DNA of 64,000 nucleotides from an uncultured Rickettsiales bacterium (GCA_964535825.1 CAZHUC010000004.1:6928-70927), one strand, 5' to 3'. Positions 1 to 64,000 are shown, counted from the stretch's first letter. A program made the numbers and translations. Notes: a model not told the origin generated them from the letters alone.

Positions 1-743
1 CCGGCGAATCGCCTACCTTATCCCATGAGGAGCATAACCGCGTGGTGGCCATGTGCATCGAGGTGGCAAAGGGCAGAGTGCCGGTTATGGCGGGCACGGG
101 CTCGAATTCCACCGAAGAAGCCATCATGATGACCAAGCACGCCAAGCAGGCGGGGGCGAATGGTGCTCTGGTGGTCGCGCCTTATTATAACAAGCCGACA
201 CAGGAAGGTATCTACCAGCATTATAAAGCCATCCATGATGCGGTGGAGATACCCATTGTTATTTATAATATTCCCGGCCGCAGCATCATTAATATTACTG
301 ATGACACGCTGGCGCGGCTTTCCGCCCTCCCTAATATAGTAGGGGTGAAGGATGCCACCGGCGATCTGGCGCGCCCATACACGCTGCGTGCCATTCAGAA
401 GAAAAAACTGGCACTGCTTTCCGGTGAGGACATGACGGCCGTGGCCTTCAATGCCTCAGGCGGGCAGGGGTGCATCTCCGTGACCTCGAATATTATGCCT
501 AAATGTTGCGCAGAAGTGCAGGAAGCCTGCCTTGCAGGCGATTATGCCAAAGCACTTAAGTTGCACGACTCACTCGTTGCCCTGCATAGCGTAATGTTCT
601 GTGAAACCAGCCCTGCGCCTGTTAAATTCGCAGCATCGCTCATGGGTAAATGTAAACCCGATGTAAGATTACCTCTTGTGCAAGTTGGTGAGAACAGTAA
701 AAATCAGCTCACTCAAATATTAAAAAATTTACACTTGCTCTAG
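1..743 (+). CDS. dapA: 4-hydroxy-tetrahydrodipicolinate synthase, 5'-truncated by window edge
   Basis: The frame of ORF 42..743 stays open to the window edge. [31 protein letters not shown] and VGVKDATGD are the conserved DapA/NAL-family core. Confidence 0.9.
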
Positions 744-782
744 AAACTTTTTTCATCTTTATTAGCAACTCATGAAGATTTT

Positions 783-1259
783 ATGACCGGTAAAGAAACA
801 TCGTCCGGAAATAATGTGGCGTTCAACCGCAAGGCGCGCCATGAATACGCTATAGAGGAGGAGTTTGAAGCAGGGTTGGTCCTGACAGGAACAGAAGTTA
901 AATCGCTGCGCGCAGGTAAGGTTAATATTAACGATGCTTACGCCGGAACAAAAGAAGATGCTATCTGGCTCTTTAATGTTCACATCAGCGAATATGAAGG
1001 CGGTAATCGCTTCAACCATGACCCGAAACGTCCGAGAAAATTATTACTGCACAAAAAGCAGATAAATAAGATCATCGGGCGGTTGAAGGTAAAAGGTGTA
1101 ACTCTCGTTCCGTTGGCGCTGTATTTTAATAAACGGGGTCTAGCCAAAATTAAATTAGGGTTGGGCACTGGTAAGAAATCGTATGAAAAACGGGAAACGA
1201 TCAAAAAACGCGACTGGCAGCGTGACAAGGCTCGTATCATGCGAAGTAAAAACGGGTAG
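783..1259 (+). CDS. smpB: SsrA-binding protein
   Basis: 158 aa. NRKARHEYAIEEEFEAGLVLTGTEVKSLR and the basic C-terminal tail are typical of SmpB. Confidence 0.93.
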   Translation: MTGKETSSGNNVAFNRKARHEYAIEEEFEAGLVLTGTEVKSLRAGKVNINDAYAGTKEDAIWLFNVHISEYEGGNRFNHDPKRPRKLLLHKKQINKIIGRLKVKGVTLVPLALYFNKRGLAKIKLGLGTGKKSYEKRETIKKRDWQRDKARIMRSKNG

Positions 1260-1291
1260 TAATTTAGTTATCGCAAGGGAAGGATAAAAAT

Positions 1292-2671
1292 ATGTTGGAC
1301 GCTATTTCCGATTTCTGGAAACCGGCCAAGAAGAACCAGCCGGTTGAAAAGTTCAATCCTGCAGAGTTGCAGGTTGGTACATCTATTGGTTTTGGTTTTG
1401 TGCCGCAGGCATCGCTTTCGGGCCGCAGGCTTCAGGTGGTGGGTGTGAACACATACCGCTTCGGTGAAGAAGAAGAGCCTTTAACATCATTTGTACTTGC
1501 ACCTGAAAAAGATGTAACGGCGCAGCCAAGCATCTCCATGATCGTGGCAGATGATGGCGACCAGCAATATCTGTGTATCTCCCGCCGCATCAGCATCGGT
1601 GACCGCATGAAGATGTTTGACAGCATCGAGCTGGAACACGCCATTGATAAAGCGGATTTCAGCAAACTCTCCTGCAAGGATAGCATCTCTGATTTTAAGG
1701 GCTGGACGGTTTCATCCTATAACCGCAAGCAGCACGGCATCACCGGCCAGATCTTTAAAGGTGATTTCCGTAAAGCCAAATTGTCAGATAGCAAAGATGC
1801 GCTGGAGTTCACCTATGCACTGCTCCTTAGCGACAATGAAGAGAACGCCATCGAGATCGAGAAATATAAAGATGGCCGCGTGGAAGTATATGCATCGGTG
1901 TATCGGCTCATCAGCGATATTGGTGAAGTAACACAGCCTACACGCACTGATCTGCTTTCTCGCCCCGATCTGAAACTTGCTTCCAAGCCGGAAGAAAAAA
2001 AGATCGAGGAGAAAAAGCCTGAAGTGAAGGCGGCCGCTCCGTTCGTGGCAGCACCTGCTGCGCCAGTGCAGGAACAAAAACCTGTGGTTAAGCCAGAAGT
2101 AAAACCTGAAGTGAAAGCAGCTGAGCCGGCAAAGTCCGAACCAGTGAAACTCCAGGAGTTCCCGAAAGCACAAGTGGCGCAGCCACCTGTGGCAGACAAG
2201 CCAAAGCCGGTTGTGCAGGCCGCCGTGGCATCAACATCATCTGCACAACCCGCAACACCAAAAATACAAGAGGAGAAGAAACCAATGGCTATGAACGAAC
2301 CCGTAATGAACGGATCGCTGGGTGATAAAGGCCCATCACTTGTGCGCAATGAATCTGCAAAACAGGAGACAAAGACCGTGAACAAGATCGTCAATGGTAT
2401 CGATAATGAATCGATCGAGTGTGACCTGCGCGTAGCAAACCGCATCATCGATGAAGCTATCCGTAGCGAAATGCGTCTTTCTGACGTCGTTCGTCGCATC
2501 ATCGAGTTGCCGGTTTCCCATCAGGAAGCTGTGCAACTTCCTATCACTCTTTCAGACGAAGATTACGCGCTGCTTGCTATCCGCTATGGTATTTCGCCAT
2601 CAGATCGCAATGCTATCAAAACGCGTATCATCGAAGACCTCGGCAGCTTTTCAGGTAAAAAAGCCGCTTAA
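1292..2671 (+). CDS. Hypothetical protein with a DUF4178-like N-terminus, a Pro/Glu/Val/Lys-rich low-complexity linker and a structured C-terminal domain
   Basis: 459-aa ORF followed by a strong terminator. The central KPEVKPEVKAAEPAKSEPVK-type repeats explain the long antisense shadow ORFs. I do not recognise a function. Confidence 0.6.
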   Translation: MLDAISDFWKPAKKNQPVEKFNPAELQVGTSIGFGFVPQASLSGRRLQVVGVNTYRFGEEEEPLTSFVLAPEKDVTAQPSISMIVADDGDQQYLCISRRISIGDRMKMFDSIELEHAIDKADFSKLSCKDSISDFKGWTVSSYNRKQHGITGQIFKGDFRKAKLSDSKDALEFTYALLLSDNEENAIEIEKYKDGRVEVYASVYRLISDIGEVTQPTRTDLLSRPDLKLASKPEEKKIEEKKPEVKAAAPFVAAPAAPVQEQKPVVKPEVKPEVKAAEPAKSEPVKLQEFPKAQVAQPPVADKPKPVVQAAVASTSSAQPATPKIQEEKKPMAMNEPVMNGSLGDKGPSLVRNESAKQETKTVNKIVNGIDNESIECDLRVANRIIDEAIRSEMRLSDVVRRIIELPVSHQEAVQLPITLSDEDYALLAIRYGISPSDRNAIKTRIIEDLGSFSGKKAA

Positions 2672-2696
2672 CAGGCCTCAAAACCTATGATTAAGA

Positions 2697-2727
2697 CCCC
2701 CGCCGGGCATTCTGGCGGGGGTTTTTG
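2697..2727 (+). terminator. Rho-independent terminator
   Basis: cccccgcc (2697-2704) pairs with ggcggggg (2714-2721) across a 9-nt loop and is followed by tttttgttt. Confidence 0.7.
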
Positions 2728-2815
2728 TTTGTTAATCAGCAGGTTGTCATGTTTCTATGAACTGTAACTATTATCAGGCAGCCTGATATTGTAATATTAT
2801 GAGACTAACCATCAG

Positions 2816-3106
2816 GTGGTGTTTATGAAGTCCAAACAAATACATGAACGCGCAGACATGGCAAGAAAAGTGCTGGCTCTTAACCTGCCTGGCATTGCCG
2901 AAGACACATATGCTAACCGTATGGGGGCTGGGCTTCCCATCACAAGCGCAGTTCAGCAGGCACTCACTGAGAATGGTATCAGTGTAGATATGCTACGCAA
3001 AGCTGGCTTTGTCAGATACGGCACGAACCAGCTTGATTATGCTGCCCTTAATCGGGCGATACAGGATCAATTCCGTGATTCATCCACACGAGGTCCTTCA
3101 TTTTAA
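2816..3106 (+). CDS. Small hypothetical protein
   Basis: 96-aa ORF in an otherwise empty gap. It is convergent with bioA and overlaps it by 9 nt. No recognisable motif. The start is uncertain (GTG 2816 or ATG 2825). Confidence 0.35.
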   Translation: MVFMKSKQIHERADMARKVLALNLPGIAEDTYANRMGAGLPITSAVQQALTENGISVDMLRKAGFVRYGTNQLDYAALNRAIQDQFRDSSTRGPSF

Positions 3107-4348
3107 TACGCTGCGTATCGCTTTGCAGAGTTTGCTGCATTCATCGGGTGAAATAGTGAAGGCAGGTGTGACATACACGATATCGCCAAATGGACGAATC
3201 CATACACCTTGCTCGATAAATTTCTGCCGCAGCGCATCCCTTTTCATGGTGCTTGCTTCCAGCTGAACCACACCTATCGCACCTTTCACCCGCACATCTA
3301 CCACATGGGGCAGGGTGGCACATGCTTCAAGCTCTTCACGCAGCTGCGCTTCAATAGCTTCCACCTGTTTCAGACGTGGTTCTTTTTCGAACAGGTCAAG
3401 TGAGGCATTGGCGGCAGCGCAGGCAAGGGGGTTCGCCATATAGGTCGGCCCATGCATAAAGGCGTGATCGGCATCATCACTTAGGAAAGATGCGAATACC
3501 TCTTCGCTGGCGAGCGTAGCAGAAAGCGTCATTGCACCGCCGGTCAGGGCTTTACCGAGGCAGAGAATATCAGGTGTGATGCCTGCTTCTTGCACTGCGA
3601 ACATATTGCCGGTGCGGCCAAAGCCGGTTGCAATCTCGTCGGCGATGAACAATATGTCGTGCTTTTTGCAGATACGGTGAATTTCCGCGAGCGTATCTGC
3701 CGTATGGAATATCATGCCGCCTGCACCCTGCACCAGCGGTTCTATGATGACGGCTGCGATATGGTTATGGAATCCAGCAAGCAGCGTATCGAATTCTGCG
3801 AAGGCATATTCGTCGGATGGGATATCCACTACATATTGCTTGATGATGGCATTCCTGAAAGCCTTGTGCAGCGATTTATCCGGATCGGATACTGACATCG
3901 CACCTGCCGTATCACCGTGATAGCCATGATGGAAACACAGGAAACGGTCCTTCTTGGGTTTGCCCATATTCTGCCAATATTGCAGGGCCATCTTCAGCGC
4001 GATCTCTACCCCGACCGAGCCGGAATCGCCAAAGAACACACGCGGCAGGCCGGTGAGTTTGGAAAGCCGCTTTGCCAGTGTGAGTGCTGGCTCATGCACC
4101 AGCCCGCCGAACATGACATGTGGCATTTTTTTTAGCTGGGCTTCCATGGATTTGATGATGTGCGGGTGGTTATAGCCATGACAGGCGGTCCACCAGGATG
4201 CGACGCCATCGATCAATTCACGCCCATCAGCAAGTTTGATACGAGAACCTTCCGTTGCCACCACCGCCTGCGGGTGTGGCGCGGTCTTCATCTGCGCATA
4301 AGGAAGCCAGATGTGCGGCAGGCCGGAATTGTACCAGTCATGCTTCAT
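3098..4348 (-). CDS. bioA: Adenosylmethionine-8-amino-7-oxononanoate aminotransferase
   Basis: 416 aa, class-III aminotransferase (WWTACHGYNHP, ADEIATGFGRTG). Sits in a biotin cluster. Confidence 0.92.
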   Translation of the reverse strand: MKHDWYNSGLPHIWLPYAQMKTAPHPQAVVATEGSRIKLADGRELIDGVASWWTACHGYNHPHIIKSMEAQLKKMPHVMFGGLVHEPALTLAKRLSKLTGLPRVFFGDSGSVGVEIALKMALQYWQNMGKPKKDRFLCFHHGYHGDTAGAMSVSDPDKSLHKAFRNAIIKQYVVDIPSDEYAFAEFDTLLAGFHNHIAAVIIEPLVQGAGGMIFHTADTLAEIHRICKKHDILFIADEIATGFGRTGNMFAVQEAGITPDILCLGKALTGGAMTLSATLASEEVFASFLSDDADHAFMHGPTYMANPLACAAANASLDLFEKEPRLKQVEAIEAQLREELEACATLPHVVDVRVKGAIGVVQLEASTMKRDALRQKFIEQGVWIRPFGDIVYVTPAFTISPDECSKLCKAIRSVLK

Positions 4349-4366
4349 GGAGATTGCCTGAAGTGG

Positions 4367-5353
4367 TTATGCCGCGCACGCCTTGGATTCTTGCAACGCC
4401 ATCGGTTTAATGCCCAGCTTTTCGAAGAGCGCCATGTCTTTATCGGCTTCCGGGTTTGCTGTGGTCAGCAGTTTTTCACCGTAGAAAATGGAATTCGCAC
4501 CGGCAAAGAAGCACAAAGCCTGCGTTTGCTCATTCATATTCTCACGTCCTGCCGACAGACGCACGAACGACTGTGGCATCATGATGCGTGCCACCGCAAT
4601 GGTGCGGATGAATTCGAACACATCGAGCTCTTCCTTCCCACTCATGGGCGTGCCTTCCACCTGTACCAGCAGGTTGATAGGTACGCTTTCCGGATGTTTT
4701 GGCATATTGGCAAGCGTGCGCAGCAGTTCTGCACGGTCGTGCTGTTTCTCACCCATGCCGACGATGCCGCCACAGCAAACGTTCATGCCAACATTCCGGA
4801 CATTCTCGAGCGTATCCAGACGGTCCTGATAGGTGCGGGTGGTGATGATCTCTTTGTAATACGCCTCGGAGGTGTCGAGGTTATGGTTGTAGTAATCTAG
4901 GCCGGCTGACTTCAGTTGCTTGGCGTGGTCGGGGGTGAGCATACCCAGAGTGGCACAGGTTTCCATGCCCAGCGACTTCACACCTTCAATGATATCTGAG
5001 AGTTTTTCAATGTCCCGGTCCTTAGGGGAGCGCCATGCAGCCCCCATGCAGAAACGTGATGCGCCGGCATCCTTGGCCTTTTGAGCTTCAGCCAGAATCG
5101 CCTCTTTATCCATGAGCTTACCGGCCTTTACATCGGTGTCGAACTTGGCGCTTTGCGGGCAATAGGCGCAGTCCTCAGGGCAGCCGCCGGTCTTGATGGA
5201 AAGCAGGGTGGATATCTGTACCCCATTCGCATCAAAGTGCTGGCGGTGCACGCTGGCCGCGCGGAACAGCAAATCGTTGAACGGTAACGAGAACAGGCCC
5301 AGTACTTCTTCTGGTTGCCAATCGTGACGGAGGGTTGTCTGCATAGTAAACAC
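4367..5353 (-). CDS. bioB: Biotin synthase (radical SAM)
   Basis: 328 aa with [11 protein letters not shown] (CxxxCxxC) and the YNHNLDTS motif. Confidence 0.95.
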
Positions 5354-5397
5354 CTATTATAGTGACTTTCCCTAAGGTTTAACGGATTCTACGGAAA

Positions 5398-6525
5398 ATG
5401 CCAGCATTAGACGCACATGTAGAGCAAAGATTGAAATTACTCGAAGCCAAGCACCTGCTGCGCGAGCCTAAAGGCACGTCCCGCAAAGAGGGTGTGCAGG
5501 TTGTGCGTGGGGATAAAACGCTTATCTCCTTTAGTTGTAATGATTATCTGGGACTCAGCCATCACCCCGATGTGATAAAGGCTGCACAGGAAGCGGTCGT
5601 AACATATGGCGCAGGGGCAGGGGCATCGCGGTTGGTGACGGGGAACTATCCTCTTTATGATGAGCTGGAAAGTGCCTTGGCCGAATATAAAGATACGCAG
5701 TCGGCCTGTGTATTCGGCAGTGGATATCTGGCGAATCTTGGTGTTATCCCGGCATTGGTCGGGGTGGGGGATCTCATACTTGCCGATAAATTCTCGCATG
5801 CCTGTATGCTGGATGCCGCCAGGGTGTCTGGCGCAACACTGATGCGATTCGCCCATAATAATATCGAACATATGAAGATGTTGCTCGCTGCTAACCGCAC
5901 AGAGCATCACAACTGCCTGATATTTACCGAGACCATCTTCAGCATGGATGGTGACGCTGCCCCTCTGGCAGAAATGTACCAGCTTGCCAAAGAATATGAT
6001 GCATGGCTAATGACCGATGATGCACATGGCCTTGGCATCGTGCCACCTCAGAAAGTGCATATACAGATGGGTACATTATCCAAAACCGCGGGTAGCTATG
6101 GGGGGTATGTGTGTGGTTCAAAAGCGCTGGTGGATTATATCAAAACATCGGCGCGCAGCCTGATCTATTCCACAGGCTTGCCGCCTGCATCTGTTGCGGC
6201 ATCAATTGCAGCATTAAAATTGATTCAGGTAAATAAATCACTCGGCGAGAAAGCACTCGCCAATGCCCGCTATTTTACATCATTGCTTGGCTTGCCAGAG
6301 GCACAAAGTGCCATTGTACCTGTGATAGTAAAAGAAAATGAAAAAGCGCTGGAGCTCTCAGCATTGCTGGAGGCAGCAGGATTTTTAGTATCTGCTATTC
6401 GCCCGCCAACCGTACCTGAGCATACAGCACGGTTGCGCTTTACTTTCTCGGCGTTGCATGAAAAGAAGCAAATTGAAGCAGTGGCAGATATTCTGAAAGT
6501 AGAAGGTGTTCCATGCGAATCCTGA
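5398..6525 (+). CDS. bioF: 8-amino-7-oxononanoate synthase
   Basis: 375 aa, alpha-oxoamine synthase family (SNDYLGLS, GTLSKTAGSYGG PLP-Lys context). Divergent from bioB. Confidence 0.9.
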   Translation: MPALDAHVEQRLKLLEAKHLLREPKGTSRKEGVQVVRGDKTLISFSCNDYLGLSHHPDVIKAAQEAVVTYGAGAGASRLVTGNYPLYDELESALAEYKDTQSACVFGSGYLANLGVIPALVGVGDLILADKFSHACMLDAARVSGATLMRFAHNNIEHMKMLLAANRTEHHNCLIFTETIFSMDGDAAPLAEMYQLAKEYDAWLMTDDAHGLGIVPPQKVHIQMGTLSKTAGSYGGYVCGSKALVDYIKTSARSLIYSTGLPPASVAASIAALKLIQVNKSLGEKALANARYFTSLLGLPEAQSAIVPVIVKENEKALELSALLEAAGFLVSAIRPPTVPEHTARLRFTFSALHEKKQIEAVADILKVEGVPCES

Positions 6526-7202
6526 CACTTTCCGGCTGGGGGCAGCCATATGATGCGCTGGCAGAAGCTTTCCCCGATGCCACGCATCTTAAATATTCGC
6601 ACTTGCCATCGATGCAACAGGCATTGGAATTAATTGCAGATACTAATACTGGCAAGGGGTATGATGCTATCGTGGGGTGGTCGCTGGGTGGAAGGCTTGC
6701 GGTGCAGGCGATACTTGCGGGGATTGTGAAGCCGCAGAAGATCGCGCTTATTGCCTCTGCGTTCCAGTTCTCCAGATCAACCGATCTGCCTTTAGGTATA
6801 CCGCGTGACCAATATGAGAAATTCCGTGGCAATTACCAACGCAATGCGCTGCGTACTCTGGATAAGGGGTGGGAGTTAATAATAAAAGGTGATAAACACG
6901 CCGACCGTATCCGTGCTCGCTTCAGTGAAACAGCTAAACAGGATATGTTGAAGTATGACTGGCTGCGCTGGCTTGATGAATTGAATGGGCTGACACTGCA
7001 CGGCAGATCTCTCGAAAATATGCCTCCCACACTATTGTTGCATGGGGTGCAAGATGTGGTGGTTGCGCCTGACCAATCACAGCATTACAAGAAGTTGTTG
7101 CCGCAATCGCAGTTGGTGATGTTAGATGATTGTGGCCATGCGCCACATTGGCATGATCCGGTGTTGGTAAGAGAGAGTGTGGAGAAGTTTATCCGTGTTT
7201 GA
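6513..7202 (+). CDS. bioH: Pimeloyl-ACP methyl ester carboxylesterase (alpha/beta hydrolase)
   Basis: 229 aa with the GWSLGG nucleophile elbow, as in BioH, and a C-terminal DCGHAPH. Located between bioF and bioC and overlaps bioF by 13 nt. Confidence 0.75.
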   Translation: MRILTLSGWGQPYDALAEAFPDATHLKYSHLPSMQQALELIADTNTGKGYDAIVGWSLGGRLAVQAILAGIVKPQKIALIASAFQFSRSTDLPLGIPRDQYEKFRGNYQRNALRTLDKGWELIIKGDKHADRIRARFSETAKQDMLKYDWLRWLDELNGLTLHGRSLENMPPTLLLHGVQDVVVAPDQSQHYKKLLPQSQLVMLDDCGHAPHWHDPVLVRESVEKFIRV

Positions 7203-7971
7203 TAATTCAGCGATAAAAGGTGCATTCGGGCGCTCGGCAGCGCAGTATGATGAGCATGCGCAATTGCAGCGTATGGTACGCCAGCATGCAGCCTCTATCG
7301 CCCTGCAGTATTGGCCGAAATCTGGCCTGATATTGGATGCAGGTTGCGGCACAGGCATGCTCGCAGCAGAACTTAAAGTACAAAGGCCTGCCTTATCCGT
7401 GATAGGTTTTGATATTGCGGCAGGCATGTGTGCGCATTCGCGTGCGACGCTGCAGCGCTGCGTGAATGCAGATGCATGCCATATACCTTTTGCTCCCAAT
7501 AGTTTTGATGGTGTGTTCTCATCGCTGATGCTGCAATGGGTCAGTGATACAAAGGCAGCATTCGCAGAGCTGTATCAACTTTTAAAACCCGGCACAGTAG
7601 CCGTTATCACCACACTTGCTGATGGTACGTTGCATGAACTGAAATCTGCATTCGCTGCTGTGGATAGCTATCCACATGTCAGCGATTTCCATGTGCCGCA
7701 CACGCTGATCGAATGTGCAGAAACCGCTGGTTTTTCGCTGGCAGTTGCCAAGCAGGATAAAATAGTGGAATACTACCCTGATACGATCGCATTGATGCGT
7801 GCATTACAGGTCATCGGCGCATCGAATAAGCACACAAAGCGGAACAAAGGTCTTATGACGGCAGCACAATTCACACGACTGGAAAAGAACTACAGGCATT
7901 TCGCACATCCAGAAGGTTTGCCAGCCTCATGGCAGATACTGACGCTTGTGCTGAAGAAAGAAGGTGTATGA
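7177..7971 (+). CDS. bioC: Malonyl-ACP O-methyltransferase
   Basis: Class I SAM methyltransferase motif I (ILDAGCGTGML) plus FSSLMLQW. Biotin-cluster context. The start may be the in-frame GTG at 7195. Confidence 0.8.
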   Translation: MWRSLSVFDNSAIKGAFGRSAAQYDEHAQLQRMVRQHAASIALQYWPKSGLILDAGCGTGMLAAELKVQRPALSVIGFDIAAGMCAHSRATLQRCVNADACHIPFAPNSFDGVFSSLMLQWVSDTKAAFAELYQLLKPGTVAVITTLADGTLHELKSAFAAVDSYPHVSDFHVPHTLIECAETAGFSLAVAKQDKIVEYYPDTIALMRALQVIGASNKHTKRNKGLMTAAQFTRLEKNYRHFAHPEGLPASWQILTLVLKKEGV

Positions 7972-8672
7972 ACCATTATTTTATCACAGCATCGGGCACG
8001 GATGTAGGTAAGACACTGGTAACCACATCACTTTGCTGGCAGCTACGCCAGCAGGGAAAAAAAGTAACTGCACTCAAGCCAGTTGCCACCGGGTTTAGTG
8101 CAGTAGACGAGCAAAGTGATTCTGCCCTTATTCTAAAAAGTTGCGGGCTGTCGCCCACGCCGTCAATGATAGAAACCATTACCCCATGGCGGTATGCTGC
8201 TTATCTTACGCCCAGTATGGCAGCACCACAGGAGCGTGATCAGGTGGATTTCAACAAACTGGTCAATTTCTGTAAAGACCACATGAATCTTGAGTCCGAT
8301 GTTGTACTGGTTGAAGGCGTAGGTGGAATCATGGCGCCGCTGACTGAAAATAAAACGGTATTGGATTGGATGAAGCAGTTGCGCTGGCCTACGATACTAG
8401 TGGGGGGTACATATTTAGGTTCGATCAGTCATACACTTTCATCCTATGAAGTGCTAAAAGCACATGGAGTTCCTGTGCGGGCGATCATTCTTTCTGAATC
8501 TGAAAAAAGTACCGTACCTTTGAATGATACCGTGGCGGCATTAGAGGAATTTGTGAACCCGGACCTGCCGATAGTAAAGATACCAAGGCAGCAAGGCAGC
8601 GGCGAATTATGGCAACATATACCACTTATCAGCTGGCTGGTAAGTGAAAGCAAGAATGCCGGGGTGGCATAA
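7968..8672 (+). CDS. bioD: Dethiobiotin synthase
   Basis: MNHYFITASGTDVGKT P-loop N-terminus. The ATG at 7968 overlaps the bioC stop (ATGA). The longer ORF start at 7929 is unlikely. Confidence 0.88.
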   Translation: MNHYFITASGTDVGKTLVTTSLCWQLRQQGKKVTALKPVATGFSAVDEQSDSALILKSCGLSPTPSMIETITPWRYAAYLTPSMAAPQERDQVDFNKLVNFCKDHMNLESDVVLVEGVGGIMAPLTENKTVLDWMKQLRWPTILVGGTYLGSISHTLSSYEVLKAHGVPVRAIILSESEKSTVPLNDTVAALEEFVNPDLPIVKIPRQQGSGELWQHIPLISWLVSESKNAGVA

Positions 8673-9265
8673 TGTTCGGTATGGCAGGGCTGGGCTTCCG
8701 CAAGCCTACAGATGAAGAAAAGCAATATGGTAATTTTAATCGTCGTATGTTCGCAGCCACGTTGGATTTTGCGTTGATAGGTCTTTTCATTGCGCCGCTT
8801 CTCGACAAATTATTCGTGATGTATTACGGAATTACTCCTTTTGACTGGCCAGCTACGCAGGCGCAGATATCAGCGGCCCAGACCGAGGCTGAGAAAGTTC
8901 GTATATTCAGGGAACAACTGATAGAATCTGGGGCATTGGATCGGTGGATGCAGAATGCCACTATGCAGTTCTCCGTATTACTTGCCCTGATAGGCATCTG
9001 CTGGCACTTCTGGGCGGCTACGCCCGGTAAGATGATCATGCGTATGAAAATCGTCGATGCTAAAACCAGGAAGCCTATCTCGGATATTCAGATTTTACTC
9101 AGGTTGAGCGGCTATGTGATGTCGGCTATGTTCTTCCTGCTTGGATTCTTCTGGATCGGTATCGATAAGAAAAAGCAAGGCTGGCACGACAAGCTGGCCG
9201 ACACCGTGGTCATTGCGTTGCCATGGAAAAAAATTAAATCAGACTCGAAAGCTGCTGGTCAGTAA
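8672..9265 (+). CDS. RDD family membrane protein
   Basis: 197 aa with TM segments and the C-terminal KQGWHDKLADTVVI signature of RDD proteins. TAATG overlap with bioD. Confidence 0.7.
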   Translation: MFGMAGLGFRKPTDEEKQYGNFNRRMFAATLDFALIGLFIAPLLDKLFVMYYGITPFDWPATQAQISAAQTEAEKVRIFREQLIESGALDRWMQNATMQFSVLLALIGICWHFWAATPGKMIMRMKIVDAKTRKPISDIQILLRLSGYVMSAMFFLLGFFWIGIDKKKQGWHDKLADTVVIALPWKKIKSDSKAAGQ

Positions 9266-9728
9266 GGTTTCCTGGTACCATCAATATAGGTGTGAGCAGT
9301 TTGTGGCCAAGCTGGCCTACCAACCATGCCATTAATTTCCCACGGCTATTGCTTTGCAGGGAGATACCGACCACTAGCATAATGACATCATGGTCATCCA
9401 TGGCAGCAGCAAGGATCTCATCACCGGTGATACCCTCACGGAGTATCATGCCGGGTGTTACACCGTGCTCTGCGCTGGCTTCATCAGCAAGTTGTTTGAG
9501 CAGGGCCTCTCCTTCCTGGCGTCGCTCTTCACGCATACGCTCTGCAACAGAGCCCAAGGTCTGGAAATCGGCAGGTGATACCACATGCAGGATATCCACC
9601 ATGCCCTTTCTTTCCCTGGCCTTCATGCAGGCGAGTTTAAGAGCCACGCGCGATTCAGCGCGTGCATCAACACACACAAGGTATTTGGGTGCTTTGATCA
9701 TTTTTTCAGTGGCGGGTGACGTGTTCAT
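9234..9728 (-). CDS. Universal stress protein family
   Basis: KYLVCVDARAESRVALKLA...ILHVV...DVIMLVVG resembles the UspA fold. The ATG at 9728 avoids overlap with the upstream gene, so the longer ORF start at 9857 is rejected. Confidence 0.7.
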   Translation of the reverse strand: MNTSPATEKMIKAPKYLVCVDARAESRVALKLACMKARERKGMVDILHVVSPADFQTLGSVAERMREERRQEGEALLKQLADEASAEHGVTPGMILREGITGDEILAAAMDDHDVIMLVVGISLQSNSRGKLMAWLVGQLGHKLLTPILMVPGNLTDQQLSSLI

Positions 9729-9738
9729 AACTAAGACC

Positions 9739-10488
9739 TCAGGTTTTCTTTTCAAATAACCGGCCACCGAACCAGCCGGCAGATAATGCGATAATGATGG
9801 CACTAATGCCATATAAAAAAGGATACTGGTGCGCCATGTTATATACGAAGGCATCAAGGCCTGTTTTCATGACTCGCACTGGTGTTGACTGCATGCCAAC
9901 AATATCGCCATCGCTTACAAGATATATCTCTGCTGTATAGTCACCTGAAGGGATGTTGTCAGGGAAGGTAATAACTGTCTTGAAGAGCGTTTCGCCCATG
10001 AAGCTAATGGGTTCGACATTGTTGAGGTATAATCTGCGGCTTTTCTGGTATTCAAGGAATGCCTGCGAGAAATTCTGGAACTTTTCCATATTCTGCGGAC
10101 CACTGGGTGGCTTAAGCAGATGGTCTGTGCCAATGCCTAGTTTCTGGAATGCACCATATTCGATGATCTCATCCAGCGGTTTGCTACTGGCCACGGCGTA
10201 ATAATCAGGAACACTGAAGAATTTCATGCGTTCACGGTTGATCCAGATACCCATGAAGGGTTCTTTCTTACGCACGATATAATTTTTATCCGGCCCGCGT
10301 ATGGCAACGACCACATCGCCATTATCGTTGCGCGCGCCGAACAGGAACATGCGTGTGCCGTTAAAGCTGGAGTCCATCTGGATACGGTAATTCGAAAGAT
10401 CAGCCACGATCGGCGTGGCATATGCCAGAGTGATTCCTGCAAAGTATAGTGTGCATGCTATGATGAACGCCCTAATCATCCAGCACAC
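9739..10488 (-). CDS. Secreted, C-terminally anchored membrane protein (alpha-proteobacterial TIGR02186-like family)
   Basis: Signal peptide ...GITLAYA and one C-terminal TM. Overlaps the TauE/SafE gene, the usual partner of this family. The family assignment is from memory. Confidence 0.6.
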   Translation of the reverse strand: MCWMIRAFIIACTLYFAGITLAYATPIVADLSNYRIQMDSSFNGTRMFLFGARNDNGDVVVAIRGPDKNYIVRKKEPFMGIWINRERMKFFSVPDYYAVASSKPLDEIIEYGAFQKLGIGTDHLLKPPSGPQNMEKFQNFSQAFLEYQKSRRLYLNNVEPISFMGETLFKTVITFPDNIPSGDYTAEIYLVSDGDIVGMQSTPVRVMKTGLDAFVYNMAHQYPFLYGISAIIIALSAGWFGGRLFEKKT

Positions 10489-11380
10489 TCACACTAAATA
10501 TGCTGGTTGGTGGGGTAAAGAGATCAAAGGCAAGCCTTGTGGCTAATATAATGACCATGAGAGCCAATAAGCCGCGCAAATACTCGGCAGGAAGTTTTGT
10601 ACCAAGGGAACTGCCGAATTGTGCCCCGAATACAGCACCTGTCAGTAGCAGCATGGCCAGGATGATGTCGACGGTTTGCGTGGTGATGGCTTGCAGCAGT
10701 GTGACGTTCGCAGTGATGAAAATGATCTGGAACAGCGATGTGCCGATAACGATGCTGGTCGGCATGCCGAGCAGGTATATCATCGCCGGAATCAGGAAGA
10801 ATCCGCCACCGATACCCATGAGCGATACCATGACACCGACGAAAAATCCGATCGAAACAGGCATGATGGCACTAATCTCAATCTTTGATTTCGGGAAGGC
10901 AACCTTGAAGGGGAGCTGTTGTGCTAATTTGGCCGTTTCTGTGGTGGTCGATTTTTTCTGAACCTTAAGGATACTGCGGATGCTTTCTCCCGCCATCATC
11001 GCGCCGATAACGCCGAGGAACGTGACGTAAGAGATAGAGATGATAAGGTCGATCTGGCCGATCTCTTTCAGCCAGCGAAACAGGCCAACACCCAGCGTCG
11101 ACCCCACGAATCCGCCAGCCAGCAAGAACCCGCCCATTTTAAAATCCACGTTATCGCGGCGCAGATGGGCAAGAAAACCTGAAAGGGAAGATGCAACGAT
11201 CTGGTTGGCAGCTGATGCTACGGAAACAGTAGGCGGTACACCAATGAACATGAGCAGGGGGGTAATAAGGAATCCGCCACCCACACCGAACAGGCCAGAT
11301 AGTATTCCTGTTACGCCACCCAGGCCAAGGATCAGGAATATATTCACCGACATCTCGGCGATGGGGAGGTAAATATTCAT
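10472..11380 (-). CDS. Sulfite exporter TauE/SafE (DUF81) family permease
   Basis: 302 aa, polytopic, with duplicated GxGGGF(L/F)I(T/I)P motifs. Confidence 0.85.
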   Translation of the reverse strand: MNIYLPIAEMSVNIFLILGLGGVTGILSGLFGVGGGFLITPLLMFIGVPPTVSVASAANQIVASSLSGFLAHLRRDNVDFKMGGFLLAGGFVGSTLGVGLFRWLKEIGQIDLIISISYVTFLGVIGAMMAGESIRSILKVQKKSTTTETAKLAQQLPFKVAFPKSKIEISAIMPVSIGFFVGVMVSLMGIGGGFFLIPAMIYLLGMPTSIVIGTSLFQIIFITANVTLLQAITTQTVDIILAMLLLTGAVFGAQFGSSLGTKLPAEYLRGLLALMVIILATRLAFDLFTPPTSIFSVSVLDD

Positions 11381-11420
11381 ATGTTAGGCCTGTATTCGGT
11401 GTGCAACGGCCGCTCCCGCA

Positions 11421-12041
11421 TTATGGATTATATGAAAAACTGATATAGCCTGACATGAACATGAACATATTCTTTTCCAGTTGGGCGTTTATCAGCGTCA
11501 TCAGCTCAGTGGTCATTTTACGGAGGGCTTCGTCGCGTTCATGGACAGAAGCACTATCATTGATAACGATGGTACGCGATGCTCTGGCATTAACATTGGC
11601 TGCCGACATTGCGCTTCCGGATTCATCATATACGCGTAATTCAACCTCAAGATAGGCCTCATATTTTTTATCCGGCTGTCCGGTGAAGAGCCCACCCATG
11701 CCGCTTTGCTTCGGAATTTCTCTGGCGGTTACCGCACCATTCTTGATGATGACCTCAAGCCGGTTCTCAAGCCCAACGGCACGCAGGCGCTGTTTTACCC
11801 ATATGTCCATGGCTTCGGACGGGGAATAAGGGATGCGGTGCTCAACATAAGGTGGCACCATGGGGGATTTGTATTCCTCGATTACATCGATCCTGGAGAC
11901 GGCCAGATGAATGGGCAGGTACTGTTTGAACGATAGTGGCTGGCGTTCGATGTTAGGTGAAGTGTTCTGGCAGGAGGCCAACAAGAGGCCGGTTATTGCA
12001 AGAAATATTAAAGATGATTTCTTTATTAGTCTGGAAAACAT
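11421..12041 (-). CDS. Putative lipoprotein
   Basis: Starting at the ATG at 12041 gives MFSRLIKKSSLIFLAITGLLLASCQ, with lipobox LASC. No recognised function. Confidence 0.55.
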   Translation of the reverse strand: MFSRLIKKSSLIFLAITGLLLASCQNTSPNIERQPLSFKQYLPIHLAVSRIDVIEEYKSPMVPPYVEHRIPYSPSEAMDIWVKQRLRAVGLENRLEVIIKNGAVTAREIPKQSGMGGLFTGQPDKKYEAYLEVELRVYDESGSAMSAANVNARASRTIVINDSASVHERDEALRKMTTELMTLINAQLEKNMFMFMSGYISFSYNP

Positions 12042-12103
12042 GGAAAACACTCCGAATATTTTTCTTGCATCATAACAAAACGGAACAGATTTCAAAGTAC
12101 GAA

Positions 12104-12730
12104 TCACTTTTTTATTTTAGGCATCGTGATATCTGGCGGTCGAATGTAAAATGGTATCAGTGGCGTTGCGGTATTGCTTTCTGCCGCGAGTGTTGCCAGC
12201 CAGTCAGCACGCGGGAATGCCTTGGTGATGTTCTGTGCATCAACATTGCCGACCCACACAGCGTCTGAACAAGCGCTATGTGACGCCTTTTCAGGTGAGG
12301 CAAGGGCAGCGGTATCCAGTGCCTGCCATGTTGGCCTTGTAGTAAATAGCTGGCGATACCATTCGCCTTTGCCAGCATTCAGTACAGAAAAGATGGAATC
12401 ATGCCGATGTCTGATGCCATGCGCCATGACCTCTAATGTGGTAAAGCCGATACCCGGGATCTTTGCGGCATACGCGATACCCTGCGCAGTTGCCAGCCCG
12501 ATGCGAATGCCGGTAAAACTTCCCGGGCCGGTGGTACAGGCGACCGCATCCAGGTCTTGATAACTTACACCGCTTGCGCCCAGTACTTCCTCTATCATGG
12601 GTAGCATACGCGCCGATTGTACCACAGGGCGCAGATCCTCGACATAGCCAGCAACAGCGCCATCTTTCCATATGCTCGCACTGCATGGGCCGGTGGCACA
12701 ATCAAGTGCTAAGATTGTTTTATATTGCAT
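12104..12730 (-). CDS. tsaB: tRNA t6A37 biosynthesis protein TsaB
   Basis: Starting at the ATG at 12730: TILALDCATGPCSASI...TGPGSFTGIRIGLATAQG, typical of TsaB/YeaZ. Confidence 0.8.
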   Translation of the reverse strand: MQYKTILALDCATGPCSASIWKDGAVAGYVEDLRPVVQSARMLPMIEEVLGASGVSYQDLDAVACTTGPGSFTGIRIGLATAQGIAYAAKIPGIGFTTLEVMAHGIRHRHDSIFSVLNAGKGEWYRQLFTTRPTWQALDTAALASPEKASHSACSDAVWVGNVDAQNITKAFPRADWLATLAAESNTATPLIPFYIRPPDITMPKIKK

Positions 12731-12781
12731 TGTTTGACGAAGCTCGGATAAACATATAATAATACGGCACTTACATAAACT

Positions 12782-13123
12782 ATGATGGTCACTGATACAA
12801 TGCTTAGTCAGAAAAAATGCGCGCCTTGCACCCCAGGTACTGAGCCTATCCATCCCGATACGGCAAAATCCCTGCTCATCGAAATCCCCGGCTGGGAGCT
12901 TGCTATTGAAGGCAGGGCAATACGTCGTCGTTTCCCTTTCAAGGATTTTATGTCAGCCCTTGCATTCATTCAGAAGATCGCACCGATCGCCGAAGAAGAA
13001 GGTCATCATCCTGATCTGATGCTGGGTTGGGGCTATGTAGAATGTGTGTTCTGGACGCACAGTATCACCGGCCTGCACCAGAACGACTTCATAATGGCTA
13101 GTAAAATCAACGAGTTAGCCTAG
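12782..13123 (+). CDS. phhB: Pterin-4-alpha-carbinolamine dehydratase
   Basis: 113 aa with EEEGHHPDL...W..V...FWTHS..GL..ND, the PCD signature. Confidence 0.85.
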   Translation: MMVTDTMLSQKKCAPCTPGTEPIHPDTAKSLLIEIPGWELAIEGRAIRRRFPFKDFMSALAFIQKIAPIAEEEGHHPDLMLGWGYVECVFWTHSITGLHQNDFIMASKINELA

Positions 13124-13200
13124 TAATGCTGAAGTTATTGAAACTTTCTGCTATAATAGCCTAGTATGCCGCCACTAACTATTGGTTATACGGTGATTTC

Positions 13201-14562
13201 TTGAGTAAAAAACTCTACATCAAAACGTATGGTTGCCAGATGAATGTGTATGACTCCGTCCGCATGGGCGATGTCATGGCACCGCTGGGCTATTCGCTTG
13301 CCGATTCGCAGGATGGTGCTGATCTTGTGATACTCAATACCTGCCACATCCGCGAGAAGGCCGAGGAAAAAGTATATTCCGATCTGGGCCGCATTCGCAG
13401 TGAGAAAGAAAAAAAGAAAGCCAAAGGCGAGCAGATGCTCATTGCTGTCGGTGGTTGCGTGGGACAAGCAGAAGGCGACGAGATCATCAAACGCGCGCCA
13501 TTCGTAGATATGGTGCTTGGGCCGCAAAGCTATCACCAGCTACCGGAGATGGTCACACGCGCCATTCGCGGGCAGGGCGGAATCGTTGAGTTGGATTTTC
13601 CTGAAGTGCAGAAGTTCGATCTGTTGCCAGAAGCCATGAACCCTCGTGGGGTATCGGCATTCCTTTCTGTGCAGGAAGGTTGCGATAAATTCTGCAGCTT
13701 CTGTGTTGTGCCTTATACGCGTGGTGCTGAATATTCCCGCCCGGTGGCCGCGATACTGGATGAAGCCAAACGCATGGTCGATGGCGGCACGGTCGAGATC
13801 ACACTGCTTGGCCAGAACGTGAACGCTTACCATGGTGATAATGAGAATGGCAGTACATCATCTCTCGCGGAGCTCATTGACAGGATCGCGCAGATAGGTG
13901 GTGTTGAACGCATCCGCTACACTACTTCACATCCAAGGGATATGAGCGATGATTTGATCGCCATTCATGGCAGCGAACCAAAACTCATGCCATACCTGCA
14001 CCTGCCGATCCAATCCGGTTCGAACTCTGTGCTTAAGCGCATGAATCGCAAACATGAGGCATCCCTTTATATTGATATTATCCATCGCCTGCGTGAGGTG
14101 CGTCCTGATATTGCATTATCAGGCGACTTTATCGTCGGCTTCCCTGGCGAGACCGATAGGGAATTTGAAGAAACGTTGAATCTGGTAAAAACCGTGGGCT
14201 ATGCTTCCAGCTATTCCTTTAAATATAGCGCGCGTCCCGGCACACCAGCGGCAAGCGATGATGCGCAGGTTGATGAATCGGTAAAAGAAGAGCGCTTAGC
14301 GCGCCTGCAAGCTGTGCTGCTTGGCCAGCACCAGCAGTTCAATGATGCCTGCGTAGGTAAAACAATGCCGGTACTGCTCGACCGTGAAGGTAAACAGGAA
14401 GGACAGCTCATTGGTAAAAGCCCATATATGCAGTCAATATATCTGCACGCGCCGGAAAATCTGCGTGGTCAGGTGGTCGATGCGGTTATCACTGGTGCAA
14501 CCGGTGTTAGCCTCAAAGGTGAATTAGTAGAACGTTCAATCCCTCTCAGAAAGGTCAGCTAG
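13201..14562 (+). CDS. miaB: tRNA-i6A37 methylthiotransferase
   Basis: 453 aa with a TTG start. LYIKTYGCQMN (UPF0004 domain), radical SAM CDKFCSFC and a C-terminal TRAM domain. Confidence 0.93.
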   Translation: MSKKLYIKTYGCQMNVYDSVRMGDVMAPLGYSLADSQDGADLVILNTCHIREKAEEKVYSDLGRIRSEKEKKKAKGEQMLIAVGGCVGQAEGDEIIKRAPFVDMVLGPQSYHQLPEMVTRAIRGQGGIVELDFPEVQKFDLLPEAMNPRGVSAFLSVQEGCDKFCSFCVVPYTRGAEYSRPVAAILDEAKRMVDGGTVEITLLGQNVNAYHGDNENGSTSSLAELIDRIAQIGGVERIRYTTSHPRDMSDDLIAIHGSEPKLMPYLHLPIQSGSNSVLKRMNRKHEASLYIDIIHRLREVRPDIALSGDFIVGFPGETDREFEETLNLVKTVGYASSYSFKYSARPGTPAASDDAQVDESVKEERLARLQAVLLGQHQQFNDACVGKTMPVLLDREGKQEGQLIGKSPYMQSIYLHAPENLRGQVVDAVITGATGVSLKGELVERSIPLRKVS

Positions 14563-15590
14563 TGAAGGAAAAGATCAGCAAGAACGGTAAAAATGGTGCG
14601 CATGAGAATGCCAATATTAACATCGTTTTTGAGGATAACGCGCTGCTCCCCATGTTATATGGAGACGATGACGCCCATCTGGCAAGGCTTGAGAAACATT
14701 TTGGTATTCAGGTATCCTCTCGCGGCAACGTGCTGGCACTGACAGGCGAAAAGGAACAGGTGGAATTCAGTCGCCGTGTGCTTGAATCACTGTATTCCGA
14801 TCTGCGCAAAGGTGCTGAAATTGGCCTTCAGCAAGTGGATGCAGCCATTCGTATGAACAGCCCGCAAGATCACAGCGAGACCAAAAGTCTTTTTGGCATG
14901 AGCGACATCGTCATCAAGACCATGAAAAAAACGGTGAAGCCATATTCACCTACGCAGTCGAAATACATCCAGATGCTGGGCAACAACGACCTCGTATTCG
15001 CGCAAGGTCCTGCCGGTACAGGTAAGACCTATATTGCGGTTGCCATGGCGGTTTCCCAGTTCACCAGCGGTAAGGTTGAAAAGATCATTCTTTCACGGCC
15101 TGCCGTGGAAGCAGGTGAGAAGCTCGGCTTCCTGCCCGGTGACCTTAAAGAAAAGATCGACCCCTACCTGCGTCCGCTTTACGATGCACTCTATGATATG
15201 ATTCCCGGCGAAAAACTCATTCGTCATATGGAGAACGGCGAGATCGAAGTAGCGCCACTGGCGTTCATGCGTGGTCGCACATTCTCCAACTCTTTCGTTA
15301 TTCTTGATGAAGCGCAGAACACAACCGCCACCCAGATGAAGATGTTCCTCACCCGTATGGGGCAGGGGTCGCGCATGGTGGTGACCGGTGACCTGTCGCA
15401 GACTGATTTGCCAAAAGACGTTAAATCCGGCCTGGGCGATGCCATTCGCAAACTCGAAGGTATCGAAGGTATCGGCTCAGTACGCTTTGCGGATTCCGAT
15501 GTGGTGCGCCATGCGTTGGCGGCGCGTATCATTCAGGCCTATGATGAATGGGATAAAAAGCGCCGTTCACCCAACAACAATAACCAGTAA
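14562..15590 (+). CDS. ybeZ: PhoH family ATPase
   Basis: 342 aa with GPAGTGKTY Walker A and FVILDEAQN. The GTG start overlaps the miaB stop by 1 nt. Confidence 0.9.
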   Translation: MKEKISKNGKNGAHENANINIVFEDNALLPMLYGDDDAHLARLEKHFGIQVSSRGNVLALTGEKEQVEFSRRVLESLYSDLRKGAEIGLQQVDAAIRMNSPQDHSETKSLFGMSDIVIKTMKKTVKPYSPTQSKYIQMLGNNDLVFAQGPAGTGKTYIAVAMAVSQFTSGKVEKIILSRPAVEAGEKLGFLPGDLKEKIDPYLRPLYDALYDMIPGEKLIRHMENGEIEVAPLAFMRGRTFSNSFVILDEAQNTTATQMKMFLTRMGQGSRMVVTGDLSQTDLPKDVKSGLGDAIRKLEGIEGIGSVRFADSDVVRHALAARIIQAYDEWDKKRRSPNNNNQ

Positions 15591-16033
15591 TGGCTGTTAG
15601 CATTATTATTGATGTGCGAGATGCACGGTGGAAGAGTTCACTGCGTACTTATCGCAAGACTGTGACGGATGCATGCCATGCTGCACTTGCAGCAAGTAAA
15701 GTAAAAAAAGGCGAATTAGCAGTGGTTCTGGCTGATGATGGCTTTGTGCAGCAATTGAATGCCCAGTTCCGCGGTAAGAACAAGCCCACTAATGTCCTTT
15801 CATTTGAAGGAGAGGGCGAGGCTTTGGGAGATATTGTGCTAGCATTCCAAACCATAAAGCAAGAGGCCGATGCGCAGGATAAAAGCTTCAAGAATCATAC
15901 ATTACACCTTGTGGTGCATGGGGTGCTGCACCTGATGGGGCATGACCATATGAAGCAGAATGAGGCAGAGGCCATGGAGGCGCTGGAAATAAAAGTGCTT
16001 AAAAAACTTGGGGTTGCAAATCCATACTTGTAG
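15590..16033 (+). CDS. ybeY: rRNA maturation endoribonuclease YbeY
   Basis: 147 aa with the HGVLHLMGHDH zinc motif. Confidence 0.9.
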   Translation: MAVSIIIDVRDARWKSSLRTYRKTVTDACHAALAASKVKKGELAVVLADDGFVQQLNAQFRGKNKPTNVLSFEGEGEALGDIVLAFQTIKQEADAQDKSFKNHTLHLVVHGVLHLMGHDHMKQNEAEAMEALEIKVLKKLGVANPYL

Positions 16034-16068
16034 AGATGCTCAGATTTTGCTAGAAAATTCCTGATAAT

Positions 16069-17016
16069 ATGAAACCTGCAACGCGCATTGATTTATCCGA
16101 GAACGCGGATGAGTCGTCATCCGGAAAAAAGACATCATCAGCTGATGCGATCAGCTTAGAGGCATCACCGCGTTTGCCGGTTGGGCAGTCGTTGCGTATG
16201 TGGCTGCGCCGTGCACTTGGCAGCCGGTCTGACGGATCGTTAAAAGAAGCGCTCGAAGAGGTCATTGAAGAGCACGAAGGTCAGGGCGAGGAAAGACTTC
16301 CGCCGGAAGAAAAAGTTATCCTGCACAACGTGCTTTCATTCGCCGATATCAAGGTGAGTGACATTATGATACCGCGCACGGATATTTCTGCCGTGCCTTA
16401 TGATATTACTCTGGATGCTCTCAAATCACATATCATTGAACAACGTCATACGCGTATTCCAGTATATCAGGGTACGCTGGATAAGATGCAGGGCTTCCTG
16501 CATGTGAAGGATCTGCTGCCGATGCTTTCGGGCGATGTGGCATTTGATATTCGCGCGGTGATGCGCTCATTGCTGTTCGTGCCGCCCTCCATGCGTATCA
16601 TGGACCTGCTGGTGCGTATGCGTCATGCTGGCAGCCATATGGCAATCGTGGTGGATGAATATGGTGGTAGCGATGGATTGGTCACCATGGAAGACGTGTT
16701 CGAAGAGATCGTAGGCGATATTCAGGATGAGCACGACGAAGACGAGCAGCTGGCTGATGAGATCTTCCGCATCAATGATAAAACTTTTGATGTAAATGCA
16801 CGCATACGCGTGGAAAAACTTGAACAGGATCTTGGGCTGAATCTGATCGCCGAAGAAAAGAAAGACGATTTTGATACCCTCGGGGGGCTTATTTTCTTCC
16901 AGCTTGGCCGCGTACCGGTCAAGGGCGAGATGATACCGCATGTTTCCGGCATCCGTTTTGAAATTACTGAAGCTGATATGCGCCGCATTCGCCGCGTGCG
17001 TATCCACACTTCCTGA
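16069..17016 (+). CDS. tlyC: CBS-domain hemolysin C / CorC family protein
   Basis: 315 aa with tandem CBS domains (IMIPRTDI..., HMAIVVDEYGG) and a CorC_HlyC C-terminal domain. Confidence 0.85.
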   Translation: MKPATRIDLSENADESSSGKKTSSADAISLEASPRLPVGQSLRMWLRRALGSRSDGSLKEALEEVIEEHEGQGEERLPPEEKVILHNVLSFADIKVSDIMIPRTDISAVPYDITLDALKSHIIEQRHTRIPVYQGTLDKMQGFLHVKDLLPMLSGDVAFDIRAVMRSLLFVPPSMRIMDLLVRMRHAGSHMAIVVDEYGGSDGLVTMEDVFEEIVGDIQDEHDEDEQLADEIFRINDKTFDVNARIRVEKLEQDLGLNLIAEEKKDDFDTLGGLIFFQLGRVPVKGEMIPHVSGIRFEITEADMRRIRRVRIHTS

Positions 17017-18566
17017 TGCATCTGATTAAAGTGATAGCAACGCTTGCCGGCTGGCGGCGCAATGCATTTGCGTTCTGTTGTGGGGTAATGGCGACACTGG
17101 CCTTGCCACCCTTCTTTCTCGTGCCGTTTATCATTCCTGCATTCTGTGGTCTTTTTCTATTGTTGCAGAATGCACCCACGCGTAAGCGAATGTTCTTTGA
17201 CGGCTGGTGGTGGGGCTGGGGATATTATATCACTGGCCTGTACTGGTTCTGCATCGCACTACTTACCGATGCAGAAAAGTTCGCATGGCTTATTCCCTTC
17301 GCCTTATTTGGCCTCACGGCAGTGATCGCCTTATATAATGGCGTTATCGCTTTGGTATTTTCCTACATGCGTGTGCGCGGCATTGGCCAGTTGCTGGGAT
17401 TTTCTGTTGCATGGATCGTGGTTGAATATGCCAGAGGGCATTTATTCACGGGATTCCCATGGAATCTTGCTGGTTATGTATTCACTGTATCTGATGTATC
17501 GATCCAGCTTGCATCGGTGCTCGGCGCATATGGCCTGACATGGATAGCGGTGCTTGTCGCTGTTGCTCCATGTGCATTTGCCATACAGGGCATCGATAGG
17601 AAAGCCGCTGTTCGATTTGTTTTATCTATCTACCTTATCGTGTGTGTTGGACTGGCATGGGGCGCATGGCGCTTGAATCAGGCAGGTGAGACACAGTTTG
17701 TAGAAGGAATAAAACTTCGACTCGTTCAGGCAAATATAGAGCAGCACCATAAATGGGATCCTGCACTTCAAATGCAGGGCATGAAGGCGCATGGTATACT
17801 CACACAATCAGTGGGCATTGAATCGGTAACGCATGTGATATGGCCTGAAACGGCAGTGCCCTATGTTGTGCGCGCGGATAGCGGACTGACGCAGATGCTT
17901 GGATCTGTTCTGCCGCCGGGAGTCACTCTCATTACGGGTTCACTGCGTGCTGAGGGCGTTGGCCAGGATGCGAATGTATGGAACAGTGTGGTCGCTATCG
18001 GTTCATCCGGTGAAATCATCGGAAGCTACGACAAGCATAAATTAGTACCATTCGGTGAATTCCTGCCGTTCAGATCTCTCATTCCCCCACAATGGGCAAC
18101 ACCGGTAGGCAGTAAAGATTTCTCTGAAGGACCGGGTGCACAGACGCTTGACTGGGGTGGGCTTGAGGCGGTTAGCCCACTGATATGTTATGAGGCAATT
18201 TTCCCGGAACTGGTTGTAGATGATACAAAGAGACCTTCGTTGCTCCTGAATCTTACCAATGATGCCTGGTTTGGCACAAGTTCTGGGCCGCACCAGCATT
18301 TCCAGATGAGCCGTATGCGAGCTACAGAGCGTGGCATTCCTCTGGTGCGCGTTGCAAATACAGGGATTTCTGCGGTGGTCGACGGGTATGGCAGAGTAAC
18401 ATCGAAGCTGGATCTGGGTGTTAGTGGGATACTCGACTCAGGATTGCCGGTTGTAGCCTATGCTGTCCCACTTTATGCCATGTATGAAGAGGTGATATTG
18501 TGGGTGTTGTTAACTATTTCGCTGATTTATATGTTTATTTCACATCGACATAAGCATATTCACTAA
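17016..18566 (+). CDS. lnt: Apolipoprotein N-acyltransferase
   Basis: 516 aa. Polytopic N-terminal half and a nitrilase-like C-terminal half (VSPLICYEAIFPE, NLTNDAWFG). Confidence 0.88.
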   Translation: MHLIKVIATLAGWRRNAFAFCCGVMATLALPPFFLVPFIIPAFCGLFLLLQNAPTRKRMFFDGWWWGWGYYITGLYWFCIALLTDAEKFAWLIPFALFGLTAVIALYNGVIALVFSYMRVRGIGQLLGFSVAWIVVEYARGHLFTGFPWNLAGYVFTVSDVSIQLASVLGAYGLTWIAVLVAVAPCAFAIQGIDRKAAVRFVLSIYLIVCVGLAWGAWRLNQAGETQFVEGIKLRLVQANIEQHHKWDPALQMQGMKAHGILTQSVGIESVTHVIWPETAVPYVVRADSGLTQMLGSVLPPGVTLITGSLRAEGVGQDANVWNSVVAIGSSGEIIGSYDKHKLVPFGEFLPFRSLIPPQWATPVGSKDFSEGPGAQTLDWGGLEAVSPLICYEAIFPELVVDDTKRPSLLLNLTNDAWFGTSSGPHQHFQMSRMRATERGIPLVRVANTGISAVVDGYGRVTSKLDLGVSGILDSGLPVVAYAVPLYAMYEEVILWVLLTISLIYMFISHRHKHIH

Positions 18567-18667
18567 ATAAAAAACTTACGGCATTAACATTTCGCTTGCA
18601 AGTTGTGGCGATGTCAATAGTATCGCGCTTTGTTAACTTTTATAATATGCGAGTACATAGTAAACAT

Positions 18668-19108
18668 ATGAATGCCAAGAAAAATACTACTTCCAAGCCT
18701 ATGTTATCTAAGAAAGATGTTGATGTGCATATTGGGCAGCGCCTCCGCCAGCGCCGTACCATGATGGGATTAAGCCAGGAATCTGTTGCTCGCGCCGTTG
18801 GGATCACATTCCAGCAGGTACAAAAATACGAAAAAGGCAGCAATGCCATGAATGCTGGCAGGCTTTATGAATTCGCAAGTTTCATGAATGTGCCTGTTGC
18901 TTATTTCTTTGATGGTCTTGATCAATCGTCAGCATCACCGACAGGTTTTTCTGAAGCCATGGCCGATACATTTGATCACAAGCCTGTGTCAGACAGGGAA
19001 TCACTCGAGATGATGAAAGCGTTCAAGCGGATCAAAGAACAAGTTATCCGTAAGCGTTTGTCTGACCTTGTACGGGCTGTGGCTGATAATAAGGCCATCC
19101 TCGATTAG
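18668..19108 (+). CDS. XRE-family helix-turn-helix transcriptional regulator
   Basis: IGQRLRQRRTMMGLSQESVARAVGITFQQVQKYEKGSN is a Cro/C1-type HTH. Conserved position between lnt and metK. The start is uncertain (18596, 18647 or 18668). Confidence 0.75.
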   Translation: MNAKKNTTSKPMLSKKDVDVHIGQRLRQRRTMMGLSQESVARAVGITFQQVQKYEKGSNAMNAGRLYEFASFMNVPVAYFFDGLDQSSASPTGFSEAMADTFDHKPVSDRESLEMMKAFKRIKEQVIRKRLSDLVRAVADNKAILD

Positions 19109-19271
19109 TTAGCAAATACTTGACTTGGCCTGTATTTTATATAGGCTGGGCGCAATTTTCAGGTGGGGATTTGGTTTGCTTGCCGCCACGATAAAAACAG
19201 GTCTAAGCATTCTGGATGATTATCTGGACATGCATGCCGTATCCCTGAAATTTTTATGAAAGGGTTTTACC

Positions 19272-20480
19272 GTGTCTAGTCGTTTCTCAAATCGTAGCAG
19301 TTATGTATTTACCAGTGAGTCCGTAGCCGAAGGACATCCGGATAAGGTCTGCGACCAGATCTCCGATGCCGTTGTAGACGCCATGCTGGAAGAAAATCCG
19401 GAAGCGCGTGTGGCTGCCGAATGCTTGGCTACCACCAACACCATCGTGATCGCAGGCGAAACCCGCGGTGCAGAGAACATCACCAAAGCCCAGATCGAAA
19501 AGATCGCCCGTGATAAAGTGCGCGAGATCGGCTACCTGCAGGAAGGATTCCACGCAGATAATATGGATGTGTATGTGCATCTCCATAGCCAGTCTTCCGA
19601 TATCGCCATGGGTGTGGATGCCGGCGAGAATAAAGATGAAGGCGCAGGTGACCAGGGTATCATGTTCGGCTTTGCCTGCAACGAAACGGAGCAGTTCATG
19701 CCAGCACCTATCCAGCTGGCGAACCGCATCCTGCTTGGTCTTTCCCGCGCGCGCCATACCGGTGAAGCAAAAGGCTTAGGGCCGGATGCAAAAAGCCAGA
19801 TCTCGCTGCTGTATGAGAATGGCAAGCCAGTGAAGGCCACCTCTATCGTAGTGTCTACCCAGCATGATAAGGATGTGAACCAGAAACAGATCCGTGAGAT
19901 CGTGCGTAATTATGTGATGCAGGCGCTGCCGAACAAGAACTGGATGTGCGATGAATCGGAGTTCTATGTGAATCCAACCGGTCAGTTCATCATCGGTGGG
20001 CCTGATGGCGACTGCGGCCTTACCGGTCGTAAGATCATTGTGGATACTTACGGCGGTGCTGCTCCGCATGGTGGTGGCGCATTCTCTGGTAAAGACCCCA
20101 CGAAGGTAGATCGCTCTGCTGCGTATATGGCTCGTTATCTTGCCAAGAACGTGGTTGCAGCTGATCTTGCCGAACGTTGCACCATTCAGCTCTCATACGC
20201 CATTGGGGTATCCAAGCCGCTATCATTCTATGTAAGCACCGATGGCACAAGCCAGGTGGATGAAGCGAAGCTGGAGCAACATCTGCAACAGATGGTAGAT
20301 CTGAGCCCGCGTGGTATCCGCAAGCACCTGCAGCTTAATCGTCCGATCTATGCACGCACAGCTGCCTATGGTCATTTTGGTCGCGAGCCAGATAAGACCG
20401 GTGGTTTTACCTGGGAAAAACTTGATCTGGTGGATGCACTGCGTAGCGAATTTGGTGCACAGAAAAAGAAGGCGCTTTAA
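19272..20480 (+). CDS. metK: S-adenosylmethionine synthase
   Basis: 402 aa with a GTG start. [30 protein letters not shown] and [16 protein letters not shown]. Confidence 0.95.
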
Positions 20481-20488
20481 TCAGCCCC

Positions 20489-21184
20489 ATGCATTCCAGG
20501 GATGAATGGCAACATCATCGGCCGCTTGCCTCGTTTGGCAGGCGCAAAGGCCGCACCTTGCGCACAGGCAAGCAAACCTTGCTTGATACCTTGTTGCCAA
20601 AGCTGGAAATCACTTTGCTGGAAAATGGTAAGCTTGAGCCTGAGTCGTTATTTCCTCAGGCAAAACATGTCTGGCTTGAGATCGGCTTTGGTGGTGGGGA
20701 GCATTTGGCGCATCAGGCGGTATTATACCCCCATGCAGGTATCATCGGTTGTGAACCTTATATCAATGGTATTGGTGACCTGCTGAAGAAGATCAATACT
20801 CAGAAGATCCCAAATATTCGTATCTTTACGGATGATGCGCGCTTACTCATCGGGAAATTGCCGGATGCATCCCTTGAGAAGGTATTCATTCTATACCCCG
20901 ATCCATGGCCAAAGACACGTCATCATAAGCGCCGGTTGGTTTCAAAGGAAACGCTGGATATGCTGGCGCGGGTGATGAAAAAAGGGGCACAACTTCGCCT
21001 TGCCACCGACCATGCTGATTATGCCACATGGATGCTGGAACGACTGCTTGACCACCCGGATTTCATATGGGCAGCCCAAAGCAGCCATGATTGGAAAAGC
21101 CCGCCAAGCGACTGGGTAACAACGAGATACGAGCAAAAGCGCCTTGCAGGAACACCGACCTACCTGAATTTTATAAAGATTTAA
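20489..21184 (+). CDS. trmB: tRNA (guanine-N7)-methyltransferase
   Basis: 231 aa with LEIGFGGGEHL and FILYPDPWPKTRHHKRR. Confidence 0.88.
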   Translation: MHSRDEWQHHRPLASFGRRKGRTLRTGKQTLLDTLLPKLEITLLENGKLEPESLFPQAKHVWLEIGFGGGEHLAHQAVLYPHAGIIGCEPYINGIGDLLKKINTQKIPNIRIFTDDARLLIGKLPDASLEKVFILYPDPWPKTRHHKRRLVSKETLDMLARVMKKGAQLRLATDHADYATWMLERLLDHPDFIWAAQSSHDWKSPPSDWVTTRYEQKRLAGTPTYLNFIKI

Positions 21185-21244
21185 TTTCTATTAAGTATAA
21201 TCATCTCTAAACAAACAAGAACAGCAGGTAACAACAGGTGTTTT

Positions 21245-21931
21245 GTGGCTGAGAAAAAAAGATATTCCAAAGAAAGAATATGGAAAATAGGGCAGGGCAA
21301 CGCTGCTTTGGATATGCGTTTGTATATTGGCAAAGGCTATAATGGATCGCCGCATATCGAGTTTGAAGTCAGAGGAGCACTACATCCTTATCTTCGTGGC
21401 TTGGATAGACCTATTCAATATCTTGGTGATGAAACAAAGAATCCTGCATTGCTACCGGTAGTAAAATTTCTGACTCAGGAATTTCAGATGATTCTTGAGA
21501 AGGAATTGGCATCGACAGGTTATATCCTTGCAGGAAAAAGCAACGCTGAAGATATGGCGGTGCACACCAGCCCCGATGGCTACAGCACGCATGCAGAGAT
21601 TCAAAAAAAAGAAAGTGCGTTAGGTATATTGCTTCCAAATATCAGCGATAAAAAGCTGGACAAATTATTTGCTGCACTGGAAAAAAGGATTGAACATGTT
21701 ATCCCTGCGGCAGTTGCGGAAATAGAAAGAAACAAGCATCTCCAGCCAGATGAGAATGTACCAGATGATGTAAGAAAAGAAGTGATAAAAAATGTTTTTC
21801 GGGCACAGTATAGTGCTTCTGATGAGGCGCAGCAGGCAACAAAAGGCAAAAGTGGGCAGTGGGTTGAAGGTTTGAACCAGATGCGCCAGGAGAATGATGA
21901 ACCAGACCAGGGCAAGCACCGCTGGAATTAG
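21245..21931 (+). CDS. Hypothetical protein (orphan)
   Basis: 228-aa ORF with a GTG start, visibly A-rich and charged. No recognisable domain. It fills the gap between trmB and metZ and overlaps the metZ stop by 4 nt. Confidence 0.5.
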   Translation: MAEKKRYSKERIWKIGQGNAALDMRLYIGKGYNGSPHIEFEVRGALHPYLRGLDRPIQYLGDETKNPALLPVVKFLTQEFQMILEKELASTGYILAGKSNAEDMAVHTSPDGYSTHAEIQKKESALGILLPNISDKKLDKLFAALEKRIEHVIPAAVAEIERNKHLQPDENVPDDVRKEVIKNVFRAQYSASDEAQQATKGKSGQWVEGLNQMRQENDEPDQGKHRWN

Positions 21932-23124
21932 GCTTTAAGTGCGGCGAGTATATCTGCCTCTAAATCTTTTATATCTTCAATGCCAATGGATAAGCGAACT
22001 AATCCGTCCGTGATGCCATGTGCTTTGCGCTCTGCGGCACTGATGCTGGAATGGGTGGTTGAAGCAGGGTGTGTGGCAAGGCTTTTGGCATTGCCAAGAT
22101 TGTTGGAGATGTCAAAGACACGCAGTGCATTCATGAATTTAAAGGCGGCTTTCTTGCCGCCCTTAAGCTCAATAGCGATAAGTGAACCGCCTGATGACAT
22201 CTGCCTCTTTGCCAGCGCATATTGCGGATGGCTTTTTAAGTGTGGATACCCCACATGGGTAACTTTTGGATGCTTAGCAAGCACATTTGCCAGTTGAGCC
22301 GCATTGCAGGAATGGCGCTCTAAACGAAGTGGCAAAGTTTCTAAACTTTTCAGTATCACCCATGCATTGAAGGGGCTCATATGCGGGCCAGTATGGCGTA
22401 CGAACGGTGTAAGTACGTCTTCAATAAATTTCTTTTTGCCAAGGATAGCGCCACCAAGCGTACGGCCCTGACCATCCAGATGTTTAGTGGTCGAATAGAT
22501 GACCACATCTGCACCCAGCTCCAGCGGCATTTGTATCGGCGGTGGCGCAAACACATTATCTACAATGAGCTGGGCTTTGGCTTTTTTGCACAGCTTGCTG
22601 ACCGCAGCGATATCTACGAGACCCAGTGTAGGGTTAGCCGGTGATTCCAGAAATACACAGGTTGTTTTTGGCATAATGGCTTTTTCCCACGCCTTGATAT
22701 TTGCACCATCCACTAGCGTGTACGTGATGCCAAAACGTGGTAGCACCTGTGTGATGATATAATGGCATGAACTGAACATGACGCGCGCGGCCACCACATG
22801 GTCGCCTGCTTTAAGCTGGCACATCAGCGCAGCAAACACGGCGGCCATGCCAGATGCTGTAACAACGCATGCGTCTGCGCCTTCCATCAGGCAGAGGCGT
22901 TCTTGCAGCATTTCGAGGTTCGGGTGGGAATAACGGCCATATTTAAAACCCTCATCCGTGCCGGCAAAGCGTGCCTCGCCCTGTTCGGCCGACTCGTAAG
23001 AGTATGAGGAATTAAGGAATAATGCCTCGGATGTCTCGCCAAACGGGCTTTGCAGGCGGCCGCCGCGCACAAGGCGTGTTGCCAGTTGCCAGTTCTTTGG
23101 ATTTGCCGTATTTTTGCGCTTCAT
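21928..23124 (-). CDS. metZ: O-succinylhomoserine sulfhydrylase / Cys-Met-metabolism PLP enzyme
   Basis: ATRLVRGG...SPFGETSEALFLNSSY...YSTTKHLDGQG (PLP-Lys). The start is taken at the ATG at 23124. Confidence 0.85.
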   Translation of the reverse strand: MKRKNTANPKNWQLATRLVRGGRLQSPFGETSEALFLNSSYSYESAEQGEARFAGTDEGFKYGRYSHPNLEMLQERLCLMEGADACVVTASGMAAVFAALMCQLKAGDHVVAARVMFSSCHYIITQVLPRFGITYTLVDGANIKAWEKAIMPKTTCVFLESPANPTLGLVDIAAVSKLCKKAKAQLIVDNVFAPPPIQMPLELGADVVIYSTTKHLDGQGRTLGGAILGKKKFIEDVLTPFVRHTGPHMSPFNAWVILKSLETLPLRLERHSCNAAQLANVLAKHPKVTHVGYPHLKSHPQYALAKRQMSSGGSLIAIELKGGKKAAFKFMNALRVFDISNNLGNAKSLATHPASTTHSSISAAERKAHGITDGLVRLSIGIEDIKDLEADILAALKA

Positions 23125-23146
23125 AGCCTTAACATAAGGGATTTTT

Positions 23147-23530
23147 ATGCTGGATGTCACGGCGTTTTTTGCAGGGTTGATGGGGCTGATGCTGGTTATC
23201 CTGTCGGTAAATGTGATCGTTGACCGCTACCGTTACCGGGTGTCGCTTGGTGATGGCGGGCATAAGGACACGGGTCGTAAGATACGGGCACAGGCCAATT
23301 TTGCCGAATATGTGCCGCTGGCATTGATTCTGATGGGGGTGGCAGAAATCCAGGGGGTATCTGCCGATTTCCTTAAAGTGATGGGCTGGCTTCTGGTGGC
23401 TGGCAGGATATCCCATGCCTTCAGCCTGATGTATTACGAAGTGAAGATAGGCAAGATCCTTTTTCGCCAGATGGGGATGGCGGCCACGTTCACGGTTATC
23501 ATTTTAATGTCTCTGGGTTTATTGTTCTGA
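23147..23530 (+). CDS. MAPEG family membrane protein (YecN-like)
   Basis: 127 aa with 3-4 TM segments and RAQANFAEYVPLAL. Confidence 0.7.
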   Translation: MLDVTAFFAGLMGLMLVILSVNVIVDRYRYRVSLGDGGHKDTGRKIRAQANFAEYVPLALILMGVAEIQGVSADFLKVMGWLLVAGRISHAFSLMYYEVKIGKILFRQMGMAATFTVIILMSLGLLF

Positions 23531-23531
23531 C

Positions 23532-24206
23532 ATGTTCGGTAAGAATCCCATAAGGCCGCCGGTTGCAGGCGATGGACAGATACTGGAAGTGCAATCCGTA
23601 TTTGCCACCCTGCAAGGGGAAGGGCCGTATACAGGTGTGCCGTCTGTTTTTATTCGGCTGGGTGGATGTAATCTTGCCTGCACATTCTGTGATACAGAAT
23701 TCGAGACCTATACTTCCACAGCACTGGATGCCTTGCTAGCCGATGTTGATGCCAAAGCGACTGAGAAAGATATACGCGTCAGGCATCTAATCGTGATCAC
23801 GGGGGGTGAACCGCTGCGCCAGAACATTACTCCGTTGTGTGAAGCACTGATAGCGCGCGGATTCAAAATCCAGATCGAAACGAATGGTACATTGTACCGA
23901 CCATTGCCTGATGCAGTGGAGATCGTTTGCTCACCCAAAAATACAGGGCAGGGGTATTTCCCGATACGCGAAGACCTGCTGAAGCGGATTAATGCACTCA
24001 AATTCATTATCTCCAAATCAAATACCCAGTATGGGTATGTTCCTGATGTGGGGCAGGCAGCGCATTCCATACCTGTGTACATACAGCCTATGGATGAATA
24101 TAACGAAACCCGCAACGCAGAGAACCTTGCCTTTGCCAAGGAGCTTGCAATGAGCCAAGGCTATCGTCTTTCACTCCAGACACACAAGATACTGGGGATC
24201 GAATGA
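23532..24206 (+). CDS. queE: 7-carboxy-7-deazaguanine synthase (radical SAM)
   Basis: 224 aa with [32 protein letters not shown]. Confidence 0.85.
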
Positions 24207-24895
24207 CAAAAAAGGCGGTGCTCTTACTTTCCGGCGGTCTTGATTCCACCACCACACTGGCCATCGCGCAGGCGCAGGGATTTACTGTGTATGCCATGTC
24301 TTTCGCCTATGGTCAGCGTCATAAACATGAGCTTGATGCAGCTTCGCGGATCGCAAAGAAATATGGTGTGAAGGAACATCGTATCGTTACCATTGACCTC
24401 TCGGCATTTGGTGGCTCGGCTCTCACGGATGACGCGATATCTGTACCTAAAAACAGGCCGGTAGATGCAGCGAAAGATATTCCGGTAACCTATGTGCCGG
24501 CGCGCAATACCATATTCTTATCGTTCGCACTCGCATGGGCAGAAGTGCTGGGAGCATATGATATATTCATTGGCGTGAACGCACTGGATTACAGCGGCTA
24601 TCCTGATTGCCGGCCAGCGTTCATAGAAGCTTTCGAGAAAACAGCAAACCTTGCGACAGCAGCAGGCGTTAAAGATAAAGCGCAACATCTGACGATCCAT
24701 ACACCACTCATTGCGATGAGCAAGGAAGAGATCATCAAAAAAGGACTGTCGCTTGGTGTGGATTATGGCCTGACCACAAGCTGCTATGACCCAACAGCGG
24801 ATGGCAAAGCCTGTGGGCATTGCGACGCGTGCCAGCTGAGACTCAAAGGCTTTGCACAGAATAAAATGACTGATCCGGCGGAATATTCAATATGA
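24203..24895 (+). CDS. queC: 7-cyano-7-deazaguanine synthase
   Basis: 230 aa with the [12 protein letters not shown]-loop and the C-terminal [10 protein letters not shown] zinc motif. ATGA overlap with queE. Confidence 0.93.
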
Positions 24896-25446
24896 CCGTA
24901 TGGATCATGCATTTGCCACTTACTGAAGCCGAAGAACAGGCATTGAAGCAGCGCGACTATCTGCCGCTGCCATTTAAGGATATTCCAAATCTTTTGCCTC
25001 TGCAGAATAGTTGGGATTTTCGTCGCCTGCTATCTGCACAAAATGTGGATATGCCACCGGAAAGTATTGAGCGGCTGCATGATCGTGTGTGGAAGATATA
25101 TACCGAACTTCGCGCGGAAGATGTCATTATCGTGCCGCTGAAGCACAAGCGCGTAGTGGCTGTGGCGGAGCTCTCAGGCGGGTATCATTATGATACAGAG
25201 TCGGCGGATGAGCCGCACCGTATTTCAGTAAAATGGCAGGAAAAAGAGATCCCGTTCATCAAATTCAGGCTGCATAAGGCTCTGCTGGAGAGTAGTGACT
25301 GGTCCATCACTGAAGTAAAGGATGCGTCCGCACGCGCTATTGTACAGGCAAGTTTGCCTTATAAATATAATAGATTCTCGGGTTTGAAATGGATCGTGCT
25401 GATCTATACAGCATTCCAGCTAATAAGAGTGCTCATGCACAAATAG
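24892..25446 (+). CDS. Hypothetical protein, C-terminally membrane-anchored
   Basis: 184-aa ORF coupled to queC by an ATGA overlap. C-terminal hydrophobic helix [17 protein letters not shown]. No recognised domain. Confidence 0.5.
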
Positions 25447-25450
25447 GGAA

Positions 25451-25669
25451 TTAGTGGATATAAACCGGGTCGAGGTCATGCTGCTTGGCAGCGAACCATG
25501 CGGCATCTTTGGAAGAGAAAAGGGCTAATTGCGTGCCATCAGAGCTGCAAACAGCATATTCAATGCCTTGTTCTGTGGTAACAGGGCGGACATAGGCAAC
25601 AGGGGATGAACCCACCATTACGGATTCAAAATCAGTGAGATAGCTGTCATCATTGTTGTAGGAATTCAT
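25451..25669 (-). CDS. DUF1150 family protein
   Basis: 72 aa. The pattern ...AYVRPV...G..YAV...DG..LA...A...A......VYIH matches the small alpha-proteobacterial DUF1150 family (from memory). Confidence 0.6.
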   Translation of the reverse strand: MNSYNNDDSYLTDFESVMVGSSPVAYVRPVTTEQGIEYAVCSSDGTQLALFSSKDAAWFAAKQHDLDPVYIH

Positions 25670-25796
25670 CTATTTCTCCGCTCTATAAAAGTAATCTACC
25701 ACAGAAGATAGGTCTTGTGTGTTAAAATTCAATGACAGGATTGTGAATTATCTGTGAAATTTTTATGACACGAAAAGAAAGTGCTTGCTTTGTATC

Positions 25797-26447
25797 TTAA
25801 CTGCGGTTGCGCGGCTTGCGTGGATCACGCCAGATGAATAATTCCTTATCGATCTTTTTGCCGAATTCTGCATTGCTGAGTGCAACACTGGTGATCTGAT
25901 TGGTGGCATCAGTGATCACCATATTGCGGATGAGCAGTGGTGATTTTGTGAACTCAAGCAGTAGCTGGCCTTCCGTTGGCTTTTTGCGTTCTGCTATAGA
26001 TATGCGGATAACGCCTTCCTTGTCTTCGAGCGAAAGTATGCCTACATCATCGCCGAATTTGATCTTCTCGCGTGACATAAAACTGATGATGGAATCATTC
26101 AGCGGAATATGGTTCACCTGTTCCAGCTCGTAATCATAGAACACGAGCTCGATACCATTTGCCACCATCAGGATCGGGGTGGGCGGGTTATATTGCCAGC
26201 GCATCTTGCCCGGCCGCTCCATGTAGAATTTACCGGAGGTCAGTGTGCCATCAGGTGCGACCTGATTGAAGTTCGCCACGATGGAGTTGAGGCTGGTGAG
26301 ATAGGCCTCGATGTTAGCAATGAGGGTTTTATTCTTTTCAATCTCTTCTGCACTGATGAAAGAAACGGCAGGTTTATCTGCCGCCATCAATGGTGGTGCG
26401 CAGCAGATACTTAGCAGGATACATGTAGCCGTGAGTAATTTTCTCAT
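25797..26447 (-). CDS. lolA: Outer-membrane lipoprotein carrier protein
   Basis: 216 aa with a signal peptide. FNQVAPDGTLTSGKFYMERPGKMRWQY is the LolA core. Immediately downstream of ftsK, as in many proteobacteria. Confidence 0.75.
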   Translation of the reverse strand: MRKLLTATCILLSICCAPPLMAADKPAVSFISAEEIEKNKTLIANIEAYLTSLNSIVANFNQVAPDGTLTSGKFYMERPGKMRWQYNPPTPILMVANGIELVFYDYELEQVNHIPLNDSIISFMSREKIKFGDDVGILSLEDKEGVIRISIAERKKPTEGQLLLEFTKSPLLIRNMVITDATNQITSVALSNAEFGKKIDKELFIWRDPRKPRNRS

Positions 26448-28807
26448 GAATCCTCGCGCACCAGCACTTCGCGTTTGCCCACATGATTTGCAGGGCCGAC
26501 GATGCCTTCACGCTCCATTTGCTCAATGATGCTGGCTGCACGGTTATACCCGATCTTCAGGCAGCGCTGGATATAGCTGGTTGAGGCCTTGCGGTCACGG
26601 CTGACAATGGAAACCGCCTGATCGTACAGCTCATCCTTCTCACCGCCATCACCACTGAACATGTCTTCTTGTTCTTCATCACGGGTGACATCTTCAATAT
26701 AGGTAGGCACACCTTGTTCTTTCAGATGGTCAACAATTTGCTCGACTTCTTTGTCGGATATGAATGGACCATGCACACGGGTGATGCGACCACCACCAGC
26801 CATATATAACATATCACCCTGACCCAGCAGTTGTTCTGCGCCCTGATCGCCAAGAATGGTGCGCGAATCGATACGGCTGGTCACCTGGAAGCTGATACGG
26901 GTAGGGAAGTTGGCTTTGATAACGCCGGTGATGACATCCACCGAAGGACGTTGTGTCGCCATGATGATATGGATACCAGCAGCACGCGCCATCTGCGCCA
27001 AGCGCTGGATAGAGCCTTCAATTTCTTTGCCGGCCACGATCATCAGGTCGGCCATTTCGTCCACGATTACCACGATGAATGGCAGTGCTTCCATTTCCAA
27101 AGGTACTTCTTCGATAATGGCTTCGCCCGTTTCCGGATCAAAGCCGGTCTGCACCGTGCGGGTAAGCTGGTGACCTTTGGCTTTGGCTTCATGGATCTTC
27201 TTGTTGTACCCGTCGATATTGCGCACGCTGAGATTGCTCATCATGCGGTAACGGTTCTCCATTTCCTTCACTGTCCATTTCAGGGCGACCACCGCTTTGC
27301 CCGGCTCAGTCACCACAGGGGTGAGCAGGTGGGGGATGCCATCATAAATGGAAAGTTCGAGCATCTTGGGATCGATCATGATGAACTTACATTCATCAGG
27401 TGTGAGGCGGTAGAGCAGGGACGCGATCATGGTATTGACCGCAACGGATTTACCCGAGCCGGTCGTACCTGCCACCAACAAATGAGGCATGCGTGCAAGG
27501 TCTACTATAATGGGTGCACCGCCAATGTCCTTGCCGAGTGCCATAGGTAGTTTTGCATCGGTTGAATCGAAGGCATCATTTTCCAGCATCTCGCGGAAAT
27601 AAACTGTCTCACGGTTGATGTTCGGTAATTCGATGCCGATCGCATTGCGGCCGGGGATAACGGCGATACGCGCCGATACCGCACTCATAGAGCGAGCAAT
27701 ATCATCGGACAGGCCAACCACACGCGATGATTTTGTGCCCGGTGACGGCTCGAGTTCATACAGCGTTACTACAGGGCCGGGGCGAATCTCGACGATGTTC
27801 CCATGCACACCAAAATCCTGCAGCACGCTTTCCAGCAATTTTGCATTTTGTGTTAGCGCGGATTCTGACAACTGGTTCTTGCGGCTTTTCGGTGGCGGGG
27901 TCAGTAATTTTATCGGTGGCAGTTCAAAGTCACCCTTAGGTAAGGCCAGCGCAGATTGTCCGCGCGCAGATTTTGCTGACCTTTCCATGGTCGGCATATT
28001 GCTTTTTTTGCTTACGCGAGGTTGTGGCTTCTCTTCATCCTCGATGTATTCTTCATATTCGTCTTCGTCTTCATCATCGTCATCTTCGTCATCATATTCA
28101 GCGTACTCATCATCACGACGCCAGAACATGATCTTCCCCATGAGAGACTGAAATAAAGAAGGCTCATCATACTCGGTGACGATAGTCTGTTGGCGACGGC
28201 GCGGCAGCAATGCGACCAACACGGTGCATACGGCCAGCACGCCATGTTTCGCGGTACGGATAATGGACTTCCACTCCGACCAGCTCATGCCGAATGCCAG
28301 TGAGATCATCACGATGGATACAAAACCCGTCATGCTGACAAAGAATGGGTTTTTAAAGAGCTTGTAGAAAGATTCCTGAATGATCGCACCTATTGAACCA
28401 CCAAATCCGCTGGTCACTGGCCAGGCGAGAGGAGGTTCGATGAGTGCCAACAAAGCTGAGCAACTAACTAGTGATGTCATCAGCAGTGTGAATCTCAGCC
28501 AAAGGAACGATACGGTCTGGCCGCGCAATAATTTTGTGCCCCAAGCAAATGGTACTAAGACCAGGAGTGCCGAAGCCATACCCAGAAGCTGCAAGCACAG
28601 GTCAGCGATCAGTGCGCCGGTGTAGCCACCAGTATTTTCGATCTGGTCAGCAGTGGCACGATTGAAAGAAGGATCAGCCTGATTATAGCTGATGAGGCAT
28701 ACGAATAAAAAAACAGAGACTATACAAAGCGATATACCCGCCAATGTTTTAAGTGGGGTGCGGTTGCTCTGCGATTTTGGCTGTCTTAAGATAGGTTTTT
28801 GTGCCAT
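26444..28807 (-). CDS. ftsK: DNA translocase FtsK
   Basis: N-terminal TM domain, acidic linker, motor domain (HLLVAGTTGSGKS, VVIVDEMADL, ATQRPSVDVITG) and a gamma winged helix (STSYIQRCLKIGYNRAA). The start is taken at the ATG at 28807. Confidence 0.93.
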   Translation of the reverse strand: MAQKPILRQPKSQSNRTPLKTLAGISLCIVSVFLFVCLISYNQADPSFNRATADQIENTGGYTGALIADLCLQLLGMASALLVLVPFAWGTKLLRGQTVSFLWLRFTLLMTSLVSCSALLALIEPPLAWPVTSGFGGSIGAIIQESFYKLFKNPFFVSMTGFVSIVMISLAFGMSWSEWKSIIRTAKHGVLAVCTVLVALLPRRRQQTIVTEYDEPSLFQSLMGKIMFWRRDDEYAEYDDEDDDDEDEDEYEEYIEDEEKPQPRVSKKSNMPTMERSAKSARGQSALALPKGDFELPPIKLLTPPPKSRKNQLSESALTQNAKLLESVLQDFGVHGNIVEIRPGPVVTLYELEPSPGTKSSRVVGLSDDIARSMSAVSARIAVIPGRNAIGIELPNINRETVYFREMLENDAFDSTDAKLPMALGKDIGGAPIIVDLARMPHLLVAGTTGSGKSVAVNTMIASLLYRLTPDECKFIMIDPKMLELSIYDGIPHLLTPVVTEPGKAVVALKWTVKEMENRYRMMSNLSVRNIDGYNKKIHEAKAKGHQLTRTVQTGFDPETGEAIIEEVPLEMEALPFIVVIVDEMADLMIVAGKEIEGSIQRLAQMARAAGIHIIMATQRPSVDVITGVIKANFPTRISFQVTSRIDSRTILGDQGAEQLLGQGDMLYMAGGGRITRVHGPFISDKEVEQIVDHLKEQGVPTYIEDVTRDEEQEDMFSGDGGEKDELYDQAVSIVSRDRKASTSYIQRCLKIGYNRAASIIEQMEREGIVGPANHVGKREVLVREDS

Positions 28808-28926
28808 AGCTTCTACATGTGGTATGATACTCGTATGAATAGCAGAAAATAATGTGTTATGAAAAGAGTTTGTTAATAAAAAACAGTCTTTACAGAACAT
28901 TTACTTTATTTTTCTAAAAAAGAAGT

Positions 28927-29565
28927 ATGAATCTAGAAAAAAGAGCACTACGGCAACAGTACAAAACCAGTTACCTGCTCAAAAATATTATGAAATCCTC
29001 TGAAGAGAAGGATCAGGTAAGTATTGGTGAGTTCATATCTGCATTGGGAGATCGCAGCTTTTGTCTTGCCATCTTGGTATTTTCCCTGCCTAATTCGCTG
29101 CCAGTGCCGGGTATACCAGGGTTCTCGACCATTACTGGGTTGCCGATAACATTCATCGCCATGCAGATGGTGCTGGGGCGTAAGTCACTCTGGCTTCCTA
29201 AAAATATTGCCGCGAAGAAATTCTCCAGCCGTAGCCTTGCGAAAATGCTATCCAAAGCCATTCCGACGGTGGAGCGTCTCGAAAAATTACTGAAGCCACG
29301 CTGGCTGCCGATCACATCGCCTGCCGGTGAGTGTGTCCTGGGGTTGCTCATGGTGGTGCTGTCACTGATCATCGCCCTGCCTATCCCCGGCGGTAATTTC
29401 CTCCCCGGCCTGTCCATGTCGCTCATCGCGCTTGGGATGCTGGAACGCGACGGTATTTTTCTGATGGGCGCAGTGTTCTTTGCGGTGGGTAGTATCACCT
29501 TCATGTACCAGATCATCGTCGGGTTCTTTACATGGATCGGGGAGCAGTTAGCCAAGCTCTTTTAA
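28927..29565 (+). CDS. exoD: Exopolysaccharide synthesis ExoD family membrane protein
   Basis: 212 aa with LGDRSFCLAILVFSLPNSLPVPGIPGFSTITGLP, typical of ExoD. Confidence 0.75.
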   Translation: MNLEKRALRQQYKTSYLLKNIMKSSEEKDQVSIGEFISALGDRSFCLAILVFSLPNSLPVPGIPGFSTITGLPITFIAMQMVLGRKSLWLPKNIAAKKFSSRSLAKMLSKAIPTVERLEKLLKPRWLPITSPAGECVLGLLMVVLSLIIALPIPGGNFLPGLSMSLIALGMLERDGIFLMGAVFFAVGSITFMYQIIVGFFTWIGEQLAKLF

Positions 29566-29600
29566 GGCTTGCAGAGATGTTTTCCTTCAACCATAATCTG

Positions 29601-29697
29601 CCGAGGCTGGTGGCGGGCGTTGGCCGCTGCAAACCCGGTCAGGTCCGAAAGGAAGCAGCCGTAGCAATGTGCTTACGGGTCGCCACCAGTCACTTTT
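29601..29697 (+). ncRNA. ffs: Signal recognition particle RNA (4.5S, small bacterial type)
   Basis: ggtcaggtccgaaaggaagcagcc matches the universal domain-IV motif GGUCAGGUCCGGAAGGAAGCAGCC, with a GAAA tetraloop in place of GGAA. The closing helix pairs ctggtggcg (29607-29615) with cgccaccag (29681-29689). Located upstream of dnaX. The ends are approximate. Confidence 0.85.
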
Positions 29698-29768
29698 CTA
29701 CTATGCTGGCCATTTGCTTCCTCGCATCCGGCTCAGCCTAGCGAAAATTACACTCTATAGAAGCACAC

Positions 29769-31361
29769 ATGGAATATCGCGTACTTGCCCGTAAATACCG
29801 TCCTGCCACATTCGCTGACCTGATCGGTCAGGATGTGCTGGTGCGCACCCTCTCCAATGCCATGGCAACGGGCCGTATCGCCCATGCATTTTTGCTTACG
29901 GGTATTCGCGGCATCGGTAAGACCACCACGGCGCGTATCATTGCCCGCGCCCTGAACTGTATCGGGGAAGACGGCAAAGGTGGCCCGACCATATCACCGT
30001 GTGGTGTATGTTCGAATTGCCAGATGATCGCGGAAGACCGGCATGTGGATGTACTGGAGATGGATGCGGCAAGCCACACCGGCGTTGATGACATACGCGA
30101 CCTGATAGATACGGTAAAATACCTGCCAAGCTCGGCACGCTACAAAATATATATCATCGACGAAGTGCACATGCTCTCCACCAGCGCGTTCAACGCGTTG
30201 TTAAAAACTCTGGAAGAGCCACCACCACATGTAAAATTCATTTTTGCGACAACAGAGTCACGCAAGATACCGGTCACCATTCTTTCACGCTGCCAGCGTT
30301 TTGACCTGAAGCGTGTGGATGTGGATACGCTTTCAAAACATCTCACGAATATTGTAGCCAATGAATCAGGGCAGGCTGAAGAAGAAGCGCTGAAGCTCAT
30401 TTCAGTTGCGGCTGAAGGCTCGGTGCGCGATGCACTTTCCATGCTGGATCAGGCGATGGCGCGTGGCGAGTTGGTAACAGTTGCGTCTGTGCGCCAGATG
30501 ATCGGCAGTGCAGATAACACGGCGATATTCCGCCTTCTGGAATCATTGCTTTCTGGCGATGTCTCCGGAACTCTTGATCTGTTGCGCGAATATTACGGGG
30601 CAGGGGCAGACCCCATGACCATGGTGCAGGATTGTTTGTCGGCCACTCATCTTATCACCCGCGTGAAAATATCACCGGCAGCACTTTCTGATATTACATT
30701 GTCACCACATGACCGCGAGATGGCGGCGAAACTGGCAGAGAAACTGTCCATGCCAGTTGTGACACGTTTGTGGCAGATGCTCCTTAAAGGTGTTGCCGAG
30801 GTGCGTGTTGCTCCTTCCCAGATCGCAGCGGTTGAGATGTTGATGGTGCGCATCGCATATGCGGCGCAAATGCCAACACCGGATGAGGTCATCCGTGATG
30901 TTTCTAGTGGTCAGCCTGCCGTAGTCGTAAAGCAGAAAAATGAGTCAGTCGTCAAACCGATTGCCGGGCCTGTAAAGGATCAACCCAAGCAAAAGGCCAA
31001 CAGCTTTAAAGAGCTTGTTGCTCTCTTTTCCAAGAATCGCGAGCCACTTTTGTATACGCGCCTGCATCAGGATGTGCATCTTGTAAAATTTACTGTGGGT
31101 GAATTGACCATCCGTGGCAATGAACATGTAGGTCGTGAAGTCGCCGCCCGCATCTCAGATTGCTTGCAGGCATGGACAGGTGAAAGCTGGAAGGTAATGC
31201 TTTCCAAGGATGAAGGCGAGCCAACCCTGCTTGAGCAGGAGCAGGCCGAGAAGAAAAAAAATATTCAGGAAGTAGCGGAACATCCGCTGGTTGCTAGTGT
31301 GCTGGAGCAGTTCCCCGGCGCGCAGGTCGTAGATCTAAAACAAACTGTTCAAGGAGAATAA
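29769..31361 (+). CDS. dnaX: DNA polymerase III subunit gamma/tau
   Basis: 530 aa with GIRGIGKTT Walker A, the CGVCSNC zinc module, IIDEVHMLS and SRCQRF. Confidence 0.93.
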   Translation: MEYRVLARKYRPATFADLIGQDVLVRTLSNAMATGRIAHAFLLTGIRGIGKTTTARIIARALNCIGEDGKGGPTISPCGVCSNCQMIAEDRHVDVLEMDAASHTGVDDIRDLIDTVKYLPSSARYKIYIIDEVHMLSTSAFNALLKTLEEPPPHVKFIFATTESRKIPVTILSRCQRFDLKRVDVDTLSKHLTNIVANESGQAEEEALKLISVAAEGSVRDALSMLDQAMARGELVTVASVRQMIGSADNTAIFRLLESLLSGDVSGTLDLLREYYGAGADPMTMVQDCLSATHLITRVKISPAALSDITLSPHDREMAAKLAEKLSMPVVTRLWQMLLKGVAEVRVAPSQIAAVEMLMVRIAYAAQMPTPDEVIRDVSSGQPAVVVKQKNESVVKPIAGPVKDQPKQKANSFKELVALFSKNREPLLYTRLHQDVHLVKFTVGELTIRGNEHVGREVAARISDCLQAWTGESWKVMLSKDEGEPTLLEQEQAEKKKNIQEVAEHPLVASVLEQFPGAQVVDLKQTVQGE

Positions 31362-31364
31362 CAG

Positions 31365-31685
31365 ATGAACTTACAGAAAATGATGAAACAGGCGCAAGAT
31401 ATGCAGCGCAAGATCACCGAATTGCAGGCATCGCTGGAAGCACAGGAAGTGGATGGTACGGCAGGTGGTGGCGTGGTGAAGGTGCGTGTTACTGGCAAAC
31501 ACCGTCCGGTTTCTGTAAGCATCGATGCCAGCCTGATGAAAGCTGAAGAAAAAGATATGCTGGAAGACCTGCTGGTTGCCGCGCTGAATGATGCGCATGA
31601 TAAGATCGATGCAACCTTCACCGATGAAATGAGCAAGGTCACAAGCGGTATGAACCTGCCGCCGGGAATGAAGCTGCCATTCTAA
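31365..31685 (+). CDS. ybaB: Nucleoid-associated protein YbaB/EbfC
   Basis: 106 aa with MMKQAQDMQRKI...GGGVVKV..TG. Canonical dnaX-ybaB-recR order. Confidence 0.9.
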   Translation: MNLQKMMKQAQDMQRKITELQASLEAQEVDGTAGGGVVKVRVTGKHRPVSVSIDASLMKAEEKDMLEDLLVAALNDAHDKIDATFTDEMSKVTSGMNLPPGMKLPF

Positions 31686-31694
31686 GGGATCTTT

Positions 31695-32288
31695 GTGGCA
31701 CATAACGATATCGAAGAATTGATCCGTCTATTCTCCAAGCTGCCGGGCTTAGGCCCGCGTTCGGCGCGTCGTGCGGTGTTGCACCTGATGCGCAATAAGG
31801 AGCAGGTGATGAAGCCGCTGGAGCATGCGCTGGGTCGTGCGATCGAGAATATCCGCAGTTGTGCATCCTGTGGCAATCTTGATATTTCCGACCCGTGCCA
31901 TATCTGTACCGACGCGAGGCGGGATGTTTCCGTTATTTGCGTGGTGGAAGAGGTGGCCGATCTATGGGCGATCGACCGCTGCAATTTATTCAAAGGCCAG
32001 TATCATGTGTTGGGCGGTACGCTTTCTGCCATTGATGACCGTGGGCCTTCGCAGCTCAATATCGAATCACTGATACGGCGCGCAGCAAGTGAGGAGGTTA
32101 AGGAAATCATCCTTGCCACCAATGCGACCATTGAAGGGCAGACCACCGCCCATTACCTCACCACGCGGCTGGCAGTGTGTAATGTCAGCATTTCGCGGCT
32201 TGCACAGGGCATTCCTATGGGCGGTGAACTGGATTACCTCGATGACGGCACACTGGGTGCCGCCCTCAAGGCAAGGTTACCGTTCTAA
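31695..32288 (+). CDS. recR: Recombination protein RecR
   Basis: 197 aa with a GTG start. LPGLGPRSARR HhH, a C4 zinc finger (CASCGNL...CHIC) and a Toprim domain. Confidence 0.93.
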   Translation: MAHNDIEELIRLFSKLPGLGPRSARRAVLHLMRNKEQVMKPLEHALGRAIENIRSCASCGNLDISDPCHICTDARRDVSVICVVEEVADLWAIDRCNLFKGQYHVLGGTLSAIDDRGPSQLNIESLIRRAASEEVKEIILATNATIEGQTTAHYLTTRLAVCNVSISRLAQGIPMGGELDYLDDGTLGAALKARLPF

Positions 32289-33017
32289 TTAAAGCGACAG
32301 TTTCTTGAAGATTCTCTCCGGGATGTGGCAGATGATCAGCATGATGAACCGCCAGAAGAACGGCACATACAGCACATCCTTATTCTTTTCTGAAGCATCT
32401 ACAATTTTGCGTGCCACATATTCTGGGCTGGCGATAAGCGGGCTGTTCATACTCCATGTCATTGGGGTATCGATAAAGCCTGGTTTTACGGTCATCACAT
32501 GTACGCCATGTTTTGCAAACCGATTACGCAGACCTGATGCGAAAGCGGTGAGTGCAGCTTTTGCAGCGCCATAAGGATAATTGCTTTGCCGGCCACGGTC
32601 GCCAGCCACTGAGGAAATAATGGTAACCTTACCGCCATGCCTGCCTGCCAGTTGGTCACAGGCGGCCTGTGCAATTTGCGCAGGTATGATGAAATTGAGG
32701 TATGTGATATAAGCGATGGATCTCTGCATGGCGCTGGTGTCGGTGGGCAAATATCCCAACACGATCACCACTTCATCTACATGTCCAAGTGCCTGAACCA
32801 GTTTATCCGCAGAGAATCCTTCTTCTGCCACATCGGCATGTATGGTTTTGCACATTGTGCCATGACGCACCGTGATGTCACCGGCCAATAAGTCCAGCTC
32901 TACTTCATCGCGTGCGACCAGCACAAGGCTGTGCCCACGACTGGCGAGCTCACGGCTCATTGCCTGTGCCAGCGAAGATGTCGCGCCAATGATGGCTATC
33001 TCACTTTTTTGGCTCAG
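32289..33017 (-). CDS. DprE2-like short-chain dehydrogenase (polyprenyl-phospho-2-keto-ribose reductase candidate), probable CTG start
   Basis: SDR with YGAAKAA (YxxxK). The C-terminus RFIMLIICHIPERIFKKLSL closely resembles the recalled M. tuberculosis DprE2 tail [20 protein letters not shown]. The Rossmann motif IAIIGATSS lies upstream of the first ATG (32960). A GAGGAG Shine-Dalgarno sits 7 nt before the CTG at 33017. Confidence 0.8.
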   Translation of the reverse strand: MSQKSEIAIIGATSSLAQAMSRELASRGHSLVLVARDEVELDLLAGDITVRHGTMCKTIHADVAEEGFSADKLVQALGHVDEVVIVLGYLPTDTSAMQRSIAYITYLNFIIPAQIAQAACDQLAGRHGGKVTIISSVAGDRGRQSNYPYGAAKAALTAFASGLRNRFAKHGVHVMTVKPGFIDTPMTWSMNSPLIASPEYVARKIVDASEKNKDVLYVPFFWRFIMLIICHIPERIFKKLSL

Positions 33018-34635
33018 GGGGATTCTCCTCTTTCTTGGCTAGGCTTGCGATATATTCCTGTTGCAGGTGATCATAATATCCCAGGTTGAATAATACTATG
33101 GTTTTAAGACGCTCCCTGTCCAGCAGATCTCCAGAGACAATTAATCTGAGTTTTTCATAATAATTTGCCAATGAGGTATGCATGTGTTCAACAGACCCTG
33201 TCTTCACTGCATAACGATATCCCTTAGGGATATCCCGGCGGAAATGGCCGATATAGAAATTTTGTTTATCCGCTGCCGGCAGGCGGGCAAGTAGCGGGTC
33301 TGCAAGACCAAGCTCATCGATATATTTAATATGGTTGCCAGCGTAATAGGGGCTCATACCGATATAATAGACTTTTTTGACCTCAACTTTTTCTTCGCCC
33401 ATCTTCTTGCCGCCTTCAACAAATGGGTAATTACCTTCCTTGCGCAACTTGAGCGGATATTTCTTCACCACGATCCGGTTGGCAGAAAATACAAAGCGGG
33501 CATCAATCACCCTACCTCTCAAAGGAATGCAGGATTTACAATGTCTGCGCAATTCCTGCAGCATTTGCGGCGCAAAATAGGTGATGCAGAACAGGCAGGC
33601 GAAAGCAAAAATAATATCCGGACGGATACGTTCCGGCAGCACAAAGAACCACAGGCAAATGGCAGCAAACACCGGCAATGCCCAGAACCTGCCAGCCATA
33701 TAATCACCCCCGATATACATGACATAAATGGAATACAGCGAAATACCTGTGGCCATAAAAGCCGGCAGGTAATCCATGCCGGTTGGTATCTTAAGCCAGC
33801 GATAGAAACGCTTTGGCAGCAGGAACAAGATGGTAGCCATCAGGTATATTGCGCCTGTCAGATCCCAGATAAACAGGTATTTTGCGTAATGAATGCCTTG
33901 GGAAAGATATTGCCACAGGGTCATATCCGTGCCGAGCTTGGCGTATTTGGTGTTAGGGAATAAGAACCCGTAATAGAACAGGGAGAAGGAAAGCCATGCG
34001 ATGAGTGGAAGCAAGCCAGCAAATATCTGCCCCCACCTTAAAGGGCGTTGTTTTATGACCAGATACACAAACACAGGCGCGTAAAGCAATATACTGTCGA
34101 GCCTGTTCACCAATGCCAGTGCCGTAATGGTTGTGCAGAAAAACCAGAAGAACCGGTGTTCCCGCCGCTGGAAGATGATAAAGCAGAACAGTGAGAAAAG
34201 CAGGTAACTCAGCGGATTCTCAAGACCTGAGGACGTATAGTCCACGAAAGATTTTGAAGCAAACAGGGGAACAAAGAAGAAAAAGACGGTAATCGGCACA
34301 GATCGATGGCCGGCATATACGGTGATGAGTATAGCAAATGCTGAACAGAGCACCGACAATACCACTGAGCCGACAAACAGATTTTCCCAGATGGCATATA
34401 TGGGAATATGCAGCAACAGCCATAACGGATGCGTGTAGGCCTGCACCCGCTCGTATGGATTCCAGCGCAGGCCATGCCCCTGAAAGAAATTCTCTATGAC
34501 CCGGAAGCTGATATAGGCATCTTCAGATACCCAGCCAATCGAGGCGATATAGAAAAAGAATGCCACCCAAAGCGCATAGATGATGGCAAGCTCGAGCGTG
34601 TTGTAGCGCGGTTGATTCAGCTTGCCTGCTTCCAT
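33001..34635 (-). CDS. GT-C-fold polytopic membrane glycosyltransferase (candidate arabinofuranosyltransferase)
   Basis: 544 aa with at least 10 hydrophobic segments. Acidic first-loop motif WVSEDAYISFRV, as in polyprenyl-P-sugar-dependent GT-C enzymes. Sandwiched between the DprE1-like and DprE2-like genes and overlaps both. Confidence 0.65.
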   Translation of the reverse strand: MEAGKLNQPRYNTLELAIIYALWVAFFFYIASIGWVSEDAYISFRVIENFFQGHGLRWNPYERVQAYTHPLWLLLHIPIYAIWENLFVGSVVLSVLCSAFAILITVYAGHRSVPITVFFFFVPLFASKSFVDYTSSGLENPLSYLLFSLFCFIIFQRREHRFFWFFCTTITALALVNRLDSILLYAPVFVYLVIKQRPLRWGQIFAGLLPLIAWLSFSLFYYGFLFPNTKYAKLGTDMTLWQYLSQGIHYAKYLFIWDLTGAIYLMATILFLLPKRFYRWLKIPTGMDYLPAFMATGISLYSIYVMYIGGDYMAGRFWALPVFAAICLWFFVLPERIRPDIIFAFACLFCITYFAPQMLQELRRHCKSCIPLRGRVIDARFVFSANRIVVKKYPLKLRKEGNYPFVEGGKKMGEEKVEVKKVYYIGMSPYYAGNHIKYIDELGLADPLLARLPAADKQNFYIGHFRRDIPKGYRYAVKTGSVEHMHTSLANYYEKLRLIVSGDLLDRERLKTIVLFNLGYYDHLQQEYIASLAKKEENPPEPKK

Positions 34636-35975
34636 TCCAGTCTTTCAGACATCAGAGAGGTGAAGCGGTTATGCAGGTCGGCATCATGGATGATATCACG
34701 CCATGCATGCGCAGCCTCACCATACATGGTGTAGAAATCATAAGCAGAAAGCATAGCATCCTTGGCGAGATACACCCTGCCGCCCAGTTCGGCGACACTA
34801 CGGTTCAGTATCGGAATAAAATTTTGTACGGCCGGAGTGTTAGGGAAATCCAGCGCAAGGCTATAACCCCTTTGGGAAAATGTAAGCAAGCCTTTGCCCT
34901 GCCGGTGGTACTTCAACACCGCAAGGAATGAGAATAGCTTGTGCTGGTGGATGAGCGACAGGATATCCTGTAGTGCTGCAACAACCGAGGGTGATTCAGG
35001 AATGATGCACTGATACTGGAAAAATCCCCTGCGGCCATATAACTTATTCCAGTTGCCGATGGTATCCAGTGGATGGAAAAAATTATTGAAATCCACTTTT
35101 TCCTCAAGGCGCTCCTGGCTGTATCGCTTGAAGCGAACATAGTTATATAGTTTCATCACCAAAGGATTCAGGAGGAAAGCAGGTGCGAAGACCGGCACGC
35201 TGACCTTAGGTTTGGCAGATGCATAGTCTTTTAATGTCGCGCCGCCATTGCCAGCGGCTATGTGGTTCGCTGCTTCAAATACACCGCGCCCAAGCTGTGC
35301 GCCCTTTGATGAATGATCGATCCAGCCCACCATGTAATCGGAGTTGTCGCGGAAATGTTCAAAAGCGGCGACCAGCGCTTGCAGTGAATTGACCTTATAT
35401 GTTGTGGTGGAAAGAGATGCCGATGTAATGGGCTTTAATTTGAATGTAACCTCTTCGATGATGCCGGTCATGCCCATGCCGCCGGCAGTTGCCCAGAAGA
35501 GGTCGCTGTAATGGTCTGGGGAGCATTCGATCGTTTTTCCGTCAGCCATTCTTAGCTTGATCGAAAGGACATGTTCGGCAAATTCGCCCTCACGGAAATG
35601 ATTCTTGCCGTGCACATTGCAGGCGAAGCATCCGCCAAGGGTGACATGGCGCGTACCCGGAATAACCGCAGGTATCCAGCCTTTTGGAATGGTGATATCC
35701 ATTACTTCAGCGAGGCTCACACCTGCCTGAGCTTTCAGGATGCCTTGTGTTGCATCGAATTCGATAAAATGGTTGAGCCGTGTGGTACAGACCACGCCGG
35801 AGGGTTGCAAAGACGCATCGCCATACGACCTGCCGAGGCCACGCGCGATCACAGGCTGGTTGTTTGCATCAAGGATATCTTTTATTTCACGCAGCTTTTC
35901 AGGCCGCCATGCACTGCACTCGGCAACAGGCGCATGTCCCCATCCATATAACATCTGGCGTTTAACAGGCAGCAT
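34617..35975 (-). CDS. DprE1-like FAD-dependent oxidoreductase (polyprenyl-phospho-ribose 2'-oxidase candidate)
   Basis: 452 aa. GWGHAP, ARGLGRSYGD and IPAVIPGTRHVTLGGCFACNVHGKNH parallel the recalled M. tuberculosis DprE1 motifs GWGR, ARGLGRSYGD and [25 protein letters not shown]. Confidence 0.85.
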   Translation of the reverse strand: MLPVKRQMLYGWGHAPVAECSAWRPEKLREIKDILDANNQPVIARGLGRSYGDASLQPSGVVCTTRLNHFIEFDATQGILKAQAGVSLAEVMDITIPKGWIPAVIPGTRHVTLGGCFACNVHGKNHFREGEFAEHVLSIKLRMADGKTIECSPDHYSDLFWATAGGMGMTGIIEEVTFKLKPITSASLSTTTYKVNSLQALVAAFEHFRDNSDYMVGWIDHSSKGAQLGRGVFEAANHIAAGNGGATLKDYASAKPKVSVPVFAPAFLLNPLVMKLYNYVRFKRYSQERLEEKVDFNNFFHPLDTIGNWNKLYGRRGFFQYQCIIPESPSVVAALQDILSLIHQHKLFSFLAVLKYHRQGKGLLTFSQRGYSLALDFPNTPAVQNFIPILNRSVAELGGRVYLAKDAMLSAYDFYTMYGEAAHAWRDIIHDADLHNRFTSLMSERLEWKQAS

Positions 35976-36784
35976 TATGGTTTTATCAGCTGGTGTGCTT
36001 TTGCAAAGTCTAAAACATGCGCTGAAATAACGTTCCTGTCAAAATCATTATGGCCTACATGCTCAAAAAAGATGGCTTTCTTGGGTTCGTTTGCCGCCTC
36101 AAGCAGGGCTTTACCATGTGAGATCGGAATAACGGCATCTTTTGCGCCGTGTAAGATAAGCACAGGGCAGGTGACCTTTTGGATCTTTTTCAGCGAATTG
36201 AAATGGTCTTTGATCAGCAAATGCACGGGAATATAAAAATATATCTCGGCTGCGCGGTTGGCCACCGATGTGTAAGGCGCTTCAAGCACCAGGCCGGCCG
36301 GTTTATGTTCAGTTGCCATCTGCACGGCAACGCCACTTCCCAATGATTCACCATAATAAATAACGTCATCATTAGGTATGTGGAGTTGAGAATGTAAGTA
36401 TGACAGGGCTGCGCGTGCGTCGCGGTAAATGCCACGCTCGGTGGGTGCGCCAGTGCTTTTGCCATAGCCCCTGTAGCTTAAGGCCAGGACACCAAATCCT
36501 GCATTGCTGAGGGCGGCAAAGTTGCCGGCGCGATTGGCAATGTTCGCAGCATTACCATGAAAATACATGATGGTAGGAAAGCCCGGCTGAGCCTTCTTGT
36601 ACCATAGCTGTATCCTGACTCCATCGGAGCTCACAGCCATAACATCTTCATATTCCTGCAAGCCATAGGTTGCAGGCGAGCTTATATTCTTGTCCGGAAG
36701 ATATAAAAGCTTGCGCTGGAAAATATACATCATCACCAAAAGGCAGATGTAAACCAGTAATATTCCGAGAATGATCTTAGACAT
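35975..36784 (-). CDS. Membrane-anchored alpha/beta hydrolase
   Basis: 269 aa with an N-terminal TM, the GESLGS nucleophile elbow and a C-terminal HVGHND. TAATG overlap with the DprE1-like gene. Confidence 0.75.
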   Translation of the reverse strand: MSKIILGILLVYICLLVMMYIFQRKLLYLPDKNISSPATYGLQEYEDVMAVSSDGVRIQLWYKKAQPGFPTIMYFHGNAANIANRAGNFAALSNAGFGVLALSYRGYGKSTGAPTERGIYRDARAALSYLHSQLHIPNDDVIYYGESLGSGVAVQMATEHKPAGLVLEAPYTSVANRAAEIYFYIPVHLLIKDHFNSLKKIQKVTCPVLILHGAKDAVIPISHGKALLEAANEPKKAIFFEHVGHNDFDRNVISAHVLDFAKAHQLIKP

Positions 36785-36827
36785 GTTTACCTAGAGGGGA
36801 TTACTACGATCATGAAACACCAAGCAT

Positions 36828-36849
36828 GTTAATGACTGGTTAATGACTG
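36828..36849 (+). promoter_or_regulatory. Tandem 11-bp direct repeat (gttaatgactg x2) that creates a TTAA-N7-TTAA CtrA-type box
   Basis: TTAA 36829-36832, 7-nt spacer tgactgg, TTAA 36840-36843. About 40 nt upstream of the cpaA start, in the divergent intergenic region. Confidence 0.4.
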
Positions 36850-36880
36850 GTTGATATATTTTTGAAAAAATGAGGGTCTT

Positions 36881-37366
36881 ATGCTCATCGCCGTATTTCT
36901 TATCATCGCAATGTTGCTCGTGTTGTATTTCGATATCACGCGCTACATCATACCGAACTGGCTCTGTGGGTTATTGCTGCTGCTTTACCCGATAGCTGTA
37001 TACATGGCGGCTGTGCCTGTTGATTGGCAGAAGGGGCTCATGGCGCTCGCGATCATGTTCGCCATTGGATATGTAGCTTTCGCCCGTAACTGGATGGGCG
37101 GTGGTGACGTCAAACTTCTGGTGGCTTGCAGCGTGTGGGTCGGGCTGGCCAGATTAATGGATTTTGCATTCACCGTTGCCATTCTGGGCGGGGTGCTTTC
37201 GGTTGTACTTTATCTGGTACGCAAGTTACCCCCTGTGGTGAATCGTGCACAGAAGTTGCCACGCATCATGCGTGTAGGTGAGCCGGTGCCATATGGCATT
37301 GCAATCGCCTTTGCATTCTTCCTGATGATGAAAATGGGGAATATCCCTGCACTTGCTATGCCTTAG
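36881..37366 (+). CDS. cpaA: Prepilin peptidase (A24 family, CpaA-type)
   Basis: 161 aa, polytopic. DITRYIIPN and GGGDVKLL carry the two catalytic Asp of A24 peptidases. Confidence 0.8.
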   Translation: MLIAVFLIIAMLLVLYFDITRYIIPNWLCGLLLLLYPIAVYMAAVPVDWQKGLMALAIMFAIGYVAFARNWMGGGDVKLLVACSVWVGLARLMDFAFTVAILGGVLSVVLYLVRKLPPVVNRAQKLPRIMRVGEPVPYGIAIAFAFFLMMKMGNIPALAMP

Positions 37367-38240
37367 ACGAATCTGACGGCGGTGGTGCAGCTTCACGTTG
37401 TGTAACGATCTGACCTCGTATCTGCACGATCTGATAGTTGAGTTCTGCACCAAAAATAAAAATGATGTTGCAGATATAAAAGAAGAGCAGGGCGGCGATG
37501 ATGCCACCAAGACTGCCATAAATAAGATTCACCTGATCGAAATTGGCAAGGTAACTTGCGAACAGGGTGGCTGCGCAAACCCAGAGGGCTACCACAAGGA
37601 TCGCACCCGGCACTACAGCCAGCAAACTTTGCTTGATATTAGGTATGAGATAATAAATGCAGCACACCGACAGAAAAATAAACCCGATGCTAAGCAGCAT
37701 GAATAGATTGTGAAGGCTTGCTCCGTCATCAGGTGTGAGTTTGAGTTGAGTGAGTCCTTGCAGGTAATCCAATGCAAAAGGTGCAGCAAGAACCAGTATC
37801 ATTCCGCCTATTAATATTGAGGTGAATACAAATAATTGCAGGATGCTGAGTGAGCGCCTGAACCAGTAGGCAGGCGGCGTTCCAACATGATACGCGCGGT
37901 TCAGAATGGTGCGCAGGCCTTCCACAGCAGAAGATGCTGTCCATATCGCGCCAAGGATCGATATGGTGAGTAAGCCTTGTGGTGGCCCTGATATGATCTC
38001 CTGTATACGCGGCTCTAAAGACCTTGAGATACTGTAAGGAAGGGCTTGCAACAATGTGGTGATGAAGGCCGCACCGGTTTCACCTTGTCCGGCAACGCCA
38101 ATGATGGAGAACACGAACACCAGAAAGGGAAACATGGCAAGCAGGCCAAGGAATGCCAGATAGCCGGCATGCTCGATGCCATCATGGTTGATGGTATTTT
38201 CAGCTGCTTTCCAAATGCCTTTTGCGAACTTCTTCAGCAT
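37356..38240 (-). CDS. YihY/BrkB family membrane protein
   Basis: 294 aa with GYLAFLGLLAMFPFLVF...YGSLGGIIAALLFFYI, typical of YihY. Confidence 0.8.
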   Translation of the reverse strand: MLKKFAKGIWKAAENTINHDGIEHAGYLAFLGLLAMFPFLVFVFSIIGVAGQGETGAAFITTLLQALPYSISRSLEPRIQEIISGPPQGLLTISILGAIWTASSAVEGLRTILNRAYHVGTPPAYWFRRSLSILQLFVFTSILIGGMILVLAAPFALDYLQGLTQLKLTPDDGASLHNLFMLLSIGFIFLSVCCIYYLIPNIKQSLLAVVPGAILVVALWVCAATLFASYLANFDQVNLIYGSLGGIIAALLFFYICNIIFIFGAELNYQIVQIRGQIVTQREAAPPPSDSSKA

Positions 38241-38247
38241 CGGATCT

Positions 38248-39285
38248 TTATGCAGGTTCTTGCTGGCTCATGCAATGGATTGTGCCCAGTCCCCAAACAA
38301 AGTCAACCGCATGGATACCAACCACGTCACGACCCGGGAATAATTCGGCCAGAATGTTCAGTGCAATGCGGTCAGAAGGATCATTGAATGTTGGCACAAG
38401 CACCAGTTTATTGGCGATGAGGAAATTAGCGTAGGATGCTGGCAGGCGTTGGCCTTCGAACATTAAAGGCTTAGGCATCGGCAGTTCTGCGATGGTAAAC
38501 GGCTTGCCTTTTGCATCGCGCGCTTTCTTCAGGCGTTTGAGGTTTTCAGCCAGCAAGGCGTGATTGTCATCTTTCCTGTTCTTTTCGACTACAGTGACAA
38601 TGGTGGTTGGATTTACGAAGCGGGTGATGTCATCCACATGTCCGTGCGTGTCGTCGCCGACGATACCCTTATCTAACCATATGACCTGTGTGATACCCAA
38701 ATATTTGGCGAATACTTCTTCGTAATCGGTGCGTTTGAAACCGGGGTTGCGTTCCTGAATGTGCGAAAGCAGGCATTCCTCTGTGGTGATGAGTGTGCCT
38801 TTGCCATTCACATCGATAGAACCGCCCTCGAGCACCACGCGCTTGCCTTTATGCATGGGCTGCACGCGGTCATACTTAAAATGCGGTTCGATGCATGATG
38901 GTATTTTGTCGTCACGTTTGTGGTTGGCGTATTTTGCCCAGGCATTGAAACGCCAGTCGAGCATTACTTTCTTGTTCTTTGCATCATGCACGAATATCGG
39001 GCCGGCATCACGCATCCATACGCGGTCGGTCGGGATGTGATAAATATCCAGATTCTTCATGTTGGCGTGGGCACGGGTGCACACATCACGCGCCAAGGCC
39101 TCATCCTTTGCATGGCGCACTAGCAGACGCACGCGCTCATGTTGCGTAAGGTAGCGGATGATCTCACCATATACCCACGGGATGGGCGCGAATTTATCCG
39201 GCCAGTCTTCTTTGTTGTAAGGCCAGCTCAGCCATGTGGCTTCGTGTTTTTCCCACTCGGCGGGCATCAGGAATTGTTGGGACAT
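38248..39285 (-). CDS. aguA: Agmatine deiminase
   Basis: Starting at the ATG at 39285: FLMPAEWEKHEATWLSWP...GGSIDVNGKGTLITTEECLL...GLGTIHCMSQQEP (catalytic Cys). Confidence 0.88.
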   Translation of the reverse strand: MSQQFLMPAEWEKHEATWLSWPYNKEDWPDKFAPIPWVYGEIIRYLTQHERVRLLVRHAKDEALARDVCTRAHANMKNLDIYHIPTDRVWMRDAGPIFVHDAKNKKVMLDWRFNAWAKYANHKRDDKIPSCIEPHFKYDRVQPMHKGKRVVLEGGSIDVNGKGTLITTEECLLSHIQERNPGFKRTDYEEVFAKYLGITQVIWLDKGIVGDDTHGHVDDITRFVNPTTIVTVVEKNRKDDNHALLAENLKRLKKARDAKGKPFTIAELPMPKPLMFEGQRLPASYANFLIANKLVLVPTFNDPSDRIALNILAELFPGRDVVGIHAVDFVWGLGTIHCMSQQEPA

Positions 39286-39290
39286 GGTCT

Positions 39291-39542
39291 TTAAGCGTCT
39301 GGATTGGTGGGTTTGAGGAAGTGTTTTATAACCACAGCAAAACTGCAGAGGCTGGCACACAAGAACATGAGTGCTGTACCATTCTCGCCACGGCTGATAC
39401 TATCGACAGCGATTACCGCGCAGGTCATGCCGCCAAGCAGGCTGTATACCAGTTTATCATTGCGCGAGATGTTCTTTTTCTGCGCCAGCAGCATGCAGGC
39501 AATAGCAAGAATAACAGCAGCGATCGTGATGATTGGGCTCAT
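39291..39542 (-). CDS. Small three-helix membrane protein
   Basis: 83-aa hydrophobic ORF between aguB (ATGA overlap) and aguA (5-nt gap). No recognised family. Confidence 0.5.
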   Translation of the reverse strand: MSPIITIAAVILAIACMLLAQKKNISRNDKLVYSLLGGMTCAVIAVDSISRGENGTALMFLCASLCSFAVVIKHFLKPTNPDA

Positions 39543-40420
39543 GCAACACTCCAGCGTTTTGTCAGGCCTTCATAGGCGTCCACGCGACGATCGCGGAAGA
39601 ATGGCCAGTTGCGGCGTTTATGTTCGACCATGGCAGGGTCAACCACTGCGGTGATGATCTCTTCCTTATTGTGGCTTGCCTGCGCGAGGATGCGTCCGTA
39701 CGGATCACAAATGAACGAATTGCCAAAGAACTCAAGGCCATCGCCTATACTCTTTTCATGGCCGATACGATTCACTGCCGCCACATACACACCATTCGCG
39801 ATGGCATGGGAGCGCTGGATGGTGACCCAGTTATCCACCTGTGTTTCACCCCATTCTGCTTTTTCAGAAGGATGCCAGCCAATAGCGGTCGGGTAGAATA
39901 ATACATCTGCGCCCTGCATGGCAGTGAGGCGTGCGCCTTCAGGATACCACTGATCCCAGCACACCAGTGCGCCGATCTTGCCTGCGCTGGTGTTATGCAT
40001 TTTGAAGCCCTGGTCGCCCGGGGTGAAATAATATTTTTCCTCGAACAGTGGGTCATGCGGGATATGCATCTTGCGATATGTGCCGGCAATGCTGCCGTCT
40101 TTTTCTATGATGACCGCGGTGTTGTAATAAAGCCCTGAAGCCGCTTTCTCGAAGATCGAGCTAATGATGACCATACCGGTCTTCTTGGCAATAACAGCCA
40201 GTGCCTTGTTGGTAGGCCCATCCACTGCTTCAGCAAGATTAAAGGTATTGGCATCCAGTTTCTGGCAGAAATAGTCGGTCAGGAACAGTTCTGGCAGGCA
40301 GGCAACCTGTACGCCCTGCTTCGCTGCCTGTTCCAGCATGCTGCAAGCCTTGTCCAGACTGGCTTTCGGGCTGCCAGGGTACTGCATTTGAATAAGGCCA
40401 ATGGTGTATGGTTTTGTCAT
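39539..40420 (-). CDS. aguB: N-carbamoylputrescine amidase
   Basis: 293 aa, nitrilase superfamily (CLPELF, YRKMHIP, LVCWDQWYPE catalytic Cys). Paired with aguA. Confidence 0.88.
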   Translation of the reverse strand: MTKPYTIGLIQMQYPGSPKASLDKACSMLEQAAKQGVQVACLPELFLTDYFCQKLDANTFNLAEAVDGPTNKALAVIAKKTGMVIISSIFEKAASGLYYNTAVIIEKDGSIAGTYRKMHIPHDPLFEEKYYFTPGDQGFKMHNTSAGKIGALVCWDQWYPEGARLTAMQGADVLFYPTAIGWHPSEKAEWGETQVDNWVTIQRSHAIANGVYVAAVNRIGHEKSIGDGLEFFGNSFICDPYGRILAQASHNKEEIITAVVDPAMVEHKRRNWPFFRDRRVDAYEGLTKRWSVA

Positions 40421-40542
40421 TGCAAATCATCCCAAATCCGTGAATTTCCAGTCCTTACAGGATATAAAGTAATAACTCAATAGATTCTACGTAGTTTTCG
40501 CTTGATTTTTAAAGCGGCGAGCCCTAATCCCTTATGCCTCGT

Positions 40543-40617
40543 GGCTCGGTAGCTCAGTGGTAGAGCAGGGGAATCATAATCCCTTGGTCGGGGGTTCAAA
40601 TCCCTCCCGAGCCACCA
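40543..40617 (+). tRNA. tRNA-Met (anticodon CAU), elongator type. A lysidine-modified tRNA-Ile2 cannot be excluded.
   Basis: 75-nt cloverleaf. Acceptor GGCTCGG/CCGAGCC, D-arm GCTC/GAGC, anticodon stem GGGGA/TCCCT with loop AUCAUAA, T-arm GGGGG-TTCAAAT-CCCTC, and an encoded CCA. The G1-C72 pair argues against an initiator. Confidence 0.9.
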
Positions 40618-40710
40618 CATACTTTCTTGCAATCTTTCCTCCTATAGTGTGAACTGTGTCGGGGCATGAATCTTGCTCCGCAGGGAATATAATAAAATAG
40701 TGGGAGTCAT

Positions 40711-41841
40711 ATGCAGGGTATTGTTCCGGTTCTCAAGCCAAAACTACCTGAAATTTCAGCTATTTTACCGTATCTTAAGCAGATCGATGAGAATCGCTGG
40801 TATGGTAATAATGGCCCGCTGGTCGTCGCTTTTGAGAAGCGAGTCGCTGATCTGCTGAAAGCAACGGCCGAAAGCGTCCTGATGGTGGCCAACGGCACGC
40901 TGGGCCTCACCGTAGCGCTACAGGCACTGGAAGTAAAACGTGGCGGCCTGTGTATCATGCCATCATGGACATTTACCGCAACACCCGCAGCGGCACTGGC
41001 CGCCGGGCTTGAGCCTTGCTTCATTGATGTGGACAAAGAAACGCAAGTCATCTCCGCAGAGAGCGTAAAAAAACATATCAAAGCGCTGAAGAAGCCAGTG
41101 AGTGCTGTGATGCCTGTATCTGCCTTTGGCGCGCCAATCGATGTTGCGCAGTGGGATAGATTCACAGAAGAAACCGGTATTCCTGTAGTGATCGACGCCG
41201 CAGCTGCGTTTGATAGCTTCATGAGCGGTGCAATGAAAATGGGTCGCACACCGGTGATGCTGAGTCTGCATGCTACGAAGATCTGCGGTATCGGCGAAGG
41301 CGGGCTGATGCTCACCAAGAGTGCTGACGTTGCATTCCGCCTGCGCCGCATCATCAATTTCGGGTTTGAGAATGACCGTCTGTCACATCGCATCGCCATT
41401 AATGCTAAGCCGAGTGAGTATAATGCGGCAGTAGCTATGGCCGTGCTGGATGAGTGGAAAGATATTCGCGCCGCCTGGGCAAAGGTGCAGTTGCGCTACA
41501 GAGAAAAGCTTGAAGCACACGGTATCGCCTGCTGGGTAAAACCTGATTGGGTAACGAGCACCAGTAACATAATTGTGCCTGAGCAAGCCGTGGCGCTGGC
41601 GCAACATCTGAAAGAGCAGGGCATTGACACACGTCGCTGGTGGGAAACAGGTTGTCATGTGCATCCGGCCTATCGCTCCTGCATGGTGCATGATGAATTA
41701 CCTAACACGCAGTGGCTCGGGCAATCGGTGCTTGGCATTCCTTCTGCCATGGACCTGAGTGAAGATACCCAGGATAGGGTATATGAGGCAGTGGTAAGCG
41801 GGCTTAAATCAATTAAGTCAGATTCCAGAAAATATGGCTAA
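40711..41841 (+). CDS. DegT/DnrJ/EryC1/StrS family sugar aminotransferase
   Basis: 376 aa with ANGTLGLTVAL and the PLP-lysine context LSLHATKICGIGEGG. Confidence 0.88.
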   Translation: MQGIVPVLKPKLPEISAILPYLKQIDENRWYGNNGPLVVAFEKRVADLLKATAESVLMVANGTLGLTVALQALEVKRGGLCIMPSWTFTATPAAALAAGLEPCFIDVDKETQVISAESVKKHIKALKKPVSAVMPVSAFGAPIDVAQWDRFTEETGIPVVIDAAAAFDSFMSGAMKMGRTPVMLSLHATKICGIGEGGLMLTKSADVAFRLRRIINFGFENDRLSHRIAINAKPSEYNAAVAMAVLDEWKDIRAAWAKVQLRYREKLEAHGIACWVKPDWVTSTSNIIVPEQAVALAQHLKEQGIDTRRWWETGCHVHPAYRSCMVHDELPNTQWLGQSVLGIPSAMDLSEDTQDRVYEAVVSGLKSIKSDSRKYG

Positions 41842-44056
41842 TCCATCTACATCTCCTGCCAATGTCGATCGTAATGATCCATGTCCATGCGGCAGTGGTA
41901 AGAAATTTAAAAAGTGCTGCATCGATAAGGTGGCTGCAGCATCCACCGCGCCATCACTGAATATCGGCCTTACCCTGCAACAAGCGGCAGCTGCACTCAA
42001 TACCGGGCGCTTGGATATTGCAGAAATTGCGCTTGCCAATGTGCTGCACGTACAACCTAATAATACGGATGCATTGAATTTTGCTGCGTATGTCTGTTTC
42101 CAACGCAAGCAATATGATACCGCGGCCGGGTATATCAACAAAGCAATAAGCCTGAATAACAAGAACGGATTATATTTCTTCACCGCCGCATTGATCTCCA
42201 AGGCATGCAAGCGGTTTGATGAAATGGAAGTGCTATTGCTCAAAGCGCTTGCGCTTAAGCCAGCGGGCTATATTTCACAGATATACGCTAATCTTGGCGA
42301 CTGCATGCATGAAAAACGTAACATGCCTGCGGCAATCAGTTATTACACAAAGGCGATCGAGGCGGATGCAAAGAACGCTAAAGCCTATTTCTATCGTGGT
42401 ATGGCGCGTTATGAATTTGAGGGAGCAAACTCAACCTATGAAATTGATGCCAATAAAGGCATCGAGCTTTCACAAAAGTCATCGGATATGCTGTGCAAAT
42501 TAGCAACGATCTATAACAGTGAGCAGGATTTCGAGAAAGCACATCTGCTGTTGCAAGATGCGGTATCCGTTAGTCCGGATAATGAAGAGGCGTCATTCTT
42601 CCATGCGCTGACCTTTTATGAGCGTGGGGATGTTGAAACTGCAAAAAATATCTTTGCAAAAGTATTGACCAGACACCCGCTGAGTATTCGCACACAGGTG
42701 AGTGATGCTTTCCTGCTGCCGGTCATCGTTCATGATAATAATGAGATAGAATCATGGCGTACGCGTTTGATGTCGCGGGTGCAACAGCTGATCGATAATA
42801 AGGTCATTTTGCATGAACCTGAGCGTCAGGGACTGTATCTGCCCTTTTATCAAGGGTATCATGGGCGTGATAATAAGGTGATGATGCAGAAATTGTCGGA
42901 ATTCTTCCTGATATGCTGTCCATCGGTGCAATACACCGCACCACATTGCACCAAACCGCGAGATAAAAGTAAAAAGATACGTATTGGGTTCGTTTCTGAA
43001 TATTTCCATTCAAAACTGCTTACACAATTCTTTGGTCCGCTCATAGAGGGATTGGCAGCGGATGCTGAATGCGAAGTGGTGATATTTGCTTCCTCAGCGC
43101 GTGAGAATGACAAGGTAAAAACCTTATCAGATCAGGTTAAGAAATATGTGGTGCTGCCACTTAGCCTGCCATCCATGCAGCAGACTATTGCGCATGAGGA
43201 GATAGATATCTTGATCTATCTGGATATTGGTATGCGCCTGAATACCTATTTATTGGCACTGGCGCGGCTTGCACCGGTACAGGCGGTGATGGGTGGACAC
43301 CCACTCACCACCGGTATCCCGAACATGGATTATTTCTTCACTACAGGTAGCATGGAGGCGGAAGGCTCGCACACGCATTACACAGAAAAGCTGCTGGCTG
43401 GTGCAGATTTGCTTGCAGTGATCAAGAAGGAATATGTTGCACCGGTTGATATGACGCGCGCAGAGCTTGGGTTACCAACAGAGGATGTGCGCTTATATAC
43501 CTGTCCAGTGCTGCTATTCAAACTGCATCCGGATATGGATATGGTGTTCGAGGGTATACTCAATAAAGATCCCAAGGCGCGCATTATCTTGTTCGATAAT
43601 GGCAAGATCATCTGGCGTGAGTTGCTGGAGAAGCGTTTTGTGGATTCTATGGGCAAAGAACTTGCATCGCGCATCATATTTGTTCCATTTGCGGCAAAAG
43701 ATAAGTTCATGCATACGATGCGCGCCATGGATGCGATATTTGATACATTGCATTTCTCCTTCGGTACAACGGCATTCCTGTTGCTTGGCTCAGAAGTGCC
43801 ATTCGTGACCAAACCCGGGGAATTTTTGCGTGGCCGTGGTGCTTACGGGGTATTCAAAATGATGGGTATGCTCCATATGTCAGCAGATACCATAGATGGG
43901 TATGTTGATCTTATTGTTAAACTGGCAAATGACAAGGCGTTCTATAAGCAGGCGCAGGATGATATCCGCAAACAAAACCATCTCATCTTTGATGATTATG
44001 GGCCTGTCGATGAATTCCGTACGCATCTGAAACGTATCGCCTCCGAGATCGCATGA
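41834..44056 (+). CDS. SEC-C motif + TPR repeats + GT41 (SPINDLY/OGT-like) glycosyltransferase
   Basis: 740 aa. N-terminal NDPCPCGSGKKFKKCC (SecA-type zinc motif), about 300 aa of TPR-like repeats, and a C-terminal half with RIGFVSEYFHSKLL and LFKLHPDMDMVFEGILNKDPKARIILF, typical of bacterial GT41. Overlaps the degT-like gene by 8 nt. Confidence 0.75.
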   Translation: MANPSTSPANVDRNDPCPCGSGKKFKKCCIDKVAAASTAPSLNIGLTLQQAAAALNTGRLDIAEIALANVLHVQPNNTDALNFAAYVCFQRKQYDTAAGYINKAISLNNKNGLYFFTAALISKACKRFDEMEVLLLKALALKPAGYISQIYANLGDCMHEKRNMPAAISYYTKAIEADAKNAKAYFYRGMARYEFEGANSTYEIDANKGIELSQKSSDMLCKLATIYNSEQDFEKAHLLLQDAVSVSPDNEEASFFHALTFYERGDVETAKNIFAKVLTRHPLSIRTQVSDAFLLPVIVHDNNEIESWRTRLMSRVQQLIDNKVILHEPERQGLYLPFYQGYHGRDNKVMMQKLSEFFLICCPSVQYTAPHCTKPRDKSKKIRIGFVSEYFHSKLLTQFFGPLIEGLAADAECEVVIFASSARENDKVKTLSDQVKKYVVLPLSLPSMQQTIAHEEIDILIYLDIGMRLNTYLLALARLAPVQAVMGGHPLTTGIPNMDYFFTTGSMEAEGSHTHYTEKLLAGADLLAVIKKEYVAPVDMTRAELGLPTEDVRLYTCPVLLFKLHPDMDMVFEGILNKDPKARIILFDNGKIIWRELLEKRFVDSMGKELASRIIFVPFAAKDKFMHTMRAMDAIFDTLHFSFGTTAFLLLGSEVPFVTKPGEFLRGRGAYGVFKMMGMLHMSADTIDGYVDLIVKLANDKAFYKQAQDDIRKQNHLIFDDYGPVDEFRTHLKRIASEIA

Positions 44057-44946
44057 CGAGCCACCCGTACGCCACTGAGACGTTTGCGAATTCGCTTTCG
44101 CATTGGGGGCAGGCATGGCGAGTGGATGCCTGGAATTGTTATGTTATTAAGCGGCCAATTGCTGACGAGGCATTTGATGCTGCTGGTGTATATCCGATCA
44201 CACCTTTAGAGCCAAACATAGATATTACCGCAGGACTTTCCCAGCTGCGGGATGCTGGCTTTGTTTCGATTGTGTTAGTGTTTGATGATTTTCACAGGCC
44301 AGATCTTGTGGAATTAAAAAAGCATTTTGATGCCGTGAATGATTTTAAACCACATTATGTATATCGCCCCGATAAGGGTAAGCTCGATTATGACAGTCAC
44401 CACCGTCGTGCTGTAAAGACTGCATATAAACATGTGCGGACCGATATTATTGCGCTCAGTGACGGCCTTGATGAATGGGCACGGCTTTATGATGCACTAA
44501 CAGCAACGCTCAAATTAGAAGGTCTGCATGCGTTCCCGCATGAACATCATCAAGCCATTGCCAGTATGGAGGGTGTGATCGCTGTTGGCGCATGGCTAGA
44601 TAAAGAACTGGTTTCCTGCCATGTATGGGTGGATGATGGACAATATATGCACAGTCATCTCGTGGCCTCTAATGAGAAGGGTTATGAGTTCAGGGCTGCA
44701 TACGCAGTGAATGATACCTCCATACAGTATTTTGCTAATAGAAAACTGCTGAATTTCGGCGGCGGGGCAGGGAATATAGTGGGCAGTGACGATGGCCTTG
44801 CGCGCTTTAAGAAAGGTTTCTCAAATGATGTTGCAGGTTCGTATATCTGCGGTGTCATTCTGGACAAGGATAAATACCAGCAGTTGGTGGATGCAAGAGC
44901 TCTGTCTCAGCCAACAAACTTCTTCCCTGCTTATAGAGCACCGTAA
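44053..44946 (+). CDS. FemAB-like / GNAT (Acetyltransf_6-type) acyl- or aminoacyl-transferase
   Basis: 297 aa. C-terminal NFGGGAGNIVGSDDGLARFKKGFSN resembles FemAB-family/BioF2-like GNAT proteins. ATGA overlap with the GT41 gene. Confidence 0.55.
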   Translation: MTSHPYATETFANSLSHWGQAWRVDAWNCYVIKRPIADEAFDAAGVYPITPLEPNIDITAGLSQLRDAGFVSIVLVFDDFHRPDLVELKKHFDAVNDFKPHYVYRPDKGKLDYDSHHRRAVKTAYKHVRTDIIALSDGLDEWARLYDALTATLKLEGLHAFPHEHHQAIASMEGVIAVGAWLDKELVSCHVWVDDGQYMHSHLVASNEKGYEFRAAYAVNDTSIQYFANRKLLNFGGGAGNIVGSDDGLARFKKGFSNDVAGSYICGVILDKDKYQQLVDARALSQPTNFFPAYRAP

Positions 44947-44951
44947 GTCTG

Positions 44952-45875
44952 TTATTTCCAGACTGCGTAGCCAAAGCCCTTTGCGCCAAAATCATTCCCA
45001 TTATAGAACATATATCTCCCACCGGGGGTATCTATGATATTGGGATATGCCACCATTTGTGAATCCCATCCTTCCGAGCTCACTGGAATGCCAGCCTTAC
45101 TGTCATCGCGACGCCATTTCTTGCCATCGGTTGATGATGCATAGCCGATACGGTAACTGCCAGTGCCGCCACGGAAATCGTGGCTGCCGCGATAGCTGAA
45201 CCACATATAATATGTTCCATCTTCGAAGAATACGCTGGGGCGTGTGGTGGCTTCACCTTCTGCAGCACCCGGTATACAGCAGATATTCGGGCGTTGCCAA
45301 TCCAGCCCATTATCGGAGTGGGCATAATAGATATAATAAAGTGGCTCATATTTTTCGCCGGTCTTTACCCAATCGACACCCGATCCATACCACATTTCCC
45401 ATTTATCGCCACGCTTCACAATAGAAGGCGACATGGAGGAAAAAGGTTCACCGCGGGTGATAGAAAGCACAGGCCCTGCATAGGGACGCTCAAATGTTTT
45501 GCCGCCATCCTGACTAATGGCAAGGCCTACCGCGTTCAGATATGGCACGGTCTGGCCGCGCTGCCAGCCGGTTGTGTATAACCATACTTCGTTGCCCACA
45601 TGCAGCACGGCTGCCGGCATGATACCGAACTCATCAAATGTACCGGGTTTGCCCAGATCGAGTATCGGATTCTTATGCACATACAGGACTTTTCTGGGGT
45701 CATGAATATCGACATCCACAAATGTGACAAGGCTGGTCTGTTGTTCAGGCCGTACTGTGATATATACACGGATACGATCCTCCATCAGCAAGGCAGTCGG
45801 CACTTGCGCATATGCTTTCATCCACGGGGATTCCAGTGAAGGCCCGTAAATAAACCCGCGTTTTTCCCATGCCAT
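44952..45875 (-). CDS. Hypothetical protein, predicted beta-propeller (GH32/43/130-like fold)
   Basis: 307 aa with repeated W/Y/G-rich strand motifs (WLYTTGW, WEMWYGSG, YYMWFSY, YMFYNGND). The fold assignment is tentative. Confidence 0.45.
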   Translation of the reverse strand: MAWEKRGFIYGPSLESPWMKAYAQVPTALLMEDRIRVYITVRPEQQTSLVTFVDVDIHDPRKVLYVHKNPILDLGKPGTFDEFGIMPAAVLHVGNEVWLYTTGWQRGQTVPYLNAVGLAISQDGGKTFERPYAGPVLSITRGEPFSSMSPSIVKRGDKWEMWYGSGVDWVKTGEKYEPLYYIYYAHSDNGLDWQRPNICCIPGAAEGEATTRPSVFFEDGTYYMWFSYRGSHDFRGGTGSYRIGYASSTDGKKWRRDDSKAGIPVSSEGWDSQMVAYPNIIDTPGGRYMFYNGNDFGAKGFGYAVWK

Positions 45876-45927
45876 ATTTTTTCCTTAAACTGTCGACTTT
45901 GTGTGCAGATTATTTTATAAACCTAAT

Positions 45928-46728
45928 ATGGGAGCTGTAAAGAACACTTCTCAGGGAGACCTAAATCTCCTACTCCCCGAATATGATCTGCCAACCTATG
46001 GAGGCGAGCGGTGCGAATATTTTGTGTGTTCCACGCCGCGTACCGGTAGCTCATTACTGGGGGACTTATTTTTTCGTACTGGGGTGTTAGGCGTACCGTA
46101 CGAGTACCTGAATCCTGTGCATATAAACACCCTGGTAGACCGTTTTGGCCTGAAGAGAAACTCGGCTGGTGCTGTTGATGCAGATGTTTATTTAGAGCGC
46201 TTGAAATCATGCCGTACCGGCAAGAACGGTGTATTGGGTATCAAAAGCCATTTCAATCATGCAGCGCCATTCTTTCGTAGCAGGAAATTCTTGTCGTGGT
46301 TTCTCACTTTGAAACATATCTATATTACGCGTCAGGATCTGCTGGGGCAGGCCATATCATATTCACGCGCTTTGCAAAGTGATGCATGGTCGATCAATTC
46401 TCAGATCAAAAAAGAACCTGTTTATGATTTTAACAATATCATGCAGTGCCTTGATGGCATCATCAGTGAGAACAGTAACTGGCATAAGAATTTTGCAGCC
46501 TTTGGCCTGAAGCCTTTATACATCACCTATGAAGAGCTTGTTCGTGATCCTGTGGAGGCCAGTCAGCGTATCTCCAAGTTCCTGAAGCCTGATGGTAGCC
46601 TTAACTTTACACTGGATCTGGATAATTCCAGCCTGCGCAAACAAAGCGGCGGCCAGAGTAAAGAGTGGAGAGAGCGTTTTGTATCTGACGTCTACAAAAT
46701 GAAGGGCTTATCGGGAGACAGTAAGTAA
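45928..46728 (+). CDS. Stf0-type sulfotransferase
   Basis: YFVCSTPRTGSSLLGDLFFRTGVLGVPYEYLNP matches the PAPS-binding loop region of the Stf0 family. The start is ATG 45928 or GTG 45901. Confidence 0.7.
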   Translation: MGAVKNTSQGDLNLLLPEYDLPTYGGERCEYFVCSTPRTGSSLLGDLFFRTGVLGVPYEYLNPVHINTLVDRFGLKRNSAGAVDADVYLERLKSCRTGKNGVLGIKSHFNHAAPFFRSRKFLSWFLTLKHIYITRQDLLGQAISYSRALQSDAWSINSQIKKEPVYDFNNIMQCLDGIISENSNWHKNFAAFGLKPLYITYEELVRDPVEASQRISKFLKPDGSLNFTLDLDNSSLRKQSGGQSKEWRERFVSDVYKMKGLSGDSK

Positions 46729-47370
46729 TCACTTCTGGTATAGATAGATACCGGTGTGGTAGTTGTTGTGCCAGCCAGTTGTTTCCCCAACCTTCTTAAA
46801 ACCAGCTAATTCTACGTCGGATTCATACACAGGATTATTGTATACCAGATAGCAGGCTTTGCTCGCATTTGTTATGTGTGTGAGCATTTGTGTCAGTGTT
46901 TCAACTCCGAACGGGTCACAGATGTAGATGATAGAATGCTCTGCATAATTATTGAAAACGCGCGCGTTCTCCTTGATAATTTCTGCGCCGATACCAAGTT
47001 TTTGCAGGTTCTTGCTTGCAATGGCTGCAAGATTTTCATCCAGTTCAATGCCGACGATACCCTGGCAGGGTAAATACTTTGCAGCCATTATGAGAACTTT
47101 TCCCTTGCCGCAGCCAACATCATAAAATGTAAATTTATCCGTCTGCGCGATCGATCTCAGTAAGTTGAAGCATTTGATGATCTCTTGCGTAAATGAAGCC
47201 TGGTAATGCTTCATATCCGAATCGGTTTCAGTATATTCAGAGAGCGGACGCCATGTTTCAGTATCAACGCCGTTGAGTATATCGAACAGCGTTGTTTCCC
47301 GGAAATGTGTCCATACACGTTTGAAGCCATGTGCTTTGTAAAGATTTTTATAGCTACTCCAGCTAGTCAT
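46729..47370 (-). CDS. Class I SAM-dependent methyltransferase
   Basis: 213 aa with motif I FYDVGCGKGKVL and an acidic post-I residue (GIELDE). Last gene of the carrier-SDR-MTase operon (1-nt overlap). Confidence 0.7.
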   Translation of the reverse strand: MTSWSSYKNLYKAHGFKRVWTHFRETTLFDILNGVDTETWRPLSEYTETDSDMKHYQASFTQEIIKCFNLLRSIAQTDKFTFYDVGCGKGKVLIMAAKYLPCQGIVGIELDENLAAIASKNLQKLGIGAEIIKENARVFNNYAEHSIIYICDPFGVETLTQMLTHITNASKACYLVYNNPVYESDVELAGFKKVGETTGWHNNYHTGIYLYQK

Positions 47371-48122
47371 CAGACCCTCAATCCGCCATGCACTTCCAGC
47401 ACAGTACCATTTACATAATGATTATTAATGGCGAACATGCAGGCATCAATGATGCTGTCGGGATTGCCTAGCATCTTCATCGGGATGCGGCTGGTGATAT
47501 CTTTAAGCTGTGCTTCAGATACTGCGGCATGGGTGGAGGGGGTATCCATATAGCCTGGGGCAATAGCCACACTGCGGATACCAAAACCACCAAGTTCTTT
47601 TGCCCATACTTGTGTGAGGGCCTCGATGCCTGCCTTGCTGGCAGAATAAGCACTCTGGCCGGCATTGCCTTTAGCCGCTACCGAGCTGATATTGATGATC
47701 ACGCCCTGTTTGCGTGCTTTAGCCATTCTGCGTGCCACGAACTGCGATACATAGAAAGCAGAGGAAAGATTGGTGTTGATACAACGCATCCAGTCATCTG
47801 CGTTGCGCTCCAGAGATGAGTCATCCTTTTCCAGAATATTCACCAGTGGTGCGCTATGTAATATGCCGGCATTGTTGATAAGCACATCAACGGTCGGATG
47901 GTCGGCATATACTGATTCAAGGCAGCTATTCACTTTGCGGGCATCCGTAAGATCGCAGGTGACGCCGTGAAAGTTCTTTTGCGCCATGGCTTTTAGTTTG
48001 TCCGTATTCACATCAAGGCCAATGACCGATGCTGCGCCTTCTTCAAGCATGGCTTGTACCAGCCTTTTGCCTAATTCACCGGCTGCACCTGTAATGAGTA
48101 TGGTCTTTCCTTGGACGGTCAT
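47370..48122 (-). CDS. Short-chain dehydrogenase/reductase (FabG-like)
   Basis: 250 aa with ILITGAAGELG, NNAG and YSASKAG. ATGA overlap with the carrier-protein gene. Confidence 0.85.
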   Translation of the reverse strand: MTVQGKTILITGAAGELGKRLVQAMLEEGAASVIGLDVNTDKLKAMAQKNFHGVTCDLTDARKVNSCLESVYADHPTVDVLINNAGILHSAPLVNILEKDDSSLERNADDWMRCINTNLSSAFYVSQFVARRMAKARKQGVIINISSVAAKGNAGQSAYSASKAGIEALTQVWAKELGGFGIRSVAIAPGYMDTPSTHAAVSEAQLKDITSRIPMKMLGNPDSIIDACMFAINNHYVNGTVLEVHGGLRV

Positions 48123-48343
48123 AGGCGATGCCTGTGTAAAATGGTTTCAATAGCTTTGACCGACACCATATCAGCGATCTCGTCGCCTGTCAGTTCGATA
48201 CCAAGCTCTTTCTCGATAGCCACGATGATCTCGATATGTTTAAGCGAGTCCCATTCCGGCGTGTTTTCCATAGAGGTGCTGGCGCTTACTGAGGCTTCAG
48301 GCAGCTTTAAGATGTCGGCGATCAATTTATGTATTGTATTCAT
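48119..48343 (-). CDS. Acyl/peptidyl carrier protein
   Basis: 74 aa. EWDSLKHIEIIVAIEKELGIEL carries the DSL phosphopantetheine-attachment serine. Confidence 0.8.
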   Translation of the reverse strand: MNTIHKLIADILKLPEASVSASTSMENTPEWDSLKHIEIIVAIEKELGIELTGDEIADMVSVKAIETILHRHRL

Positions 48344-48372
48344 ACGCTATTTATTCCAAATTTCAGGGCACT

Positions 48373-49893
48373 ATGGCAACAGCTATCTTTAATATGGGGC
48401 TGCGCTTTAAAGAAATAGCGCAGTTGCATCCTGATAATACCGCACTCCGTATGGAAAGCGGCGAAGCTGTTACCTATCGTGAATTAGATGTTCATAGCGA
48501 CCATGTGGCGGCGTTGCTGGTGTCAAAAAAACTTGGAAGCGCGCGCCCATTGGCCATCTTTGCCGATAAATCGGTATGGGCATATGCTTCCATGCTCGGT
48601 GCGCTGAAGGCCGGTGTGCCATATGTGGTGCTTGATATGGAAAGTCCTGCCGAGCGGCTGGATAAGATACTGGATAGGTGCAAGCCCGGGCTGATCATCA
48701 GTGCAGCCGATGATTTTACATGGAAAGATGCGGAGATATACAATTTCAGCCAGCTTGATGGCCTAAAGGATGCACTGCCTGTTGAACATATCGCACAGGT
48801 TGCACCTGCTACACCGGCTTACCTGATGTTCACCTCCGGCTCTACCGGTTTTCCCAAGGGCGTTACCATCTCGCATGCCAGCATGCTCAATTTCTGCCAT
48901 TGGGCACGAGATACATTCTCCATTACCCCGCAGGACAGATTGTCGGGCGTGAATCCGCTTTATTTTGATAATTCTGTATTTGATTTTACGGCATCACTCT
49001 TCAACGGCGCGTGCCTGATGCCCATTGGCCGCAGCACACTGAAGCAGGCCAAGAAGCTGGTCGAGCAGCTTAGCGATTGCACCCTATGGTTCTCTGTGCC
49101 TTCCATGCTTATTTACCTGATGACGATGAAAGCACTCACCAAAGAAAGCTGGCCTGCCATGCGCGCCATTGTTTTCGGCGGGGAAGGCTATGCCAAGACC
49201 GAGCTCATGAAGCTCCACAAGATGTTTGGTAAGCAGGCAACGCTCTGGAATGTGTATGGGCCAACTGAATGTACCTGCATCTGTTCTGCTTATGCCGTGT
49301 CTGAAAAAGATTTTGCAGATATGGACATGCTCGCCCCGCTTGGCTTCCTTGCCAAGGAGTTCGATGGGTTGGTACTAAATGAAGGAGGAAAGCCGGTCAA
49401 GGATGGTGAGATAGGCGAGTTGCTGCTGTGTGGCTCGCAGGTGGCGATCGGGTATTATAATGATGAGGAGCGTACCAAGGCATCATTCCTGGTGAATCCT
49501 GTCACTCCTGCTTCTGGCCAGATGTGTTACCGCACGGGGGATCTCGTGCTGCGTGACCCACAAACCGGTTACCTGCATTTCAAAGGTCGCAAGGATAACC
49601 AGATCAAGCATATGGGTTATCGCATTGAGCTGGAGGAGATCGAGGCGGCATTGGCCGGGTTTTCCGAGTTGTCGCAAGGAGCAGTGGTGTATCACAGGAA
49701 GAGCGCTACGGCCGGGCGTATCATGGCGTTCGTGACGCTGGCGCATGACGTGGCAGCACAAGACATAAAAAACCGTTTGCGCAGTAAGCTGCCGTCTTAC
49801 ATGATACCGGATGAAGTGATCATTATGGATGCATTGCCTAAGAACGCGAATGGTAAAGTAGACCGTAAGGCGTTGCTGGCAGGATTGGAATAA
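48373..49893 (+). CDS. Stand-alone NRPS-type (DltA-like) amino-acid adenylation enzyme
   Basis: Core motifs are LMFTSGSTGFPKGV (A3), FDNSVFD (A4, with the Asp that binds an alpha-amino group), NVYGPTECT (A5), YRTGDL (A7), GRKDNQIKHMGYRIELEEIE (A8), LPSYMIP (A9) and NGKVDRKAL (A10). The start is ATG 48373 or 48334. Confidence 0.85.
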   Translation: MATAIFNMGLRFKEIAQLHPDNTALRMESGEAVTYRELDVHSDHVAALLVSKKLGSARPLAIFADKSVWAYASMLGALKAGVPYVVLDMESPAERLDKILDRCKPGLIISAADDFTWKDAEIYNFSQLDGLKDALPVEHIAQVAPATPAYLMFTSGSTGFPKGVTISHASMLNFCHWARDTFSITPQDRLSGVNPLYFDNSVFDFTASLFNGACLMPIGRSTLKQAKKLVEQLSDCTLWFSVPSMLIYLMTMKALTKESWPAMRAIVFGGEGYAKTELMKLHKMFGKQATLWNVYGPTECTCICSAYAVSEKDFADMDMLAPLGFLAKEFDGLVLNEGGKPVKDGEIGELLLCGSQVAIGYYNDEERTKASFLVNPVTPASGQMCYRTGDLVLRDPQTGYLHFKGRKDNQIKHMGYRIELEEIEAALAGFSELSQGAVVYHRKSATAGRIMAFVTLAHDVAAQDIKNRLRSKLPSYMIPDEVIIMDALPKNANGKVDRKALLAGLE

Positions 49894-49894
49894 T

Positions 49895-50569
49895 ATGAAG
49901 AAACTGGTGATATTCGGCATTGGCAAGATCGGGCAGGTGGTGATGCACCATTTTGCTACCGACAGCGATTATACCATCGCAGGGTTTGCGGTGGATAAGC
50001 AATACATACCACAAGGCGGTATGTTCGAGGGGCTTCCGGTCGTTGCATTCGATGAAGTAGAAAAACATTTTCCTCCACAGGCGCATGATATGTTCGTGGC
50101 GGTGGGATATCAGCAGTTGAATGGCCTGCGCGCAGCACGTTGCGCCGCAGCTCGCAAAAAAGGCTACATACTTCCTAATTACATCAGCTCTGCGAACCGG
50201 CATATCAAAAGCCCGATGGGGGATAATAATTTCATTATGTCCGGTGAGCCTCTGCAGCCGCGCACCAAGATAGGCAGCGGTTGTTTTATCTGGACGAATG
50301 CCATCATCGGCCATCATTCACATGTGGGCGATTATTGCTGGATCACCTCTAATGTCACCATCGGTGGTAATTGTCGCATTGGTGATAATTGCTTCTTAGG
50401 GCTGGGTGCTACCATCGGTCATGAAATAAGCATTGGTGCGTGCTGTCTTATCGGCGCGGGTGCGCTCATCACAAAAGATGCCCCGGAGGGTGGTGTGTAT
50501 ATCGAAGCTGAGACACAACGCTTCCGCCTGAACAGTGAACAGTTCCTCAAAATGAATACGCTTAAATAG
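49895..50569 (+). CDS. NeuD/PglD-type left-handed beta-helix sugar N-acyltransferase
   Basis: 224 aa. N-terminal KLVIFGIGKIGQVV Rossmann-like domain followed by hexapeptide repeats (IGSGCFIW..IIGHHSHVGDYCWI..VTIGGNCRIGDNCFLG). Confidence 0.8.
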   Translation: MKKLVIFGIGKIGQVVMHHFATDSDYTIAGFAVDKQYIPQGGMFEGLPVVAFDEVEKHFPPQAHDMFVAVGYQQLNGLRAARCAAARKKGYILPNYISSANRHIKSPMGDNNFIMSGEPLQPRTKIGSGCFIWTNAIIGHHSHVGDYCWITSNVTIGGNCRIGDNCFLGLGATIGHEISIGACCLIGAGALITKDAPEGGVYIEAETQRFRLNSEQFLKMNTLK

Positions 50570-50576
50570 GTGATCC

Positions 50577-51584
50577 ATGAAAAAAGAATTAGCTGATATC
50601 TATCGCTGCCCGGCCACCGGTGAAAAAGTAAAACTTGAGGTCGGCAAGGAGCAGGGCGGGGAGGTGCTGGAAGGCACATTCACCGCTGGCAGCAATCGTT
50701 ATCCCATAAAGTCTGGTGTGCCTGATTTTACCTATCCGTTCATGCTGGAGCAGAGCGATGCCGAAGCACGCCGTTACTACGACGAAAAGGCCGATGAGTA
50801 CGATGAATATCTGCCGCTTACGTTCGAAACGTTCAAGGTAGATGAAACGGCAGTGCGCAACAGCATGATCGATGACCTGTGCCTGAGGCCAGATTCAAAG
50901 GTGCTGGAAATTGGTGCTGGCAGCGGTCGTGATTCAGAGCTGATACTCAAGCGGCTGGGTAAAGACGGCCAGCTTTTCATGCAGGATATATCATCGGGTA
51001 TCTTTGATAAGGCGGTGCAAAAACTAAAAGCTGCAACGCCTGCTCCGGCATTCTTCATTTCCAATGGCAGTTACCTGCCGTTCCCCGATAAGTATTTTGA
51101 TGCCACCTATCATTTTGGTGGGCTCAACACCTTCGCGGATATTGCGCGTGCTTTCAAGGAAGCGGTACGTGTCACCAAGGTGGGTGGCAAGATCGTGATG
51201 GGTGATGAAAGCATGCCTCTCTGGCTGCGTGAGACCGAGTTCGGCAAGGTGCTCATGAACTCCAACCCTCATTACAAATTTCAGCTGCCGCTTGAGCATA
51301 TGCCGGTGGAAGCACGCAATACGCGCTTGCGCTGGATCATCGGGGAAGTGTTCTATGTGATCGATTTTGAAGTGGGTGAGGGCACACCATATGCCGATCT
51401 GGATTTTGAGATACCAGGCCCACGCGGCGGTACACACCGCACCCGCTATTATGGCCACATGGAAGGTGTTACACCGGAAGTGAAGCGACTTGCTACCAAG
51501 GCCGCAAAGTCATCAGGCAAAAGCCTGCATGAGTGGCTGTGTGATGCCGTGAATACGGCGGCCAAAAGAGATCTTGGGCAATAA
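50577..51584 (+). CDS. Trm112-like N-terminal domain + class I SAM methyltransferase + C-terminal ribbon-helix-helix-like tail
   Basis: 335 aa. YRCPATGEKVKLE...YPIKSGVPDF (Trm112-like), VLEIGAGSGRD (motif I), and the C-terminal PEVKRLATKAAKSSGKSLHEWLCDAVNTAAKR, which resembles CopG/Arc-type RHH. Confidence 0.7.
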   Translation: MKKELADIYRCPATGEKVKLEVGKEQGGEVLEGTFTAGSNRYPIKSGVPDFTYPFMLEQSDAEARRYYDEKADEYDEYLPLTFETFKVDETAVRNSMIDDLCLRPDSKVLEIGAGSGRDSELILKRLGKDGQLFMQDISSGIFDKAVQKLKAATPAPAFFISNGSYLPFPDKYFDATYHFGGLNTFADIARAFKEAVRVTKVGGKIVMGDESMPLWLRETEFGKVLMNSNPHYKFQLPLEHMPVEARNTRLRWIIGEVFYVIDFEVGEGTPYADLDFEIPGPRGGTHRTRYYGHMEGVTPEVKRLATKAAKSSGKSLHEWLCDAVNTAAKRDLGQ

Positions 51585-51587
51585 AAA

Positions 51588-51613
51588 AACGCGCGGACCA
51601 TAGCCCGCGCGTT
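51588..51613. terminator. Bidirectional Rho-independent terminator
   Basis: aacgcgcgg (51588-51596) pairs with ccgcgcgtt (51605-51613). An A7 tract on the left gives a U-run for the minus-strand small gene. Confidence 0.75.
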
Positions 51614-51637
51614 CTTCATAACAAGAATCAAAAAAGA

Positions 51638-51841
51638 TTAGTGTTTAGCTTCTTCTTTTTTAACTTCTTTTTCAGCTTTAGCTTCGCCAGCAGCTGGAGC
51701 TACTTTAGCAGCATCTTCAGCTTTAACTTCTTCAGCTTTAACTTCTTCTTTAGCAGCTGGAGCAGCTTCTTTAGCAGCTTCGTTAGCGAAAGCAGGAGCA
51801 GCAACGAGGCCGAGAACGGCGAGGAGAGCGAGAGTTTTCAT
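51638..51841 (-). CDS. Small secreted Ala/Glu/Lys-rich low-complexity protein
   Basis: Starting at the ATG at 51841: MKTLALLAVLGLVAAPAFA signal peptide, then AKEAAPAAKEEVKAEEVKAE... Contains a perfect 2 x 15-nt tandem repeat (51716-51745) and is followed by a strong terminator. Confidence 0.55.
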   Translation of the reverse strand: MKTLALLAVLGLVAAPAFANEAAKEAAPAAKEEVKAEEVKAEDAAKVAPAAGEAKAEKEVKKEEAKH

Positions 51842-51951
51842 TGTAATATCCTTTAGATATAGATTGTTAAAAGTTCCCTTGCGGAACGAGTGCAGTTCTA
51901 ACACTGGCCAGATTAAAGCACAATGGGGTAAGCATTACATTTTTGTAATGT

Positions 51952-52362
51952 TCAGCGAACCCCTAAAACAGAGGCTAATTCAGCGATTTTCTGCTTTAAA
52001 AACCGCTCTTCATAGGGCAGGAATTCTGCGTTGCCCCATATCGGCTTTGGCCATGCCGGATCGTCCATGAAGCGGGCGATGATGTGGATGTGCAGTTGCG
52101 GCACGATATTGCCAAGAGCGGCCACATTCATCTTGTGTGCCTTGGTATGGCCAGCCAGTTTCTTTGACACGCTTCGCACTTCTTCCATGACCTTGAAATA
52201 ATCGCTATCATCCAGCTCGTGCAGTTCGCGTGTATTGTCGCGTTTAGGGACTAATACCAGCCAGTGAAAATGCTGGTTGTTCATCAGCAACACGCGGCAT
52301 ACATCAAGCTCGCCGATCAAAGTTGTATCAGCAGCAAGTTGTGGATGCAGCATGAATGCCAT
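51952..52362 (-). CDS. HIT (histidine triad) family protein
   Basis: 136 aa with the HxHxHxx motif QLHIHIIAR. Confidence 0.85.
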   Translation of the reverse strand: MAFMLHPQLAADTTLIGELDVCRVLLMNNQHFHWLVLVPKRDNTRELHELDDSDYFKVMEEVRSVSKKLAGHTKAHKMNVAALGNIVPQLHIHIIARFMDDPAWPKPIWGNAEFLPYEERFLKQKIAELASVLGVR

Positions 52363-52364
52363 GC

Positions 52365-53657
52365 TTATCCGAACACACGTTTGAATATCGTATCCACATG
52401 CTTGGTGTGGTAGGTGATATCAAACAGTGATTTGATGGCATCGGGTTTTAGATTTGCTGTTACTTCACTGTCCGCCAGCAGTTCGGTGAGGAAGTCTTTG
52501 CCTTGCTCCCATACCTTCATGGCGTTGCGCTGCACGAGGCGATACGAATCCTCACGGCTGACACCTGCCTGCGTCAGTGCCAGCAGCACGCGCTGCGAGA
52601 ACACAAGGCCGCCGAGCTTATCCATATTCTGCTTCATACGGTCTGGATATACCACCAGCTTGTCGATGAGGCCTGTGAGGCGGTTCAGCGCGAAATCCAG
52701 CGTAACCGTGGCGTCGGGTGCGATCATACGCTCCACGGAAGAATGCGAAATATCGCGCTCATGCCAGAGGGCCACGTTCTCCATCGCAGGGAAAGCATAG
52801 CCGCGTACAAGGCGGGCAAGGCCTGTCACGTTCTCGGATAGCACCGGGTTGCGCTTGTGCGGCATGGCCGATGAGCCTTTTTGTCCGGGTGAGAAATATT
52901 CCTCGGCTTCCAGTACTTCCGTGCGTTGCAAGTGGCGTACTTCCACCGCAAGGCGCTCCATTGAACTTGCGATAACACCCAGTGTCGCAAAGAACATGGC
53001 ATGTCTATCACGCGGAATAATTTGTGTGGAGTGTGGCTCAACTGTAAGCCCCATTTTTTCTGCCACATACTGCTCCACGCGCGGGTCAATATTCGCGAAT
53101 GTGCCCACAGCACCGGAGATAGCACAGGTGGCGATCTCCTTGCGGGCAGCTACCATACGTTCGCGGCAGCGTGTGAACTCGGCGTAATAGCCAGCGAGTT
53201 TCAATCCGAAGGTCACAGGCTCGGCATGGATGCCATGGCTGCGGCCAACGGTTGGTACATCCTTGGTTTCGTAGGCGCGGCGTTTGATGGCGGCAAGTAG
53301 CGCATCAATATCCGCAAGCAATATATCGCTGGCGCGGGCGAGTTGTACTGACAGGCAGGTATCCAGCACATCGGAACTGGTCATGCCCTGATGCAGGAAG
53401 CGTGCTTCTGGCCCTACATACTCGGCCACGTTGGTAAGAAACGCGATCACGTCGTGTTTGGTGGTGCGCTCAATTTCATCAATGCGCGCAGGATCAAATT
53501 TGCCTTTTCCCCAGATGATTTTGGCGGCTTCTTTGGGGATGACACCTAACCCAGCCAGCGCGTCGCAGGCATGCGCCTCAATTTCAAACCATATTTGATA
53601 ACGTGTCTGGTCTGACCAGATAGATGCCATTTCAGGGCGGGAATAACGGGGGATCAT
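52365..53657 (-). CDS. purB: Adenylosuccinate lyase
   Basis: 430 aa with MIPRYSRPEM, the GSSAMPHKRNP signature loop and TSSDV. Confidence 0.95.
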   Translation of the reverse strand: MIPRYSRPEMASIWSDQTRYQIWFEIEAHACDALAGLGVIPKEAAKIIWGKGKFDPARIDEIERTTKHDVIAFLTNVAEYVGPEARFLHQGMTSSDVLDTCLSVQLARASDILLADIDALLAAIKRRAYETKDVPTVGRSHGIHAEPVTFGLKLAGYYAEFTRCRERMVAARKEIATCAISGAVGTFANIDPRVEQYVAEKMGLTVEPHSTQIIPRDRHAMFFATLGVIASSMERLAVEVRHLQRTEVLEAEEYFSPGQKGSSAMPHKRNPVLSENVTGLARLVRGYAFPAMENVALWHERDISHSSVERMIAPDATVTLDFALNRLTGLIDKLVVYPDRMKQNMDKLGGLVFSQRVLLALTQAGVSREDSYRLVQRNAMKVWEQGKDFLTELLADSEVTANLKPDAIKSLFDITYHTKHVDTIFKRVFG

Positions 53658-53695
53658 AGATGCTTTATATGATGTTGTTTATCAGGGCACTAAGA

Positions 53696-54310
53696 CTAAT
53701 ACGCAACCGGCACGGGGTCAAGCGATCGCCACAGATACCATGTAGCCACTGAGCGGTATGGTTTCCAAGGCTCAGCGAGCCTTACCAGTTCGGCCTTAGG
53801 CGCTTTCTTGCCTTTGGTGTAATGCTTGAATATCGCCTTTTGCAGGCCAATATCGGCAAGCGGCAGCACATCTGGCCTGCCCATATGGAAGATGAGGAAC
53901 ATCTCCACGGTCCATCGTCCAAGGCCTTTTACGGAGGTAAGCTCAGTGATAATTTCCTCATCGTTAAATTTATGCAGGTTTTTGATGCGTTTTTCATTCT
54001 CGGCAAAATGCTCAGCAAGCGCATGCATGTAAGACACTTTCTGGGCAGAAAGCCCCGCCGCGCGGAGTACATCAACGTTCGCTTTGGCCATAACTTTTGG
54101 GTTGATGTCCACCGCATCTTCCAGCCGTTTCCAGATGGTATCGGCTGCTTTCACCGAAATCTGCTGGCCGGCGATGGAACGGGCGAGTGTGTAAAATGCA
54201 TCGCCGCGTGAGGTGAGCATCTCGCCTTTATAGGTTTTGATGATCTTGCCAAGCACCTTGTCTTGCTTGCTCAGGTGTGTTTTTGCCTTCGGCCAGTAAG
54301 GGAGTGTCAT
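53696..54310 (-). CDS. HhH-GPD DNA glycosylase (3-methyladenine glycosylase II / AlkA-like)
   Basis: 204 aa with VKGLGRWTVEMFLIF...PDVLPLADIGLQKA (HhH plus catalytic Asp). Confidence 0.8.
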   Translation of the reverse strand: MTLPYWPKAKTHLSKQDKVLGKIIKTYKGEMLTSRGDAFYTLARSIAGQQISVKAADTIWKRLEDAVDINPKVMAKANVDVLRAAGLSAQKVSYMHALAEHFAENEKRIKNLHKFNDEEIITELTSVKGLGRWTVEMFLIFHMGRPDVLPLADIGLQKAIFKHYTKGKKAPKAELVRLAEPWKPYRSVATWYLWRSLDPVPVAY

Positions 54311-56703
54311 TGCCTTAGCACACCACCAAAGCCCTTGGCGGCGGCAGCGATGATGGCATTGGAAATGGTGTTGATGTCGGCTTCGGCGAGCGTCTTATCC
54401 ATTGCCTGCAGGGTTACCTGCACGGCCACGGATTTCTTGCCAGCCTCCACACCTTTGCCCTGATACACGTCGAATATCTCAACATTCGTGATGAGTTGCT
54501 TTTCAGCTTTGTTGATGTTCGCGATGATATCAGATGCCGTAACTCCAGCATCCACGATGAACGCAAAATCACGCGTCACCGCCTGATAATCGGATAGTTT
54601 GAGCGATGCTTTCGCTTTGCCTTTCGCACGCGCGGCAGGAATGGCATCAAGGAATAATTCAAAACCAGTTACGGTTTTACCTTCCATGTCGAGTGCTTTC
54701 AGCACCGCTGGGTGCAGCTCACCAAAATATCCGAGGATGATCTTGCCGCCTAGCGTCAGCGCGCCGGAACGGCCGGGGTGATACCATGCGGGGGTATTTG
54801 TGGTAATATCAAATTTCTGTACACCCAGTGCAGAAAGCACGGCCATGGCATCCGATTTTGCATCGAATGCATCCAGTGGCAGGGTGGATTTTTGGAACTG
54901 TTCACCGTGAACATAATAAGTATGTGTGCCGGTACGAATGCCAGCTGCGATCATTTTCTGGCCAGCAGGCGTTACATCATGGAACTGCAGGCCCACTTCT
55001 GCAAACGCAACATCATGGAATCCACGGGCAGCATTGTTACGCGCGGCATCCAGTAGGTTCGGAAGCAGCGATGGGCGCATGGTATCCAGATCAGCCGAGA
55101 TAGGGTTGGCAAGTTTCAGGCTAGCATTTGTGCTGCCAAATAACGTGGCGTTCTTTTCTGAAAGGAATGACCAGGTGCAGCATTCCATGAACCCCCGTGC
55201 TGCAAGCAGTCGCTTTGCCAGATGCGTGCGTTTCTGCATCAGGTTCAGTGCGGGCTTAGCGATGCCTGTCAGTTTTGGCAGAGGAGTTGCAGGGATGTTA
55301 TCATAGCCATGGATGCGAAGGATTTCTTCCACCACATCGGCTTCGCCTTCCACATCGGCACGCCATGAGGGTGGGCTTACTTCAAATCCATCAGCAGAAG
55401 CACTTACAGCAAAGCCAAGCGATTTCAGGATGGTTTCAATTTTTGCAGGCGCAACGTCCACACCGCCGAGCGATGCAACACGGCTGGCATTCACTTTGAT
55501 GCTACGCTGCCAGGAAGGTGTTTTGCCAGTGATGACAAGATTGCTCATCTCACCGCCGCAGAGTTCTTTGATAAGGCGCAGGGCAAGCAGCGCGCCGGTT
55601 TCCACAAAATTGACATCCACGCCGCGTTCGAAACGGTAGCGCGCATCGGTGTTCAGTTGCAGTGCGCGGCCAGTGTTCGCAATGCTGATGGGGTTGAAGA
55701 GTGCAACTTCTAAAAACACATCCGTAGTTTCGGCTGTGCAGCCGGTTTCCATGCCGCCAATAACACCGCCGAGGCCAAGGGCTGCGCGGTCATCCGCGAT
55801 CACCAGCATGGTCGGGGTGAGGGCATATTCCTTGTTATCGAGTGCTGCGAGTTTTTCACCAACTTTAGCAGCACGCACATGGATATTGCCGGAGAGTTTC
55901 TTTGCATCATAAACGTGCAGCGGGCGACCGAGATCGAAGGTGATGTAATTGGTGATATCCACCAGCGCAGAGATCGATTTCTGGCCGATGGCAGCAAGGC
56001 GATTCTTGAGCCATGCCGGGCTTTCGCCGTTTTTTACACTCTTGATATAACAGCCAATGAATTGCTGGCAGTTATCATCAGCAATGGTGACAGACACAGG
56101 AGACACAAAACTTCCTTTGATACCGGAAACATCTGGAAGTGGTTTCAATTTGCCAAGGCCTGCCACCGCAAGGTCACGCGCGATGCCGTGCACACCCAGC
56201 GCATCGGCGCGATTCGGGGTGATGGCGATTTCAATGATGGGATCATTCAGCCCCATGACCTCAGCGACGGATGCGCCGATCGGTGCTTCGGGCAACTCGA
56301 TGATACCTTCGGAATCGCCACCAATGCCAAGCTCGTCGGCTGAGCAGAGCATGCCGTTCGATTCCACACCGCGTATCTTCGTTTTCTTGATAACGAACTG
56401 GTCACGCGGAATAAGCGCACCTTCCTTGGCAAGCGCTACGAAAATGCCCGCGCGCGCATTCGGCGCGCCGCAAACAATTTGCAACTCACCCACATCAGAC
56501 TGCACTTTGCACACGCGGAGCTTGTCAGCTTCCGGATGTTTTTCAGCATGCAGTACTTTAGCTACAGTAAATGGCGCAAGCTCCGCGCTGCGGTCGGTGA
56601 TGGATTCGACCTCAAGGCCAATGGCGGTGAGTGTTTTACTGATTTCCTCCAGCGAGGCATTGGTATCGAGATGGTCCTTGAGCCAGCTTAGTGTAAATTT
56701 CAT
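54307..56703 (-). CDS. pheT: Phenylalanine--tRNA ligase beta subunit
   Basis: 798 aa with [14 protein letters not shown], and tRNA-binding, B3/4, B5 and FDX-ACB domains in order. ATGA overlap with pheS. Confidence 0.95.
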
Positions 56704-57758
56704 AATCCCCCCACCAGCGAAGGAATATGCAGCGGGTCAAAGCCGTAATGCTTAAGCCAGCGCACGTCACTGTCAAAGAAAGTGCGCAGGTCAGGGATGC
56801 CGTATTTCAGCATGGCGAGGCGTTCAACGCCCATGCCGAAAGCAAAGCCCTGCCATTCATTCGCGTCGATGCCGCAATTTGTGAGCACGTTCGGGTGCAC
56901 CATGCCGCAGCCCATGACTTCCAGCCAGTCTGCGCCTGCGCCGATCTTGATCTCATCACGCGAGCGAGTGCAGCCAATATCAACTTCCGCGGAAGGCTCG
57001 GTGAACGGGAAGAAGCTGGGGCGGAAACGCACCGGCACGTCATCCAGCTCAAAGAAGGCTTTCAGGAACTCGATGATGCAGCCTTTCAGGTGGCCCATAT
57101 GGATATTTTTATCGATAACGAACCCTTCCACCTGATGGAACATCGGTGTGTGAGTGATATCGGAGTCGCAGCGGTAAGTGCTGCCTGGTGCAATGAAGCG
57201 GAATGGCGGCTTGCCGTTCTTCATGGTGCGTATCTGCACGGGTGAAGTGTGGGTGCGCAGCAGCATCTTCTCGCCCTGCAGATAGAAGGTGTCATGCATC
57301 TGGCGGGCAGGGTGCGAGGCAGGGATATTCAGCGCATCGAAATTATGTTCATCATCTTCAATATCCGGGCCATCTGCCACGGAAAAACCAAGGTCAGAGA
57401 AGATGGCGGTGATCTCTTCCATCACCTGCGTGACCGGATGAATACGGCCGGCAGGGATAGGTTGTGGGGGAAGGGTTACGTCAATCTTTTCATTCGCAAG
57501 GCGGGCAGAAAGTTCTGCATCTGCGAGGGAAGCTTTTTTAGCCTCTATCGCCTCGGATACTTCCTGTTTTATCTTGTTGAGCTCTGCGCCCAGTGTCTTG
57601 CGGGTTTCGGGATCGGCCTGTCCCAGTGTTTTCAGTGCTTCGGTAAGTGCTCCCTTCTTGCCGAGCAGTGCAACGCGCTGTTCTTCAAGCGCAGCAGATG
57701 ACGTGCAGCTTTCAACCGCTTGAAGCGAAGTGGCACGCAGGGAATTGGTATCGGTCAT
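56700..57758 (-). CDS. pheS: Phenylalanine--tRNA ligase alpha subunit
   Basis: 352 aa with class II motifs ([37 protein letters not shown]). Confidence 0.95.
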
Positions 57759-57800
57759 GATTTACCGCGAAAAAGTTTATTATTGCGAGGAGCATAAGCA

Positions 57801-57839
57801 ACGAAGCAATCCAGTCAATGTTAAACTGGATTGCTTCGT
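57801..57839 (-). terminator. Perfect 15-bp stem-loop between rplT and pheS (terminator or processing site)
   Basis: acgaagcaatccagt (57801-57815) pairs with actggattgcttcgt (57825-57839) across a 9-nt loop. There is no clear U-run on the minus strand. Confidence 0.5.
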
Positions 57840-57860
57840 AATGCTTTTAGTAAGAGATGA

Positions 57861-58223
57861 TTAAGCGGCTTTGTTAAGCGCAGCTTTGCTCTGCTCTACC
57901 AGTGCTTTGAAAGCAGCAGGTTCGCGGGTGGCGAGGTCAGAGAGAACCTTGCGGTCCACTTCGATGCCAGCCTTGAGCAGGCCATTCATGAACTGTGAAT
58001 ATACCATACCGTGTTCACGAACGCCGGCGTTGATGCGCTGAATCCACAGGCTGCGGAAATTGCGCTTTTTGTTACGGCGGTCACGGTAAGCGTAACGAAG
58101 GCCTTTTTCTACCTTCTCACGAGTAACGGTGATACAATTCTTGGCGCGGCCACGATAGCCTTTCGCCATTTTGATGATCTTTTTACGACGCGCGCGATTC
58201 GCGCCACTTTGTGCGTGTGACAT
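57861..58223 (-). CDS. rplT: 50S ribosomal protein L20
   Basis: 120 aa with [12 protein letters not shown]...[23 protein letters not shown]. Confidence 0.95.
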
Positions 58224-58234
58224 TGCCTATCTCC

Positions 58235-58438
58235 TTATTTAGCGCCGTATGGCATGTATTGTACGATACGATGCTGGTCGGATTCGTCCATGATGGTGGT
58301 ACCGCGTGCTTTGCGGATAAAGCTGTTGGTACGCTTGCGCATACCGTGACGTTTACCAGCCTGTGTGGCAATGACCTTGCCGGTTGCGGTGAAGCGGAAA
58401 CGCTTTTTGCAACCTGATTTGGTTTTCAATTTGGGCAT
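58235..58438 (-). CDS. rpmI: 50S ribosomal protein L35
   Basis: 67 aa with [22 protein letters not shown]. Confidence 0.93.
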
Positions 58439-58644
58439 TTTCTATCCTTTCAATATTCAGAAAAAACACATTTTTCACTCCACAAGGCAATGCCTCGCCC
58501 GGGAATGAGGATGGACTTTCTATAGGTAAACTATGGTTAGTTCAAGCTAAATAATGGCTTATGTCGCTTTTTGTCCGGTTTCTATTGAAAACTGCTCGCA
58601 ATTACCCATATAATACTACGTCATTTAACTTCAGGAGGACAATA

Positions 58645-59394
58645 ATGGCTTTTAAAGATCCCTTTGCAACAGCACAGACCTTTGGTCAGTCACAAGCTGT
58701 AGCGTATGATGCAGGTTTGCGCAGCTATATGCTGCGTATCTATAACTTCATGGCCAGTGGTCTGGCCCTGACGGGTATCGTGGCGCTCTTTACCGCTAAT
58801 TCCGATGCCATGCAGGCCTTGCTCTATGCCCAAAATGCTCAGGGTCAGTATGGCCCTTCCGGCCTTGGCTGGCTGGTGATGTTTTTACCGCTGGGTCTTG
58901 TCATGTGGATGAGTTTTGGCCTTAATCGTATTTCGGCCAGTTTTGCACAGGGGCTTTTCTGGGCGTTCTCTGTCGCTATGGGGCTTTCGCTTTCCAGCAT
59001 ATTCCTCATGTATACTGGCGAGAGCATTGCCCGTACGTTCTTCGTGACGGCCGGTACATTTGGTGCGATGAGCCTTTATGGTTATACCACCAAGAAAGAC
59101 CTGAGCAGCTGGGGTTCATTCCTCATGATGGGCTTGATAGGTCTTATCCTCGCATCGCTGGTGAATATCTTCCTGCAGAGCTCAGGCCTTGCCTTTGCCT
59201 TGTCGGTGATCGGTGTGTTGGTTTTCGTAGGCCTCACCGCCTATGACACGCAGAAGATCAAAGCCATGTATTACCAGCTCGGTAGCACAGGCGAAATGGC
59301 AGCGAAAATGGCCATTATGGGTGCACTGAACCTGTATATGGACTTCATCAATATCTTCCTGCATCTGCTTCGCTTCATGGGCGAACGCCGGTAA
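58645..59394 (+). CDS. Bax inhibitor-1/YccA family membrane protein
   Basis: The ATG at 58645 is preceded by AGGAGG. AYDAGLRSYMLRIYNFM... with seven TM segments and a C-terminal LNLYMDFINIFLHLLRF. Confidence 0.85.
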   Translation: MAFKDPFATAQTFGQSQAVAYDAGLRSYMLRIYNFMASGLALTGIVALFTANSDAMQALLYAQNAQGQYGPSGLGWLVMFLPLGLVMWMSFGLNRISASFAQGLFWAFSVAMGLSLSSIFLMYTGESIARTFFVTAGTFGAMSLYGYTTKKDLSSWGSFLMMGLIGLILASLVNIFLQSSGLAFALSVIGVLVFVGLTAYDTQKIKAMYYQLGSTGEMAAKMAIMGALNLYMDFINIFLHLLRFMGERR

Positions 59395-59423
59395 ACTCTA
59401 CTAAGCTTGCCGTTTTACTTGAA

Positions 59424-59490
59424 AACGGTGTGCTCGCTTCTGGTCACTTAGGTTTTACTAAGCTCAGTCGCTGTGCGCACCGTTTTCTTC
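59424..59490 (+). terminator. Compound stem-loop with U-run downstream of the BI-1 gene (candidate terminator or small structured RNA)
   Basis: aacggtgtgc (59424-59433) pairs with gcgcaccgtt (59475-59484) and is followed by ttttcttc. The inner hairpin is cttag-gtttta-ctaag. Confidence 0.35.
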
Positions 59491-59548
59491 GTATGCGGCT
59501 AAGCCTAGCGAGTTTATGTTAGCGAAAATAGCGCAAGGAGAAGAAATT

Positions 59549-59794
59549 ATGATAACCAACAATACCGCTGAAAACCGTTACGAACTGGTGACCGATGGCC
59601 ATGTGTCTTTTGCGGAATATCATTTGAACGGCACAAGACTTTCTATAAATCATGTCTTTGTCCCCAATGAACTGCGTGGGCAGGGGATAGCCGCCAAGGT
59701 CATGGAAGGTGTCGTGGCGGATGCCACATCTCGTGGGCTTACCATCGTACCTGTGTGTTCTTATGCGCAGGCCTATATGCAGCGGCAAAAATAA
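59549..59794 (+). CDS. GNAT-like small acetyltransferase (YjdJ-type)
   Basis: The ATG at 59549 follows AAGGAGAAG. NRYEL...V..AEY......L.I.HV.VP.ELRGQGIA is the pattern of the short GNAT family. Confidence 0.7.
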   Translation: MITNNTAENRYELVTDGHVSFAEYHLNGTRLSINHVFVPNELRGQGIAAKVMEGVVADATSRGLTIVPVCSYAQAYMQRQK

Positions 59795-59837
59795 ATCAGT
59801 GGCCTGAATCTTTTTTGCGGTTTATGTATTCCCCATC

Positions 59838-60608
59838 ATGAATCATTTCAATCTCATCGGCACATATACGCTCTGCAAGCGCGAGATCTGGCGGTTTGCA
59901 AAGGTATGGAATCAAACGGTCATTGCTCCCGTTATCACCACACTTTTATTCCTGGCGGTGCTTACACTGGCCATGGGTGGTAGTGGACGCGTCATTGATG
60001 GCGTGCCATATAATGAATTCGTAGCACCCGGCCTCATCATGATGGCTGTGGTGCAGAATGCTTTTGCCAATACTTCATCATCACTCATCCTTGCCAAGAT
60101 ACAGGGTGTCATCATTGACATACTCATGCCGCCACTCACCGGTTCGGAAATTACGCTGGCCATGGCGCTGGGCGGTATCGCGCGTGGGCTGTCTGTAGGT
60201 GTGGTGGTGCTTTCAGCGATATATATATTCGTGCCCTTTAGCGTCCACAGCATTGGTCTTGCATTCTTTTATGTGATCGCTGCGAGTATCATGATGGCAC
60301 TGCTGGGGGTACTTGCAGGTGTGTGGTCGGGCGGGTTCGACCAGCTCTCGGCTATCACCAATTATATCGTGACACCGCTCGCATTCTTATCCGGCACGTT
60401 CTATTCCATCAAGCAGCTGCCGGAATTCTGGTACTATGTGTGCCACTTCAACCCGTTCTTCTATATGATCGATGGGTTTCGTTACGCCATGACGGGCTAT
60501 ACCGACGGCACGATCGCCACGGGTATGGCCGTGCTCGTTGGCATCAATATCACGCTGTGGCTGGTAACCGTCTGGATGTTTAAAAAGGGCTACCGGCTTA
60601 AGAGCTGA
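59838..60608 (+). CDS. ABC-2 type transporter permease (YadH/NodJ-like)
   Basis: 256 aa with six TM segments and the ABC-2 signature region. No adjacent ATPase gene. Confidence 0.85.
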   Translation: MNHFNLIGTYTLCKREIWRFAKVWNQTVIAPVITTLLFLAVLTLAMGGSGRVIDGVPYNEFVAPGLIMMAVVQNAFANTSSSLILAKIQGVIIDILMPPLTGSEITLAMALGGIARGLSVGVVVLSAIYIFVPFSVHSIGLAFFYVIAASIMMALLGVLAGVWSGGFDQLSAITNYIVTPLAFLSGTFYSIKQLPEFWYYVCHFNPFFYMIDGFRYAMTGYTDGTIATGMAVLVGINITLWLVTVWMFKKGYRLKS

Positions 60609-60878
60609 TTACTTGTCTACGCTTACGTCTGCGGCGATGCCATCTCTCAGACCTGCATTGATCTCATCAAGGCAAGCGTTGTATGTTGCGTAGCACGCTT
60701 TTTTTTCTGCCATGGTAGATGCGGCATCAAGGCACATGTCTAGCCGAGCTTTGCAGTTCTTGAGCATTTGTTTTGCTGTTTCCGGGTCAATAGATTGAGC
60801 ATTGCCGGGTTGGATAACACCGAAAGATAATGCTAACCCCATTGCCATCAAAATTGCGATTTTTGAATTTTTTTTCAT
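60609..60878 (-). CDS. Small secreted four-cysteine protein
   Basis: MKKNSKIAILMAMGLALSFGVIQPGNAQ signal peptide, then a helical region with 4 Cys (C..C / C..C spacing). Its stop abuts the stop of the permease gene. Confidence 0.5.
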   Translation of the reverse strand: MKKNSKIAILMAMGLALSFGVIQPGNAQSIDPETAKQMLKNCKARLDMCLDAASTMAEKKACYATYNACLDEINAGLRDGIAADVSVDK

Positions 60879-61038
60879 AAAAGTTTCTCCTCGCTTAAAA
60901 TACAAAATTTCATACTACCCCTCTATTAAACCATGAAAATATTGCGGTTTTATGACGATTAGCCGGTATTTTATGCTTCTGATGCTTGACAAGGGGGGCT
61001 TTATGAAATCAACTCATTGTTTTTATATAGATTTTACC

Positions 61039-61166
61039 CGTTGCGCCAGACAGGCTACACCGACGGCCTGATTGCCATAGGCACGGCTGTGCTCATCGGT
61101 ATCAATATCACCCTGTGGCTTGTAACCACATGGATGTTTAAAAAGGGCTACCGGCTTAAGACTTAG
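61039..61166 (+). pseudogene. Relic 3' end of a second ABC-2 permease gene (diverged copy of 60480-60608)
   Basis: Translates as GYTDGLIAIGTAVLIGINITLWLVTTWMFKKGYRLKT*, against GYTDGTIATGMAVLVGINITLWLVTVWMFKKGYRLKS* in the intact gene. A 31-nt block is identical (60573-60603 = 61131-61161). An upstream indel breaks the frame, and there is no upstream ORF. Confidence 0.8.
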
Positions 61167-61969
61167 CCCCTGCCAACCGCAGGTGAATCTTTCGGGGTGT
61201 ATTTTGCAATAGTATAAGATTCGCGCTGTCTTGGTGTCATGGCGTCTTTTTCTTCACGAGTTGGTTCACGCATGCCGGGGATATGTGCGCCGTAGCTGAT
61301 CAATAAATCATAGATCTGTTTTTTGGTTTGCTCATCAAGATGCTGACTTTTTTTCACATCCTCGGCTACGCCACCCTTACTATAGTAAGCATCATTTGCA
61401 TCCGCTCCTGCTTTTAAAAGCATGGTTACTAACGGTATGTCACCACTGCTTGCTGCCGATCCCAACAGCCAGCCATTCCCAGCTCTGTTTGGATCTGCGC
61501 CAGCGTTCAGCAGATCCTTGATCACAGCAAGATAGTCCGTTTTGTACGGAATTTTAGGCGTGTTATATACTGTATATATATGCGCTGCCTTTCTCAAAGC
61601 TGTATCAGTACCACTGATATAAACAGTATTAGGGTCTGCTCCTTTTTCGAGCAGTTTTGCTATCACTTGCCCCATATCGTGGTCTTTGCCTGATTCGATG
61701 GCTTGATGCAGCAGTGGTCTGTCATGGGACGGCTTGTAGTTAGGGTTTATTTGATCTGCGTCTAGCAGTTGGATAAACTTTTCTATTTCACCGCGCACCA
61801 GAAGAGCATCTGGATTGGGATAGCAACCGATCCAACTCCCTTCTTGCACTTTTTTTGGAGTAATAAGGGGGGTAAACTGATCAACCGTTACGGTATCACC
61901 TGCCGCCCTGGCTTTTTCAACAATTGCCCTAAGTTCATCCGAACTCAAATCTTTGTGCTGTGCCGACAT
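61163..61969 (-). CDS. Ankyrin-repeat protein
   Basis: The start is taken at the ATG at 61969. Repeats carry LLEKGADPN, LLNAGADPN and LLKAGADAN plus PLLHQAIESG. Confidence 0.8.
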   Translation of the reverse strand: MSAQHKDLSSDELRAIVEKARAAGDTVTVDQFTPLITPKKVQEGSWIGCYPNPDALLVRGEIEKFIQLLDADQINPNYKPSHDRPLLHQAIESGKDHDMGQVIAKLLEKGADPNTVYISGTDTALRKAAHIYTVYNTPKIPYKTDYLAVIKDLLNAGADPNRAGNGWLLGSAASSGDIPLVTMLLKAGADANDAYYSKGGVAEDVKKSQHLDEQTKKQIYDLLISYGAHIPGMREPTREEKDAMTPRQRESYTIAKYTPKDSPAVGRG

Positions 61970-62065
61970 TCTGCTATCCTTTTTGCGTATTTCGATAATT
62001 GGCAATAGTATTATCTTTTTTTAAAGAGTTAGGAAGTTAAATAGCGTTAAGAATGTGTGACAGCC

Positions 62066-62094
62066 TTGACAATATTGGCCGATAGGCAGATAAT
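62066..62094 (+). promoter_or_regulatory. Sigma-70-type promoter candidate for argD-argF
   Basis: TTGACA (62066-62071), 17-nt spacer, GATAAT (62089-62094). 33 nt upstream of the argD ATG. Confidence 0.45.
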
Positions 62095-62127
62095 CCGTTC
62101 TTTTTTAAGGATTTTGGATAGATTTCA

Positions 62128-63294
62128 ATGTCTTCGGTCTTACCGGTATATAGGCGTTCAGCGATCGAGATCGTGCGTGGTGAGGGAGTGTATCTCTTTT
62201 CAGCCGATGGAAAGCGCTATCTGGATTTTGCCACTGGCATTGCCGTGAATGCGCTTGGCCACTGTCATCCGCATGTGACCAAAGCACTTAAAGCACAAGC
62301 TGACATTCTCTGGCATTGCTCCAACATGTACCGTATGCCAGGCCTCGAAAGACTGGCTGAACGATTCGTGGAGCATACGTTCGCTGATAAGGCATTCTTC
62401 TGCAATTCAGGAAGTGAAGCAGTGGAGTGCGGCCTCAAGATGCTGCGCAAATATCACGACGCTCAGGGAAATCCTGACAAGTATCGCGTCATCACCATGC
62501 AAGGTGGTTTCCATGGCCGGACGTTCGCTTGTATCTCGGCAGGCGGCAATGATGTTGCGCGCAAAGGCTATGAACCATTACTGGATGGTTTTGACCGCGC
62601 AGAGTTCAACGATATTGCATCAGTAAAAGCAGCAATCACTTCAAAGACCGCAGCCATTCTGGTTGAGCCGATACAGGGTGAGGGCGGTGTGCATGTTGCT
62701 ACCAAAGAATTCCTGCAAGGCCTCCGTACACTGTGTGATGAGCATGGGTTGCTTTTATTCATCGATGAAGTGCAGTGCGGTATGGGCCGTACAGGGTATT
62801 TATTCGCACATGAAATGGCAGGCATCACGCCGGATATCGTTTCGGTTGCCAAAGGTATCGGCAATGGTTTTCCGCTTGCAGCCTGTTTGATGACGGATGC
62901 GGTAGCATCTGCGGTCACTCCCGGCTCGCACGGTTCAACCTATGGCAGCAATCCGCTTGCTATGGCCGCAGGCAATGCCGTGCTTGATGTAATGCTTGAA
63001 GAGGGATTCCTCGCGCAGGTGAGAGCTGTGGGCAAATTACTGAAACAAGAGCTGGCGAATTTTGCAAAACAATTTCCTGACATTGTGACAGAAGTGCGTG
63101 GTGAAGGACTGATGCTTGGTATTAAAACTGCGCGTCCGGCGCGTGAGGTGGCAGAAGAGTTGCGCCATGCCGGACTTCTGACAGCACCGGCGGAAGATAA
63201 TGTAATAAGAATTTTACCACCTCTTATTATAACGGAATCCCATGTGTCTGAAGCGATGCAATTACTGACCGCTGTATGTAAGGAATACGCCTGA
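62128..63294 (+). CDS. argD: Acetylornithine aminotransferase
   Basis: 388 aa, class-III aminotransferase (FCNSGSEAVE, DEVQCGMGRTG, VAKGIGNGFP). Confidence 0.9.
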   Translation: MSSVLPVYRRSAIEIVRGEGVYLFSADGKRYLDFATGIAVNALGHCHPHVTKALKAQADILWHCSNMYRMPGLERLAERFVEHTFADKAFFCNSGSEAVECGLKMLRKYHDAQGNPDKYRVITMQGGFHGRTFACISAGGNDVARKGYEPLLDGFDRAEFNDIASVKAAITSKTAAILVEPIQGEGGVHVATKEFLQGLRTLCDEHGLLLFIDEVQCGMGRTGYLFAHEMAGITPDIVSVAKGIGNGFPLAACLMTDAVASAVTPGSHGSTYGSNPLAMAAGNAVLDVMLEEGFLAQVRAVGKLLKQELANFAKQFPDIVTEVRGEGLMLGIKTARPAREVAEELRHAGLLTAPAEDNVIRILPPLIITESHVSEAMQLLTAVCKEYA

Positions 63295-64000
63295 TGCGCC
63301 ACTTCACTGATCTGTCTGCACTTACAGGCGATGATATCCGCCAGTTGCTGACACGCGCCTCTGAGCTGAAACAGGAAAGAAAAGCAGGAAAAATAAAGCC
63401 ACTGCTTGCCGGCAAGAAACTTGCGATGATCTTTGAAAAGAATTCCACCCGCACGCGCGTGTCTTTCGAGGTGGGCATTCTGGAGCTTGGTGGTTACCCC
63501 ATCGCGATGAGTGGCAATGAACTGCAGCTTGGCAGAGGAGAGACCATCGGTGATACGGCGCAGGTATTGTCGCGTTATGTCGATGGCATCATGCTGCGCT
63601 GCCACGACCATTCAAAATTATTGGAGCTGGCAGAAAACTCAACCGTACCAGTCATCAATGGTCTTACCGAGTTCAGCCATCCTTGCCAGATACTGGCCGA
63701 TATACTGACGTTCGAAGAACATCTGGGTAATATCAAAGGCAAAACGATCGCATGGATCGGTGATGGTAATAATGTCGCGCAAAGCTGGATTCAGGCAGCG
63801 GCACTGCTGGGCTTCTCGATGAAGCTGGCCTGCCCGAAGAAACTTCGGCCATTGCCAGAAGTGGTGGAGTGGGCGAAAGCGCGCGGGGCAAGTATCGAAG
63901 TGGTAGAAGACCCAAAACTGGCTGCCGCGGGTGCACATGCCGTGACCACTGACACATGGGTTTCTATGGGTGATCCGGATGCCGATGCGCAAATAGCGCT
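63294..64000 (+). CDS. argF: Ornithine carbamoyltransferase, 3'-truncated by window edge
   Basis: Not in the ORF track because there is no stop in the window. My manual translation from the ATG at 63294 (TGATG overlap with argD) gives MRHFTDL...FEKNSTRTRVSFE...HPCQILAD...TDTWVSMG. Confidence 0.9.
   Translation, partial: MRHFTDLSALTGDDIRQLLTRASELKQERKAGKIKPLLAGKKLAMIFEKNSTRTRVSFEVGILELGGYPIAMSGNELQLGRGETIGDTAQVLSRYVDGIMLRCHDHSKLLELAENSTVPVINGLTEFSHPCQILADILTFEEHLGNIKGKTIAWIGDGNNVAQSWIQAAALLGFSMKLACPKKLRPLPEVVEWAKARGASIEVVEDPKLAAAGAHAVTTDTWVSMGDPDADAQIA

Follow-up and report, generated by a model that had tools for sequence, protein, structure and literature searches.

Background

In many O-antigens, capsules and flagellin glycans, amino sugars bear an N-linked acyl group that comes from an amino acid or a small modified acid, and most of these groups have no genes assigned to their synthesis and attachment. 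To our knowledge, the characterised relatives PglD, PerB, VioB and NeuD all use acyl-CoA donors (acetyl-CoA for PerB, PglD and VioB). LpxA and LpxD are left-handed beta-helix acyltransferases that acylate a UDP-sugar from acyl-ACP donors, LpxD on nitrogen, and AlmE/AlmF/AlmG of Vibrio cholerae is a Gram-negative aminoacyl-carrier system that places glycine onto lipid A. The viosamine island of Pseudomonas syringae (vioA, vioB, vioR, vioS, vioM, acp) provides VioB with its own ACP, the FabG-type VioR and a KAS III, and N-3-hydroxybutanoyl-Qui4N occurs as a flagellin sugar (PMC3927599). The glycosylation island of P. aeruginosa PAK is related to it. The flagellin glycosyltransferase FlmG consists of an N-terminal TPR region and a C-terminal GT-B domain (PMC7591256).

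The window (the whole 64-kb stretch of DNA analysed, from an uncultured Rickettsiales bacterium) includes an 11-kb glycan island, bounded on its left by a tRNA-Met gene (40543..40617, + strand), that encodes a stand-alone adenylation enzyme, a dedicated carrier protein, a FabG-like SDR and a NeuD-type acyltransferase. The interpretation that the gene content makes somewhat probable is that these proteins form a portable sugar-tailoring module, by which a modified amino acid, tethered to the carrier, would reach an amino sugar in a surface glycan. A literature search found no paper describing the module, but the route, which an earlier reading of the sequence alone (the sequence-only reading) had called unusual, is less unprecedented than claimed: its logic has precedents in the viosamine island, AlmEFG, DltAC and LpxA/LpxD.

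Adenylation enzyme and carrier protein

The NRPS-type adenylation enzyme (48373..49893, + strand, 506 aa) matches the Pfam families AMP-binding (E 6.7e-67) and AMP-binding_C, and passes the NCBIfam model TIGR01733, 'amino acid adenylation domain' (336.5 bits, cutoff 317.4). The core motifs A3 (FTSGSTGFPKG, residues 153-163), A4 (FDNSVFD, 198-204), A5 (NVYGPTE, 293-299), A7 (YRTGD, 386-390), A8 (GRKDNQIKHMGYRIE, 405-419) and A10 (PKNANGKVDR, 489-498) are all present and are invariant in an alignment of 20 homologues. The amine-binding Asp199 and the catalytic Lys495 (235 and 517 in a PheA numbering that agrees with the published residue numbers) are invariant both in this alignment and among 81 sequences. 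No C, T or TE domain was found in the 506 residues. An alternative in-frame start, TTG at 48334, would extend the protein to 519 aa and overlap the start of the carrier gene; the ATG at 48373 is the better supported start, both by homologue alignments and by public gene calls.

The carrier protein (48119..48343, - strand, 74 aa; PP-binding, PF00550, E 6.5e-8, 33.1 bits against a Pfam cutoff of 20.8) has its phosphopantetheine site at Ser33 (WDSL, within EWDSLKH), and Asp32 and Ser33 are found in 47 of 47 readable aligned sequences, one further row being ambiguous there. A tblastn search of the 64-kb window with AcpS and Sfp queries, a weak test, returned no PPTase. The start codons of the adenylation and carrier genes lie 29 nt apart on opposite strands (48344-48372), the last 4 nt of the carrier gene lie within the start of the SDR gene, the SDR gene overlaps a 213-aa methyltransferase gene by 1 nt, and the NeuD-type gene begins at 49895, after a 1-nt gap from the adenylation stop at 49893. 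On two other contigs, independent public gene calls predict the same set of products, of 506, 74, 250, 213, 224 and 335 aa.

The sequence-only reading was right about the 506-aa enzyme with motifs A3 to A10, the A4 Asp as its amine-binding residue, the lack of condensation and thioesterase domains, the 74-aa DSL carrier about 29 bp away and the NeuD/PglD-type gene after a single nucleotide. Two of its reservations, that the enzyme might belong with the fatty-acyl-AMP ligases and that the carrier might lack a modifiable serine, are answered by the TIGR01733 score, the invariant Asp235 and Lys517 equivalents, the nearest solved structures (NRPS A domains, DltA and AlmE) and the conserved Ser33; sequence comparison supports grouping the enzyme with amino-acid activators.

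DltA identity was rejected, the enzyme scoring 318.7 bits with TIGR01734 (cutoff 559.85) and 336.5 bits with NF003417 (cutoff 476). A Dlt- or Alm-like system, in which the amino acid would be esterified onto a finished envelope polymer or lipid instead of a nucleotide sugar, could account for the high DltA score (336 bits) and for the presence of DltA and AlmE (PDB 4oxi; 150 bits) among the solved relatives. Such a system is very improbable, with both DltA cutoffs (476 and 559.85) out of reach, no DltB (MBOAT), DltD or LpxL-type AlmG among the 11 island proteins, and the module placed across phyla among cytoplasmic nucleotide-sugar enzymes (DegT, RmlA, RmlB and NeuD-type).

The specificity code of the window's enzyme is D-N-F-F-V-G-V-(C,I)-K, and across 81 sequences (80 loci and the window) the 10-residue family code, D-N-F-F-[IVSTA]-G-V-(CI or IC)-K, is almost invariant. 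This near-invariance, together with the fixed Asp235 and Lys517 equivalents, points to one conserved substrate bearing an amino group. The code, whose extraction the sequence-only reading had proposed, matches none of the codes known to us. Judged by its residues, the pocket is apparently hydrophobic and closest to those for Ile/Val; its Asn at position 236 is unusual. The favoured but low-confidence guess at the substrate is a beta-hydroxy amino acid, for instance threonine.

FabG-like SDR and NeuD-type acyltransferase

The SDR (47370..48122, - strand, 250 aa) is a classical, FabG-like enzyme of NAD(H) type. Among 64 aligned sequences, Tyr159 and Lys163 are invariant, Ser147 is present in 63, and strand beta-2 ends in Asp or Glu in 63, the other having a gap. 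Its nearest solved relatives, FabG and 3-hydroxyacyl-CoA dehydrogenase type II, act at the beta position of thioester-bound acyl groups, and the SDR is proposed to work at the same position of the carrier-bound acyl group; its NAD preference leaves the direction of the reaction unfixed.

The FabG-like nature of the SDR would also suit an adenylation enzyme that loads a short keto or hydroxy acid (acetoacetate or 3-hydroxybutyrate), with the SDR acting like VioR to yield an N-(3-hydroxybutanoyl) amino sugar like the modified viosamine on Pseudomonas flagellin; the P. syringae island has the same cast, KAS III taking the place of the adenylation enzyme. In keto- and hydroxy-acid-activating A domains, however, the amine-binding Asp is generally replaced, whereas here the Asp of FDNS is invariant and the amino-acid adenylation model is passed. 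FabG is NADPH-dependent and this SDR is NAD-type, and amine-capping enzymes recur in the module. Loading of a keto or hydroxy acid is accordingly rather improbable, and a modified amino acid is preferred.

The NeuD/PglB/VioB-family left-handed beta-helix acyltransferase (49895..50569, + strand, 224 aa) scores 166.9 bits with TIGR03570 (cutoff 160.8) and has four Hexapep stretches and a weak PglD_N match (19.5 bits, below the 23.4 cutoff). Its best solved relatives are PerB, PglD, PglB and VioB (E 1e-13 to 1e-10, about 50 bits), and LpxA and LpxD are weak sequence relatives. The segment AIIGHHSH holds the His aligned to the catalytic His of PglD (His125) and PerB (His141); of 62 aligned sequences, 59 keep His140 and 54 keep His141. 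From its family and setting, this protein is proposed to be the junction enzyme that would acylate the sugar amine with the group bound to the carrier.

Conservation of the gene module

The adenylation enzyme family is encoded in at least 593 species-level genomes, and the module of A enzyme, carrier, SDR and NeuD-type protein occurs in bacteria of at least 14 phyla. Of the related loci, 53 have full flanks, and in these the partners encoded within 6 kb of the adenylation gene are the SDR (52/53), the NeuD-type protein (51/53), the carrier (50/53), a GH130-like propeller (50/53) and a homologue of the window's 335-aa methyltransferase (40/53). The usual order is ACP-SDR-A-NeuD, co-directional, often with overlapping stop and start codons; same-strand adjacency in 80 loci is 65/80 for ACP to SDR, 39/80 for SDR to A and 38/80 for A to NeuD. 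RmlA and RmlB are common neighbours. The wiring of these four genes noticed in the window is thus strongly conserved across phyla and no local accident, and this linkage is the best available evidence that the NeuD-type transferase uses the carrier-bound group.

Two details of the sequence-only reading hold for the window but not for the family. The divergent pairing of adenylation and carrier genes is a lineage-specific rearrangement, confined to the window and the three relatives closest to it. The coupling of the carrier gene to SDR and methyltransferase genes is real in its overlaps, but the 213-aa class I SAM methyltransferase (46729..47370, - strand, weak methyltransferase Pfam matches) has its one homologue in L001, the closest relative, and is a lineage-specific accessory outside the conserved core; the frequent member is instead the 335-aa UbiE/COQ5-like SAM methyltransferase (50577..51584, + strand; Methyltransf_25/11, Ubie_methyltran). 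The GH130-like propeller and a FemX-like/WbqC slot just upstream of the carrier gene were partners that the earlier reading had not mentioned.

Stand-alone A and carrier proteins with tailoring enzymes do resemble the precursor-supply cassettes of natural products, and enzymes of such cassettes are among the matches of the adenylation enzyme, so that a small NRPS-like secondary-metabolite cluster might lie beside glycan genes by chance. That explanation is the least probable of all, since the constant partners are sugar enzymes, and no condensation, thioesterase, ketosynthase or reductase-release enzyme occurs among the gene families annotated in the 80 loci, chiefly the larger ones.

In an alternative for the last step, the NeuD-type enzyme would acetylate the sugar amine, or the alpha-amine of the amino acid, from acetyl-CoA as ordinary N-acetyltransferases do, and the FemX-like/WbqC or GH130-like protein would deliver the carrier-bound aminoacyl group to the sugar. 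The acetyl-CoA users PerB, PglD and VioB are its best solved relatives, FemX-family proteins are aminoacyl transferases, and in most loci a WbqC or FemX-like gene immediately precedes that of the carrier (FemX-like in Acidobacteria, WbqC in most others). WbqC or FemX-like genes, however, lie within 6 kb in only 40 of the 53 loci, against 51 for NeuD-type, and both are missing from ten loci in which ACP, SDR and NeuD are present. The donor of FemX-type enzymes is aminoacyl-tRNA and not a carrier thioester, and for WbqC a tRNA donor is suggested by operons in which it is accompanied by a dedicated tRNA and a prolyl-tRNA synthetase. At one position in the module a GNAT alternates with a formyltransferase, which would fit a second, free amine in need of a cap, and in many loci these separate enzymes already cover that function. 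Acetyl transfer by the NeuD-type enzyme therefore seems unlikely, and transfer of the carrier-bound group is the preferred reading.

Neighbouring genes in the window

The island also encodes a DegT/DnrJ/EryC1 sugar aminotransferase (40711..41841, + strand, 376 aa; PF01041, E 1.4e-61), whose best NCBIfam match, below its cutoff, is the DesI-type dTDP-4-keto-6-deoxyglucose aminotransferase. A 740-aa protein identified by domain search (41834..44056, + strand) joins a SEC-C motif, TPR (residues 48-290 approximately) and a GT41-like glycosyltransferase (Glyco_transf_41, 540-714), and its homologues lie beside the module in Accumulibacter, Thiobacillus and the window's relatives. It is followed by a FemX/FemAB-like GNAT-fold protein (44053..44946, + strand, 297 aa; FemX profile match, E 3e-6), possibly an aminoacyl transferase by its family, which fills the position taken by WbqC in most other loci, and by the five-bladed beta-propeller of the GH130/GH117/GH32/GH43 superfamily (44952..45875, - strand, 307 aa), whose profile search matches beta-1,2-mannan phosphorylases (E 4.5e-19) and which is a core member of the module, presumably sugar-handling. 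An Stf0-type sulfotransferase (45901..46728, + strand, 275 aa; PF09037, E 2.6e-27) is an accessory tailoring gene product; L001 lacks it and has a Methyltransf_24 gene instead. No flagellar genes were found in the window, and no RmlA or RmlB gene in its island, which makes the nucleotide sugar uncertain there.

Predicted pathway

From the observed gene identities, motifs and synteny, we infer the substrate, donor and acceptor as follows. The adenylation enzyme would activate one particular amino acid and load it as a thioester on the dedicated carrier, where the NAD-type FabG-like SDR would interconvert beta-hydroxy and beta-keto forms of the tethered acyl chain. The NeuD/VioB-type transferase would then move the acyl group to the amine installed by the DegT aminotransferase, the acceptor probably being a dTDP-4-amino-4,6-dideoxyhexose (viosamine-type). 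The acyl group could be an unusual 2-amino-3-oxoacyl unit from an oxidised tethered beta-hydroxy amino acid. Decoration would follow, in the window by two methyltransferases, the sulfotransferase and the FemX-like protein, and in other loci by WbqC, GNAT or formyl transferases, O-methyltransferases and a dioxygenase. In the window's organism, the FlmG-like TPR glycosyltransferase probably attaches the sugar to a protein, for instance flagellin; the module would feed ABC-transporter polysaccharides in Bacteroidota and Acidobacteria, and a GtrA/GtrB-like lipid-carrier route in Legionella-type loci. Two points run counter to this scheme: a plain aliphatic amino acid, as the Ile/Val-like pocket would suggest, leaves the SDR without an obvious substrate, and the equally conserved GH130-like protein has no place in the steps.

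The five-gene core (A, carrier, NAD-type SDR, NeuD-type and GH130-like), present in hundreds of species of at least 14 phyla, may tentatively include the first PglD/NeuD-class enzyme to use a carrier-bound, aminoacyl-derived thioester. If so, a gene set so far generically annotated in hundreds of genomes, among them those of Legionella, Accumulibacter, Bacteroidota and Acidobacteria, would gain a function, and the donor range of PglD/NeuD enzymes would widen from CoA thioesters to carrier-protein thioesters. The module would be a general genetic basis, not assigned until now, for the amino-acid-acylated amino sugars of O-antigens and flagellin glycans, and would offer glycoengineers a portable cassette for putting non-acetyl groups onto sugars. 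Several cultured species carry the module, Undibacterium pigrum and Niastella caeni among them, which makes it directly testable.

Comparison with known systems

The P. syringae viosamine island resembles the module, as a set of analogous genes, in its DegT-type aminotransferase, VioB/NeuD-family transferase, carrier, FabG-like SDR and methyltransferase, and it serves flagellin glycans. There, the KAS III VioS builds the 3-hydroxybutanoyl chain, whereas here an NRPS-type adenylation enzyme takes that position, with no ketosynthase among the window's 11 island proteins; in addition the SDR is NAD-type, and the GH130-like protein and WbqC/FemX-like slot are extra. The carrier, SDR and AMP-forming ligase of the flagellin glycosylation islands of Aeromonas and Enterobacteriaceae (ACP/FabG/AMP-synthetase/LuxE/LuxC) likewise stand in glycan loci, but with LuxC/LuxE-type reductase partners; rfbKLMNO of V. 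cholerae O1 is presumably a similar set. The window's 740-aa glycosyltransferase shares the architecture of FlmG.

Like DltA/DltC of teichoic acid D-alanylation, the module pairs a small dedicated carrier with a free-standing A domain some 500 aa long, but it has another specificity code, scores below the DltA equivalog cutoffs, lacks DltB and DltD, and would rely on a beta-helix transferase acting in the cytoplasm on the amine of a nucleotide sugar. AlmEFG similarly decorates a surface glycoconjugate from an aminoacyl carrier; its transferase is an LpxL-type lipid A acyltransferase forming an ester, in contrast to the NeuD-type protein encoded here next to sugar-nucleotide genes. LpxA and LpxD belong to another subfamily and draw on long fatty acyl chains that the housekeeping AcpP supplies, with no adenylation enzyme. 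The N-acetyltransferases PglD, PerB, PglB and VioB share the fold family and the catalytic His of the NeuD-type protein, but they are acetyl-CoA users, whereas the NeuD-type protein of the module is tied to a carrier and adenylation pair.

The adenylation enzyme and its adjacent genes

The window encodes a stand-alone adenylation enzyme of 506 amino acids (48373-49893, forward strand; Pfam AMP-binding, E 6.7e-67, and AMP-binding_C), the start of which lies 29 nt from that of a gene for a 74-amino-acid carrier protein (ACP) with a WDSL serine (48119-48343, reverse strand). The stop of the carrier gene overlaps the start of a FabG-like SDR gene (47370-48122, reverse strand), which is overlapped in turn by the gene of a 213-amino-acid methyltransferase (46729-47370, reverse strand). 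A single nucleotide separates the stop of the adenylation gene from the start of a NeuD/PglB/VioB-family gene (49895-50569, forward strand; 166.9 bits to TIGR03570, cutoff 160.8), after which comes a gene for a UbiE-like methyltransferase of 335 amino acids (50577-51584, forward strand). The same products appear in the public gene calls of two other metagenomic contigs, and the genes that an earlier, sequence-only reading had placed here are genuine and well supported. Scans for promoters around the 29-bp divergent gap and for terminators downstream of the glycan island gave nothing above chance, and a weak test, tblastn with AcpS and Sfp probes, revealed no PPTase within the 64-kb window. Apparent ACP-SDR and SDR-adenylation enzyme fusion proteins were discarded as long ORFs with over-extended starts in other reading frames.

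The adenylation enzyme passes the curated cutoff of the NCBIfam amino-acid adenylation domain (TIGR01733, 336.5 bits, cutoff 317.4); it scores equally high with DltA models yet falls under their cutoffs, and far lower with models of fatty-acyl and aryl CoA ligases. Among solved structures it is related to NRPS A domains, DltA, prolyl-carrier ligases, beta-aminoacyl-ACP synthetases and AlmE. The claim that it carries every NRPS A-domain core motif, including the A4 Asp, was borne out: all are present and invariant across 20 homologues, as are the Asp of FDNS and the Lys of A10. Of the solved single-domain relatives, PDB 8xjz_C, a 1634-amino-acid "Peptide synthetase", scores best (292 bits versus about 215 for DltA) and may be informative on the family.

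In PheA numbering, set with a PheA segment that agrees with published positions, the pocket code is D-N-F-F-V-G-V-(C,I)-K, with positions 330/331 read as C,I or I,C because MAFFT and HMMER disagree. Only position 299 varies appreciably (I, V, S, T, A), and a small number of sequences depart from the code elsewhere, at a single site or at several. We know of no specificity code equal to this one; the nearest are those for Ile/Val, among which Asn at 236 would be unusual. From the near constancy of the code, a single conserved substrate bearing an amino group would be expected for the family.

Distribution and synteny of the module

When one genome per species was scanned with a sequence pattern, the adenylation family turned up in at least 593 genomes. 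Cultured species that carry the module include Undibacterium pigrum DSM 19792, Niastella caeni, Prosthecobacter fluviatilis, Massilia agrisoli, Legionella quinlivanii and Paramagnetospirillum marisnigri. Among the matches listed, relatives with 42-50% identity are spread over the Alpha-, Beta- and Gammaproteobacteria, Desulfobacterota, Campylobacterota, Myxococcota, Bacteroidota, Planctomycetota, Verrucomicrobiota, Acidobacteriota, Melainabacteria, Chloroflexota, Actinomycetota, Eremiobacterota and Lachnospiraceae. Eighty related loci were fetched and their ORFs called and clustered, with HMMs built from the clusters; partners located no more than 6 kb from the adenylation gene were counted in the 53 loci that extend at least 6 kb to either side. 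Four partners are nearly universal, namely the SDR (52/53), the NeuD-type transferase (51/53), the carrier protein (50/53) and a GH130-like propeller (50/53), followed by the 335-amino-acid methyltransferase (40/53), DegT (36/53), WbqC (34/53), RmlB (15/53), a TPR glycosyltransferase (8/53) and a FemX-like protein (6/53). The common order is DegT, WbqC, ACP, SDR, adenylation enzyme, NeuD, an optional GNAT or formyltransferase, methyltransferase and GH130-like protein, with the genes in one direction and frequently with overlapping stops and starts. The ACP gene immediately precedes that of the SDR in 65 of the 80 loci, the SDR gene that of the adenylation enzyme in 39, and the adenylation gene that of NeuD in 38. 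Judging by this synteny, the functional link between adenylation enzyme, carrier, SDR and NeuD-type transferase is real and old. The divergent pairing of adenylation enzyme and carrier emphasized by the sequence-only reading exists in the window, but among the 80 loci it recurs only in the three that are most closely related to the window (L001-L003) and is therefore a local rearrangement of the usual co-directional ACP-SDR-adenylation enzyme-NeuD order.

The complete genomes of E. coli have no DNA-level match to the module by blastn, which is blind to homologues at about 45% protein identity, so that the module could not be tied to any structurally characterized O-antigen. A plasmid collection yielded generic NRPS matches only.

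Predicted chemistry of the module

The SDR has an invariant Tyr159 and Lys163, with Ser147 in 63/64 sequences, and an Asp or Glu closes strand beta-2, again in 63/64 sequences, as is typical of enzymes that use NAD(H) and not NADPH. Its nearest solved relatives are FabG and 3-hydroxyacyl-CoA dehydrogenase type II, both of which modify the beta position of acyl chains held in thioester linkage; this together with the adjacency of the ACP and SDR genes points to a putative beta-hydroxy/beta-keto interconversion on the carrier-bound group. As a guess, the SDR might oxidize a carrier-tethered threonine-like residue.

The NeuD-type protein retains the catalytic His of PerB and PglD, and beta-helix sugar acyltransferases such as LpxA and LpxD can take acyl-ACP. 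Competing candidates for use of the carrier thioester are WbqC and the FemX-like protein, which has a GNAT fold. Depending on the lineage, one or the other fills a single slot immediately upstream of the carrier gene: the FemX-like protein in the window (44053-44946, forward strand) and in loci L038, L045, L055, L056, L058 and L066, and WbqC in most others. This slot is filled in 40/53 loci, with ten loci lacking both proteins despite the presence of ACP, SDR and NeuD, whereas the NeuD-type gene (51/53) is nearly obligatory. The FemX-like profile matches alanyl-tRNA-dependent FemX (E 3e-6). WbqC (PF08889), a family with no solved structure, was considered as a distant FemAB relative, which profile-profile comparison ruled out; the two proteins are not homologous. 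WbqC is reported to share operons with a dedicated tRNA-Pro variant and a prolyl-tRNA synthetase (PMC10404621), which suggests that it may be a transferase dependent on aminoacyl-tRNA. The two proteins are probably alternative aminoacyl transferases, tRNA-dependent and attaching one more residue; with these set aside, synteny makes the NeuD-type enzyme the most likely consumer of the carrier thioester.

In a further slot of the module, a formyltransferase (PF00551; L020, L024, L073, L075 and others) alternates with GNAT acetyltransferases (c9 or c15 GNATs), both missing from the window; such an alternation would suit a product in which another amine is left free, for instance that of an aminoacyl group. 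The probable acceptor is a dTDP-4-amino-4,6-dideoxyhexose, judging by the RmlA and RmlB neighbors and by the resemblance of DegT to DesI. The core of the earlier interpretation, a putative carrier-tethered, amino-acid-derived donor wired to a NeuD-type transferase, is supported, but it had missed the FemX-like/WbqC slot and a core partner, the GH130-like protein (307 amino acids; 44952-45875, reverse strand). This five-bladed propeller of GH130/GH117/GH32/GH43-like type, with beta-1,2-mannan phosphorylases as best solved relatives (E 4.5e-19), is tied to the adenylation-carrier module as tightly as the NeuD-type gene.

The glycan island and the possible destination of the sugar

The module lies in an 11-kb island between a tRNA-Met gene (40543-40617, forward strand) at the left edge, 93 bp upstream of the gene for the DegT aminotransferase (best match DesI-type), and purB, pheT and pheS on the other side, the latter three assigned by eye from translations. 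G+C content in mid-island (0.46-0.48) is slightly lower than the window average of about 0.50; the island may be a horizontal acquisition. Two ORFs, 40707-41399 (reverse strand, 230 amino acids) and 56057-56755 (forward strand, 232 amino acids), are antisense to DegT and pheT, respectively, and have low-complexity Ser/Ala/Arg-rich translations; they are almost certainly not genes. The island also encodes a Stf0-type sulfotransferase (45901-46728, forward strand). L001, the closest relative (proteins 83-89% identical), lacks Stf0 and has a Methyltransf_24 gene elsewhere in its island, and another family of sulfotransferase occurs in four more distant loci. Close relatives appear to exchange tailoring genes. 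Outside the island, a 280-amino-acid ORF (61163-62005, reverse strand) seems by eye to contain ankyrin-type repeats, and the window is most closely related to metagenome bins of Rickettsiales-like or alphaproteobacterial type, which is compatible with a host-associated lifestyle.

The module is evidently portable. In Bacteroidota and Acidobacteria it adjoins genes of Wzm/Wzt-type ABC transporters and GT2 glycosyltransferases. In Legionella, Desulfovibrionaceae and some Gammaproteobacteria it occurs with a GtrB/ArnC-like GT2 (L052, L053, L059, L065, L067, L070, L072-L074 and L077) and, at six of them, also with a GtrA-like membrane protein, an arrangement that suggests transfer of the acylated sugar to polyprenyl phosphate and its addition in the periplasm. 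A TPR-GT41 protein is the neighbor in Accumulibacter, Thiobacillus and the lineage of the window, which suggests protein glycosylation, possibly of flagellin; there are no flagellar genes within the 64-kb window. The protein in the window (740 amino acids; 41834-44056, forward strand) combines SEC-C, TPR and GT41-like glycosyltransferase regions in an architecture like that of the flagellin glycosyltransferase FlmG, but its SEC-C metal-binding motif (PF02810, E 4.9e-10, residues 13-29) is not in the description of FlmG (PMC7591256).

Comparison with known systems

A full-text search, with subscription journals outside its scope, found no description of the cassette; its only matches were the Vio island of P. 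syringae, islands of Aeromonas and Enterobacteriaceae, and FlmG. The novelty proposed by the sequence-only reading was nonetheless somewhat overstated. Cj1298 of C. jejuni was dropped as a precedent, since it is LegH, which uses acetyl-CoA. The flagellin islands of Aeromonas and Enterobacteriaceae have ACP/FabG/AMP-synthetase sets of putative function, accompanied by LuxC/LuxE. DltA/DltC and AlmE/F/G share the aminoacyl-carrier logic of the module, but differ in their transferases and acceptors. The closest described system is the viosamine island of P. syringae, comprising VioA, VioB, an ACP, the FabG-type VioR, the KAS III VioS and the methyltransferase VioM, which makes N-(3-hydroxybutanoyl)-2-O-methyl-viosamine for flagellin (PMC3927599); in place of its KAS III, the present module has an amino-acid adenylation enzyme.
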